A stretch of DNA of 53,451 nucleotides, taken from assembly GCF_001194135.2 (NCBI RefSeq), contig NC_068994.1:40393511-40446961 (forward strand), written 5' to 3'. The stretch's first letter is position 1, and the number at the start of each line of letters is the position of its first letter. This document shows positions 1 through 53,451 of this stretch, in pieces. Source of the DNA: Octopus bimaculoides. Taxonomy: Eukaryota. A program made the translations under genes and the position numbers. Under the pieces are notes generated by a model. The model was not told where the DNA came from. It searched no databases and saw only the letters and a program-made list of their open reading frames with translations.

Positions 1-84
<84 letters not shown>

Positions 85-334
85 GTATGTATATATACAT
101 TTTATGCACATACATATATCTATGTATATATATATATATATACATACATATAGATACATACATATGTACATACATACACATTTATCTATACTTGTATTCA
201 GTTACATACAAACATGTAGTTTTACGCATTTATGAATGCATATATGTTGACATACATGCAAAGGAATATCCATCCAACCATTTATCCATCCATCCATGCA
301 TAAATACATTTGTACATTCATACACACATACATA

Positions 335-365
<31 letters not shown>

Positions 366-380
366 CATACATACATACAT
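1..380. repeat. Compound microsatellite (AT)n/(AC)n/(CATA)n
   Basis: Directly visible; explains the ORFs at 87-548. Confidence 0.95.
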
Positions 381-1527
381 ACACATTGTAAAGCGTTTGA
401 AGTTAAATAACAGAAAATTTGTGTTCAACAGCAAGAAAAGAGAAATATTTTCGGAATATACTGATAGGGATACATGAATGAAAGAAAAAATGAAAGGTTG
501 GCTGGAAGAATGAGTGTAAGAAAGACTAATTGAAAGAAAGAAACTCACAAACTAAAGAAAAGACAGAAAAAAGAAGCAAAGAATGAACAAGTGAGTAAAG
601 AAATGAGCAAGTGACAGATAGAAAGAATGAAGGTATTAATGAATGAAATAATAAATGAATTCATGAAGAAATGAATGAATGAAAGAAAGAAAGAAGGAAG
701 GAAAGCAAGAAAGAGAAAAAGAAAAAAACAAATGTATCAATGACGGAAAGAAAGAAACAAACAAATAAAAGAGAAGGAAGAAGTGTGAATGAATGACAAT
801 CTAAGAAAGTAATGAAGTTAGAAAAAAAAAATATGGAAAATGGCTCCAAATATTAATATATATATNNNNNNNNNNGATAGATAGATAGATATAGATGTAG
901 ATATAGATGTAGATAGATAGATATATATAGAATAAATGAAAGATAAAAAGGAATAGAAATGAAAGAATGAAATAAATAAGAAATTAGAGTCGGAGGAAAA
1001 AAAACAATAAAAGAATAGAAAGAGAAAGAAAGCAGAAAAGTAAGAAAGGGAAAAAGATGAGAAAAAGATAAGAAAGAATGAATGGAAAATTAGAGAAGAA
1101 AAGGAAAAAAAGAAATTTGTATCAAAATATGGAACCATGGAAAGTATAAGAAAGTCAAAAAATATACATATAGTAAAAGACATATCTATTTTCTCAATAC
1201 CCAAAACATTGTTGCTAACTTACACAAAGTGTAATATTATTTGTTATAATAAGTTATAATCTATTATAATAACCTAAGAGCTTAAGTAATATATAATGCA
1301 AGAAAAAAAAAAGAAAAATGTGCACTAGTCTGACTTTTATTTAGTATTTACTAACACCAGATGAATAAAAACTGTCCACCACATCTAAAATGTTTAAGTT
1401 ATTTTGTTTATTCGTTATCTTTTATGTTTGTGTTTATTCATTTTAATAATATTTATATTAAATGTATTGAAATTACTTAAACCTTAAAATTATTTAAACC
1501 TTAAAATTAAATTTAGTCTTATCATAA

Positions 1528-1746
1528 TAACCCTTCTTATACAGACCTGCCTGAGATGGCCCTTGGGTTCTGTGATAAAAGTTTCAGCTTTAATGTGATC
1601 TTAATGAAAACCTTCAATTAAAATTTCATGTTGATTTAAGTTCCAAACACCAGCTTTGAAAAGGACAAAATAATTTTACTAAATTCTTCATTATTTTCAA
1701 AATTAATTTGAACAAGTGCAGTGTCCATTCTTAGATTCTCAGAAAT
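1528..1746 (-). mobile_element. Degenerate MITE-like repeat with (T)TAA-CCCTT end, same family as 15200-15421
   Basis: Begins taacccttc. Internal aaaatttcatgttgatttaagttccaaacaccagc...ttattttcaaaattaatttgaac matches the reverse complement of 15240-15340. Confidence 0.5.
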
Positions 1747-1989
1747 GTGGTTGCAAAATAGTTAATAGTCTTGTTCATTAGAAAGAAAAAAAAAAAAGAA
1801 AATCAAATACCTTAAGATAAATTTTTGTAAACTCTCAAAACAGCAAAACAAATACAGAAAAAGTATAAAAAAACGCCAAAAGTGGAATAAGTCCAGATGT
1901 GTGACTACTGACTGAATGAAATACACCTAGGTAAAACAGAAAAAAAAAAATAAGAAAAGGAAAGAAAAAGAAATGAACCAGCTACTTAC

Positions 1990-2250
1990 ATGTGTCAATA
2001 AATCCTCCCGTGTTATGTTATGTCGTTTAGATGAGAAATGTGTGTATCCTGTTGTAGAGTACAGTGACTGCTGCTGCTGCTGCTGTTGTTACTATTATTA
2101 CATATATATATATGTGCGCTGACAGTGTTACTTGGCTTGGTCCGTGTGTTGTGTAAATATGAGACACAGGTCTGCAGTCCTACCAAGTGGAGTGTATTTG
2201 TAATGACGGCTGCAGCCAATAGCAAGCAGTTTTCAAGTCACATGGATGGA
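1990..2250 (-). promoter_or_regulatory. Candidate promoter and non-coding first exon of a gene running off the left edge
   Basis: Minus-strand donor CAT|GTAAGT (acttac at 1984-1989), CAGCCAATAG CCAAT box at 2213-2222, GTCACATG E-box at 2237-2244, TATA-like run near 2102-2113. No transcript evidence. Confidence 0.25.
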
Positions 2251-2397
2251 AATAAAAAAAAACCTTAACTTCAGCACTGAATTGACAGCATGTTCGTTTC
2301 CCCAAACAAGGAAAAGTGATTTTTATTTCCACAAAGACTCATATACCAATAAATAAATAAATAAATGCATGCTTACATTCACGCATAAAAGGATTTC

Positions 2398-2447
2398 TTT
2401 CATCATCATCATCATCCTCATCATCATCATCCTCATCATCATCATCC

Positions 2448-2505
<58 letters not shown>

Positions 2506-2581
2506 AATCATCAACAGCATCATCATCAGCAGCAGCAGTAGCAAAATTACCATCATCATCACTAGCATTATCATTATTTTA

Positions 2582-2660
<79 letters not shown>
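2398..2660. repeat. (CAT)n followed by (TAT)n microsatellite
   Basis: Directly visible. Confidence 0.95.
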
Positions 2661-2662
<2 letters not shown>

Positions 2663-2875
2663 GATGGTGAGCTGGTAAAATCGCTAGCATGCTGGGCAAA
2701 ATGCTTAGTGGCATTTTGTTCACCCTTATGTTCTAAGTTCAAATTCCACTGTGGTCAGCTTTGCCTTTCATCCTTTTAGGGTTGATAGATTAAGTACCAG
2801 CGAAACACTGGAGTTGATAAAATTGACAAGTCCCCTCACAACAAAATTTCAGGCCTTGTGCCTATAGTAGAAAGG

Positions 2876-2876
<1 letters not shown>
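2661..2876 (+). mobile_element. tRNA-derived SINE, family A
   Basis: Head gagctggtaaaatcgctagc...ttcaaattcc, central ctttgcctttcatcctttt..ggttgata..ttaagtaccag (resembles the Meta/MESC SINE core as I recall it), tail ggccttgtgcctatagtagaaagg(att)n. Many related copies in the window. Confidence 0.85.
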
Positions 2877-2911
<35 letters not shown>

Positions 2912-3146
2912 GTTCAGTAGTTTTATTTTTATAATGTGCTTTCACTTCACTACCGAGTGCAGCTCTGTGTGCTTTGGGTATGTGCTGTGGTTTGCTATGA
3001 TGCTCTTATGGTTACTGTATTGAAAGTGTTTTGCGTAGGATGTGTGCAGTGCCCAGTAGTGCAATTTTCTGTATGTTATATATATTTGTAAGTCCTGGTG
3101 TTTTTGTTATGTATTTGTCTGAATATTTTTTATTATACCTAAGGCA

Positions 3147-3147
<1 letters not shown>
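2912..3147 (-). mobile_element. 5'-truncated Dong/R4-clade (RLE) non-LTR retrotransposon 3' end
   Basis: Encodes ..ITKTPGLTNIYNIQKIALLGTAHILRKTLSIQ* plus a 3'UTR ending actactgaac(aat)n; (TAA)n on both sides; near-identical to 4223-4586. Confidence 0.85.
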
Positions 3148-3212
<65 letters not shown>

Positions 3213-3319
3213 CATGATTATTATTATTGCTTTTCAACTTACATAGTCTAAAATTTGTTCATTTCATAACAGATGTTAAAATAAAGTCCCAGTCAAATAT
3301 TAATATTGTTTTTTTTATT

Positions 3320-3782
3320 TTTTATGTTTTTATCTTTCTCTTGTTACATTCTTAGGACTGCAGCCTTGAAAGGAATAGTTGAACAATTGGCTAAAAAGTA
3401 CCTGGGTTTTTTAGTGTGGTACTTATTCTATCAGTCTCTTTTGCTCTACCATTAGGCTCTAAGGATGCAGACAAGTGTTGCCTAGTGGTGGTGACAAATA
3501 GAAAAAACAAAGATACACATGCACACACACACACACATATACATACCCCCCCCCACACACACACACTCATGTACACATACACACACACACACACAATGCA
3601 CACACATATATTTATAAATCCAACAAACTCCTACACAGATCCCATTCACCAAATTCACTAACAAGGTATTGGGTGGTTGGGGGGTCATAGCAGAAGACAC
3701 TTACTCAAGGTGCTGTGCAGTGAGATTGAACCCAAAACCATGTGTTTGCAAAGCTAGCTTATTAACCACACAACCATGCCTC
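3320..3782 (-). mobile_element. tRNA-derived SINE, family B (internal CA/TG microsatellite)
   Basis: Reverse complement gives head ggcatggttgtgtggttaataagct...ttcaatctcactgcacagcaccttgagtaagtgtcttc and the 3' tail shared with 11011-11400 and 36308-36668. Confidence 0.75.
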
Positions 3783-3984
3783 AACATCATTATCATTATT
3801 GTTATGATCAAAGTCATTTGGGTTCGGATCCTCGCCAAAACCAATTTTGCCCTTCTTCCTTTCAAGTTTGATAAATTAAAGTACCACTCATATACTGGGT
3901 CCTACTTAATCCTCTGGACCTCACTTTTTAATACAATTTTAATTTTATTCTAATGTTAATGCTCATTATCATCATTATAATCAG

Positions 3985-4200
3985 GGCATTGGATTAGCAG
4001 AATCATTAGAGCATTGGCAAAAAAATACTTTCCAGTATATCTAACTTTCTATGTTCTGAGTTCAAATTCCACTGAAGTCAATTTTGCTTTTCATTCTTTT
4101 GGGGTTGAAAAAATACAGTACCAGTCAAGTTATGGGGTTGATATAACTGGCTAATCTCCTCTTACTAAATCTGCTGACCTTGTGCCAAAAAGGAAAGTAT
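3985..4200 (+). mobile_element. SINE family A, diverged
   Basis: ttctgagttcaaattccactgaagtcaattttgcttttcattctttttggggttga...gtaccag core. Confidence 0.75.
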
Positions 4201-4222
4201 CATTATCATTATTATTATTATT

Positions 4223-4585
4223 GTTCAGTAGTTTTATTTTTATAATGTACTTTCACTTCACTACCGAGTGCAGCTCTGTGCGCCTTGGATATGTGCTGTG
4301 GTTTGCTGTGGTGCTCTTATGTTTACTGTATTGAAAGTGTTTTGCGTAGAATGTGTGCAGTACCCAGTAGTGCAATTTTCTGTATGTTATATATATTTGT
4401 AAGTCCTGGAGTTTTTGTTATGTATTTGTCTGAATATTTTTTTATTATACCTAAGGCACCTACTATGATAGGAATTGTTTCTGTTTTTAGATTCCACATT
4501 CGAGTTATCTCTATTTCCAGGTCTTTGTATTTTGAAAGTTTTTCCATTTCTTTTAGAGAAACGTTGTCATCTGCTGGTATTGATA

Positions 4586-4586
<1 letters not shown>
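4223..4586 (-). mobile_element. 5'-truncated Dong/R4-clade (RLE) non-LTR retrotransposon 3' end
   Basis: VSIPADDNVSLKEMEKLSKYKDLEIEITRMWNLKTETIPIIVGALG...IQKIALLGTAHILRKTLSIQ*, the C-terminal restriction-like endonuclease region (EK..KY.DL, IP..VGALG). Flanked by (TAA)n on both sides. Confidence 0.88.
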
Positions 4587-4640
<54 letters not shown>

Positions 4641-4659
4641 ATTATTATTATTATCATAT

Positions 4660-4873
4660 AAGGCAGCAAGATGGTAGGTTCATTAGCATGCCATTCAAAA
4701 TGTTTAGTGGCACTTCTTCCAGCTTTAAGTTCTAAGTTTAAATGCTGCCATGATCACCTTAGCCTTTCAACCTTTTGGATTCGATAAAATAAGCACCAGT
4801 CGAGCAGCAGGGTTGATGTAATTGAGTCCATTTCCCCTTAAAATTGCTGGTCTTGTGTCAACATAAGAAAGAA
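4660..4873 (+). mobile_element. SINE family A
   Basis: Same head, core and tail motifs; followed by (ATT)n. Confidence 0.8.
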
Positions 4874-4875
4874 TG

Positions 4876-4946
<71 letters not shown>

Positions 4947-4971
4947 CATCATCATCATTATTATTATTATT

Positions 4972-5187
4972 AAGGTGGTGAGCTGGCAGAATCGTTAGCA
5001 TGCTGGATTAAATGCTTAGTAGCAGTTTGTCTGTCTTTATGTTCTGAGTTCAAATTCTATCGAGGTCAGCTTTGCCTTTCATCCTTTCAAGGTTGATGAA
5101 TTAAGTACCAGTGGAACACTGGGGTCGATGTGATCGACTAGTTCCCCTCCCCACAAAACCCAGGCCTTGTGCCTATAGTAGAAAGGA
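4972..5187 (+). mobile_element. SINE family A
   Basis: aaggtggtgagctggcagaatcgttagcatgc...gtcagctttgcctttcatcctttcaaggttgatgaattaagtaccagtggaacactggggtcga...gcctatagtagaaagg; followed by (CAT)n(TAT)n. Confidence 0.88.
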
Positions 5188-5202
5188 TCATCATCATCAT
5201 CA

Positions 5203-5285
<83 letters not shown>

Positions 5286-5569
5286 CAGCTTAAATAATGT
5301 AAAAGGAGAAAGTTGTTCTGATGCTGATAGAAGATAGCAAATTTTAAACATGTAATAAACTTCAAGCTGTGATAGAAATTTTAGCTAGAATTTTGTGTAA
5401 TATAAAAACAAAGAAAAACCAAAGGAAATTCAAACCATATTTTGGTATGAGCGAACAGTTCTTGTAAAGTTTCTCTCATTATATCTTCAGAGGAATCCTG
5501 AGATTTTTTGTTTAATTATCATTTCCATGGGTATGTATTTGTGCACATGGTTTTCTGTATGTCTGTGAG

Positions 5570-6075
5570 TATGAAAATATGTTTATATATGTGTATGCGT
5601 GTCTGTGTGTATGAGTGCGTGCAGTGCGTGTCAGTGTAAGTGTCTGAGTTTATTCATGTGGTGGAGTTTCATGTGTGCCTTTGTGTGAAAATATGTCTGC
5701 GTGTAAAGATGTGTGTGTAAATGCACAAATATGTATGTGTGTGCATGTGTGTATGTGTGTGCATATGAATAAGCGGATATGCTTGTGCAGGTGTGTGCAT
5801 GTGCATGCATATATGTGTGTCTGTATGCAGGGTGTGAAATATATGTGTGGGTATGAGTGTGTGTGTATGTACATATGCAAATATATGTATGTGTATGCAA
5901 ATATATGTGTATGCACGAGTGGAGATACACAAGTGTATTTGCACATCTGCACTCTTCTCACAGTTGCAACATTATGTGAATATGTGCGTGTACACTTTTA
6001 TTGCATTTCTAACTGTGTGTTTACATATGCATGTGAGTGAGTGTGTGTGTGTCTGAGTGCATATGTGTATGTGTG
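5570..6075. repeat. Degenerate (TG)/(TATG) low-complexity tract
   Basis: Directly visible; source of ORFs 5631-6056. Confidence 0.9.
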
Positions 6076-7744
6076 TTTTACTCAGCATCTTGCCTAGGAA
6101 GAAGGAGGGAGAGAAAGAAGCTTCGTCACATTTCCAACTGTTAATTTCCTTCTGTTATATTTACTTTTCCACTTTAATTATTTATACAGCGTATAATTCA
6201 GTGATTGTTGGATTTTTAAATAAACAGTTCATTATTAAAAAATATTGATTTTTTTCCTTATTTAGTTATTTATTCATTTATTTATTTATTGATCCAATCT
6301 CATTAATTCATTTTATTTCTTTTGTTTTCTTTCTTCATATTTTCTTGCATTTTTGTTTGATTTTGTTATTGTTGTTTACATTTTATTGTTTTTGTTTGTT
6401 TTAATATAGATCAATTTTACAAATTATTGAAATATTTTTCTTCTCATAATTAAAAGATTGCTTTATATTAAGAATATCTACTAATTAATTGAAATATAAA
6501 CCACTGCAACAGAATGCTTTCAATATAATTAAATGAAGTGTATACAAAACCTCCATATTGAAATGATTCTATTTTCATGTTTATTATTTCTTTATTTCTT
6601 TATTTAATTTATTTATGTTTCTACTCAATTATTACATAGCTTCAAGCAAGTGTTGCATTACAGTTACAATTAATATTTCACTAAATTTGCTATAGGATCT
6701 CGCATACTATTAGATTAAATTCCATAATTAAATAAATGTTATTTAATTTTCGTGATCAAATAATACTACTGATCTGTTTCAACAGCCTTCATATCTACCG
6801 AATATTTCAACAGACCATAATAGCAAAAATCTAATATATTAGTTTTAAGTATTACAGAATGAAAATAAAACAAAAATAGATTGTAAAATAAAAGAAAAAT
6901 AGACAAGAACCACCCAATTCTCAGAATTATTCTCTATTTAGAATTATTCACCATTTCCTTCATCTCTTTCTCTCTTTCTCTCCCTTTATCTCACTCTTCT
7001 TTCATATTCCTTTCTCATGTCAGCCAACCAATTCCTTTAAATGCTTGAATCAAGCACTAATCTCTCTTTCCTGGATTTGTTTCGTGTTTTAAATCACTTG
7101 TCTTTACAGTGGCTATTATAATAAACAAAACCAATTTAGAGGTTACAAAGTTGTCAAAAAAGAAAAGTCTTTTCAATCAGATCTCACAATATTTTTCCCA
7201 ATAGTTTAATCAGAAACAAGGAGCACACAGCTCAAGACAGATCAATATTTCCAATCCTTAAAATTAATCTCAAGCTTAAGTTAAAGGAATAAAACAAAAA
7301 GGAGTGAGAGGTTGAGAGACTGGAATTAGCTCATTCTTTATAATCAGGAACCTTTGTTTCACAGAATAACCCGAATTTTCTTTGTTAAGCTGTTTTGTTT
7401 ATTTGTCTTGCAATTTGCTTTTTAAATTTTAATATTTACGTTTATTTGGAAATTTTGTTTTGCAAGTGCATCATGGGATAGATAGCTCAACTGAGATTAT
7501 GCCATTAAACATCAGCTAATTAAGTCTAATTCGGAAAATATGAATTTAAGAATTACTACAAAAGTGCCTGAGGATAATCAAGGAAAGAATTAATGAATGA
7601 ATATATTTTTCATATAAAATTTTAAAATTAATCTAAGATATGTTAAATAAAAAGAAGAAAATATGTTGAACTGTTTTGTTGGCTGTTATTAAAATATAGA
7701 CAAACAGTTATAAAAATGTACTATTCGAATTGCTAGAAAAATAC

Positions 7745-7906
7745 TGCCCATATATTCAAGCCTTCTGAAGTTGACAACATCATCAAGGACTCTATTTTAA
7801 GAGGATGACTGGTAGAGAAAACCGATTTATCAGAAACTTTGAAAAGCTGCTTAGTTTTGGATAGCATATATTGATCATATTTGACTGGTGCAATCTTTGA
7901 TGCGAG
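7745..7906 (-). CDS. Candidate 162-bp phase 0-0 coding exon of an unidentified gene
   Basis: Acceptor tcatttcttttgacag|, open frame LASKIAPVKYDQYMLSKTKQLFKVSDKSVFSTSHPLKIESLMMLSTSEGLNIWA, weak donor GCA|gtattt. No homology recognised and no partner exon found. Confidence 0.25.
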
Positions 7907-9387
7907 CTGTCAAAAGAAATGACTTTTTAGTCTGCATAGTTTATTTCCACGCAAGCCCACCAGATTTGTTGCTCTTGTTTGATGAGCCAAATGTGGTAGC
8001 AAGATATCTGACACATCTGACATATATCTCAGTGTTTCGGACAAACATTGAGATATCCCACTGAGCTAGAGCAGAATTCCTCTCAAGAAATGCTATCAGT
8101 GTAATGTTTATAAAATTGAACAAAACATTTTCAGAAGCATGCTGGAAGTCAAAATATTATAGGGAGGAGAATAAAGAGTGAATGATGGGAGAGGAAGAGA
8201 GAAAGAGAGAATAGAGATAGAGAGAAGAGAGAGCAAGAAAGGAAAAAGACAGGTAAGTAAACAGGGAAGGTTAGAAATGCTGCAAATAATTAAATGGGCA
8301 TAAAAGCAAAAAAGAAAAAGAAAAAATTAAGAGGTAAAAAAGACAAGAACTGCAATGACCAGGTAAAGTAGGACAACTAGCCTCTATATATGGAAAATAT
8401 CTTATTTGATTCAACAACTATGATGAAATATTTTCACATAGATATGTACACACTGAAAGACATGAAAGATCAGTGAAGTAAAATAGATAAAAACGAGAAA
8501 AAAGAACTACATTGTCGGGGGTTAGTGTGACTGAACGAATGATGCGGAAATTATGATGTGCTAAGTATTGGTTCTACTCCAGTTGTTAGACAGGGGAAAG
8601 AAGAAGCAAGCATCTGAAAGAACAAATGAAAAAGAAAGCTAACAATAACCAAAAGAAACCTTCTAAAGCTGTTAATGCTTCTTTCTGTTGGCATGAATAA
8701 GAATGAATAGAGTCTATGCCAAGAATTAGCATGGTACTTACTGGAGAAAAAAAAATGGAAGAAACATATTGTTAACTGACTATAAAAGATTTATTTAGGT
8801 GTTTTGTTTTCTATTTGCATATAATATTATTTTACTTTATTAGAGATTTAAAAGTTAAGTTTTGTTTGGGGACAAAATATTCTTTAATATATACATATAC
8901 AACACATACACACAAACAGATATACGTAAATATACACATACTTACATAAATACATATGTATGTATGTGAGTATGTATACATTAATATATGCATGTATATG
9001 TATATTAATGTACACACATACACAGATATATAGATATGTTCATACACACAGACACACACATGCTAATTTATATGTACATATATGTATATGCATATATATA
9101 TACATGCACATGCACATCCACACACACACAAAGACATAGACACACAAATACACACACATCTTTCTTAAAATGCTAACTGATTAGTCTCAATTTACTGAAT
9201 ATAAAAAAATTCATTCAGTGCTTCATTAATTATTTCCTTAGTTAATCTCATATAGCTTAAACAATGGAATAAATTTGATGGTGTGAGAAAGAAGAGAAGG
9301 CTAACATCTTGGATAGAACTCTCTCATAGAGAGAGGAAGAGATGAAATCTCAACTGGAAATGAATGTTAAGCAACAAATTTATCCTA

Positions 9388-9456
<69 letters not shown>

Positions 9457-9559
9457 GACAATCATAGCTTCAAGTTTAATCTACAAATTTTTAATACTTT
9501 TTATTGGCACAGTCATCACTAGTTTTCTCAGATTCTTTTGTTTTAAAATTTAACGTATA

Positions 9560-9774
9560 CGAGGGAGTACTGAAAAACTCCTAACTTTAAGGGTATTGTG
9601 AAAGGCCTGGCTGAAGGCCCAACCTTCCAAGTTTTTTTACAGGGCTTAGAAAAACTGAAGGACTGCTGCAATAAGTGTGAATCTGAGAGGGAAATATGTT
9701 GAATAAAACCATAATTAACTGATCCTCTGGTATTTTTTTTTACTCAAATCCAGGAACTTTTCAGCACCTTCTCG
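9560..9774 (+). mobile_element. Mariner-derived MITE
   Basis: TA|CGAGGGAGTACTGAAAAACTCC ... GGAACTTTTCAGCACCTTCTCG|TA imperfect TIRs with TA TSD. Interior retains a transposase C-terminus-like segment. Second copy at 51981-52196. Confidence 0.8.
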
Positions 9775-10336
9775 TATAACCTTTGAGAAATAGTTTTATT
9801 TATTGAATATAAAACCTTCTTGGCTATTGGTTTTCAACAAACAAATCACTGGTTTACAGTATTCATGATACAAATTTCTTAACTACACAACCATACATGC
9901 TTATGACATCTCTTGACTGATATCAATATGTTATTATTTTTACTCAACTCTTTTATAATCATGTGTCTGATGAAACACAACATCAACATATTTCAAATAA
10001 TTTCAAAAATAAATATCTAATCACTTTTGTATGAAGCTGATGTTTCAACCATGAATTAACAGAAAGCTTTTACTTAAAATTATGTAGGAAGGTTTGCAAT
10101 TAAATATGAACAATTTAAAGCAGATGGTTTTATACTGTAGAACCAGAGATGGTTTGAAACTGGTTAGTTACAAATGAGTTAATATAAAACAAGAATGAAT
10201 TACTTTAAATTTTCAGTTCTAACTTTCAAAATAGAGTAACATATCAAAAGAAAGAAGTAATATCTGCAAGCTAACTTTAAGAAATCAACGAAAATTTGAT
10301 ACATGTAACACAATCCTATTGTGTGAGGTGATTTAA

Positions 10337-10545
10337 AACCCTTTAGCATTCAGACTACTCTACCAAATGTAATACTTATTAATACCCATTCTTTTGAATT
10401 AAAGATGCTTTATCTTGCAGTTTTGAGATTTCAATTATATCATTCTATATTTTTAGAATAACTTTGTAGGGTAGTTGTAAGAGGTCAGATTTTGACAGCT
10501 TGAACATACAACAGGTAGAATATTTGGGCTGAATGCACCCAGTTT
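10337..10545 (+). mobile_element. MITE-like repeat starting aaccctttagcattcaga (piggyBac-like end); related copy at 47608-47800
   Basis: Shares cagatta/ctactct..caaatgtaat..ttattcacattgttttga..tgtagggta..gtg.gagg.cagat with 47608-47800. Right end degraded. Confidence 0.5.
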
Positions 10546-10552
10546 GAATACT

Positions 10553-10815
10553 GTGGAGGTGCGTGATTTAGTGGTTAGGATGTTCGACTTATGATTGTAA
10601 GAGGGTGGTCTCTATTCCTGGACCGGGTGATGTGCTGTGTTCTTGAGTAAGACACTTCATTTCACGTTGCTCCAGTCCACTCAGCTGATAAAGAACGAGT
10701 GATCCTGTGACAGACTGGTGTTCTATCCAAGTGGGGAATATATATATAATATGAAACTTGGAAACCGGCCCTTGCAAGTAAGTATGACTGAAGAAGGTAT
10801 CTTTACTTTTACTTT
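10553..10815 (+). mobile_element. tRNA-derived SINE, family C
   Basis: A-box-like tagtggttagg, B-box-like tctattcctgg, then gttcttgagtaagacacttcatttcacgttgctccagtccactcagctg; tail (ctttta)n. Confidence 0.7.
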
Positions 10816-11010
10816 TAGCATGAAGGTGTAAACAGAATTTTATAAATCATCTGAGCACTGACTAGTGCTTTTATTTGTGGTGAATTGGCAGTCATTAGTA
10901 TATAACATGCTAGGCAGAACACCTTGTGGTTTTTGTTCCAATTCCTGGAGCTCTGACTTCAAATTTTGCTGAGGTCAATCTTCAGGGATGATGAAAAAGA
11001 AAATATCAAT

Positions 11011-11400
11011 GCTGGCATGGTTGTGTGGTTAAGGAGCTTATTTTGCAGCCATGTGGCTTTTGGCTCAGTCCCACTGCACAGCATCTGGACAACCAATGCC
11101 TTATGAGTTTATGAGTGAATTTGGCAGATGGAAACTATTTGGAAGTCTGCCATATGTGTGTGTGTGTGTGTGTGTGTGTAACAGCATGTGAGTGTTTGTA
11201 CCTTACCACTCAAAAACCAATGTTGGTTTGTTTACATCCCTTTAATTTAGTTGTTCAGCAAAAGAGACAAATACAATGATGACTGGACTTAAAAAATAAG
11301 TACTGGGGTGGGTGATTTGTTTAACTGAAACACTCATAGTAGTACTCCAGCTTGGCCGAAGTCTAATGAGTGAAACAAGCATTGGATAAAAGATAACGAT
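11011..11400 (+). mobile_element. SINE family B
   Basis: ggcatggttgtgtggttaagg...cagtcccactgcacagc head, internal (TG)n, tail aataagtactggggt...gtctaatgagtgaaacaag..ataaaagata. Confidence 0.8.
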
Positions 11401-12867
11401 CTAGTAAGGTGAATTGGCAGATGTGTAAGACCATCACACTGTATTCCTTTGGTTTCTTGCATGACCTGTTTAGGTGATAGACTTGTTACATTGCTTGACT
11501 TAACACCACCACCTGACAACATGGCTGCCTTTAGCAAAGTGCACTCTGTGCCAAATACTTAGGTCAACTCACGGGTTTGTAGATACATTCCCCGCTCCCA
11601 ACAACCAGTCTCAGTTGCTCTGCAAATTGTCAAGGGTACCACCTTCACCTCTGACTCAAAGATAATAAAAAGTTAACTGAGCTGACTGACTAAGTTATTT
11701 TTTTTGCTGAAATGTTTTGCAACTTCATCGTTGCTGCACACATACACTGTCTGAACTGAACCAACGAGGGAATCTCTGTGCAGTTAGTTGAATGAAAATG
11801 AACAGCAACCAACTCTTCCTCAAATCACACCCTTTTGTCATTGACGTCTGCAGTCCTGATCTAGGTATTCTATACAAGGATAGACATAGTTTTGACTGAA
11901 AATCTATGAATCTGCTCAGTTCAGGTGACCAAGGGTTAAACGGGAGCAGCAATGATCTTAAAGGTATTAGAATACAGTTGAATGGTTTTCCTAAGCAGAG
12001 AGATTCAAAAGATAAACACTGGAGTGGTTTCATAGTATCTTCACTAGATCCTTTGGTGGATTGAAACACTACTCAATAAACCAAAGAAACACTCTTCAGT
12101 TATTCACTGCTGCTTGCCTCATTGTAACCGCTTACAGCAGTGAATAGTACCTCATTGTTGTAATAACTATTTACAGTTAAGTGGAGCAGGTATTGAGAAT
12201 TAAGTGTCTTTTTCATAGACAAGGCAGAGATGCAACAATAGAATATAAACAGCAGACACTTTGTCTGATATATCAGTATACTATTAACTTGCTTACAAAT
12301 CTCCTTTTATTGTACAACACATAAAACATAAAATCTATGCTACTAGCTTCAGTATATTGGTTATGAAATAGCTGCAAACTGGATATGATATAAAAGAATG
12401 AGAATAAAGTAAAAGAGAATTTACCTTGATGAATGAAAATTTTTCAGAATATATGATGAGCAAATGATATTTTCTGACTATACTTGTATAAGTTAGTAAT
12501 TCATGCAAGAGTATGAAGAGATTGAGATATTAACTTTGAATCATAGTAAAACTTACTGTCATATGTATAGTTACGCAGATTGTTTCACAAGTAATATAAG
12601 CGTGAGTGTTTGAATTTAACGGTATATATAATACAATAAAGAGTCTTAACCGTGTCTAATATATATGTATATAGAATATATGGACAGCCAAATGATTACA
12701 ATTTTCAACCAGCTGGACATCATTCAGTTCCAGTGCAGTTAGAGCTCTGTATGCATTCTTAAATATACTGTTGGAATATATTCATATATAAATGTTTATA
12801 TAAATTCAGCTGTACTCTCAATGGTGTTAATTCATATGTCCTTTGGCATGCAATATAATTTTTATTA

Positions 12868-13400
<533 letters not shown>

Positions 13401-13739
13401 TGTGTGTGTTTATATGCAAATATCTATATATATATATAAAAATCTACTTGGAGTTTATATTCCAAAATATTTTTATTTTCAGTTGAAATTATTGAAAATC
13501 TATATTGCAATATCTGAGCAAACAGATTGTTACAAGACAAAAGAAAACTGAAGTAAAATGAAGTCAAGTACTAATAGACAGATGTGCAATGATGCAAATA
13601 TGTGACAAAATAAGCTGCAAACATAGTGCCAATTATCAGAAATTGATTACTGGCCCAAATTATTTTATGAAGAGTAGGTAACAGCAATTACATATGAAGT
13701 ATCTTATTGATTTATCTATTTATAAGTATTATTATTATT

Positions 13740-14182
13740 GAGTGAGAAAGCAGTGCATGCCATCAAAGTGACACTGGGGTAAAATATACGAAGCCCAGTA
13801 TACCCATTATGACTACCTGTCTGATAAGGGTATACCAGGCACATGCATCATAACCATATGTGTGCGACATGGTGATCATGTATCAAGATAAACAGTGCAT
13901 GACCTCGCAGGTAGGGCCCAATTAGAATTTTCTTCAAGTCAAGTAGCCCACCTTGCACAATAGGTCCCTGAATAAGGTTTGTTTTAAAGATGATGAACAA
14001 AACACCCATGTTTCCAGAGGTGAAATATCCATACCCCAAGAATTCCTCTCAACATATGGCTATGATGCTTCCCCACTACCTCTGCTCATGATAAGAGATG
14101 CACATATCATCAGCCCCTAAGGAACATGCTCAACTGGTTATGGTCAAACAAATGACAAGCAAATCTGTGGTATTGAGCAGAA

Positions 14183-14183
<1 letters not shown>
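13740..14183 (-). mobile_element. Non-coding interspersed element embedded in (TAA)n; probable non-LTR retroelement terminal region
   Basis: Higher-GC block bounded exactly by ATT repeats on both sides, with stem-loops actggg/cccagt and tataccc/gggtata near the left end. No credible ORF. Strand inferred from the TAA tail. Confidence 0.55.
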
Positions 14184-14215
<32 letters not shown>

Positions 14216-14217
14216 GA

Positions 14218-14254
<37 letters not shown>

Positions 14255-14310
14255 TGCTACTAAGGCAGTGAGCTTGCAGAATCACTAGCTTGCTTGATAA
14301 AATTTTCAGT

Positions 14311-15064
14311 TGCATTTGGAAAAACAAAAATACTTGAGAACTGGGTGCCGCACGAATTGAATGACAACCAAAAATTTATGCAACAAGAACAACCTGTTTC
14401 TCGACTGGATTGTGATGTGCAATAAAAAGTGGATTCTTTACGTCAACTGGCGATGCGATGCTCAGTGGTTGGATGCCGACAAAGCTCCACAGCACTTCCT
14501 GAAGCCAAAGTTGCACCAAAAGGTCATGGTGACTGTTTGGTGGTCTGCAGCAGGTCTCATCCATCACAGCTTTTTGGATCCAGGCGAAACCATTACAGTG
14601 GAGAAGTACTGTTAGCAAATGGATGAAATGCATAAGAAACTCCAACAACAACAGCCAGCATTGATCAATAGAAAAGGACCGATTCTTCTCCATGACAACA
14701 CTTGGCCGCACGTCGCACAACTGACCCTGCAGAAGTTGAACGAATTAGGCTACGAAATTCTGCCTCATCTGCCATACTCACCAGACCTCTCACCTACTGA
14801 CTACCACTTTTTCAAGCATCTCGACAACTTCCTGCCTGAGAAATGCTTCAAAAACCAAGACGATGCCAAACACGCCTTCAATGACTTCATCGCCGCCAGA
14901 ACATAGGATTTTTATGCTACTGGTATAAATAAACTTGTTTCGCATTAGCAAAAGTGTGTTGATTGAGATGGTGTTTATTTCGATTAATAAAGTTTTGTTT
15001 GAGTCGGGATATGTGCATCTGAATTTAAAGGTTAAAAACCGCAAGAACTTCCTTGACAACCTAA
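14311..15064 (+). mobile_element. 5'-truncated mariner (D,D34D; cecropia/Hsmar1-like) element
   Basis: WVPHEL at 14342, HDN...YSPDLSPTD with 34 residues between the aspartates, right TIR aaaaaccgcaagaacttccttgacaacctaa followed by TA. Confidence 0.93.
14342..14987 (+). pseudogene. Mariner transposase pseudogene
   Basis: Deletion after WVPHELNDNQK, first catalytic D read as N (MCNKKW), in-frame stops at 14612-14614 and near the C-terminus; ends ..VYFD*. Confidence 0.9.
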
Positions 15065-15199
15065 TATTAATATTTTTTAATTCTTGCAGTTGACAACTTG
15101 TATGGGTTGCTTCTGTGTTACTATAAAAATCCCCAAAATGAGTCAAACTTGAATCCTCATTTCTACAAAGTGATTATATGTCCTCCACTTTTCCCATAC

Positions 15200-15421
15200 T
15201 TTACACTTTTATTTTTGTATTTCTTTTGAAATATATTGTTTTTGTTTCAATAAATTTTGAAAATAATAATGGACTTTGTAAGATAACTTTGTAAAATAAT
15301 GCAGTTGGTGCTTGGACCATAAATTAAAATGAAATTTTGATGGAAGGTTTCTAATTAAAACAGGAAATTTGTATCATAGTACCAAGGGTGGTCTTAGACA
15401 GGGGAATAGGAAAAGGGTTTA
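15200..15421 (+). mobile_element. Degenerate MITE-like repeat ending aaaagggttta (piggyBac-like end)
   Basis: Matches 1528-1746 in the opposite orientation. Confidence 0.5.
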
Positions 15422-15584
15422 TGGTGATATGAAGTCATAGATATTCTTAGTAGTAAGATTTTATTGCATCTGTTTTAAACACATTTCAACACTTCAGAAT
15501 ATAAGGGAAATAGAAAAACAAAAAAAGAAGAATCAATGTGTATCTTCAATATAAAATTATTTGTCAGTTTCAATTAATTGTGTT

Positions 15585-16331
15585 CATCGTCGTCATCGTC
15601 GTTGTTGTCATCATCATCGTTGTTGTCATTTAATGTCCACATTTCATTTGATCTAGCAAGGTTTCTACAGCTGGATGCCTTTCCTAATGCCAACCACTCT
15701 GGGTGCTTTTTACATGCCACCTGCACGGGGGTAAGTCAGATGGCACTTGCATCAATCACACTCGAATGGTGCTTTTTACATGCCATGGGCATGGGAGCCA
15801 GTCAGGTCGCACTGGCATCAACCATACTCGAATGGTGCTTTTTACGTGCCACTGGCACAGGTGCCAGTCAGGTGACACTGGCATCGGCCATGACCACAAT
15901 TTCACTTGACTCAGCAGGTCTTCTCAAGCACAACATATTGCCCGACAATTGAAGGGTACTTTTAAGTGGGCCGGTTATGCAACACTGGCATCGGCCACAG
16001 CTATGATCTTACTTGACTTGCCAGGTCTTCTCAATCACAGCATATTTCCAAAGTTCTCGGCCACTTGCCATTGCCTCTGTGAGGCCTAACTTTCAAAGGT
16101 TGTGCTTCACCACCTCATCCCAGGTCTTCCTGGGTCTACCTCTTCCACAGGTTCCTTCCACTATTAGGATGTGACACTTCTTCACACAGCTGTCCTCATC
16201 CATACGCAACACATTGTCATACCAGCACAGTCATCTCTCTTGATGCTTCTTACGTCTAACTTTTCTCTCTGTCGTAGATGCTCACTGACATTACACATCC
16301 AGCAGAGCATACTAGCTTCATTGCATTTCTG
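15585..16331 (-). mobile_element. RTE-clade LINE 3' fragment (ORF C-terminus, 3'UTR with ~60-bp tandem repeats, (GAT)n-like tail)
   Basis: Minus translation NEASMLCWMCNV..RLCWYDNVLRMDEDSCVKKCHILIVEGTCGRGRPRKTWDEVVKHNL*KLGLTEAMASGRELWKYAV matches the RTE motif RL.W.GHV.RM...G.R.RGRP.KTW. Confidence 0.88.
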
Positions 16332-16496
16332 ATGGCAAGAGTGACAAGGGAGCATCTATGTAAGTCAAGGTAGAATGTATATCACAAGGGACTTCGTTTC
16401 GAATGCATAAGTTTTTTTAGTTTTCTTGCTGATATTTATATTTTTTAGTAATGAACAAGGAAGCAATATATACACATATGCTCAAACAACTATATG

Positions 16497-16542
<46 letters not shown>

Positions 16543-16584
16543 TGTACACACATACATACACACAGAAACACTCATGCACAGACA

Positions 16585-16715
16585 CACCAGGCTTCCTTGT
16601 ACCAGTTCCAACTCTTAATGTATTGGTCAACTGAAGATATGGTAGAAACTCTTGCTTAAGGTATTACACAGTAGAAATCCAATCTACAACCATGTGGTTA
16701 TAAAATGAACTCTTT
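16585..16715 (-). mobile_element. Decayed SINE family B head
   Basis: tggtcaactgaagatatggtagaaactcttgcttaagg...aaccatgtgg resembles the reverse complement of the family B head. Confidence 0.5.
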
Positions 16716-17169
16716 ATCAACATGGGATGGTAATATGATCCAGCAGTTAATTATCAATATAGGAGGAAGAAAGATTGTATCTATGTTCTTTGAAGCAGAA
16801 TGTCTGGATGGATATGATTCAGAACTGCTTGCTCAAATATCTTACATTCAAATTCACAGCAGGCCTTTTATGGTGTATTTAGACAGAACACTTAAATGTC
16901 CATATCTCTGTCCACCTAGCTGTAGTGAGAAGGTTCCAGATCATTTGGGATTGTTACTGGCAATTGGCTGTCATTCTATCCACAAAGAAATGTATTTCAT
17001 CAGTGCATATCCTCATGAAATTGCTTATAAATGCTAGTTGAGGAAGCATTTATTATTGTATAATATTTTTAGATAGTCCTATAAAACAGGGATCAAGATT
17101 GATGACTGTTGTATACAGTTCTTGGCAAAAGACAATTCAACAAACATGGTGTTTATATATGCTAAGAAC

Positions 17170-17330
17170 CAGTGCCAGATTTAGGACAAATGAGGCCCTG
17201 TGCTAGTTAAGTTATGAGGTCCCTTACATAGAACGTTTGATATTTGAGGCCCCTCATTTGAACGTTTGACATTTGGTCAACAGGACCTTGTGCTTAACCA
17301 CACCTAAACACAATAGTAAATCCAGCACTG
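17170..17330. mobile_element. hAT-like MITE
   Basis: TIRs cagtgccagattta / taaatccagcactg (12 of 14 match); degenerate 8-bp TSD ctaagaac / tcaagaat. Confidence 0.6.
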
Positions 17331-18707
17331 TCAAGAATGAAGCAAAACAGATGAAACAGATTTTGCGAGAATTAACCAGTTCATATGGAGGAAAAAGCCA
17401 TTTTAGTGTTAGATATAGATATATAATCAGAGAGAAGATAAAGTTTGAAGAGTTGGCAGTGAAGGTTTATCACAGAAGAAAGAAATCTTAAATGATTTGA
17501 GATAAAGCTATAATGTCTATTCTAGAATGTCCAAATCTTCAGTCAAGATGATGGAGATTTTGAGCACCACAGACCTATGCACAACATATATTTGTCATCT
17601 TCCACATCATTGTTGTTGTCATTATCATCTTCACCATCATTATCTTCTGTACTGTGATGACAATGGTGATATAAAAAGGAATATTTGGAAGCAAAAAGAA
17701 GCTTGAAGAAGAATTATTGTGGAAATAGTATGGAAAAATGACAAAAGCAATTTATAACTGAAATCTCTTTAAAATAGGTTTCTTTCATTGGCAACAATGT
17801 AAACTAAACTTAAGAATTACTCTTTGATATCTATATATCTTTAGCCATTGGCAACTATATAAAAACCATTCTCCTTAAAATTGCAGAGCCTAATCCTAAA
17901 AAAAAAAGAATTAAAACTATATCACTATATTCGTAAAGTAAGTCCTTATGAAAGATTGAATGGAAGAAAGCAAATTTACTTGGGGCTAACAACTGAAAAA
18001 ATAAGTAAACTTAATTGTTATGCAAAGGCTTAAAACAGATGCTCGCTAGTGAACATTTTGTAATGCACAACAAGTGGCTTGTCAAAGATATGAAAATAAA
18101 GACGTAGAAAAATACTGCTTGAATCTAAAATATTGAAACTTATTGTCAATAGTTAATGAAATCAAACTTAAATCATTTCCAGACTATATCCATGTGTTTC
18201 CCTTGAGCTGAAAAGTCAGTATTAGTTATATGTTGTAACATAGTTCCAGAAATCTCTAAAAACATAAATTTCAAAAATCACACAAGAAAAATTTGTTAAT
18301 TAATGTAGTATTTATAGTCCAGATGTCAACTTATAGAAAAAGATTTCTACTTGGACTTCTACTACACATTTGTGTCACCAACGTGCAACTAAAAATGTAT
18401 TATCATTATTGTTTTAACATTTTCTTTCTCATACTTGCATAGGTTGGATGCAGTTTGTTGAGGCAAATTTTCTATGATTGGATACCTGTCCTGTTGTCTG
18501 TTGTTTCCAAACAAGGGTAATATTTCTCCATGGATAAACATATTTGCACAGAATATTCAAAATGAAAGGCACTACTTCTATGAAAGTGACATTGATTTAC
18601 GACTATCACATGATGCTAAGACAAGGAGACACAAACATACACACATATATACATACATAAAGACAGACACACACACACACAACACATACACACATACACA
18701 CACACAT

Positions 18708-18871
18708 GATGGGCTTTTTTCTGCTTCTATTCTACCAAGTCCACTCACAAAGCTTTGGTTAGGTCAGAGCTATAGTAGAAGACACTTGCCCAAGGACCCA
18801 TGCAGTGGAACTGAACACTAAACCATGTACTTAGAAAGCAATTCTCTTAACCTCACAGCCATGCCTGCATC
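18708..18871 (-). mobile_element. SINE family B 5' half
   Basis: ccactcacaaagctttggttaggtcagagctatagtagaagacacttgcccaagg...cacagccatgcctgc. Confidence 0.8.
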
Positions 18872-19489
18872 TTTAAGCATGTACATGAAAAACGTAAATG
18901 AGTAGCATTTGATGGACAAACAAAATCAGCATCACACAACTTAGCTGATAGTGTGATGATAAATAATTGAAGTATGTTGGTGTGTGTTCAGACATATCCA
19001 CGCATTGGGGTGCAGATTCCTATTAACAATCATTTGTCTAAATAAATGGATAAAAGTCAATAATTTTTTAATTCAAAATTCCATAATCCAAAAATATAAA
19101 ACTCAAAAATTTTTTTTAGGAGAGTGGTGCCACAAATGGAAAATTCCTGAAAGGGCTGAGAAAAATTTCAAAATAAAGGTTATGCTGTTAGGCAAGCTTG
19201 GAATAAATGTATAAAAAGTGAAGCAAATTTGTTGCTGGTTTATGTGGTTGGCAAGCTAAACTGAAAATGTGACTGACAGATTTATTTTGATGAAAAGCAA
19301 AATATTCCTAAAATGTAATTATTACTTGTGTGAAACTTGACTAGTATCTATAATTTATATACTAGTACCTTTACAGCATAAGTTATATTATGAAATGTGA
19401 ATGGATAATGTGCTTAAACTTGAGTCCTATGTACAAACTGTCCTCTTTTATCCATCCCTCCATCTCTCCATTCATTTTTTTTGCCCATT

Positions 19490-19700
19490 ATTCTTTGGAG
19501 AGTTGAGATAGAGATCTCAGACACCTCCTCATATGGCTGTATCTGAAGTAACCTTCATTATACTTTCCAGCTGGCTTTTGAAGCATGACCAGCTGAGACT
19601 ATGGATATTAGCCAACCATCTTGCTTGTGGTCTTCTACTAGGTTTCCTGCCAGTTGACTCAACTTGAAGAATCCAGCTTGTAATTCTTTCCTATTTTACT
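19490..19700 (-). mobile_element. Decayed LINE (RTE-like) ORF C-terminus
   Basis: WILQVESTGRKPSRRPQARWLANIHSLSWSCFKSQLESIMKVTSDTAI*GGV resembles G.RP.GRP..RW.D.I..L.W...A.DR..W. Confidence 0.5.
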
Positions 19701-19835
19701 CTAATCCCGTGTTTATAGTACCAGAGCTGTGACCTCCTCAATGTAGAGAAGTAGTAGCTCAACCTGGGGAGACTCCCTGATCTCACGGGTTATATTTTAT
19801 AACTGTAAATATACAAGCATTCTAAAACATTAATA

Positions 19836-20332
19836 GGGGCAGGCATGGCTGTGGGGTAAGAAGCTTGTTTCCCAATCACATGATTTGGGGTTCAGTCCTA
19901 CTGCATGACACCTTGGGAAAGTGTCTTCTACTACAGCCTTGGGTTGACCAAAGCTTTGTAGATTTGGTAGATGGAAACTGAAAGAAGCCAATTGTGTATA
20001 TATATATATATATATATATAAGCAATGTTAATTCTCTAAATGAAGTATTAACAGTAACTGCACGATAAAGTGTAGTATATTGCCACTTAAGTGTGGCTGA
20101 ACCCTAGGGGTGGATGACCAAGGTCATCAGCTGTCGAACGCCGACGAAGGGAAATAACCCTGAAATCCGGATACGTTCGTGCTGCTGGTCGCGGTGAGAG
20201 GGATAACTCCCTTGGCAAACAGGACACAGTCGTGTGTCGATAAGCCAGCTGGAGGAGATGTCCTCCTGGGGCTAAAAGCAACAGTAACNNNNNNNNNNNN
20301 NNNNNNNNNNNNNNNNTGTGTGTGTGTGTGTT

Positions 20333-20365
<33 letters not shown>

Positions 20366-20585
20366 GTGAGTTTGTCCTCCACCACTACTCAACAATCAGT
20401 GCTTGTGAGTTTATGTCCCCTTGACTTAGTGGTTCTGCAAAAGAAACTGATAGAATAATTACTAGACTTAAAAAATAAGTCCTGGGGTCGATTTGTTTAA
20501 CTAACAAACCTTCGCGGCAGAGCTCCAGCATGGCTGCAGTCAAACGACTGAAACAAGTAAAAGATAATAAAAAAAGATAAAAGAT
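19836..20585 (+). mobile_element. SINE family B split by an insertion in its internal microsatellite
   Basis: Head 19836-19995, (TA)n to 20020, foreign segment 20021-20288, 28-N gap, then (TG)n and the normal 3' half at 20317-20585. Confidence 0.85.
20126..20189 (+). ncRNA. Type I hammerhead ribozyme (variant core CCGACGA, AUA cleavage triplet)
   Basis: Stem I CGAACG 20135-40 / CGTTCG 20174-79; core CCGACGA 20141-47; stem II AGGG-AAATAA-CCCT 20148-61; GAAA 20162-65; palindromic stem III ATCCGGAT 20165-72; H17 = A20173; stem I extension ATCAGC 20126-31 / GCTGGT 20184-89. Confidence 0.8.
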
Positions 20586-22142
20586 TTTCAGGACTTAAGC
20601 ATTTTGAATAAAGGATTATTATTTGTCTCACAAGGCTGGATTATTTCAAAGCAATAAGTTTCCTCATTCGGTGTAGACCTGGGGATTACAACAACAGAAG
20701 TGGAGAAATTTCTTGGCAGTGCCATGTAAATGTCTTCCAGTAACAGTATATAATGACCTCACTGGTTTTAGGAGGTCATCTTATTCAGAATGACATGGAC
20801 ACTTTCTGACAAGAGATATCTAAGAACTTCTAAGAGACATTATCAAGACATGTGAATGAAAAAGTCTAGTTTCAATGATAGAACAATGTTAACAAAAAAA
20901 AAAAGAAAGAAAGAAAAATACATCACAAACTTGTTTGTAAAAAAATGTGAATTTTCAGAAGAAAATTTAGAACTAAATGTTTTTAAACATATATTTAATT
21001 AAACACAGTCTGGTTAAATTATTGTTGACAAAAATATCTGAACAGAGCTTTAGTGTAACATTGTATATAATTCTTCATTTAATTGTCATTTTTAATTTAG
21101 TTGGAATATTTTGTCACGTAGAGATGATTTTCTATCTGAATTTGTATTGTTCATTTAAAAGTGAAAACAAATCTGTAATCTAGTTGGGAAAAATAATCTT
21201 TGCACAGAAATTTTTGGCTGTTCATATCCAACATGGTAATAAAAGACAAAAAAAAAGAGCAACAAACAACCCCCCCCCGCTCCACAAAAGAACAAAAAAA
21301 AGACCAAAACAAAAAAACAAAAGAAAGACAAAATAGAAAGAAAAAGTAGACAGCAGAAAAATATGAAATAACTGAACCTAAATGAACTTAGAATTTCCTT
21401 CTTCACGAAAATGATCGACTTTTTCCAAAATAAATGAATAAATAAATGAATAGATAAATATAAACAAATGAATGAAGACAACATCTAATAAATTAAAAGA
21501 TTAAAAATGCCAATATGGTTGATGAAGTTTTGATAGAAAGCTTATTTAAAACAGTAAATCTGTTTAAAATAATATATTGCCTAATGATCTGAATGCGGCT
21601 TGCTCGTCACTGGAATAAAAAAGGGATATATCATATTTTGCTCAGTTGACATGAAAGGATTAAAATTGTAGTTAGAACAGAATTTATTCAAGGACTAATC
21701 TTTGTATGATTTTATTACTGCATATTTGGAGAAGGAACGGTGTATTGGGTGAGATAGTGGAGGGGATTCAAATAATAAATTCTATTCAAATATCTTGTTA
21801 GATTAATATTCCAAAAAAATCTAAAGACCATTATCATAATGTGCTTTATATGTTTTATATACATATATATATATGTGTGTATTTATTTATTTATTCATTT
21901 ATTTATTTATTCATTTATTTATTTATCTATCTGTTTGTTTCCCTGCAAATTCCAATATAATTATCAAAGCTTTGTAAACTTTGTAGTTTACCTCCCAACA
22001 AGACAATGTATGGTAATTTAAGAGAATTGTGCATAAGAAAGCATCATAGCCCGAGATAAAGAATGTTCCAAGGATATGGAAAAAGTAATGAACATTATAG
22101 TAGGTAGCTTTGTTTGAAAGAGAAACCGGGAAGATGTAAGCC

Positions 22143-22400
22143 ACGAATTTAGGAGTGGTTAACTCTAAAGATATGGAATGAAAAGAACATATTCAAAGAA
22201 TATCCTCAAAGGAGCTATATCAGATGATGTATCATAGATTCAATGTTTACGACAACATGATTATTCTATTCAAATCCCTCGTAAGACCCAAATTAGAATA
22301 TTGTTGCCAGTGACAGTTCCCAAAGAAAAATGGAGAAATAACTGCACTAAAAGGAATCCAATGGTCATTTTAAAAATCAATAATGGAATATTGTCTGTCT
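22143..22400 (+). mobile_element. CR1/L2-type LINE, post-RT region fragment
   Basis: NLGVVNSKDME*KEHIQRISSKE...MIILFKSLVRPKLEYCCQ*QFP..EITALKGIQ matches DLGV......HI...L(F/Y)KSLVRP.LEY...W.P...I..LE.VQ. Confidence 0.75.
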
Positions 22401-24034
22401 TGTGATAAGAAAGTGAATTCATTAAAGAAAGACCGGGAGGTAAGAAGAACTCTGTTACACAGAGAAGAAACACATAAGCATCTATACTGAAACCAACATA
22501 AAGAATTTGGTTTGGAAATGGTATTTGAAAGCTATTATTGATGAAGGTATGAGCTGAAAAAAGAAAGAAAAGAAAGAAGGAAGGAAAGAAAGACAAGAAA
22601 GAATGGAATGGAAGATGGAAAGAGAACTGGTTGAAACACTGCAAAAGAAAATTATATGAAATAAGAAAAACGTTGTTGTATTCTAATCCAATGAGTCTTC
22701 ATTATTTCATTCTTGTTTTTCCCATTGATGTGTTATTTGAAAAAATAATTGATGTAATTCATGTTTTGATTTGGAACATTGGAATAAAGCAAATTATATG
22801 CAATTTACTATTTAAGTCTTTTTACATAGAGTATTTGATAGTTACTTTAAGTTTAAAAACATCAACAAAGGTATTTCACATGCAACTGAAGATTTCAATT
22901 TACCTATTTATCTTAAATCTTGAAATTTCATTTATGATATACACAAATTTTTAATACACCAATTTATTGCCTTCTGTAAAAGCTACTATGACAATATAAT
23001 TGCAAATATGAAATACATTTCAGTATAAAAGACTTTGTGTCTTTTGGTTTTGGGGAAAATATAGAATAGTAATAATAATCATAATGATTAATGATGATGA
23101 TGGTAAGAAGAACAACAACATCATCATCGTCATCGTCACCACCACCACCACCACCACCACCACCACCACTACCACCACCATTATCATCATGATCATTGTT
23201 ATTTGGTTCAAATAAAGCTGTAAATTTTTAGCTATTTTCATTTCCAGTATTTTCAAGGCTTCATATATTTTTAATAAGCTTTTTCATTTTATATCCAATT
23301 ATCCATATGGAATTCTTTCAGTATTTCTTCAATTTCAAGAAGCAGTATTTAATCAGCATAAGCTTAAATATCATATTTTCATTATTATTTGAATATTATA
23401 AATTTTGTTTGTACAGTCCAATATTAAAAATGAATTTAGGGGCTTAGTTAGTGCTAGGCTATATATAATATAAACCAGCTGATAAATACATCTTAACTCT
23501 TTTATAAAACTTTTTCATAATGTTTGTGTTTTAATACATTTTCATGCCAGAAATTTCTACATTTTTGGCAATAAAATTTGAAAAAAACTTATGCCCTTCA
23601 CACCCACAAAAAGTAAAAATTAAATTTGTGGCTATGCAGTTAGACATAATAGTACCAGGAGCAAACTTCCAGGGAATGCATTTTTGAATGTTATGAATTC
23701 CTTTTTGGCCATATTTTGTTAACTATTAATTAAATTTCTAATTGTTGTGTCTGTTGATACAAACATCATCTTTATTTAAAATAAATTCTCTTTCGCACTT
23801 TCTGTCTGTCTCTCTCACACTTTATACACACACACAAACACGTGCGCATGTGTGTGTGTGTGTGTAAATGCATACATAGGTATAAGAGCTGGAAACAAAT
23901 GTAGTGTAAAGTAGGCATGCATTTTTTTAATAACTGATCTAGATCATTCCAATTGTACATGTCAGAAAAGCAACCCTTCTTCTCTAGTAATTCTTCTTTC
24001 TGCTCTACTTTATTGCAGGCAAATAACAGTTCTC

Positions 24035-24760
24035 ATGTAGAAGCAAAGTGCTGTTATCTAATTTTAATAAAGGAGAGGTGTAGGGTGTCTGACATCCACT
24101 GAAGACTATGAGTTGTTTACAGTGATGACACCATTGACAAGAATGGAAGAAGTTTAAAGGTTTGAAGACAAACCATGCAGTGGACAACCGTCAACTGCAA
24201 CCAGTGACATGAATTACTTGTGAGTGGATGAACTGATTTGCCCAGACAGAAACATCACTATCTGTGAGTTAGCTATGCAACTACACTGTGGTCACAATGC
24301 TTATCCCTTTGAGCCCGTAACACTGGTTTACTGGTGGATGGCTTATTTTTCTCAATACCATAGCACTGCTCTGCTGGTGAAGTGCATCTGGAAGCCAAGT
24401 ATATGGTGAAATAAGGTTCAGGATGTCAGGGCTCAAAGGGTTAATGGAAGATGGTAGAAGACTTTGGTGATAGAAAAGTGTGTGAAAATTGGGTTCCTTA
24501 GCAGATGACTCCTGATCTTGTCACAGGGATGAAACCTAGGTATAGTTTCATGGTCTTGAACAGAAGCCTTAGTCTATGGACTGGCATCATACGTTTTCTT
24601 TAAGGCCTAAAATGTTCAAAAGTCAACAATCAGCTCAGAAAGACATAGTGATTGCTTTTTGGGATACACGGATGTCATTCTTCTTGATTTTATTAAATGT
24701 GGTTGTACTGTGAATATGAAGTGGTGCAATGAGACATGCAAAAAAGCTTTAAAAAGTCAA
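24035..24760 (+). mobile_element. Old mariner transposase relic (irritans-like), interrupted
   Basis: EDKPCSGQPST..VDELICPDRNITICELA (HTH), RKVCENWVP, TGDET-like, KMFKSQQSAQKDIVIAFW..VILLDFIKCGCTVN; many stops and frameshifts. Confidence 0.7.
24305..24440. mobile_element. piggyBac-like MITE nested in the mariner relic
   Basis: Perfect 12-bp TIR ccctttgagccc / gggctcaaaggg, flanked by TTAT (left) and TTAA (right). Confidence 0.75.
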
Positions 24761-24789
24761 GACTACAATACTTTTGCCAAACTGCACAA

Positions 24790-24988
24790 CAACCTCAATA
24801 ATGCTGGTGACATGAAAAATGCACCCAGTCCACACTGTAAAATGACTTGCATTAGGAAGGGCTTCTAGTTATAGAAATCATGCCAAAGTAGACACCAGAG
24901 CATGATGCAATCCTTGAACCCATCCTGTCACTTTCTAACCTATGCCAGCATGGAACATGGATGTTAAATGATAGTGATGATGATGATA
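24790..24988 (+). mobile_element. RTE LINE 3' end, diverged
   Basis: aaaatgcacccagtccacact...ggaagggcttc...cctatgccagcatggaacatggatgttaaa(tga)n. Confidence 0.7.
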
Positions 24989-25039
24989 TATATACATATA
25001 CATACATACATATATATATATATGCGTGTGTGTGTGTGC

Positions 25040-25074
<35 letters not shown>

Positions 25075-25119
25075 TGTGTGTATATATATATGTGTGTGTG
25101 TGTAAGTATGTATGTATAT

Positions 25120-25161
<42 letters not shown>

Positions 25162-26690
25162 TTATGCATATATCTATATTTTTTTTGTCTCTCTCTATAT
25201 ATATAACATTCGTATTTTAATACAAAATAACTGAATAGAGCCAGCCACTTAAACTGAGAAATCATGATGGCAGCTGAAGGCGGTTTTATCAAAAGATATT
25301 TATTCCATTTTAATCTAATGATAGTTATCAATGGTCATTTCTGTCTTTATAAATATATCTCTTTGACTAATGTAGGCTCTAACTACTGGTTATTTTAGGT
25401 ATAGTTACTGGCAACCATATTGATTTCATAGAAGTCTAGTCATGCTTGCTTTTCATTTCATTTCCTTTTTTATAATTTACAAGAATAATTATTGTAGTTT
25501 TATATATAAACCAAACAAAAAAAGAAAGAAAAATGAAAATGAAGTAATTATCTTATAATTTGCTAAAATGCTGTTATGTCTAACTTGATAATAGTCATCA
25601 ACTAATCTTCAACTGATGACAAGTTCTTAGTGTGAATCTTCTTTAGGTACCAGCCAGTCTTTTTAAAGACGAAAGTTGAACAATTAAATGGAGTTACATC
25701 TGACAATTCATAATCAGGTTAATAATGTGTTTTTATCAAGCAATTATATTTTGTACTTAAGAAACTAATTTTGTATTCAAAGATTACAGAAATTGAAACA
25801 TCATTATCTTTCTTTTTTTTGTTTATTATTTTTTTTTTTCATTTATTTTTTGTTTTTCAACCAATTAAAATCCAAATTTCTTTGCTGAAAGAGTAAAATT
25901 GAAATTAAACAAATCAAAATAAAAGAGAAGCTGTTTCTATTTGTTTAACAAACTTTATAAGATATCTTAGACTGATGTGTTTATTACTGTACCAATATAG
26001 TTCTCACATTTCACAGTCATCAGATTCTGTTTACCAGAATCAACCAAATACTGTTTACTAGAATTGTAGTTTCTTGATATAATGGATGGCAGGAAATACA
26101 TGGAATACCAGAAGAGAGAAGGAGTGAACTTAAGAGATGAATGAAGTCTAACTGACAAACAGTTAAAGAAGTAAAAAGGAATGACTAAGTGAGAAGGAAA
26201 AAAGAGAAGAATAGAAGTTAGATGTAATAGAGAAATATAGAATTCTGAAGAAAAGTGCTTTGAAAGTTTCTATTGATTCTGGAAACTGGTTTGGCTGGTA
26301 ATGGAGATTAAAGAGAAACAAATAAGTGCAATATATGTAGCAATTGTTAGTGGATAAAGAATAAGAAAAAAATAGATAAAAAGAAAAAGAAGAATGGCTC
26401 ATTGGTCAACTACTTATTTAGATAACAGTAATTGGTCTATAATGTATATGAATTACTAGCAAAGGGTTTGGCTGAATAAGTTTAACTTAATAAAAGTAAA
26501 ATTAGACTGAATGAAATAGTCAGAAATTGGAAATTAAAAATGGTGTGGTTTTTAAATATAAATGAACTCCTGACAGGCTTCTTAATCTCAAGAAACAAAG
26601 ATAAAATATGAAGATGCTCAAATATACTGAGTAAATTTATATATGAATATAAATACTTAGTATTTAGCTTAATTACATAAATATAACATA

Positions 26691-28207
26691 CAGCCTTGGC
26701 CAAGAGTATTAGGCCGCCCCCAAGATTCTTGGGTTCTGTTATCTCAATGTTAATGAAACTCGTGCACATGGTAGATTATGGTATATTTCACAATATGCAT
26801 TAGTTTCAATATCTGGTTGACACTCCTTTAGCATCAGTTAACCGCTTTTATACTGTACATATGCAACCAATTATGGGTTAGACAAACGACCAAAATTAAC
26901 TTATGTTTCCTTGATTATTTCAGAGTTTTATGCTAAAATACATTGTAGATACAGTTAATAAACAGTAAAATGCCTAAAACAAGGGAGTTGAGTGATTATA
27001 AGCAAGGTCAAATCATAGCTCATCATGAAGCTGGAATGTCTCATAGGCAAATTGCTAAGAAGATGAAATGTTCTCGATGTGCGGTGCAAAGGACTCTCAA
27101 GCACTTCAGAGAGACAAAAGATGTGAAGACAATACAAAGAATAGGCAGAAAAAGTTACTACACCTCGTGATGACAGATCCATCATTTGTCAGTCACTCAG
27201 AAACAGAAGAAAAACATTATCGGAGCTCTGTGCAGATTTCAACAAAGCAAGTTCTTCACAAATATCAACCAGAACTGTTAGAAGAAGACTTGTAGAGTAT
27301 GGTCTGAAAGACTGTAAAGCCAGGAAGAAGCCGTGGGTTTCTGAAGCGAATATGGAGAAATGTCTTCAGTGGGCCAAAAATCACTCAAATTGGACCATTG
27401 AGCAATTGTCAAAAGTCATATGGTCTGATGAAAGTAACTATGACGTAAGATAGTACATGTATTCAATCAACATATAAACTTAATGTAACTGATTTGTTCC
27501 CCAAAATATATAAAAAAGTATCCAACATAAAGCTAATATTATTTTTCATGTTTTTACTCAGGTTTTTGGTACATCTGATTCAACTTTCTTGCATCACAGA
27601 GTTGAGGAAGCATTTAAGGCTGAATGTCTGGTACCAACCATAAAACATGGGAGTGGTTCTATCATGATGTGGGCCTGCATGTCTGCTGCAGGATCTGGAG
27701 AAATGTTTTTATGTCAGGGAAGGATAAATTCAGCGACCTATGTTTCTATGTTATCAGATGTTTTAGAGCCATCAATTGCTAAATTGCACCCAGGAGTGTC
27801 AAAAAACAGTGTTATCTTTCAACAGGACACCACTCCATGTCATCAATGGTTTGAGACACAAAGTATTGTTCCCATGGACTGACCAGTTCAAAGTCCCGAT
27901 CTAAATCCAATAAAACACCTATGGGGAACTCTTGGTGAAGTTATCAGGAACACAATAATTAAAAATAAAGAGCATTTGTACCAAAAGTTGAGAGAAGAAT
28001 GGAGTAAAATTGCACCTAGCACCTGCAAGAAACTAGTTGATTCAATGCCTAAAAGTGGTAATTGATGCTAAAGGAGGGTCAGCTAGATATTAGAACTAAT
28101 GCATATTGTGAAATATACCGTAATCTACCATGTGCACGAATTTCATTAACTTTGAGATAACAGAACCCCAAAACATTGGGGTGGCCTAATACTTTTTGCC
28201 AAGGCTG
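26691..28207 (+). mobile_element. Full-length Tc1-like transposon with ~157-bp TIRs and TA TSD
   Basis: TA|CAGCCTTGGCCAAGAGTATTAGGCC... and ...GGCCTAATACTTTTTGCCAAGGCTG|TA; TIRs about 26691-26849 and 28051-28207; transposase inside. Confidence 0.95.
26970..28093 (+). pseudogene. Tc1 DDE transposase pseudogene with one 117-bp GT-AG intron (27445-27561)
   Basis: MPKTRELS..GQIIA HTH, GRK, WSDES, KHGSGSIMMWACM, FQQD, P.QSPDLNPI(K)HLW, SMP..VIDAKGG..Y*. Frameshift near 27153, stop at 27880-82, catalytic E read as K, only 28 residues between D and E positions. Confidence 0.92.
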
Positions 28208-28344
28208 TACTTCACAAATCAGCTAGTGTAAGTATAGAAAACAAGGAATCACTTGACCTACTAGAAAATGCATCAAAATCTTCCTCTGATAACAACCAAT
28301 TGTCTTAAATAATGATATCAAATATTAAATGAAGAAGCCTGTTG

Positions 28345-28350
28345 TATGTA

Positions 28351-28407
<57 letters not shown>

Positions 28408-28580
28408 CTATGTGTTTGTGTGTCTTTCTGTCTGTATTTGTCCCCACCACCCACCACTTGACTACTAGACTAGGCTTAAAAAATAACTATTGGGATTGAT
28501 TCATTAGACTAAAAATTGAAGGTAGTTCCATACAATGGCTGCAGTCTAATGACTGAAAGAAATAAAAGATAAAATGAAAG
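28345..28580 (+). mobile_element. SINE family B 3' half
   Basis: (TG)n then tttgtccccaccacc..cttgac...gctgcagtctaatgactgaaag..taaaagat. Confidence 0.7.
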
Positions 28581-29839
28581 ATTCTGTAGTTCTATGGAAG
28601 TCTTAAAAAAAAGATGACATGGTCTTGCATCATATGTTTACGCAGTGAAGGTTGGCTTGGAGCTAAACAACAACAACAACAACAACAGGTAGGTTGTGGA
28701 AGGGTAGAATGTTTATGATTGGGTTATAGGCCTTTAAACTGTGAAGTTACTTCAAATCTCACTAAGGTCAAATTTGCTTTTTATCCTTTTGGGGTTCAAT
28801 GAAATCAAGTAATTACTAAAGCAATGTAAGGCAAAATAAAACTTTATAATGAAAAAATATGATTTATTGTCTATATATATATTCACATTATTTTGTACAG
28901 TAAAATGTGTTTATTATTGACTGCAAATAGTCAAAAGGAAAAAAAAATTATATTTTATGGCAACAACACAATATTTAGAAGAAAAAAAATCAAACAAACA
29001 GAACAAAACAAACAAGCAATGATTTAAAAATAAAATCAATATTTGTAAAAACACTGACAGGAAATGTTGGTGAATTGTGACCATCACAATGAACTGGAAA
29101 TTGGTAATTAAAAAAGGATGGCAAAAAAAAAAAATGATGGCCAAAAATCTTAATAATTTCCTTTGGTTGAAATGGATTAACAACACTAATAAACCTTATT
29201 TCCTTACCTGTTTAAGCAACCAATTAATTATTTATTCTTAAAGATCAGAGTAATTGCTTACAGTGAATTTTTACAATGAATGTTTTAAAATACAAAGGGG
29301 ATGCACATTTGCCACATGACCCATAGACATTGGTACAATTCAGAAGCAACGGCAAGATTGAAGTTGAAAATCCTATATTTCTTGCATTGGTCCTTATCTT
29401 ATTGTATTTCAGTGAATGAATAAAATTAAGTGTATCACACACACACACACACTTGCACACACATGCACACACATGCATACACTAACGTGTATACACACAT
29501 TCATACATGCATACATATGTTCATACATACATGTATACATACATACATGCATACATACATACATACATACATACATACATGCATAAATGCATACATACAT
29601 ACATACATACATACATACGTACATACATAGACACTAGTGGTGCTTTAGCATTGATTTTATGTACAATATCTTTGTAGACCCAAAAATAATGAATAGCCAA
29701 ATCAGTTACAAACTGGTGGTGGAATTTCAACACCAGCCAAATCCCTATCACCATGATAAAGTTGATATAAAATCATGATGAACAACACACACACACACTC
29801 ATATGCATATGTATGTGTTTGCATATATATATATATGTA

Positions 29840-29899
<60 letters not shown>

Positions 29900-30713
29900 T
29901 ATGTAAGCATATATATAGATATACATGTATATAAATATATATGTATATATATATGTATGTATATACATGTAAACATATAGCCTGTGTGTGTAGTGAAAAA
30001 TCTTTGATCATGCTTTTTCCAGCATTTGCTCTGTATATCACAACTAGCAATACTGCTAAGTACAGTAGTAACCACACTGCTATACTGGAAGTAGACTGGA
30101 TGGTGATACTCTATGTGAAGCTCTAAATTCACTGGTGACATTCATATTTCTGTGTATAAGAATATCTATTTGCACACATACATACATGCATACATATATA
30201 TATATATATANNNNNNNNNNTTTTTAAACTTTTAAATTTTCCTATTCAAAAGAGACAGAGACTTCAAATTAATATATATATATTAATGTGGTTCTGTTAG
30301 AGGCATGTATGTGAAACTGTATGCACATGCATTAACAAATGCAAGAAAATATATGTTAAAAGAAGTTAATCACATCAATAGTCTCACACAAAATACCATG
30401 ACTTACTTTTATGATTTGAATATTAGCTCAGCTTGAGAGTCTATCCTAAGAATCTGCTATCTTGGCTGCATGCTCTGTAGTTATCCATCAACTTGAGTGT
30501 CTAGTCTAAGGATCCATCATCTTTAGTGCATACTCAGAGTTTCCATGTGTCTGTCATTGATCAGTAGGTGACAGAGTAATGTTAGAAGACATTCTTAGCA
30601 TTTGCTAATGGTACCCACCTTCTCAGCAATCTCCAAACTACATGACTGTCTCATAATACCTATACATATATGCATATATATCTATCTACACATACATACA
30701 TACATACACACGC

Positions 30714-30775
<62 letters not shown>

Positions 30776-30800
30776 ATATATGTGTATATATATATATATA

Positions 30801-31720
30801 NNNNNNNNNNNNNNNNNNNNNNNNNNNNNNNNNNNNNNNNNNNNNNNNNNNNNNNNNNNNNNNNNNNNNNNNNNNNNNNNNNNNNNNNNNNNNNNNNNNN
30901 NNNNNNNNNNNNNNNNNNNNNNNNNNNNNNNNNNNNNNNNNNNNNNNNNNNNNNNNNNNNNNNNNNNNNNNNNNNNNNNNNNNNNNNNNNNNNNNNNNNN
31001 NNNNNNNNNNNNNNNNNNNNNNNNNNNNNNNNNNNNNNNNNNNNNNNNNNNNNNNNNNNNNNNNNNNNNNNNNNNNNNNNNNNNNNNNNNNNNNNNNNNN
31101 NNNNNNNNNNNNNNNNNNNNNNNNNNNNNNNNNNNNNNNNNNNNNNNNNNNNNNNNNNNNNNNNNNNNNNNNNNNNNNNNNNNNNNNNNNNNNNNNNNNN
31201 NNNNNNNNNNNNNNNNNNNNNNNNNNNNNNNNNNNNNNNNNNNNNNNNNNNNNNNNNNNNNNNNNNNNNNNNNNNNNNNNNNNNNNNNNNNNNNNNNNNN
31301 NNNNNNNNNNNNNNNNNNNNNNNNNNNNNNNNNNNNNNNNNNNNNNNNNNNNNNNNNNNNNNNNNNNNNNNNNNNNNNNNNNNNNNNNNNNNNNNNNNNN
31401 NNNNNNNNNNNNNNNNNNNNNNNNNNNNNNNNNNNNNNNNNNNNNNNNNNNNNNNNNNNNNNNNNNNNNNNNNNNNNNNNNNNNNNNNNNNNNNNNNNNN
31501 NNNNNNNNNNNNNNNNNNNNNNNNNNNNNNNNNNNNNNNNNNNNNNNNNNNNNNNNNNNNNNNNNNNNNNNNNNNNNNNNNNNNNNNNNNNNNNNNNNNN
31601 NNNNNNNNNNNNNNNNNNNNNNNNNNNNNNNNNNNNNNNNNNNNNNNNNNNNNNNNNNNNNNNNNNNNNNNNNNNNNNNNNNNNNNNNNNNNNNNNNNNN
31701 NNNNNNNNNNNNNNNNNNNN
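30801..31720. other. Assembly gap (920 N)
   Basis: N run flanked by (TA)n on both sides. Confidence 1.
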
Positions 31721-31747
31721 TATATATACATATATATATATATATAT

Positions 31748-31882
31748 GGAAGCGCATCCAGCTGTAGAAACTCTGCCAAATTAGATTGGAGCCTGGTGTT
31801 GCCATCCGGTTTCACCAGTCCTCAGTCAAATCGTCCAACCCATGCTAGCATGGAAAGCGGACGTTAAATGATGATGATGATA
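31748..31882 (+). mobile_element. Young RTE LINE 3' end
   Basis: catccagctgtagaaactctgcc...catgctagcatggaaagcggacgttaaa(tga)n; about four mismatches to the reverse complement of 53168-53290. Confidence 0.85.
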
Positions 31883-32444
31883 TACATATATATATGTATG
31901 TATTATGATTTTGCTGTATGGTTACATAGATGTATGTTTTCATATATAAGTATTTTCTTCCCCTCTCTCTCTCTCTCTCTCCCTCACTCTTGATATGTGT
32001 GTGAGTGTGTGTGTGCATATGTATATATATATATATATATATGTATAATAATTTTGCTGAGGCATAGCAATACTAATAACCAGTTGTTAAAAGTCAATAT
32101 ACATTTGCTTTAGAGTAAAGCATTAAGTGGTTACATAGCATAATTTTAATTAATGAATGACAAAGGAACAGGATCCACAAAATCGACTTCATTATTTTAC
32201 AGCTGGCTTTGCTATAAGAAGTGCACTTAGAGTTGAGTGCTTGTGCAACAATCCTCTAGCTTCCTCAGAGCCATTAAAATGAAGCATATGTTTATTTCAG
32301 AAAGCATTTAAATATCTATATCTGTATACATACACACGCATGCATAGTAATGAAGTCATGCAGTCCAAAAGATCTTGGTACAGTCAGTTAGTACAGATTT
32401 ACCTTCTCCATTCTCTACACCTATCGATACATGTATGCATATAT

Positions 32445-32476
<32 letters not shown>

Positions 32477-32547
32477 AACACATATGTACATCTATACATA
32501 CATACATACATATATACATTCGTACATATATATATATATATATATAC

Positions 32548-32610
<63 letters not shown>

Positions 32611-32675
32611 CATATATACATATATGTATGTATAAGTGTATGTGTGTGCAATTGTGTGTGTTTTGTCATACATGG

Positions 32676-32709
<34 letters not shown>

Positions 32710-32972
32710 TGCAGAAAGTTGATTTACTGTACATATAAATATTGTCACATTATTCCAATTTGTTGACCACCAAGAAATTCTATAGAGTTTGAAATATTTC
32801 AGGGTTTGGTAATCTGGATTATTTCACAACTTTCACAACAAACATTGAACTGAATATATATTTCCTATACAGTTCTTGTGTACTCGTTATGTGTCTTTGC
32901 ATTTTTACCATTTTCCCCTTCTTGAAAATAGTATTTATAAAAGAGTTATGTCAGCAAAATATCAAAATATCA

Positions 32973-33253
32973 TTATGTGTTTGATATCTTTGGTATTGCT
33001 GGGAGTGGTTTTGTGTAAGTTGTAAAACTATTCTGTGATGGCATGTTCCATGGTTCTGTAGGAATATTAGGATAACTACTATGTACTGGTGTTGACTTTA
33101 GATCAATAACATCTTTGCAAGGAGTGTTCTGATTAATATTGGCCTGATAAGACGGCCTGGTCAAGGTATTTATGTCCTGTGATCTGTTGTTTGTCTGTGG
33201 TAAAGACTTCCTACCTGTGTTCTTGAACTTCTCAGGTTGGCAATATGTGTGAC
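32973..33253 (-). CDS. Terminal coding exon of an unidentified gene (Pro/Ser/Thr-rich tail)
   Basis: Strong acceptor tctcttttcttttactttag|GT (phase 1). Frame (G)HTYCQPEKFKNTGRKSLPQ...YTKPLPAIPKISNT* is open to the stop at 32975-32973 and splices in frame with 37360-37201. Confidence 0.75.
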
Positions 33254-33989
33254 CTAAAGTAAAAGAAAAGAGAATGTAACATCATTTTTCATTTAAATTA
33301 TTCAATTTTTGTAATCAGATTAATAAAGTTAGGATTATAACAAGGTGATTTATATTTTGTTTCTAGGTTGATGGATCATTGTTTACCAAAGATTGTGCTG
33401 TAATGGCAAACTTTCAACTGATTATCATGCAGGTGGGACACTGAGAAAAAGGTGCAAGAACTCTTGGAAGAAATCCCTTGATTTCTATCACCATCACAAT
33501 GACCATCATTAATGGACTATGACAGCCTTCAATTACCTCCACCTTCTGGCAACAAACTATTCACCAGCCTGTCTCCTTGCTTGAGAACATGCAGTGCTGA
33601 CCTTGGGCACAAAAGGAAATTGAAGAAGAAACATGATACAGTAGCACAAAAAAAAGCCAGAACAGAATTTTGCTTGCAGCTAGTGTGGTTAGGCCTGCTC
33701 TTCTCATATTGATCTTTTTAGTTTCCAGTGAGCCTCTAATTGACATGGACAGGCTGTCATCATGAATTTTTGTTTGTTCAACCAATTTATGATGGGGTTG
33801 TTTTAGGATTTGCACCATCACTAACTGCAGATATCCAGTGCACATGTCTGAAAAATTTTAATCTTCTGCTTTTTTGTCGAAATGAAGCTAAGTTTAATTA
33901 AGTACACACATATATATAAAACAGTGGTTCTCAACCAATATGTCACAGCACACCACAATTATTTAAAAATATGATTTAAAACTGCTGAG

Positions 33990-34165
33990 TAGCTGTTCCC
34001 AACCATTCTTGCACCATGGACAGGGAAATCACATACACAACACAACACAATAACATGCATAATATATAATTTAGTTACTACATACTATTAAATATAATTA
34101 TTACATTGTGTATTATGCACTTTATTTCTACTATTATTACGTTGTAATATAGATAATACAATACA
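33990..34165 (+). mobile_element. hAT-Charlie (MER1/Charlie3-like) left-end fragment
   Basis: agctgttcccaaccattcttgcaccatggac and tgcactttatttctactattattacgttgtaatata resemble the MER1 consensus as I recall it; a second Charlie-type end cagtggttctcaacc lies at 33922. Confidence 0.55.
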
Positions 34166-34250
34166 AAATTTCAAAATTCAATTTTCACTTTCCATGATGG
34201 CATGGGTAAGATGGTTTAACACAGGGAATCAATGAGTAGCAGGGCTATGA

Positions 34251-34303
<53 letters not shown>

Positions 34304-34424
34304 GTACAGTGAATAAATTGCCATCTAAATTACGCAAAATGAAAATAACACTGACATCCCATTTTAAATAGATAGATAGCTAGATAGCTAGCTAGCTAGA
34401 TAGATAGATAGATAGATAGATAAA

Positions 34425-34800
34425 TAGTGTTCAGTCCCACTGCATGGCACCTTGAGAAGGTGTATTCTAATATAGCTTTGGGCTGACCAGAGCCTTGTGA
34501 GTGGATTTAGTAGACGGAAACTGAAAGAAGTCTCATCATGTGTTTGTGTGTACGTTGAGGTGTCTGTTTGTCTGTGTCTTTGTGTCCGTATTTGTTCCTC
34601 ACTACTATTTGACAACCAGTGTTGGTGGGTTTACATCCCAGTAACATAGCAGTTTGGCAAAAGAGACTGATAAAATAAGTACGACACCTAAAAAAAAAAA
34701 TATCAGCTGTTGATTCATTTGATTAAAAAATTCTCCGAGGTGGTGCCCCAGCATGACCTCAGTCTATTAACTGAAACAAGTGAAAGATAAAAGATACAAA
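34425..34800 (+). mobile_element. SINE family B (5'-clipped)
   Basis: gttcagtcccactgcatggcaccttg...gtgagtggatttagtagacggaaactgaaagaag...ctgaaacaagtgaaagataaaagat. Confidence 0.8.
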
Positions 34801-34953
34801 ATTCGTCTACTTACAGAGAGACATGTGTATCAACCAAATCTACTCATAATGCTTTGATTGACCTGGAGAAGACACTTGCCCAATGTGCCATTCAATAGGA
34901 TTGAATGCTAAACCATATGATTGGGAAGTAAACTTTTTAACCATACAGCCATA

Positions 34954-35390
34954 TTTATAAATATTCTACTCTAGGAAAAAGGCCCGAAATTTTTTGGGGA
35001 GAGGGCCAGTTGATTAGATCGATACCAGTATGCAACTGGTACTTAACTTATCGACCCTGAAAGGATGAAAGGAAAAGTCGACCTCAGCAGATTTTGAACT
35101 CAGAACATAAAGACAGACAAAATACTGCTGAGCATTTTGTCCAGCATGCTAATGTTTCTGCCAGTTTGCCGCCTTTAAAAAAAATATTCTTTTCTACTCT
35201 AGGCACAAGGCCTGAAATTTTGAGAGAGGGAGCCAGTCAATTAGATCTTCTAGTACTTAATTTATCGACCCTGAAAGGATGAAAAGCAAAGTCAACCTCA
35301 GTGGAATTTGAACTCAGGACATATAGACACATGAAATACCACTAAGCATTTCGCCTGGTGTGTTAACATTTCTGCCAGTTTGCAGCCTTC
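34954..35390 (-). mobile_element. Two head-to-tail SINE family A copies (34954-35177, 35186-35390)
   Basis: Each has tatcgaccctgaaaggatgaaa.gcaaagtc.acctca..gga.tttgaactcag..ctgccagtt. Confidence 0.85.
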
Positions 35391-35744
35391 ATACTTATAA
35401 ATATCACAGTAACAAAAGTGACTTAAATTTAGGAAAAATAAATCTTTCCAATATTTTGGTCTTAATATACTCTAACTTTGATCTGAAAAGATGAAAAGTG
35501 AAGTAAACTGCAGACATCAACAAAACTACAGTAATATATATAGAGATTACTTGCTAAAGAAATGTGGGCTGCAATGTTTAAACTATGCAGTATAGTGTGA
35601 GCAGCGGAGATGCTCATAGCAAATTTTTTTAGCTGTTGTTGCAGCCTACCATTTTTTTTCTACATTGTGAGACTTGTTTTGTCATAACCATTTTAAAGAT
35701 GTTTATTGTTTAATTCTTATTTTAAATTGTCCATTTAACAATTA

Positions 35745-35995
35745 GGGTAAAGAGTAAAGACCCCCTTCAGTTATGAATGACTGGAATTGCACCTGAAGAG
35801 TTACCCCCTGAGGCACAAGTCTGGGCAAGGTTATTTTATGGAAGACCAAGAGTCACCCATTCATAGCAGCCTCCTCCTCTCGACGCCACTGATATTAACC
35901 AAAGGAAAGGCAAAGGCTGATACAGCTTGGCACCAGTGATGTCACCATTAATTTCTACAGCTGAGTGAACTGGAGCAACAGAAAAATAAAGTTTG
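35745..35995 (-). mobile_element. SINE family C body and 3' part
   Basis: tttctacagctgagtgaactggagcaac..aaataaagt is the reverse complement of the core at 10655-10690. Confidence 0.6.
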
Positions 35996-36019
35996 ACAGT
36001 TAACAGATTGTTATAATGG

Positions 36020-36192
36020 AAACATCGGTTTCAAATTTTGGCACAAGGCCAGCAATTTCAGGGTAGGGGTTAAGTTGATCACATTGACCCCAGTGCTCAA
36101 CTAGTTCTAATTTTATCAATGCCATGTAAGACAAAATCAGCCTTTATGGGATTTGAACTTAGAAAGTAAGGACAGATGATTTGCTGCTAAAA
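36020..36192 (-). mobile_element. SINE family A, diverged
   Basis: ggcacaaggccagcaatttc...cattgaccccagtgctcaactag...gatttgaacttagaa. Confidence 0.7.
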
Positions 36193-36307
36193 TAGAAATA
36201 AAAGAATATTTATTTTCTTCCATATTCTGTATTGTTAATTGACCTTCATTACCTTCTCTTTTATATTTAAAATAACTTTCTTCAAATAAAAAAACAATAC
36301 TTTGATA

Positions 36308-36668
36308 GGTGTGGGCATGGCTGTGTGGTAAGAAGTTTGCTTCCCGAAAACAAGGTTTTAGGTTCAGTCCCATTGTATGTATGTATGTTTGTATGCATGC
36401 ATGCATGCGTGCATGTAATGTGTGTGTGTACATGTGTGCATGTGTGTGTGTGTGTGTCTGTGTTTGTCTCCCACTGCTGCTTGACAACTGGTGTTAGTGT
36501 GTTTACACCCCTGTAACTTAGTGGTTTGGCAAAAGAAACAGACAGAATAAGTACAGAGCTTTAAAATAACAAGTACTGTGGTTAATACATTTGACTAAAA
36601 ATTCTTCAAGGTAGTACCCCAGTATAGCCATGGTCTAATGACTGAAACAAGTAAGAAAGATGAAAGAT
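36308..36668 (+). mobile_element. SINE family B
   Basis: ggcatggctgtgtggtaagaagtttgc...ggttcagtcccattg, (TG)n, cttgacaactggtgttagtgtgtttac...gtctaatgactgaaacaagtaag. Confidence 0.85.
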
Positions 36669-37200
36669 ATGTGCCTACAAGTATCAGCAATCATGGACCA
36701 CCATGCCATAGTCTAAAGATACATGATTTTTCTCAGGAAAGATGCAGCAGTGATTTCTCATTGCTTTTTACCAATTTTATTTACTGTTTATTCTGCTAGT
36801 CTCCAACTCCTAAGCTTATCCTTGATGCACGGGACTTATTTAACTTTAAGCAGAGGGACTGGATCATATGGCATCAGGGCATATCCACACACTGGTGGAC
36901 TTATGTGAATCATATCTGAGTCACAGGACCATCTACAATTTCAACTGTAAATGGAGATTTTGATGAGTAATTCCACCTTGGCACAAAGCAGGCCTTGCAT
37001 TGGAAATGCCTAAGTAGTAACTCTATATTCCTCAAATCTCCTGAACTTCTGAGCTATATACTCAGTATGCCTATGGTTTAATGTTTTACCCAGAGCAATA
37101 GAATATTATGAATAATTAATATATGCTTCTAAGACTACTAGTTTGTTTGTTTCTATAGAAATAGTAGGTATATGTGATACAATAATGGTATATTTTCTAC

Positions 37201-37360
37201 CTGGCAGCAATTTGCAGTGTCCTTCATCTGCTTTATTCCAACCAGTTCCACTTTCTGTATAAGATATTGAAGTCATCTCACTGTAGCGGTATGGAGGATT
37301 TACTGAAGTTTCTTTATCAGTTCTTCCAAAAGATTTTCTGGTTGCTTGCTGAGGACTTGT
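37201..37360 (-). CDS. Penultimate coding exon (160 bp, phase 0 to 1) of the same unidentified gene
   Basis: Acceptor tttcatttttcaatgttgacag|, donor CCAG|gtagaa, open frame TSPQQATRKSFGRTDKETSVNPPYRYSEMTSISYTESGTGWNKADEGHCKLLP(G); phase matches the exon at 33253. Confidence 0.78.
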
Positions 37361-40300
37361 CTGTCAACATTGAAAAATGAAAGAGAAAAGTGGATTTATT
37401 CAAAAATATACTGTTTCATTGGTTGATCATTAAAAAAATTTTCACAAAGACTTTCGAGCTGTTGCCAATATAATATACTGAAAATATCATTTTTGGCAGG
37501 AGATTTACAAAAAGAAGAGGGAAAACAAGAAAGGAAATATCTTTTTCTCTGCCAAATTGTATACAAAACCATCATTTTGTTTATGCCAAAACTGAAAACA
37601 TTGTAAATTTCTTAAATACTAATATTATGTTGTTACTGTTAGTTTTAGAGATGTCACCACAGTTTACTGGTCAATAAATGAAGTCTATGAAGGAAGAACA
37701 AAGTTCAAATGATAGGTAGTATTTCATTTTGTTTGACAAATTCTATGAAAACAGAAATAGCAATAATTATTAAAACTAGTAATAGCATAAACAGCATCAT
37801 CTCATTTAATGGTATCAAAATGAAGAATTAAATAAATTAAAATTTTCAACAACATACAAGAAAATTTATTATGCTAATTCTACTGAGATTTTTCCTGATT
37901 TGTCTGTATACTGAAAATAAAATCATACCACAATGAAGAATAGTAAAAACCAACAAAAAACAAAAACACATAATATATGTATAAAACTAATCAAATATTT
38001 TATGAAAGAAGAAAATATAAGTATTTTGTTGAAGAAAAAATACATAACATATTTTAACAATGAGTAGAAATAAACAGGATTTGAGAAATAGTATTAGGCA
38101 GAGAAGATATTGTATTAAAGGTTCTAGACTATTTAAAGGACAAGCAGAAAATGGAAACTATTGTGAGAACAATGATATCTGAAGTAAGAAAAGAATAATT
38201 TCAAGGAGGAACCAGCCCACTACAATATATTGAAATGAAATGAAACAAATTGCTTATGAAGAACAATAGATAGTTTTCCATTTTTTCTTTTTTTTTAAGT
38301 AACAACAAAGCAGGTAAGCCAGCCATAGAGTTACAACCACCACGATACTTCCTGCAAGCATCACAACCTTCATTTTTCCTCCTGGCGTTTGTCATGAAAT
38401 GAAGCATAGTGGCACAGTAAGCAATAGATTCTGTATAATGATACATTATTTTCATTTCAGTTCAGTTTCTCAGTTTATTGTGTGAAAACATGCTTTTTAT
38501 TATATTTTACTTTATTTTATTCAAAACCTTGTGTTATATAGTGTTCAATACAAATGAAAATTTCCTTCATGCAAACAATTGAATTCATACATTAGTCTTC
38601 ATATTGAACATTACTATGATTATAATTGCTAACTTTCGTGCTTTTATCTTTTGTCTTGAATTTTTTAAATCATGTTTTCTCTTTTAAAAAATATTTATTA
38701 TTTCTATAAAGAAGGTTGGCTTTGACTTTCATCCATCTGTGGTCAATAAAGTAAGTATGCTACTGACTTACCCAACAACAACTAAGTCCCTCCCTTCTCT
38801 AAATGGTTTTGTGCCAAAACAAAAGAAATCACTATAACTATTAAGTTGCTAATAGGTAACATGACAACCATTGTAACCTTTATATATGTTATATGTTCAG
38901 AATAAATGGGTGAGCAGAAGAAAAGCTTTTTATAGAATTCTAGTGAGAACTAGTGACAAGGGTATTGTATGTAACTTTTGTAGAGTATTTTAAAGCCCAT
39001 TACACAAATATTAAGTTGGGAATTGTAGCTAGCATAGATGTTTTCATAATGGCATAAAGAATGTGAATGAAATCCTGGTGCTCTAAAATGTGCGTAAATT
39101 AAATACCTACCAAATAGTCTGCCAACTGTAATGCTATTTCTAAGAACCAGATTAAATCATTTTAACCAGGAAGAGGGAAGATAATTGGTTATGAACACAA
39201 AGTCTATAGCTGCATCTCCCTTCTCTTAGTAGGTACAGATCAACCTTAAAAAACATTGATGAGAAGAAATTGTGGTTGTAAGCCATACACAGCTTCGATA
39301 AAGAAAAGTTTCTATCAGAGTTAAATAGCAAGTGAAAAAAAAAAAAGAAGAAAAGCTACAAATTGCACCTAGGGGTGCTGTTTATTTACCCCAAGTCAGC
39401 TTCACAGAGCAGACCTATCCACAACACATTGTTTAGTTTTCCAAGTTAGTGTGTACACACATACACATGTGCGCGTGCATGCATGCATACACACCCTGAC
39501 ACACACTTGCACACAGACACATTCACACACATGTAGACACACATACAGACATGCACACACACATACACACACACACTGTTGTACAACAGAAAGAAAGTAG
39601 GACTCAGCTCATGTTGCGGAAGTTAGAAGTATGTAATAACAGATTGGCTCAGCATTATCTTGTTTGAAGTTTCATTGATGCAAATAATAATACCTAGTTC
39701 ATTAGTTGTATGTGTATCCATCCATCCATCCATCCATCCATAAATACATACATATGTATATACTCACACATGATATTGTCCAAAGTGTTCTTCTTTCAGT
39801 CACATGGTATGATGTGATTCAAAAGAGGTTTCTTTGCTATTTCTTAATAATTGAGTAACCACATAGACACTCCTTTATCAGTTTGCCTTAACTCTAGGTG
39901 TGGCTGTTTAATCTCAGGTCAGCTTTGTTGAAGTAGATTTTTTGATCAACAAATTTTATACATGACCATCACATTTTTACTAGAAATATGTAAAATGATC
40001 AAATATCTATTTTTTTTAAAAACAGTAGAAAGAGATTTGAAGCAGATTTGGTGCTACATCTAGCAGGCCATGTAACTGTACAGTGGGATTTTCATTGGTT
40101 CTTAATGTATCTAGTATATAGGACAGGTATTGAAGAAAAAAATATCTTATTTTAGCTTCTAACAATGTCTGATAATGGAGCCAGTAGGAGCCTGGATAAT
40201 CAACAGACAACTCAATACTGAAGAATGGTGGAATAGATAAAAAATATAAAAATCAATGACAGATCTGGAAGGAAAAGAAAAAAAGAAGCTTAGAAAAATC

Positions 40301-40385
40301 ATAGCAAAAGCTCCACATCAAATCTTCCTATTAATAGACACACTGAGAAGCACGTTGACAAGGGAGTCTCTATCCAATTGCTTAA

Positions 40386-41455
40386 GAAATAGCAGCTAAA
40401 TTTCCCTCAAATACATTCCACCATATTTTTTTTTTAAATCACTGAGCAATATGGTTTCTTATTTCTTTTTTGCCCACACAAGGGGCTAAACACAGAGGGG
40501 ACAAACAAGGACAGACAAAGGGATTAATCGATTAGATCGACCCCAGTGCTTAACTGGTACTTAATTTATTGACCCCCCGAAAGGGTGAAAGGCAAAGTCG
40601 ACCTCAGCGGAATTTGAACTCAGAACATAAAGGCAGATGAAATACCGCTAAGCATTTCGCCCGGCGTGCTAACGATTCTACCAGCTCGCCTGAGCAATAT
40701 GGCTTCTGATATGCAAAATGATAGGATGGTAATGCTGGAGAGACTTTGATTACAACTTAGCTTGGTCAGTGTAGAGTGGGGCTGAACTATGGTGACAACA
40801 TAGAAATAGCAACCAAATCTCCCTCAAATATATGCCACCATCTTAAAAAGTAAAATATATTTAGCAATATGGTTTCTGATGTATAAAAAATTGGGATTGC
40901 CTTTGATTGTAAGTTGGCTCAATTAAAGTAGAACTGGGCTGGACAATGACAACTACATAGAAACAGCAGCAGTATCTTCATCAAATTTTACTGACCATTT
41001 TTAAAAAGCGATGTACATTGAATGATGTAGTTCCTAATTCACAAATAGCCAGGTTGGTCATGATGGAAGGCTTTTGAGCAAACTCAACCTGAAGTTAAAT
41101 AACACTCATAGCAACATAGAAATAGCAATGAAATTTCCCTCAGATCTTCTTACCATTAAAAACATAAAAGTTTATGTTAAATTATATGACTCTTGGTTTA
41201 CAAATAGATAGAATTGTCTTGATGGAATACCTTTGGTCATATTCCACAAGGACAGATTTGGGGTTAAACAACAATAGCAGCCACATAGAAATAGCAGCCA
41301 AATCTCCTTTAGAAGACACACAGTCTGTCTTTGAAAAGAAAGATGTACTGGATAATGTAGTCTCTCTGATGTGTCAAAGGATGGGATGGGCATGGCTGAA
41401 ATGTTTTTGATCATAAGTTTGTTTAATCAGAGCTGACCTGGGCTAAACAAATGCC
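40386..41455 (+). repeat. Degenerate tandem array of ~160-bp units
   Basis: gaaa(t/c)agca.c.aaat.tccctcaaat recurs at 40386, 40803, 40960, 41119 and 41288; units end in variants of tggggctaaacaaca. Confidence 0.75.
40460..40689 (-). mobile_element. Young SINE family A copy with 18-bp TSD
   Basis: Flanked by ctgagcaatatggtttct (40442-59) and ctgagcaatatggcttct (40690-707); CpG-rich body. Confidence 0.92.
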
Positions 41456-41826
41456 AATCCTCTACAAAGATAAGGTGGGATTGATAATGGAGTACTGCTT
41501 TCACATACAGATGCTAGACTTACAGATGTCCAGACTGCATCCATAGAAATGTCGCCTGAGCATTAGACATGAAGTCACACACCTAAGGTAGTGAAAGGCC
41601 CACAGACAAGTTGTCTCCTCTTATTGCCTTTCCTTCCATGACACTAGTGATCTCTGCCCTGGATATGAGACATTTTGGCACAGCCATTTTGGTGCCACTT
41701 ATTTGGCACTGATGGCTTAATGTTGACTTATTTGATGCCTGATGTTTTCATATTTCACTTGTCTTTTCTTCTCTTTCTCTCTCTCTGTTTAAGTGTGTGA
41801 GTATCTAGGTATGTTTGTATGTATGG

Positions 41827-41910
<84 letters not shown>

Positions 41911-42039
41911 ATATATATATCTTTCCCTTTGTGTATTTGAGCATCTAGTGATGTTTGTATGAATGTGAAATCTCTCTCTCCTTTTCTCTTCTCTTCTCTT
42001 TTTTCTTATATTGTGTTGATCCTGTTTCCACAGTATCTA

Positions 42040-42480
<441 letters not shown>

Positions 42481-42877
42481 ATTTACATCAATAAGAAAAT
42501 ATCAGTGAAAGTAATGTGTATAGCCTCTTTCACTAGACCAAACCAAATTGGCTCCTGACAAAGCAGGTTTGTGAGTTAAGATATTCTATGAAAATCCTAT
42601 CTTATTTTTTCTTGGGACAGTATTTTTGGGACTACCTTATCCAATGTGTTCTTCCTTTGTTTCAAGATTTAAACTATGATATGAGAGAAATTAATCCGCT
42701 ATAGCTAACAGATTGTTTTCTAAGTTGGTGTGTGTTTGATATGTCAATGGTAAATCATCATTCATCTTAATCAGAATGTCTTTGAAGAGAAATCTTTCCC
42801 AAATGGTATGAGATCATTTGGTCTAAGTAACGCTGAAAAAGGCATTAATGTATTATAACTACATCTTGCCTAACATG

Positions 42878-42910
<33 letters not shown>

Positions 42911-43786
42911 NNNNNNNNNNNNNNNNNNNNNNNNNNNNNNNNNNNNNNNNNNNNNNNNNNNNNNNNNNNNNNNNNNNNNNNNNNNNNNNNNNNNNNNNNN
43001 NNNNNNNNNNNNNNNNNNNNNNNNNNNNNNNNNNNNNNNNNNNNNNNNNNNNNNNNNNNNNNNNNNNNNNNNNNNNNNNNNNNNNNNNNNNNNNNNNNNN
43101 NNNNNNNNNNNNNNNNNNNNNNNNNNNNNNNNNNNNNNNNNNNNNNNNNNNNNNNNNNNNNNNNNNNNNNNNNNNNNNNNNNNNNNNNNNNNNNNNNNNN
43201 NNNNNNNNNNNNNNNNNNNNNNNNNNNNNNNNNNNNNNNNNNNNNNNNNNNNNNNNNNNNNNNNNNNNNNNNNNNNNNNNNNNNNNNNNNNNNNNNNNNN
43301 NNNNNNNNNNNNNNNNNNNNNNNNNNNNNNNNNNNNNNNNNNNNNNNNNNNNNNNNNNNNNNNNNNNNNNNNNNNNNNNNNNNNNNNNNNNNNNNNNNNN
43401 NNNNNNNNNNNNNNNNNNNNNNNNNNNNNNNNNNNNNNNNNNNNNNNNNNNNNNNNNNNNNNNNNNNNNNNNNNNNNNNNNNNNNNNNNNNNNNNNNNNN
43501 NNNNNNNNNNNNNNNNNNNNNNNNNNNNNNNNNNNNNNNNNNNNNNNNNNNNNNNNNNNNNNNNNNNNNNNNNNNNNNNNNNNNNNNNNNNNNNNNNNNN
43601 NNNNNNNNNNNNNNNNNNNNNNNNNNNNNNNNNNNNNNNNNNNNNNNNNNNNNNNNNNNNNNNNNNNNNNNNNNNNNNNNNNNNNNNNNNNNNNNNNNNN
43701 NNNNNNNNNNNNNNNNNNNNNNNNNNNNNNNNNNNNNNNNNNNNNNNNNNNNNNNNNNNNNNNNNNNNNNNNNNNNNNNNNNNNNN
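42911..43786. other. Assembly gap (876 N)
   Basis: N run flanked by (TA)n on both sides. Confidence 1.
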
Positions 43787-43841
<55 letters not shown>

Positions 43842-46723
43842 CACATATACACATACATATACATAGACAAAGAGAAAGAGAATGAGGGAGAGAGAGAGAT
43901 ACATTGAGTAGATCCACTGAAAGGGATGGATTAGCTATAAGCATCTGTAAAATGGACAGTTTTGAAGAAACTGGAAATTAATAAGTTGAATATATTCCAT
44001 GGGATGTACAATGTTAAATTCTAAGGAACGGAAAATTTGATGAACAAGCAGTTGGAAATGAAAGCTATTCGTAGCAAAAAAGAAATGGATATTTAATATC
44101 GATGAATGATATATACTGGGTCAAGAGAAGGTCCCATGAGCTTGTAGTATAAAGTAGATTTTGGACTAAGTAGCTTCATCAAATTTGGAAGCAACACAAG
44201 CTTATGAAAGGAGATGATAGAGTATCACGATGCATGGACAATGCAAATCCATGCAACCTATGCCAGAATGGAAAAATTGATTTTAAATTTATTGTCGAGG
44301 TCGTCATCATCGTCATCCCTGTCATTGTCACTACTGCCTCTGTCACCACTGTCATCCTCATTATCATCATCATTGTCATCGTTGTCATTCTTATCACCTT
44401 TCCTCTTGTCATTATTATCATTAGCTATATACCTCATGTTATTCAAAAGCCTTATGCCTATTTAGGAAAATAAGGCAACCTCATCACTGTTATTAGTAAT
44501 TTCAAACTCTCTTGTGATAAGGGACAGTTTAATAAAAGAACCATAAAATGGTAGAATTTTAAAATTTCCTTATCCTTTTATGTCATAATGAACCAGTTAA
44601 AATATTCTATAGGAAAACATTACAATTTTTGAAAGTCGTAATATGAAGCCAAAATAATTAAATACCGGAAGAAGAAAAAGAAAAGAAACCAGTAAGAGCA
44701 GCTATTTAGTTTATCTTCTGGAAGGAGGTTAATGATGTTGTATCTGTCTAGAAACTACCAGCTTGTAAATTTAACTGACTTAAATTCAATAAGATTTGAC
44801 AATGAACTGAGGTTTATTTCTTTTGAATTGTTTAAATGTTTTCTGTGATTAGTATTAAATAAAAAGAAATCTAAGTTTATTATTTTGGGAGTTGTTCTTT
44901 AAAGAGGTATGCATTTTCATATATCATTGTATATCATTATATATTAGTATATATTGCTATATATCAGTTTTAATGCAATCATTTTCTAATATTCTTTTAC
45001 AGATTAATTCTAGCATTATTTAACTTATATTCTTATTGGTTAACCTTAGATTTTTGTAATTATATTTCAATCAGAATGGAAAGTATTGTCCATGAAACAT
45101 TGCAGAGTCTCTGAGATGGGTAAAAGGGAGAGCAAAAGTTATTCTTTAACCAAAGACCTGGCTAAAATAATAGTGAAGAATTGGACTCAGCTAAAGAGAA
45201 TTCAGAGTTCCAGGTGGTGGTGTTAAACTGGGTATGAAGTAAATCTACCACTGTAGTAGGTCATGGTAGGATTTGAATGCATAACACAAAGACCTGAGAG
45301 GTAACCAGTCTGACATTCATACTGCACTACCAGTGCAACCCAACTCAACCCAACCCAACTCAATACTCTGGATTGATACTTTTTTAATCAACCTAGAAAT
45401 GAATTAAGACAGTTGACTTAATGGGATTTGAACTCAGAGCATAGAGAATCAGAAGAGATACTGTGATGCATTCAATCCAATACTCTAATGACTCAGCTAA
45501 TTCATAGATTGAACAGCGAGTATTTCGTTTGTTCATTTAGCGTCCATTTTTCCATGCTAGTGTGTTTATATTTTTAGACAAAATGAAATATGTTAATATA
45601 AAGCATAATGGAAAAAGAGAGAGAAAAAGATAGAGAGAGGGAGTAAGAGAGAGAGAGAGAGAGAGGGGGGAGTGAGAAAATGAGGATGAGGGAAAGACAT
45701 AATAAAAGTATGAAAATTCAATGATGTGTAGTATTATTTTCCTACATCAATTTTCCTTGTTATCACATTTTACATTGAGAAATCATTGGCTGTAAAGATG
45801 CCTCCTCGGTATATCGGCTATTGTGACCTTAGGCCAGTAAAACTAAGAGTGGTTAAAATTTTTAAAAGCTTGCTGACAATTAGGAAGAACATTAAACACT
45901 TTTAGTAGTTTTCTGAGCAACAAGAAATATTTATGGCCCATTACTGAAATTCTAATGGCTACAACCAGGAAATATTTCTAAAAGAGGGTTAATGGCACTA
46001 GAGAAAATGGGTTTGTTACAATTTTTTTTTTTCTTCCTGTGTGTGAACTTTATTATCTCTATTTTTCAAATGCAGCTTAAAATAATATTTTTTTCTAATG
46101 TTTCCTTAAATAAAAGAATATTATTTTATTTCAGTTGCAAAATAATTTTCTTAAGGATTATATTCTAGCCTTAAAAAAAAAAAATTAAAGAAAAGAGAAC
46201 GATATTCTACAGAATAAGTATTGCCCTTCAAAATCTTTTAAAATCAAGATTATTATTTTTCTAATATTTGCAACAAACTCCAAAATAAGATCAAATTTTT
46301 TTTCTGTTCTTTCTTTTATTTTTAACAGATAAACTTAAGATATTTCTCTGATATCAATATTTACTGTAATATTTAATAACTTCCAATTCTGCACGGCTGC
46401 AAACCAACTGTTTACTACACTGATGTACCATATTAAACCTTGCCATTATTAACATTACTCTTCCTGTGATGTTGTTTTTCTCCCTGTTTCATACAGCACT
46501 CGTTTTCTGTAGCACTAGCGACACTTCTGTTTATTCAGTTAGTGTGACAATATTTAGTGAATGGATACCTTCTAAGGTATACCATGCTAATATTAGATAT
46601 ATCTCATGTTAAATATATTACACAGCCAGCACTATATACAAGCATATATATGTACATGCACACATATATAGACACAGATAGACATATAGATAGATAGATA
46701 GACAGATAGATAGATAGATAGCC

Positions 46724-46766
<43 letters not shown>

Positions 46767-46905
46767 TACACACAAATATATATAAAATATATATATATAA
46801 AATATATAATATTTATATGTATATATATAATATACATTATAACTATACATTTATATAAATGTATGCATATATATATATAATAATATTTATGTGTGAATAT
46901 ATAAT

Positions 46906-46936
<31 letters not shown>

Positions 46937-47854
46937 CTTTAACACTTGCAAACACGCATACACAAACAGGTAAAAATCTTCCAATTTTAGTATCAAAACT
47001 AGATTTGAACTTATTTTATTGATTCCTGACAAGAAACCTGTCTTTATTGCATATAGCTATTGCCCTGAAGGTCCAGAGATCTCACAAATCACTAAAAGTT
47101 AGGAATATTAAATCTAATTGTAACACATACAAATATAGCTTGGTATGAGAAAATTTATCTCTGCTCTGTTCAAGCTTCTTGAGTAATTTACAGTCTCTAT
47201 GGGGATAAAATGTAATGTGTTGACTCCTGAACTGAGACTGCTTACAAGTGGTAACATAAAATAAAATTTCATTCTCTCTGGTGAAGCTGCATATAGAATA
47301 TAATCAAAAATATTTGGCCCAATACATGGTGTTAATGAGAAAAACTTAGAAGAAATTCAAATTAGCGTGATACAAGGAAAGGTTCTAATACATTTACTGA
47401 TGAAAGAATAAGAATAATAAATGAATTTCGGTATTTCTGATCCTGTGTTTTGGATTGTTTAGTCATCTGAATTGACTGACAATAGTCACGTTGAAGTTGT
47501 ATGTAACTAGCTGAGTATTCCACAGATATATCTACACAATGTAACTATCAGGTAGTATCAGCATGACACGTTATGACAAGGCTGTACCTTATACATTCAA
47601 AAGAGCTTTAACCCTATTCAGATTATTCTGTCAAATGTAAATGCTTGCATATTCACATTGTTTTGAGGTTATCATGAACTATCTTGTAGCTTCAATATTT
47701 TGATGATGTCATTGTTTATTTTTAGCATGACATTGTAGGGTATGTGTGAAAGGCCAGATCTAGATATTTTAAAAATAAAGCAGTTAGAATATTAGCTACT
47801 ATTTCTGAACTTCGGTATGTGGTGAAGCAACTGTTGCTGATCCTTTAATTATGT

Positions 47855-47903
<49 letters not shown>

Positions 47904-48019
47904 ATATGAAAGATGGATGAAGGAAGATGTTTATTAATCACAACAATTGATTCAACTTATCTAGCATCGCTCCCTCACAGGTGGGATACTTAACAACTGG
48001 TTTAGGACTATCTGTTGGT

Positions 48020-48265
48020 GTAGATATTTATGTGTGTGTATGTTTATGTTGTGTTTCTTCCCCCACCTCTTGACAACAGATGTTGGTTTGTTTATGTCTT
48101 CATAACTTAGCATTCTGGCAAAAAATACAAGAAAAACAAAATAACAATAGAATAAGTACTGGATTTAAATAAAACACAAGTACTACGTTTGATTTGTTGG
48201 ACTATTTCACTCATTAGACTGTTGCCAACGAGTGAAATAAGTTAAAAATGGAAGATAAAAGATAG
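48020..48265 (+). mobile_element. SINE family B 3' half
   Basis: cttgacaacagatgttggtttgtttatgtc..taacttagc..ggcaaaa...aatagaataagtact. Confidence 0.7.
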
Positions 48266-48443
48266 TAAAACATCAAAGAAGAAATGGTGAAATTTACTGG
48301 TATTATACATCCTAGTATGAGAGGGAAGTTCAAAGAAACCCTCTCTACCGCACAGCTTCATGAAAATTTGATAATTATCTAATGTTTATTTTAATTCCAC
48401 TTATTCATTAGGTGATTAATCATGGATTGACTTTAATATTAGA

Positions 48444-48836
48444 AGAGCAGTAGTAGGTGGCAAACAGTTAGCATGCCAGGCAAAATGCTTAGCAGTGTTT
48501 TGTCTGTCTCTACATTCTGAGTTTGAATTCCACCGAGGTTGACTTTGGCTCTCATCCTCTAGGGGTCGATTAAATAAGTACTAGTTACACACTGGGGTCG
48601 ATGTAATTGGCTTAATCCTTTCTCCTAAATCTTAGGTTTGTGCTTCAAGTAGAAAGAATATTAAAGGAGCGGTGAACTGGCAGAATTGTTAGCATGCCAG
48701 GCAAAATGCTTAGCAGCATTTAGTTACTCTTTACTTTCTGTTCGTAAATTCCAGAGAGGTCAGCTGAACACTGGGGTCGATGTAATCAACATACCCCACC
48801 CCACTGAAATTGCTAGCCTTGTACCAAAATTTGAGA
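48444..48836 (+). mobile_element. Two head-to-tail SINE family A copies; the second lacks the central core
   Basis: First copy 48444-48663 is complete. Second copy 48664-48836 jumps from gaggtcagc to tgaacactggggtcga. Confidence 0.85.
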
Positions 48837-49081
48837 AGCACTTTTGTCAAAATTCTAGCTACACCCATGTTTTATTTCCTGTGAAACATACAACCGATCA
48901 TTAGAGTTGTATATTATTATGAGATGTATTAGCCATTAATTATTTGATTTACAATATAGTTAATGAAGTTGTTTTAAGAGAAATATTTGAGAGACATAAA
49001 GTTTAAGTTTGATTCTCATAAATCAGCATTTTTAAAATTTACTTTTCAAAACTCTTCCAAAATATTTCTTTCACCTTACAG

Positions 49082-49198
49082 AAAAAAATGAAGATAAGAA
49101 GAAAAGAAAAAAGATAAACTTCTGCACAAAAGATAGAAAAGGACAGACTGACATCTTGGAGTACTTCACATCAGAAAAGATAAAGAAAAAATATTCAG
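49082..49198 (+). CDS. Candidate 117-bp phase 1-1 exon with a PIP-box-like motif
   Basis: atatttctttcaccttacag| ... TCAG|gtatta; open frame KNEDKKKRKKINFCTKDRKGQTDILEYFTSEKIKKKYS. A-rich, so it could be chance. Confidence 0.25.
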
Positions 49199-49887
49199 GT
49201 ATTACAAAAAAATTGAGTTAAACTTTACACACAGTATATGTAACATTCATAGGAACATAACAAAAGTAAGAATTCCAAGTTGAAATAAAAACAACGTGCA
49301 GAATATGGGGATATAGCTTGAAGTACAAAAAGTTTTTCATTAGATATTCAAGAACTGATCAAAGAGAAAATATCTTCTACTAAACTTAATCCAAAATATA
49401 TATTTTTTTTTTCCAAAAATGGCTCACGTTGGTTTCTGAAGTATTTTTTCTTGAAGCATTGTTAGATTATATGACAGATATTTTAATGGAAAAAATGTTT
49501 AAAAATATAAAAGAAGCTTTTTTGTTTTTGTTAAAAGGAAGGGTTTTATGCTTCTATTCTAAAATAGTAAGAACTGAGTATCCCATTTTCTAAACTATAA
49601 TTTAGAAGCAAAACTCTTCTAGTATTAAGGATTTCATTCTAAGATAAATATTAGAACATGAGTCATTTTAATTCTTTAAGAACACACAAAACTGTTCTAT
49701 ATGTCCACTGTTCATTTAGTTCTTAGTTTATTAAAAACATAATCAGACTTCTGGAATCTAGTCATTGGTACAATTCTCCTGCTTCTGAATTTACTTCTAG
49801 GTTATTCTATCAAACACTTTTAGTCAAACAAACCAACATTGATAGTAAAACAACCAATGACAAATACAAAAGCATGTATGGACACAT

Positions 49888-49934
<47 letters not shown>

Positions 49935-51478
49935 AACATACACATACACACATATAAACATACAATACACATGCACACACATACACAATGGGCTTCACAC
50001 AGTTTCCATCTACTTTATTATTCATTTCCAAGACATTGGTCAATTAACTTAATGTTACACTAAAAGATACTTGCTCAAAGTGCTGCACAATGAGTCACTG
50101 CATCCAGAACCATGTGGTTGCAAAGCAACTTTTAAGCATACAGCTTTGTCTGATCCTTGTGTAAAACATTTACTCTATTTCTGATGACACAACAGCAAAT
50201 GCCTTTAGATTTATACATTTAAAATTATATATTACTTACTTTCCCTCACTTGCACACTGAGAGAAGTACTCTAACAATTGTGGTTACAACAGATAACAGT
50301 CGCTGCTCATCAATAGTTAGTGTTTGTTAATGGGTGCATGTGTGGATATGGTAAAGGATCAGTGTGGTAAATGACTGACAACAAATGTTCTAATGATGTG
50401 GAAATAATTGAAAAAATAGAACAATGCAGGCAAAGCTTTACAGGGGAAAATTAAGGAAGAAATAGGTGACAAGATATTGAATGGGAAAGAATGAAATGTA
50501 AATGGAGAAATGTTACAAAAAAAAGTGTTAAATGAAGAAAAGATGTTTTGATCTAACTGTTGACAATGAAAGCTGAACATCCCACATGATGAAAGCAAGA
50601 ACTCACTTGACAACAATTAGGAAATGAAATAAAAAACAAAAGTGATTTCTATTATTACAGGGAAGGGTAAGAAATGATTGAGTCTGGTTGTAAGGAGAAA
50701 ATGATTAGCGTTAGCAGTAACGACAATTCAAAATGGAGTTAAATTGCATTTTTTTTTTATTGTAATACTATGTTTGTATCAGACTAGTTTTTTCCTCCCC
50801 AACCCAATTTATTTCGGCGTATTTCATGATAGAAGCATTCAGGAAAACGATATAATTAGAAGGAAAACATTCTACTTAAAACAGGAAAAAAAAAAAAAAG
50901 TACATAGAAGTACTAATAGGGAGAAGGAAAGCAATAAAACAAAACAGTAACATAAATATTTGATGGAATTGAATGAGTTGAAAATTGGAATTGATAAAGT
51001 TGAAAATGAAGCAAGAGAGAAATAAAGAAAATTGGAATGGAGGAGAAGTTCTTATTTAAATGCTAAGGATGGATGAGAAGATGTTGAGCAACATAATCTA
51101 AGAATGGCATAAAGATTGGAAATATGATACTATAGAGAGAACACTTATGGAATCATCATCATCATCATTTAGCATACATATATATAAATAATATATGAGT
51201 GTATATGCATATATATGTACATGTATGTACATACCTTCATCTACATGTATATATAGATGCATATCTGGGTACATGACGTTGCAAAAAAACATGGACAAAA
51301 TGATAAACAAGGTACAGAAAACACACAGGCCACATAGAGAACATTTCCTTTATCAGCTGCCACCATTATAACACTGGCGTTTCGAAGAGTTATATACATG
51401 TGTATATAAATATGTAGGAATGTATATATATACATGCATATATTTATGCATATATAAATATGAGTATGTATGTGTGTA

Positions 51479-51536
<58 letters not shown>

Positions 51537-51599
51537 GGTGGTGCCTCAAGGCTGAAACATATAAAAGAATATATTCAAACTATTGATAAAGGCCACTTG

Positions 51600-51765
51600 A
51601 ATGATGTTGTCCTCTAAGATAGTCCTGTTTAACTCCAGGGAGACATCTCTGGCTGGTCTATTCAGTGCACTTCTTGCCCTTGACATTTATTGCAAGCTGA
51701 GGATAACTCCTGCTATTCCTAGCTCCAAGACCACCAGACCATCCATGTACTTTCGATCTGTATTG
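51600..51765 (-). mobile_element. Decayed LINE reverse transcriptase fragment
   Basis: KYMDGLVVLELGIAGVILSLQ*MSRARSALNRPARDVSLELNRT resembles Y.DD.V........LQ.M...L......GL.LN..KT. Confidence 0.4.
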
Positions 51766-51980
51766 GATCTCCTTGGTGGTGGGTTCTTGTTTCGCTAGGC
51801 ATGGCAGCAGTTTAATCTCACTTGTAATATACAGAAAACACAGGGTCATACAGTCACTAATTTTGTAACTAGGAAACTAGTCTGTTAGAAAATCTCTGTT
51901 CATGATAGAAGCAGTATACAAATCCTATATATATATATATATATATGCATGCATATATATATATGTATATATATATAATA

Positions 51981-52196
51981 CAAGGGATACTAAAAAGTTC
52001 CTGGCTTTAAGGGTATTGTGAAAGGCCTGGTTGGAGGCCCAAACTTCTGAGTTCTTTTACAGAGCTTAGAAAAACTGAAGGACTGCTGCAATAATTGTGT
52101 GAATCTGAGAGGGGAATATGGTGAATAAAATCATAATAAACTGATCCTCATGTATTTTTTTTTATCCAAAGCCAGGAATTTTTAAGCACCCCGTCT
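51981..52196 (+). mobile_element. Mariner-derived MITE, second copy
   Basis: Aligns end to end with 9560-9774; TA at 51979-80. Confidence 0.8.
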
Positions 52197-53145
52197 TATA
52201 TGTGTATGTATGCACATGTGTGTGTTAGTGAATGTGTGTGTGTATGCACGCGCTCAGGCATACGTGTGTGTGTGTGTGTGTGCTTGTGTATGTATGTATA
52301 TGTATGTATGCATGCATGCATAGAAAAATGTATCTGGCATTTATGCTCATATACATTATATAAAGCATGTAGTTATGTTTTGGGTGCTCATTTGTTTCTT
52401 CACATGAGTGTATCCAGAGTTATAATAAATGTTGTCAAACATCGTCGAGCATAGAAATGGAATGTGGAACATTTCTACAGTGCCCGAACTTTTGGCAACA
52501 TATCATGCCTTTTGGTGCACTGTGTAAGGTATATGGTATGTATGTATGTGTGTGTGTGTGTGTGTATGTGTGTGTATACATGTACACATTAGTATATCTT
52601 GATGCCATACACTTCACCAGGCACTTTTGTCTCAGTGTCTGAATGAAAATTTTCCTCCTATTCACATGTTTTGTTACAACTATTTTATTCAAATAAAAAT
52701 AGGTTATTTGAATTGCTATTAATGTATGTCATATATTATAAAATTATCTCAAAAGAATTTATTGATATTTCAAATGCATTTAATATGTTTGTTTCAATTG
52801 GTTACATAACAACTTTCTATTTCAGTGCTACACTCATCAGTTCATTACAAACAAAACATACAAATGGAAAAAAGTTTACTTCAATATATTGTGGTAGGCA
52901 GGAAAAATTCACATATAACCAGAGTAAGATACATAGAAAGAAATAAATAAAGAAAAAGGGAAGAAGAAAAAGGGTAAATGAAAAAGGGAGAAAGAAAAAG
53001 ATAAGAGAAACATGAGCTTATAAACAAGAAGAAAATATACCCAATATAGATTTAGAAAAGAAGAGTAACTAATGTAAGATTGGGATTTATTTTCTCTTAC
53101 TATTTAGAGATTTTATGAATTTCTATCTTATAGCTGATTACATGT

Positions 53146-53451
53146 CATCATCATCATCATCATCATCGTTTAACGTCCGCTTTCCATGCTAGCATGGGTT
53201 GGACGATTTGACTGAGGACTGGTGAAACCGGATGGCAACACCAGGCTCCAGTCTGATTTGGCAGAGTTTCTACAGCTGGATGCCCTTCCTAACGCCAACC
53301 ACTCAGAGAGTGTAGTGGGTGCCTTTACGTGTCACCCGCACGAAAACGGCCACGCTCGAAATGGTGTCTTTTATGTGCCACCCGCACAAGCCAGTCCAGG
53401 GGCACTGGCAACGATCTCGCTCGAAAATCCTACAGGAGCCAGTCAGGCGGT
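53146..53451 (-). mobile_element. Young RTE LINE 3' end, continuing beyond the window
   Basis: (cat)n-cgtttaacgtccgctttccatgctagcatggg...cagctggatgcccttcctaacgccaacc; CpG-rich. Confidence 0.88.

What the first reader, a model, noticed from the sequence alone, without database searches (positions are those of the whole stretch)
20126..20189. Type I hammerhead ribozyme with a variant core and a palindromic stem III
Seen: every hammerhead element in the correct order: 6-bp stem I (CGAACG/CGTTCG), core CCGACGA, 4-bp stem II with an AAAUAA loop, GAAA, stem III, and AU-A cleavage site after 20173. Stem I continues past a UGU/UGCU internal loop into a second 6-bp helix that could contact loop II. 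Stem III is only about 2 bp within one molecule but is a perfect 8-nt palindrome (ATCCGGAT). Established: minimal type I hammerheads of Penelope-like elements and animal retrozymes have palindromic stem III and cleave as dimers, and AUA is a natural cleavage triplet. The U4-to-C core change and the A-U first pair of stem II are non-canonical, so standard CUGANGA searches would miss it. Activity is inferred, not shown.
Basis: partly seen in the sequence, partly recalled or inferred. Interest (0 to 1): 0.9.

Follow-up and report, generated by a model that had tools for sequence, protein, structure and literature searches.

The report
Variant-core hammerhead in octopus retroelement
A roughly 270-300 bp mobile element in an octopus genome carries a sequence built like the self-cutting "hammerhead" RNAs of animal retroelements, but with two unusual letters in the normally invariant parts, so it is probably a real but weakened or inactive relative of a well-known ribozyme class.

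Summary
Window 20126-20189 (+) has every type I hammerhead element in order: a 6-bp helix I with a distal 6-bp extension, core CCGACGA, a 4-bp helix II, GAAA, the 8-nt palindrome AUCCGGAU and an AUA cleavage triplet. It is more than chance: it is the only descriptor hit in the window, with 0 hits in 400 shuffles. It is also the top hit of a covariance model built from four experimentally validated retrozyme hammerheads. No Rfam hammerhead model detects it.

The motif lies in a discrete insert, about 20022-20316. The insert sits in the internal (TA)n/(TG)n microsatellite of an octopus SINE, and other copies of that SINE lack it. A second, old, CpG-decayed element of the same family lies at 51536-51925 (-), also within (TA)n. 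It carries a hammerhead-like motif at the equivalent position. Between the two motifs, 7 of the 10 pairs in helices I and II differ on both sides and none is broken. Its core, CCAAGGA, is what CpG decay of CCGAGGA would give, so C at position 4 is probably a family trait.

Published mutagenesis says U4 changes lower activity strongly, and cleavage is untested here. Verdict: a hammerhead-lineage motif of a Penelope-like-element (PLE) or retrozyme-like non-autonomous element, a variant of a known kind, of moderate interest.

The parts
20022..20288 (+). Element 1: visible part of the mobile insert that carries the hammerhead motif. It continues into the 28-N assembly gap at 20289-20316.
   Evidence: It is absent from four other copies of the host SINE aligned across the same microsatellite. 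GC is 0.49-0.55 against 0.31-0.36 in the flanks. CpG o/e is 0.77 against 0.25 for the window. The 20050-20279 RNA folds with z = -4.4.
20126..20131 (+). Distal helix I, 5' strand (AUCAGC). It pairs with 20184-20189.
20132..20134 (+). Internal loop of helix I, 5' side (UGU), opposite UGCU 20180-20183.
   Evidence: The same UGCU follows helix I in both axolotl retrozyme hammerheads.
20135..20140 (+). Helix I, 5' strand (CGAACG).
20141..20147 (+). Core box 1, CCGACGA (C3 C4 G5 A6 C7 G8 A9). Position 4 is C instead of U.
20148..20161 (+). Helix II (AGGG/CCCU, with A10.1-U11.1) and loop AAAUAA.
20162..20165 (+). Core box 2, GAAA (G12 A13 A14 A15.1).
20165..20172 (+). Helix III palindrome AUCCGGAU. 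In a monomer it forms 2 bp plus a CCGG loop. Between two copies it forms an 8-bp helix.
   Evidence: The cofold of two copies gives the double-hammerhead topology at -52.1 kcal/mol, against 2 x -23.6 for monomers.
20173..20174 (+). Predicted scissile bond, between A20173 (H17, triplet AUA) and C20174.
   Evidence: Position follows from hammerhead numbering. Cleavage was not tested.
20174..20179 (+). Helix I, 3' strand (CGUUCG).
20184..20189 (+). Distal helix I, 3' strand (GCUGGU).
19830..19993 (+). 5' half of the host SINE that element 1 interrupts.
   Evidence: blastn hits to other copies in the window; alignment
19997..20020 (.). (TA)n of the SINE's internal microsatellite, immediately 5' of the insert.
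20317..20366 (.). (TG)n(TCTG)n of the same microsatellite, immediately after the gap.
20367..20600 (+). 3' half of the host SINE.
51536..51925 (-). Element 2: an old, diverged relative of element 1, flanked by (TA)n on both sides.
   Evidence: Sequence. Collinear similarity to element 1 has z about 5, with 0/300 shuffles and 0/1329 genomic control segments reaching it. CpG o/e is 0.12.
51731..51782 (-). Hammerhead-like relic in element 2: CCACCA CCAAGGA GAUC CAAUACA GAUC GAAA (12 nt) U C UGGUGG.
   Evidence: It scores 17.3 bits with the retrozyme-hammerhead model, second in the window, with the next hit at 10.6. Rfam Hammerhead_HH9 gives 12.8 bits, far below its gathering score of 52. It sits at the equivalent distance from the 5' and 3' sequence anchors shared with element 1, measured by hand from the sequences and the alignment (50 versus 60 nt upstream, 81 versus 75 nt downstream).

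Best explanation
The site is a genuine hammerhead-class RNA motif of type I, with the canonical metazoan design. It belongs to a short non-autonomous retroelement of the PLE / non-LTR-retrozyme kind in an octopus genome.

The element inserted into the (TA)n/(TG)n microsatellite inside a SINE. When it is transcribed, the motif is expected to fold into the three-way junction. It would then cut its own backbone between A20173 and C20174, leaving a 2',3'-cyclic phosphate and a 5'-OH.

Because helix III is only 2 bp within one molecule, efficient cutting would need two copies pairing through the AUCCGGAU palindrome, forming a double hammerhead.

The core carries C instead of U at position 4, and A-U instead of G-C at 10.1-11.1. 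C4 appears to be inherited in this family rather than a private mutation of this copy. Cleavage is therefore expected to be slow or conditional.

Shown here: the anatomy, the excess over chance, the insert status, and a second family member with compensatory helix changes. Inferred: the retroelement class, the ancestry of C4, the dimer mode, and any activity at all.
For: - **Anatomy:** all elements are present in the right order.
- **Chance:** it is the only descriptor hit in the window, with none in 400 shuffles.
- **Match to validated ribozymes:** it is the top hit (17.4 bits, E about 0.008) of a model built only from four validated retrozyme hammerheads from coral, mussel and axolotl. Those four show the same design, with palindromic helix III sequences ACAGUACUGU, ACGCGCGU, ACACGUGU and ACAUGU. 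One is cut after A, and one lacks G10.1-C11.1.
- **Insert status:** intact copies of the host SINE at 34.4 kb, 36.3 kb, 3.4 kb and 18.7 kb lack the 20022-20316 segment.
- **Second family member:** element 2 at 51536-51925 (-) also lies within (TA)n and is collinearly similar to element 1. It has a hammerhead-like motif at the equivalent place. There, 3 of 6 helix I pairs and 4 of 4 helix II pairs differ on both sides, with none broken.
- **Ancestry of C4:** CpG o/e is 0.77 in element 1 and 0.12 in element 2. Element 2's CCAAGGA is therefore the expected CpG-to-CpA decay product of CCGAGGA, which argues that C4 predates the split of the two elements.
- **Third copy:** a near-identical copy exists in Octopus bimaculoides (UniRef A0A0L8IHK6). 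Its one inferred change in helix I (A20137 to G) keeps pairing as G-U.
- **Dimer fold:** two copies cofold into the double-hammerhead topology, 4.9 kcal/mol below two monomers.
- **Literature:** the canonical metazoan type I design is described in PMC4209133. Non-LTR retrozymes and their monomer copies are described in PMC7229834 and bioRxiv 10.64898/2026.07.22.740005. PLE insertion bias for microsatellites, including (TA)n, is reported in PMC8557442. AUA is a natural cleavage triplet (PMC1636495). A natural U4C variant is viable in a viroid (PMC3088659).
Against: - No Rfam hammerhead model matches the site, even at about 7 bits.
- Two of the most conserved hammerhead features are not met: U4 and G10.1-C11.1.
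- Single mutants of the CUGA turn have low activity in a tertiary-stabilised hammerhead (PMC9901934).
- The minimum-free-energy fold of the monomer pairs C3-C4-G5 with the CGG of the palindrome. It is 9 kcal/mol more stable than the hammerhead fold.
- No tandem partner, PLE reverse transcriptase or endonuclease gene is visible in the window.
- The comparative evidence rests on two sequences, and the second was found by a structure-based search. It is itself clearly dead: A5, and no helix III.
- The family could not be sampled outside the window.
Confidence: 0.58

Rival explanations
1. It is a fossil or non-catalytic hammerhead. The motif descends from a retroelement hammerhead, but the C4 / A10.1-U11.1 version no longer cleaves. 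On this reading the fold survives either because element 1 is young, or because the three-way junction serves another role, such as recognition by the mobilising reverse transcriptase.
For: - U4 mutants have low activity (PMC9901934), and U4C considerably decreases activity in vitro (PMC3088659).
- G10.1-C11.1 is the most conserved pair after 15.1-16.1 (PMC3088659, PMC4209133), and it is replaced here.
- PLE hammerheads themselves cleave poorly in vitro, and their authors do not exclude other functions (PMC4209133).
- Rfam finds nothing at the site.
- The inactive alternative fold is favoured in the monomer, and C4 adds 2.2 kcal/mol to it.
- Monomer retrozyme copies are regarded as non-transposing offspring (bioRxiv 10.64898/2026.07.22.740005).
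Against: - Ten of the eleven conserved core positions are intact, and all helices are perfect, in a CpG-rich young copy.
- The helices covary between two old lineages that both seem to have had C4. This suggests the C4 form was maintained under constraint for a long time.
- A natural U4C hammerhead supports viroid infectivity (PMC3088659).
Confidence: 0.27
2. It is a tandem retrozyme whose further units are hidden by the assembly gap. On this reading, 20050-20279 is a 230-nt unit, a second unit starts at 20280, and two hammerheads excise a 230-nt RNA that is then circularised.
For: - AACAGTAAC occurs at 20050-20058 and again at 20280-20288, the last 9 bases before the gap, giving a spacing of 230.
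- The 230-nt RNA is unusually structured, with z = -4.4.
- Tandem arrays often break assemblies, and metazoan retrozymes are 170-400 nt tandem units (PMC7229834).
Against: - Only 9 nt repeat, and the same 1-kb scan shows other chance 9-nt pairs.
- The gap is only 28 N, followed directly by the SINE's own microsatellite.
- The O. bimaculoides copy continues AT after AACAGTAAC, not TG as a second unit would.
- Element 2 has no significant internal direct repeat.
Confidence: 0.1
3. It is a chance look-alike: a hairpin-rich repeat that happens to resemble a hammerhead.
For: - The motif is short, and one core mismatch is needed to see it.
- Hammerhead-like sequences are expected by chance in gigabase genomes (PMC3088659).
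- Extrapolating the shuffle rate (of the order of 0.003 per 53 kb) to a genome of a few gigabases, a size assumed rather than measured here, predicts on the order of 100 or more such look-alikes by chance, so the descriptor hit alone cannot decide this.
- Rfam is silent at the site.
Against: - There were 0 hits in 400 shuffles of this window.
- It is the top hit of a model that never saw it.
- Features beyond the descriptor are also present: the distal helix, a perfect 8-nt palindrome, and a 6-nt A-rich loop II.
- An independent, diverged family member has the same junction at the same position with 7 compensatory pairs. The chance of an unrelated hit of at least 17 bits landing in that roughly 60-nt slot is about 0.008 x 60/107,000.
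- The host is a mobile insert in a microsatellite, the known habitat of such motifs (PMC8557442).
Confidence: 0.07

Closest known systems
Canonical type I hammerheads of metazoan non-LTR retrozymes (coral Amil224, mussel Mg353, axolotl Ax353/Ax330; Cervera and de la Pena 2020, PMC7229834)
   Same: - Type I topology, with a 6-bp helix I continued by an internal loop and a distal helix.
- A 4-bp helix II with an A-rich loop of 5-7 nt.
- GAAA followed by a 6-10 nt perfect palindrome as helix III.
- The host is a non-coding element a few hundred bp long.
- The Ax353 construct is also marked as cut after A, and it lacks G10.1-C11.1.
- UGCU follows helix I, as in both axolotl motifs.
   Different: - The core has C4 instead of U4, and 10.1-11.1 is A-U.
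- No tandem array is visible: both elements here look like solitary monomers.
- Element 1 has GC 0.49-0.55, at or above the <45-50% quoted for retrozymes.
- No expression or circular-RNA data exist for it.
Minimal hammerheads in the pseudo-LTRs of Penelope-like elements (Cervera and de la Pena 2014, PMC4209133; Craig et al. 2021, PMC8557442)
   Same: - A retroelement-borne type I hammerhead with a tiny palindromic helix III, thought to act as a dimer.
- Mostly found as dispersed single motifs.
- PLEs insert preferentially in microsatellites, including (TA)n, as both elements here do.
- In vitro activity is low.
   Different: - PLE min-hammerheads have a long helix II (6-8 bp), a short helix I (4-5 bp), an extra nucleotide between A9 and 10.1, and a conserved G10.1-C11.1. 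This motif has none of these features.
- No reverse transcriptase / GIY-YIG reading frame is nearby.
Natural U4C hammerhead variant of a viroid (Ambros and Flores 1998, as cited in Perreault et al. 2011, PMC3088659)
   Same: The same core substitution, U4 to C, occurs in a natural hammerhead that still functions in vivo.
   Different: That is a sequence variant within a viroid population, with a type III hammerhead. Here C4 seems fixed in a genomic retroelement family and is combined with A10.1-U11.1.

Membership tests
Hammerhead ribozyme (Rfam clan CL00010), type I | Three helices around a junction, in the order helix I 5' strand, box 1, helix II hairpin, box 2, helix III hairpin, cleavage site, helix I 3' strand | tested here: met
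   Helix I has 6 bp, helix II has 4 bp, and helix III has 2 bp in cis or 8 bp in trans.
Hammerhead ribozyme (Rfam clan CL00010), type I | Core box 1 is CUGANGA | tested here: not met
   The box is CCGACGA, with C at position 4. C3, G5, A6, G8 and A9 are present.
Hammerhead ribozyme (Rfam clan CL00010), type I | Core box 2 is GAAA, with an A15.1-U16.1 pair and a non-G nucleotide at position 17 | tested here: met
   GAAA at 20162-20165, U20172 and A20173, giving the triplet AUA. AUA is a natural triplet (PMC1636495).
Hammerhead ribozyme (Rfam clan CL00010), type I | G10.1-C11.1 closing pair of helix II (highly conserved, not absolute) | tested here: not met
   The pair is A20148-U20161. Exceptions are known: U-U in some natural ribozymes (PMC3088659) and in axolotl Ax353.
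Hammerhead ribozyme (Rfam clan CL00010), type I | Scores at or above the gathering threshold of an Rfam hammerhead model | tested here: not met
   There is no hit at gathering score, nor at E<=10 on 701 nt or 80 nt. Element 2 reaches only 12.8 bits with HH9, whose gathering score is 52.
Hammerhead ribozyme (Rfam clan CL00010), type I | Helices supported by compensatory changes among relatives | tested here: inconclusive
   Seven of the 10 pairs in helices I and II change on both sides between elements 1 and 2, and none is broken. This rests on only two sequences, aligned by a structure-aware model.
Hammerhead ribozyme (Rfam clan CL00010), type I | Site-specific, Mg-dependent self-cleavage | not testable with these tools
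   This needs in vitro transcription. The literature predicts reduced activity for U4C (PMC3088659, PMC9901934).
Metazoan non-LTR retrozyme | Canonical type I hammerhead with a 6-bp helix I, a 4-bp helix II and a short palindromic helix III | tested here: met
   definition in PMC4209133.
Metazoan non-LTR retrozyme | Head-to-tail tandem units of about 150-450 bp, each with a hammerhead | tested here: not met
   There is no second copy in the window. Only a 9-nt repeat precedes the gap. Element 2 has no internal repeat. Monomer derivatives are, however, common in retrozyme families (bioRxiv 10.64898/2026.07.22.740005).
Metazoan non-LTR retrozyme | [quoted passage not shown] | not testable with these tools
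   No transcriptome data are at hand.
Penelope-like element pseudo-LTR hammerhead | Lies in direct repeats flanking an RT / GIY-YIG reading frame | tested here: not met
   No such frame appears among the open frames of the window. The only transposase remnants are mariner and Tc1/Tc3.
Penelope-like element pseudo-LTR hammerhead | Min-hammerhead design: helix II of 6-8 bp, helix I of 4-5 bp, an extra nucleotide after A9 | tested here: not met
   Helix II has 4 bp, helix I has 6 bp, and there is no extra nucleotide.
Penelope-like element pseudo-LTR hammerhead | Insertion preference for microsatellites | tested here: met
   Element 1 lies inside the (TA)n/(TG)n of a SINE. Element 2 lies between two (TA)n runs. 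The preference is reported in PMC8557442.

The most novel reading that the evidence does not exclude
Cephalopod genomes may harbour a hammerhead lineage that has kept C at core position 4, with A-U at 10.1-11.1, through long evolution and still self-cleaves.

C4 might act as a switch. In the monomer it helps the core pair with the helix III palindrome (CCG with CGG), which would hold the RNA inactive. Cutting would then be released only when two copies dimerise through the palindrome.
Probability: 0.18. Interest if true: 0.6.

Novelty: new variant of a known kind. Interest (0 to 1): 0.38.

Why it matters
Hammerheads in animal retroelements are found with CUGANGA-based descriptors and Rfam models. 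A family with a different core letter is invisible to both. Genome censuses of ribozyme-bearing retroelements, and of the circular RNAs they make, may therefore be incomplete in cephalopods and elsewhere.

If the C4 form cleaves, it widens the natural sequence space of the best-studied small ribozyme. It would also give a natural test case for how peripheral contacts or dimerisation compensate for a weakened U-turn. If it does not cleave, it is an ordinary decaying repeat.

Tried and rejected
- **Rfam.** I searched at gathering score and at E<=10 on 701 nt and on 80 nt. There was no hammerhead hit for element 1.
- **Other copies in the window.** blastn found no close copy.
- **Other copies through proteins.** The longest minus-strand frame hit one O. 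bimaculoides 'protein'. Its DNA is not on record. Its codons leave positions 4 and 10.1 undetermined, because both fall on wobble positions. A concatenated six-frame query found nothing.
- **Pattern scans of public collections.** I scanned viral, metagenome and prokaryotic genome contigs with hammerhead-specific and element-specific patterns. The results were none or only chance 19-23-nt matches. No eukaryotic genome collection was available.
- **Tandem-unit reading.** This was rejected as unsupported.
- **A third hammerhead-like site, 32764-32812 (+), next to a (TA)n run.** It scores E = 0.14 with the two-sequence model and has helix mismatches. Its flanks are not similar to either element. 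I treat it as chance.
- **Strict-scoring local alignment of elements 1 and 2.** It was not significant. Only permissive, collinear scoring was significant, so their homology is probable, not certain.
- **tRNA-like origin.** No tRNA was found in the window.
- **PLE reading frames near the site.** None were found.

Full report
**1. What the window is**

The sequence is eukaryotic. GC is about 0.33, microsatellites are abundant, there are five runs of N, and there are no long reading frames. A minus-strand frame across the finding matches a 54-aa 'uncharacterized protein' of Octopus bimaculoides (UniRef A0A0L8IHK6). Identity is 96% and 85% in two frames separated by a frameshift. The window is therefore from O. 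bimaculoides or a close relative, and the repeat has at least one more, near-identical genomic copy.

**2. The observation**

- The distal helix is AUCAGC/GCUGGU (20126-31 / 20184-89), with one G-U pair.
- The internal loop is UGU/UGCU.
- Helix I is CGAACG/CGUUCG (20135-40 / 20174-79).
- The core is CCGACGA (20141-47).
- Helix II is AGGG/CCCU, with loop AAAUAA (20148-61).
- GAAA is at 20162-65.
- The palindrome AUCCGGAU is at 20165-72.
- A20173 is the nucleotide before the predicted cut.

**3. Is it more than chance?**

- A hammerhead descriptor (up to one core mismatch, a perfect 6-bp helix I, a 4-bp helix II, GAAA, at least 2 bp in helix III, non-G at 17) finds only this site on both strands. 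It finds nothing in 400 dinucleotide-preserving shuffles.
- Looser settings give 0.035 hits per shuffled window with one helix I mismatch, so the strict expectation is roughly 0.003.
- Rfam does not see the site at gathering score, nor at E<=10 when only 701 nt or 80 nt are searched.
- For a test independent of the site, I took four retrozyme constructs whose self-cleavage sites are marked in the supplement of PMC7229834: coral Amil224, mussel Mg353, and axolotl Ax353 and Ax330. I aligned their hammerheads, built a covariance model and searched the window with filters off.
- The finding is the best hit, at 17.4 bits and E about 0.008. A second site, 51731-51782 (-), follows at 17.3 bits. The next hit scores 10.6 bits.

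**4. Comparison with validated ribozymes**

The four published motifs share the design seen here.
- Helix I has 6 bp and helix II has 4 bp.
- Loop II is A-rich.
- Helix III is a perfect palindrome right after GAAA: ACAGUACUGU, ACGCGCGU, ACACGUGU and ACAUGU.
- Ax353 is cut after A and has U-U at 10.1-11.1.
- Both axolotl motifs have UGCU directly 3' of helix I, as here.

PMC4209133 describes exactly this as the canonical metazoan type I hammerhead. It explains that the unstable helix III makes such motifs work as dimers. Two copies of 20126-20189 cofold into that double-hammerhead topology at -52.1 kcal/mol, against -47.2 for two monomers.

**5. Surroundings**

- The motif sits in a GC-rich, CpG-rich segment: GC 0.49-0.55 and CpG o/e 0.77, against 0.25 for the window.
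- The segment lies between the two halves of an abundant octopus SINE, at 19830-19993 and 20367-20600.
- Other copies of that SINE in the window run straight from the 5' half through a (TA)n/(TG)n microsatellite into the 3' half. These are at 34429-34790, 36302-36661, 3313-3781 on the minus strand, and a partial copy (5' half and microsatellite only) at 18709-18868 on the minus strand.
- The segment 20022-20316 is therefore a discrete insertion into that microsatellite. Its last part is hidden by 28 N.
- The 20050-20279 RNA is unusually structured on the plus strand, with z = -4.4 and 0 of 200 shuffles folding as well. The minus strand is less so, at z = -3.2.
- There is no PLE reverse transcriptase or endonuclease frame in the window. 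The only transposase remnants are mariner and Tc1/Tc3.

**6. A second family member**

- The 17.3-bit site lies in a 390-nt element at 51536-51925 (-), bounded by (TA)n on both sides.
- With permissive scoring, this element aligns collinearly with element 1 over almost the whole length of element 1. The z-score is 4.8-5.7 and 0 of 300 shuffles reach the observed score. The reverse-complement control scores like the null. None of 1329 random genomic segments reaches the score with element 1 as query, and 4 of 1326 do with element 2 as query.
- A strict local alignment was not significant, so homology is probable rather than proven.
- Measured by hand from the shared anchors GUAUAUU and GAGAUGUC in the sequences and alignments, the two hammerhead-like motifs are at equivalent positions: 60 against 50 nt downstream of the first anchor, and 75 against 81 nt upstream of the second.
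- Their helices are completely different in sequence yet fully paired. Helix I is CGAACG/CGUUCG against CCACCA/UGGUGG. Helix II is AGGG/CCCU against GAUC/GAUC.
- That amounts to seven pairs changed on both sides and none broken.
- Element 2 is otherwise dead. Its core is CCAAGGA, with A5, and its helix III region does not pair.

**7. Is C4 a private mutation?**

- Element 2 has lost nearly all CpG (o/e 0.12), whereas element 1 has not (0.77).
- In CCGA, C4 and G5 form a CpG. Deamination on the other strand turns CCGA into CCAA, which is exactly what element 2 shows.
- Deamination on this strand would turn CCGA into the canonical CUGA. Mutation pressure therefore runs away from C4, not towards it.
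- The simplest history is that both lineages had C4. This is an inference from two sequences.
- The O. bimaculoides copy cannot decide the matter. Positions 4 and 10.1 fall on codon wobble positions of the only information available, which is protein.
- That copy's inferred changes are as follows. A20137 to G keeps a G-U pair in helix I. G20188 to A turns a G-U into U-A. U20186 to A breaks one distal pair.

**8. Likely activity**

- Ten of the eleven conserved core positions are intact.
- U4 substitutions give low activity in comprehensive mutagenesis of a tertiary-stabilised hammerhead (PMC9901934).
- U4C 'considerably decreases activity in vitro', yet it supports viroid infectivity (PMC3088659, citing Ambros and Flores 1998, which I could not read).
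- G10.1-C11.1 is the most conserved pair after 15.1-16.1 (PMC3088659, PMC4209133), and here it is A-U.
- The monomer's minimum-free-energy fold pairs C3-C4-G5 with the CGG of the palindrome. It is 9 kcal/mol below the hammerhead fold, and C4 contributes 2.2 kcal/mol of that relative to U4.
- I therefore expect slow or conditional cleavage at best, and I cannot exclude none.

**9. What kind of element**

- **Features that fit a non-autonomous derivative of PLEs or non-LTR retrozymes:** short length, no coding capacity, a canonical type I hammerhead, insertion in (TA)n, and 5' truncation of element 1 relative to element 2. PLE bias for microsatellites is reported in PMC8557442. Monomer retrozyme copies dispersed in genomes are described in bioRxiv 10.64898/2026.07.22.740005.
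- **Features that do not fit:** no tandem array, no flanking PLE gene, and helix sizes unlike PLE min-hammerheads.
- **The tandem reading rests on a 9-nt repeat before the gap and is contradicted by three points.** The gap is small. The O. bimaculoides copy continues differently after the repeat. Element 2 has no internal repeat.

**10. Verdict**

This is a variant of a well-known kind, of moderate interest. The one non-trivial point is that the non-canonical C4 looks inherited rather than accidental. A genome-wide census of the family, which I could not run, would settle that.

Noticed in passing
window 19830-19993 + 20367-20600; 34429-34790; 36302-36661; 3313-3781 (-); 18709-18868 (-); 11205-11400; 28469-28582; 34867-34952 (-): There are many copies and fragments of one octopus SINE. 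It has a 5' part and a 3' part joined by an internal (TA)n/(TG)n microsatellite. The microsatellite length varies between copies, and in one copy it was the target of the hammerhead element.
   Followed up: partly
window 14361-14903 (+) and 26949-27879 (+): These are transposase remnants. A mariner-type fragment matches Pfam Transposase_1 (E = 5e-19). A Tc1/Tc3-type fragment matches HTH_Tnp_Tc3_2 (E = 3e-17), with HTH domains upstream. Both are interrupted by stop codons.
   Followed up: partly
window 32764-32812 (+): A weak third hammerhead-like site reads UGACCA CCAAGAA AUUC .. GUUU GAAA .. UGGUAA and lies 53 nt after a long (TA)n run. It scores E = 0.14 with the two-sequence model. Its flanks are not similar to elements 1 or 2. 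It is probably chance, but it could be a very old 5'-truncated copy.
   Followed up: partly
window 20141-20143 with 20168-20170: C3-C4-G5 of the core can pair with the CGG of the helix III palindrome. This pairing is part of the predicted minimum-free-energy fold. C4 makes it 2.2 kcal/mol more stable than U4 would. It is a possible self-inhibited monomer state that dimerisation would release.
   Followed up: partly
window 20180-20183: The tetranucleotide UGCU directly 3' of helix I is identical to that in both axolotl retrozyme hammerheads (supplement of PMC7229834). It may be part of the helix I / loop II contact, or it may be coincidence.
   Followed up: no
whole window; 20022-20288; 51536-51925: CpG is strongly depleted in the window (o/e 0.25). 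Element 1 stands out at 0.77, which suggests a recent insertion. Element 2 is at 0.12, which suggests an old one.
   Followed up: yes
window 866-875, 20289-20316, 30211-30220, 30801-31720, 42911-43786: These are assembly gaps (runs of N), all next to microsatellites. The gap at 20289 hides the 3' end of element 1.
   Followed up: no
window 51728-51784 (-): Rfam Hammerhead_HH9 gives a sub-threshold match of 12.8 bits (gathering score 52) to the relic in element 2. No Rfam hammerhead model matches the better-preserved element 1.
   Followed up: yes
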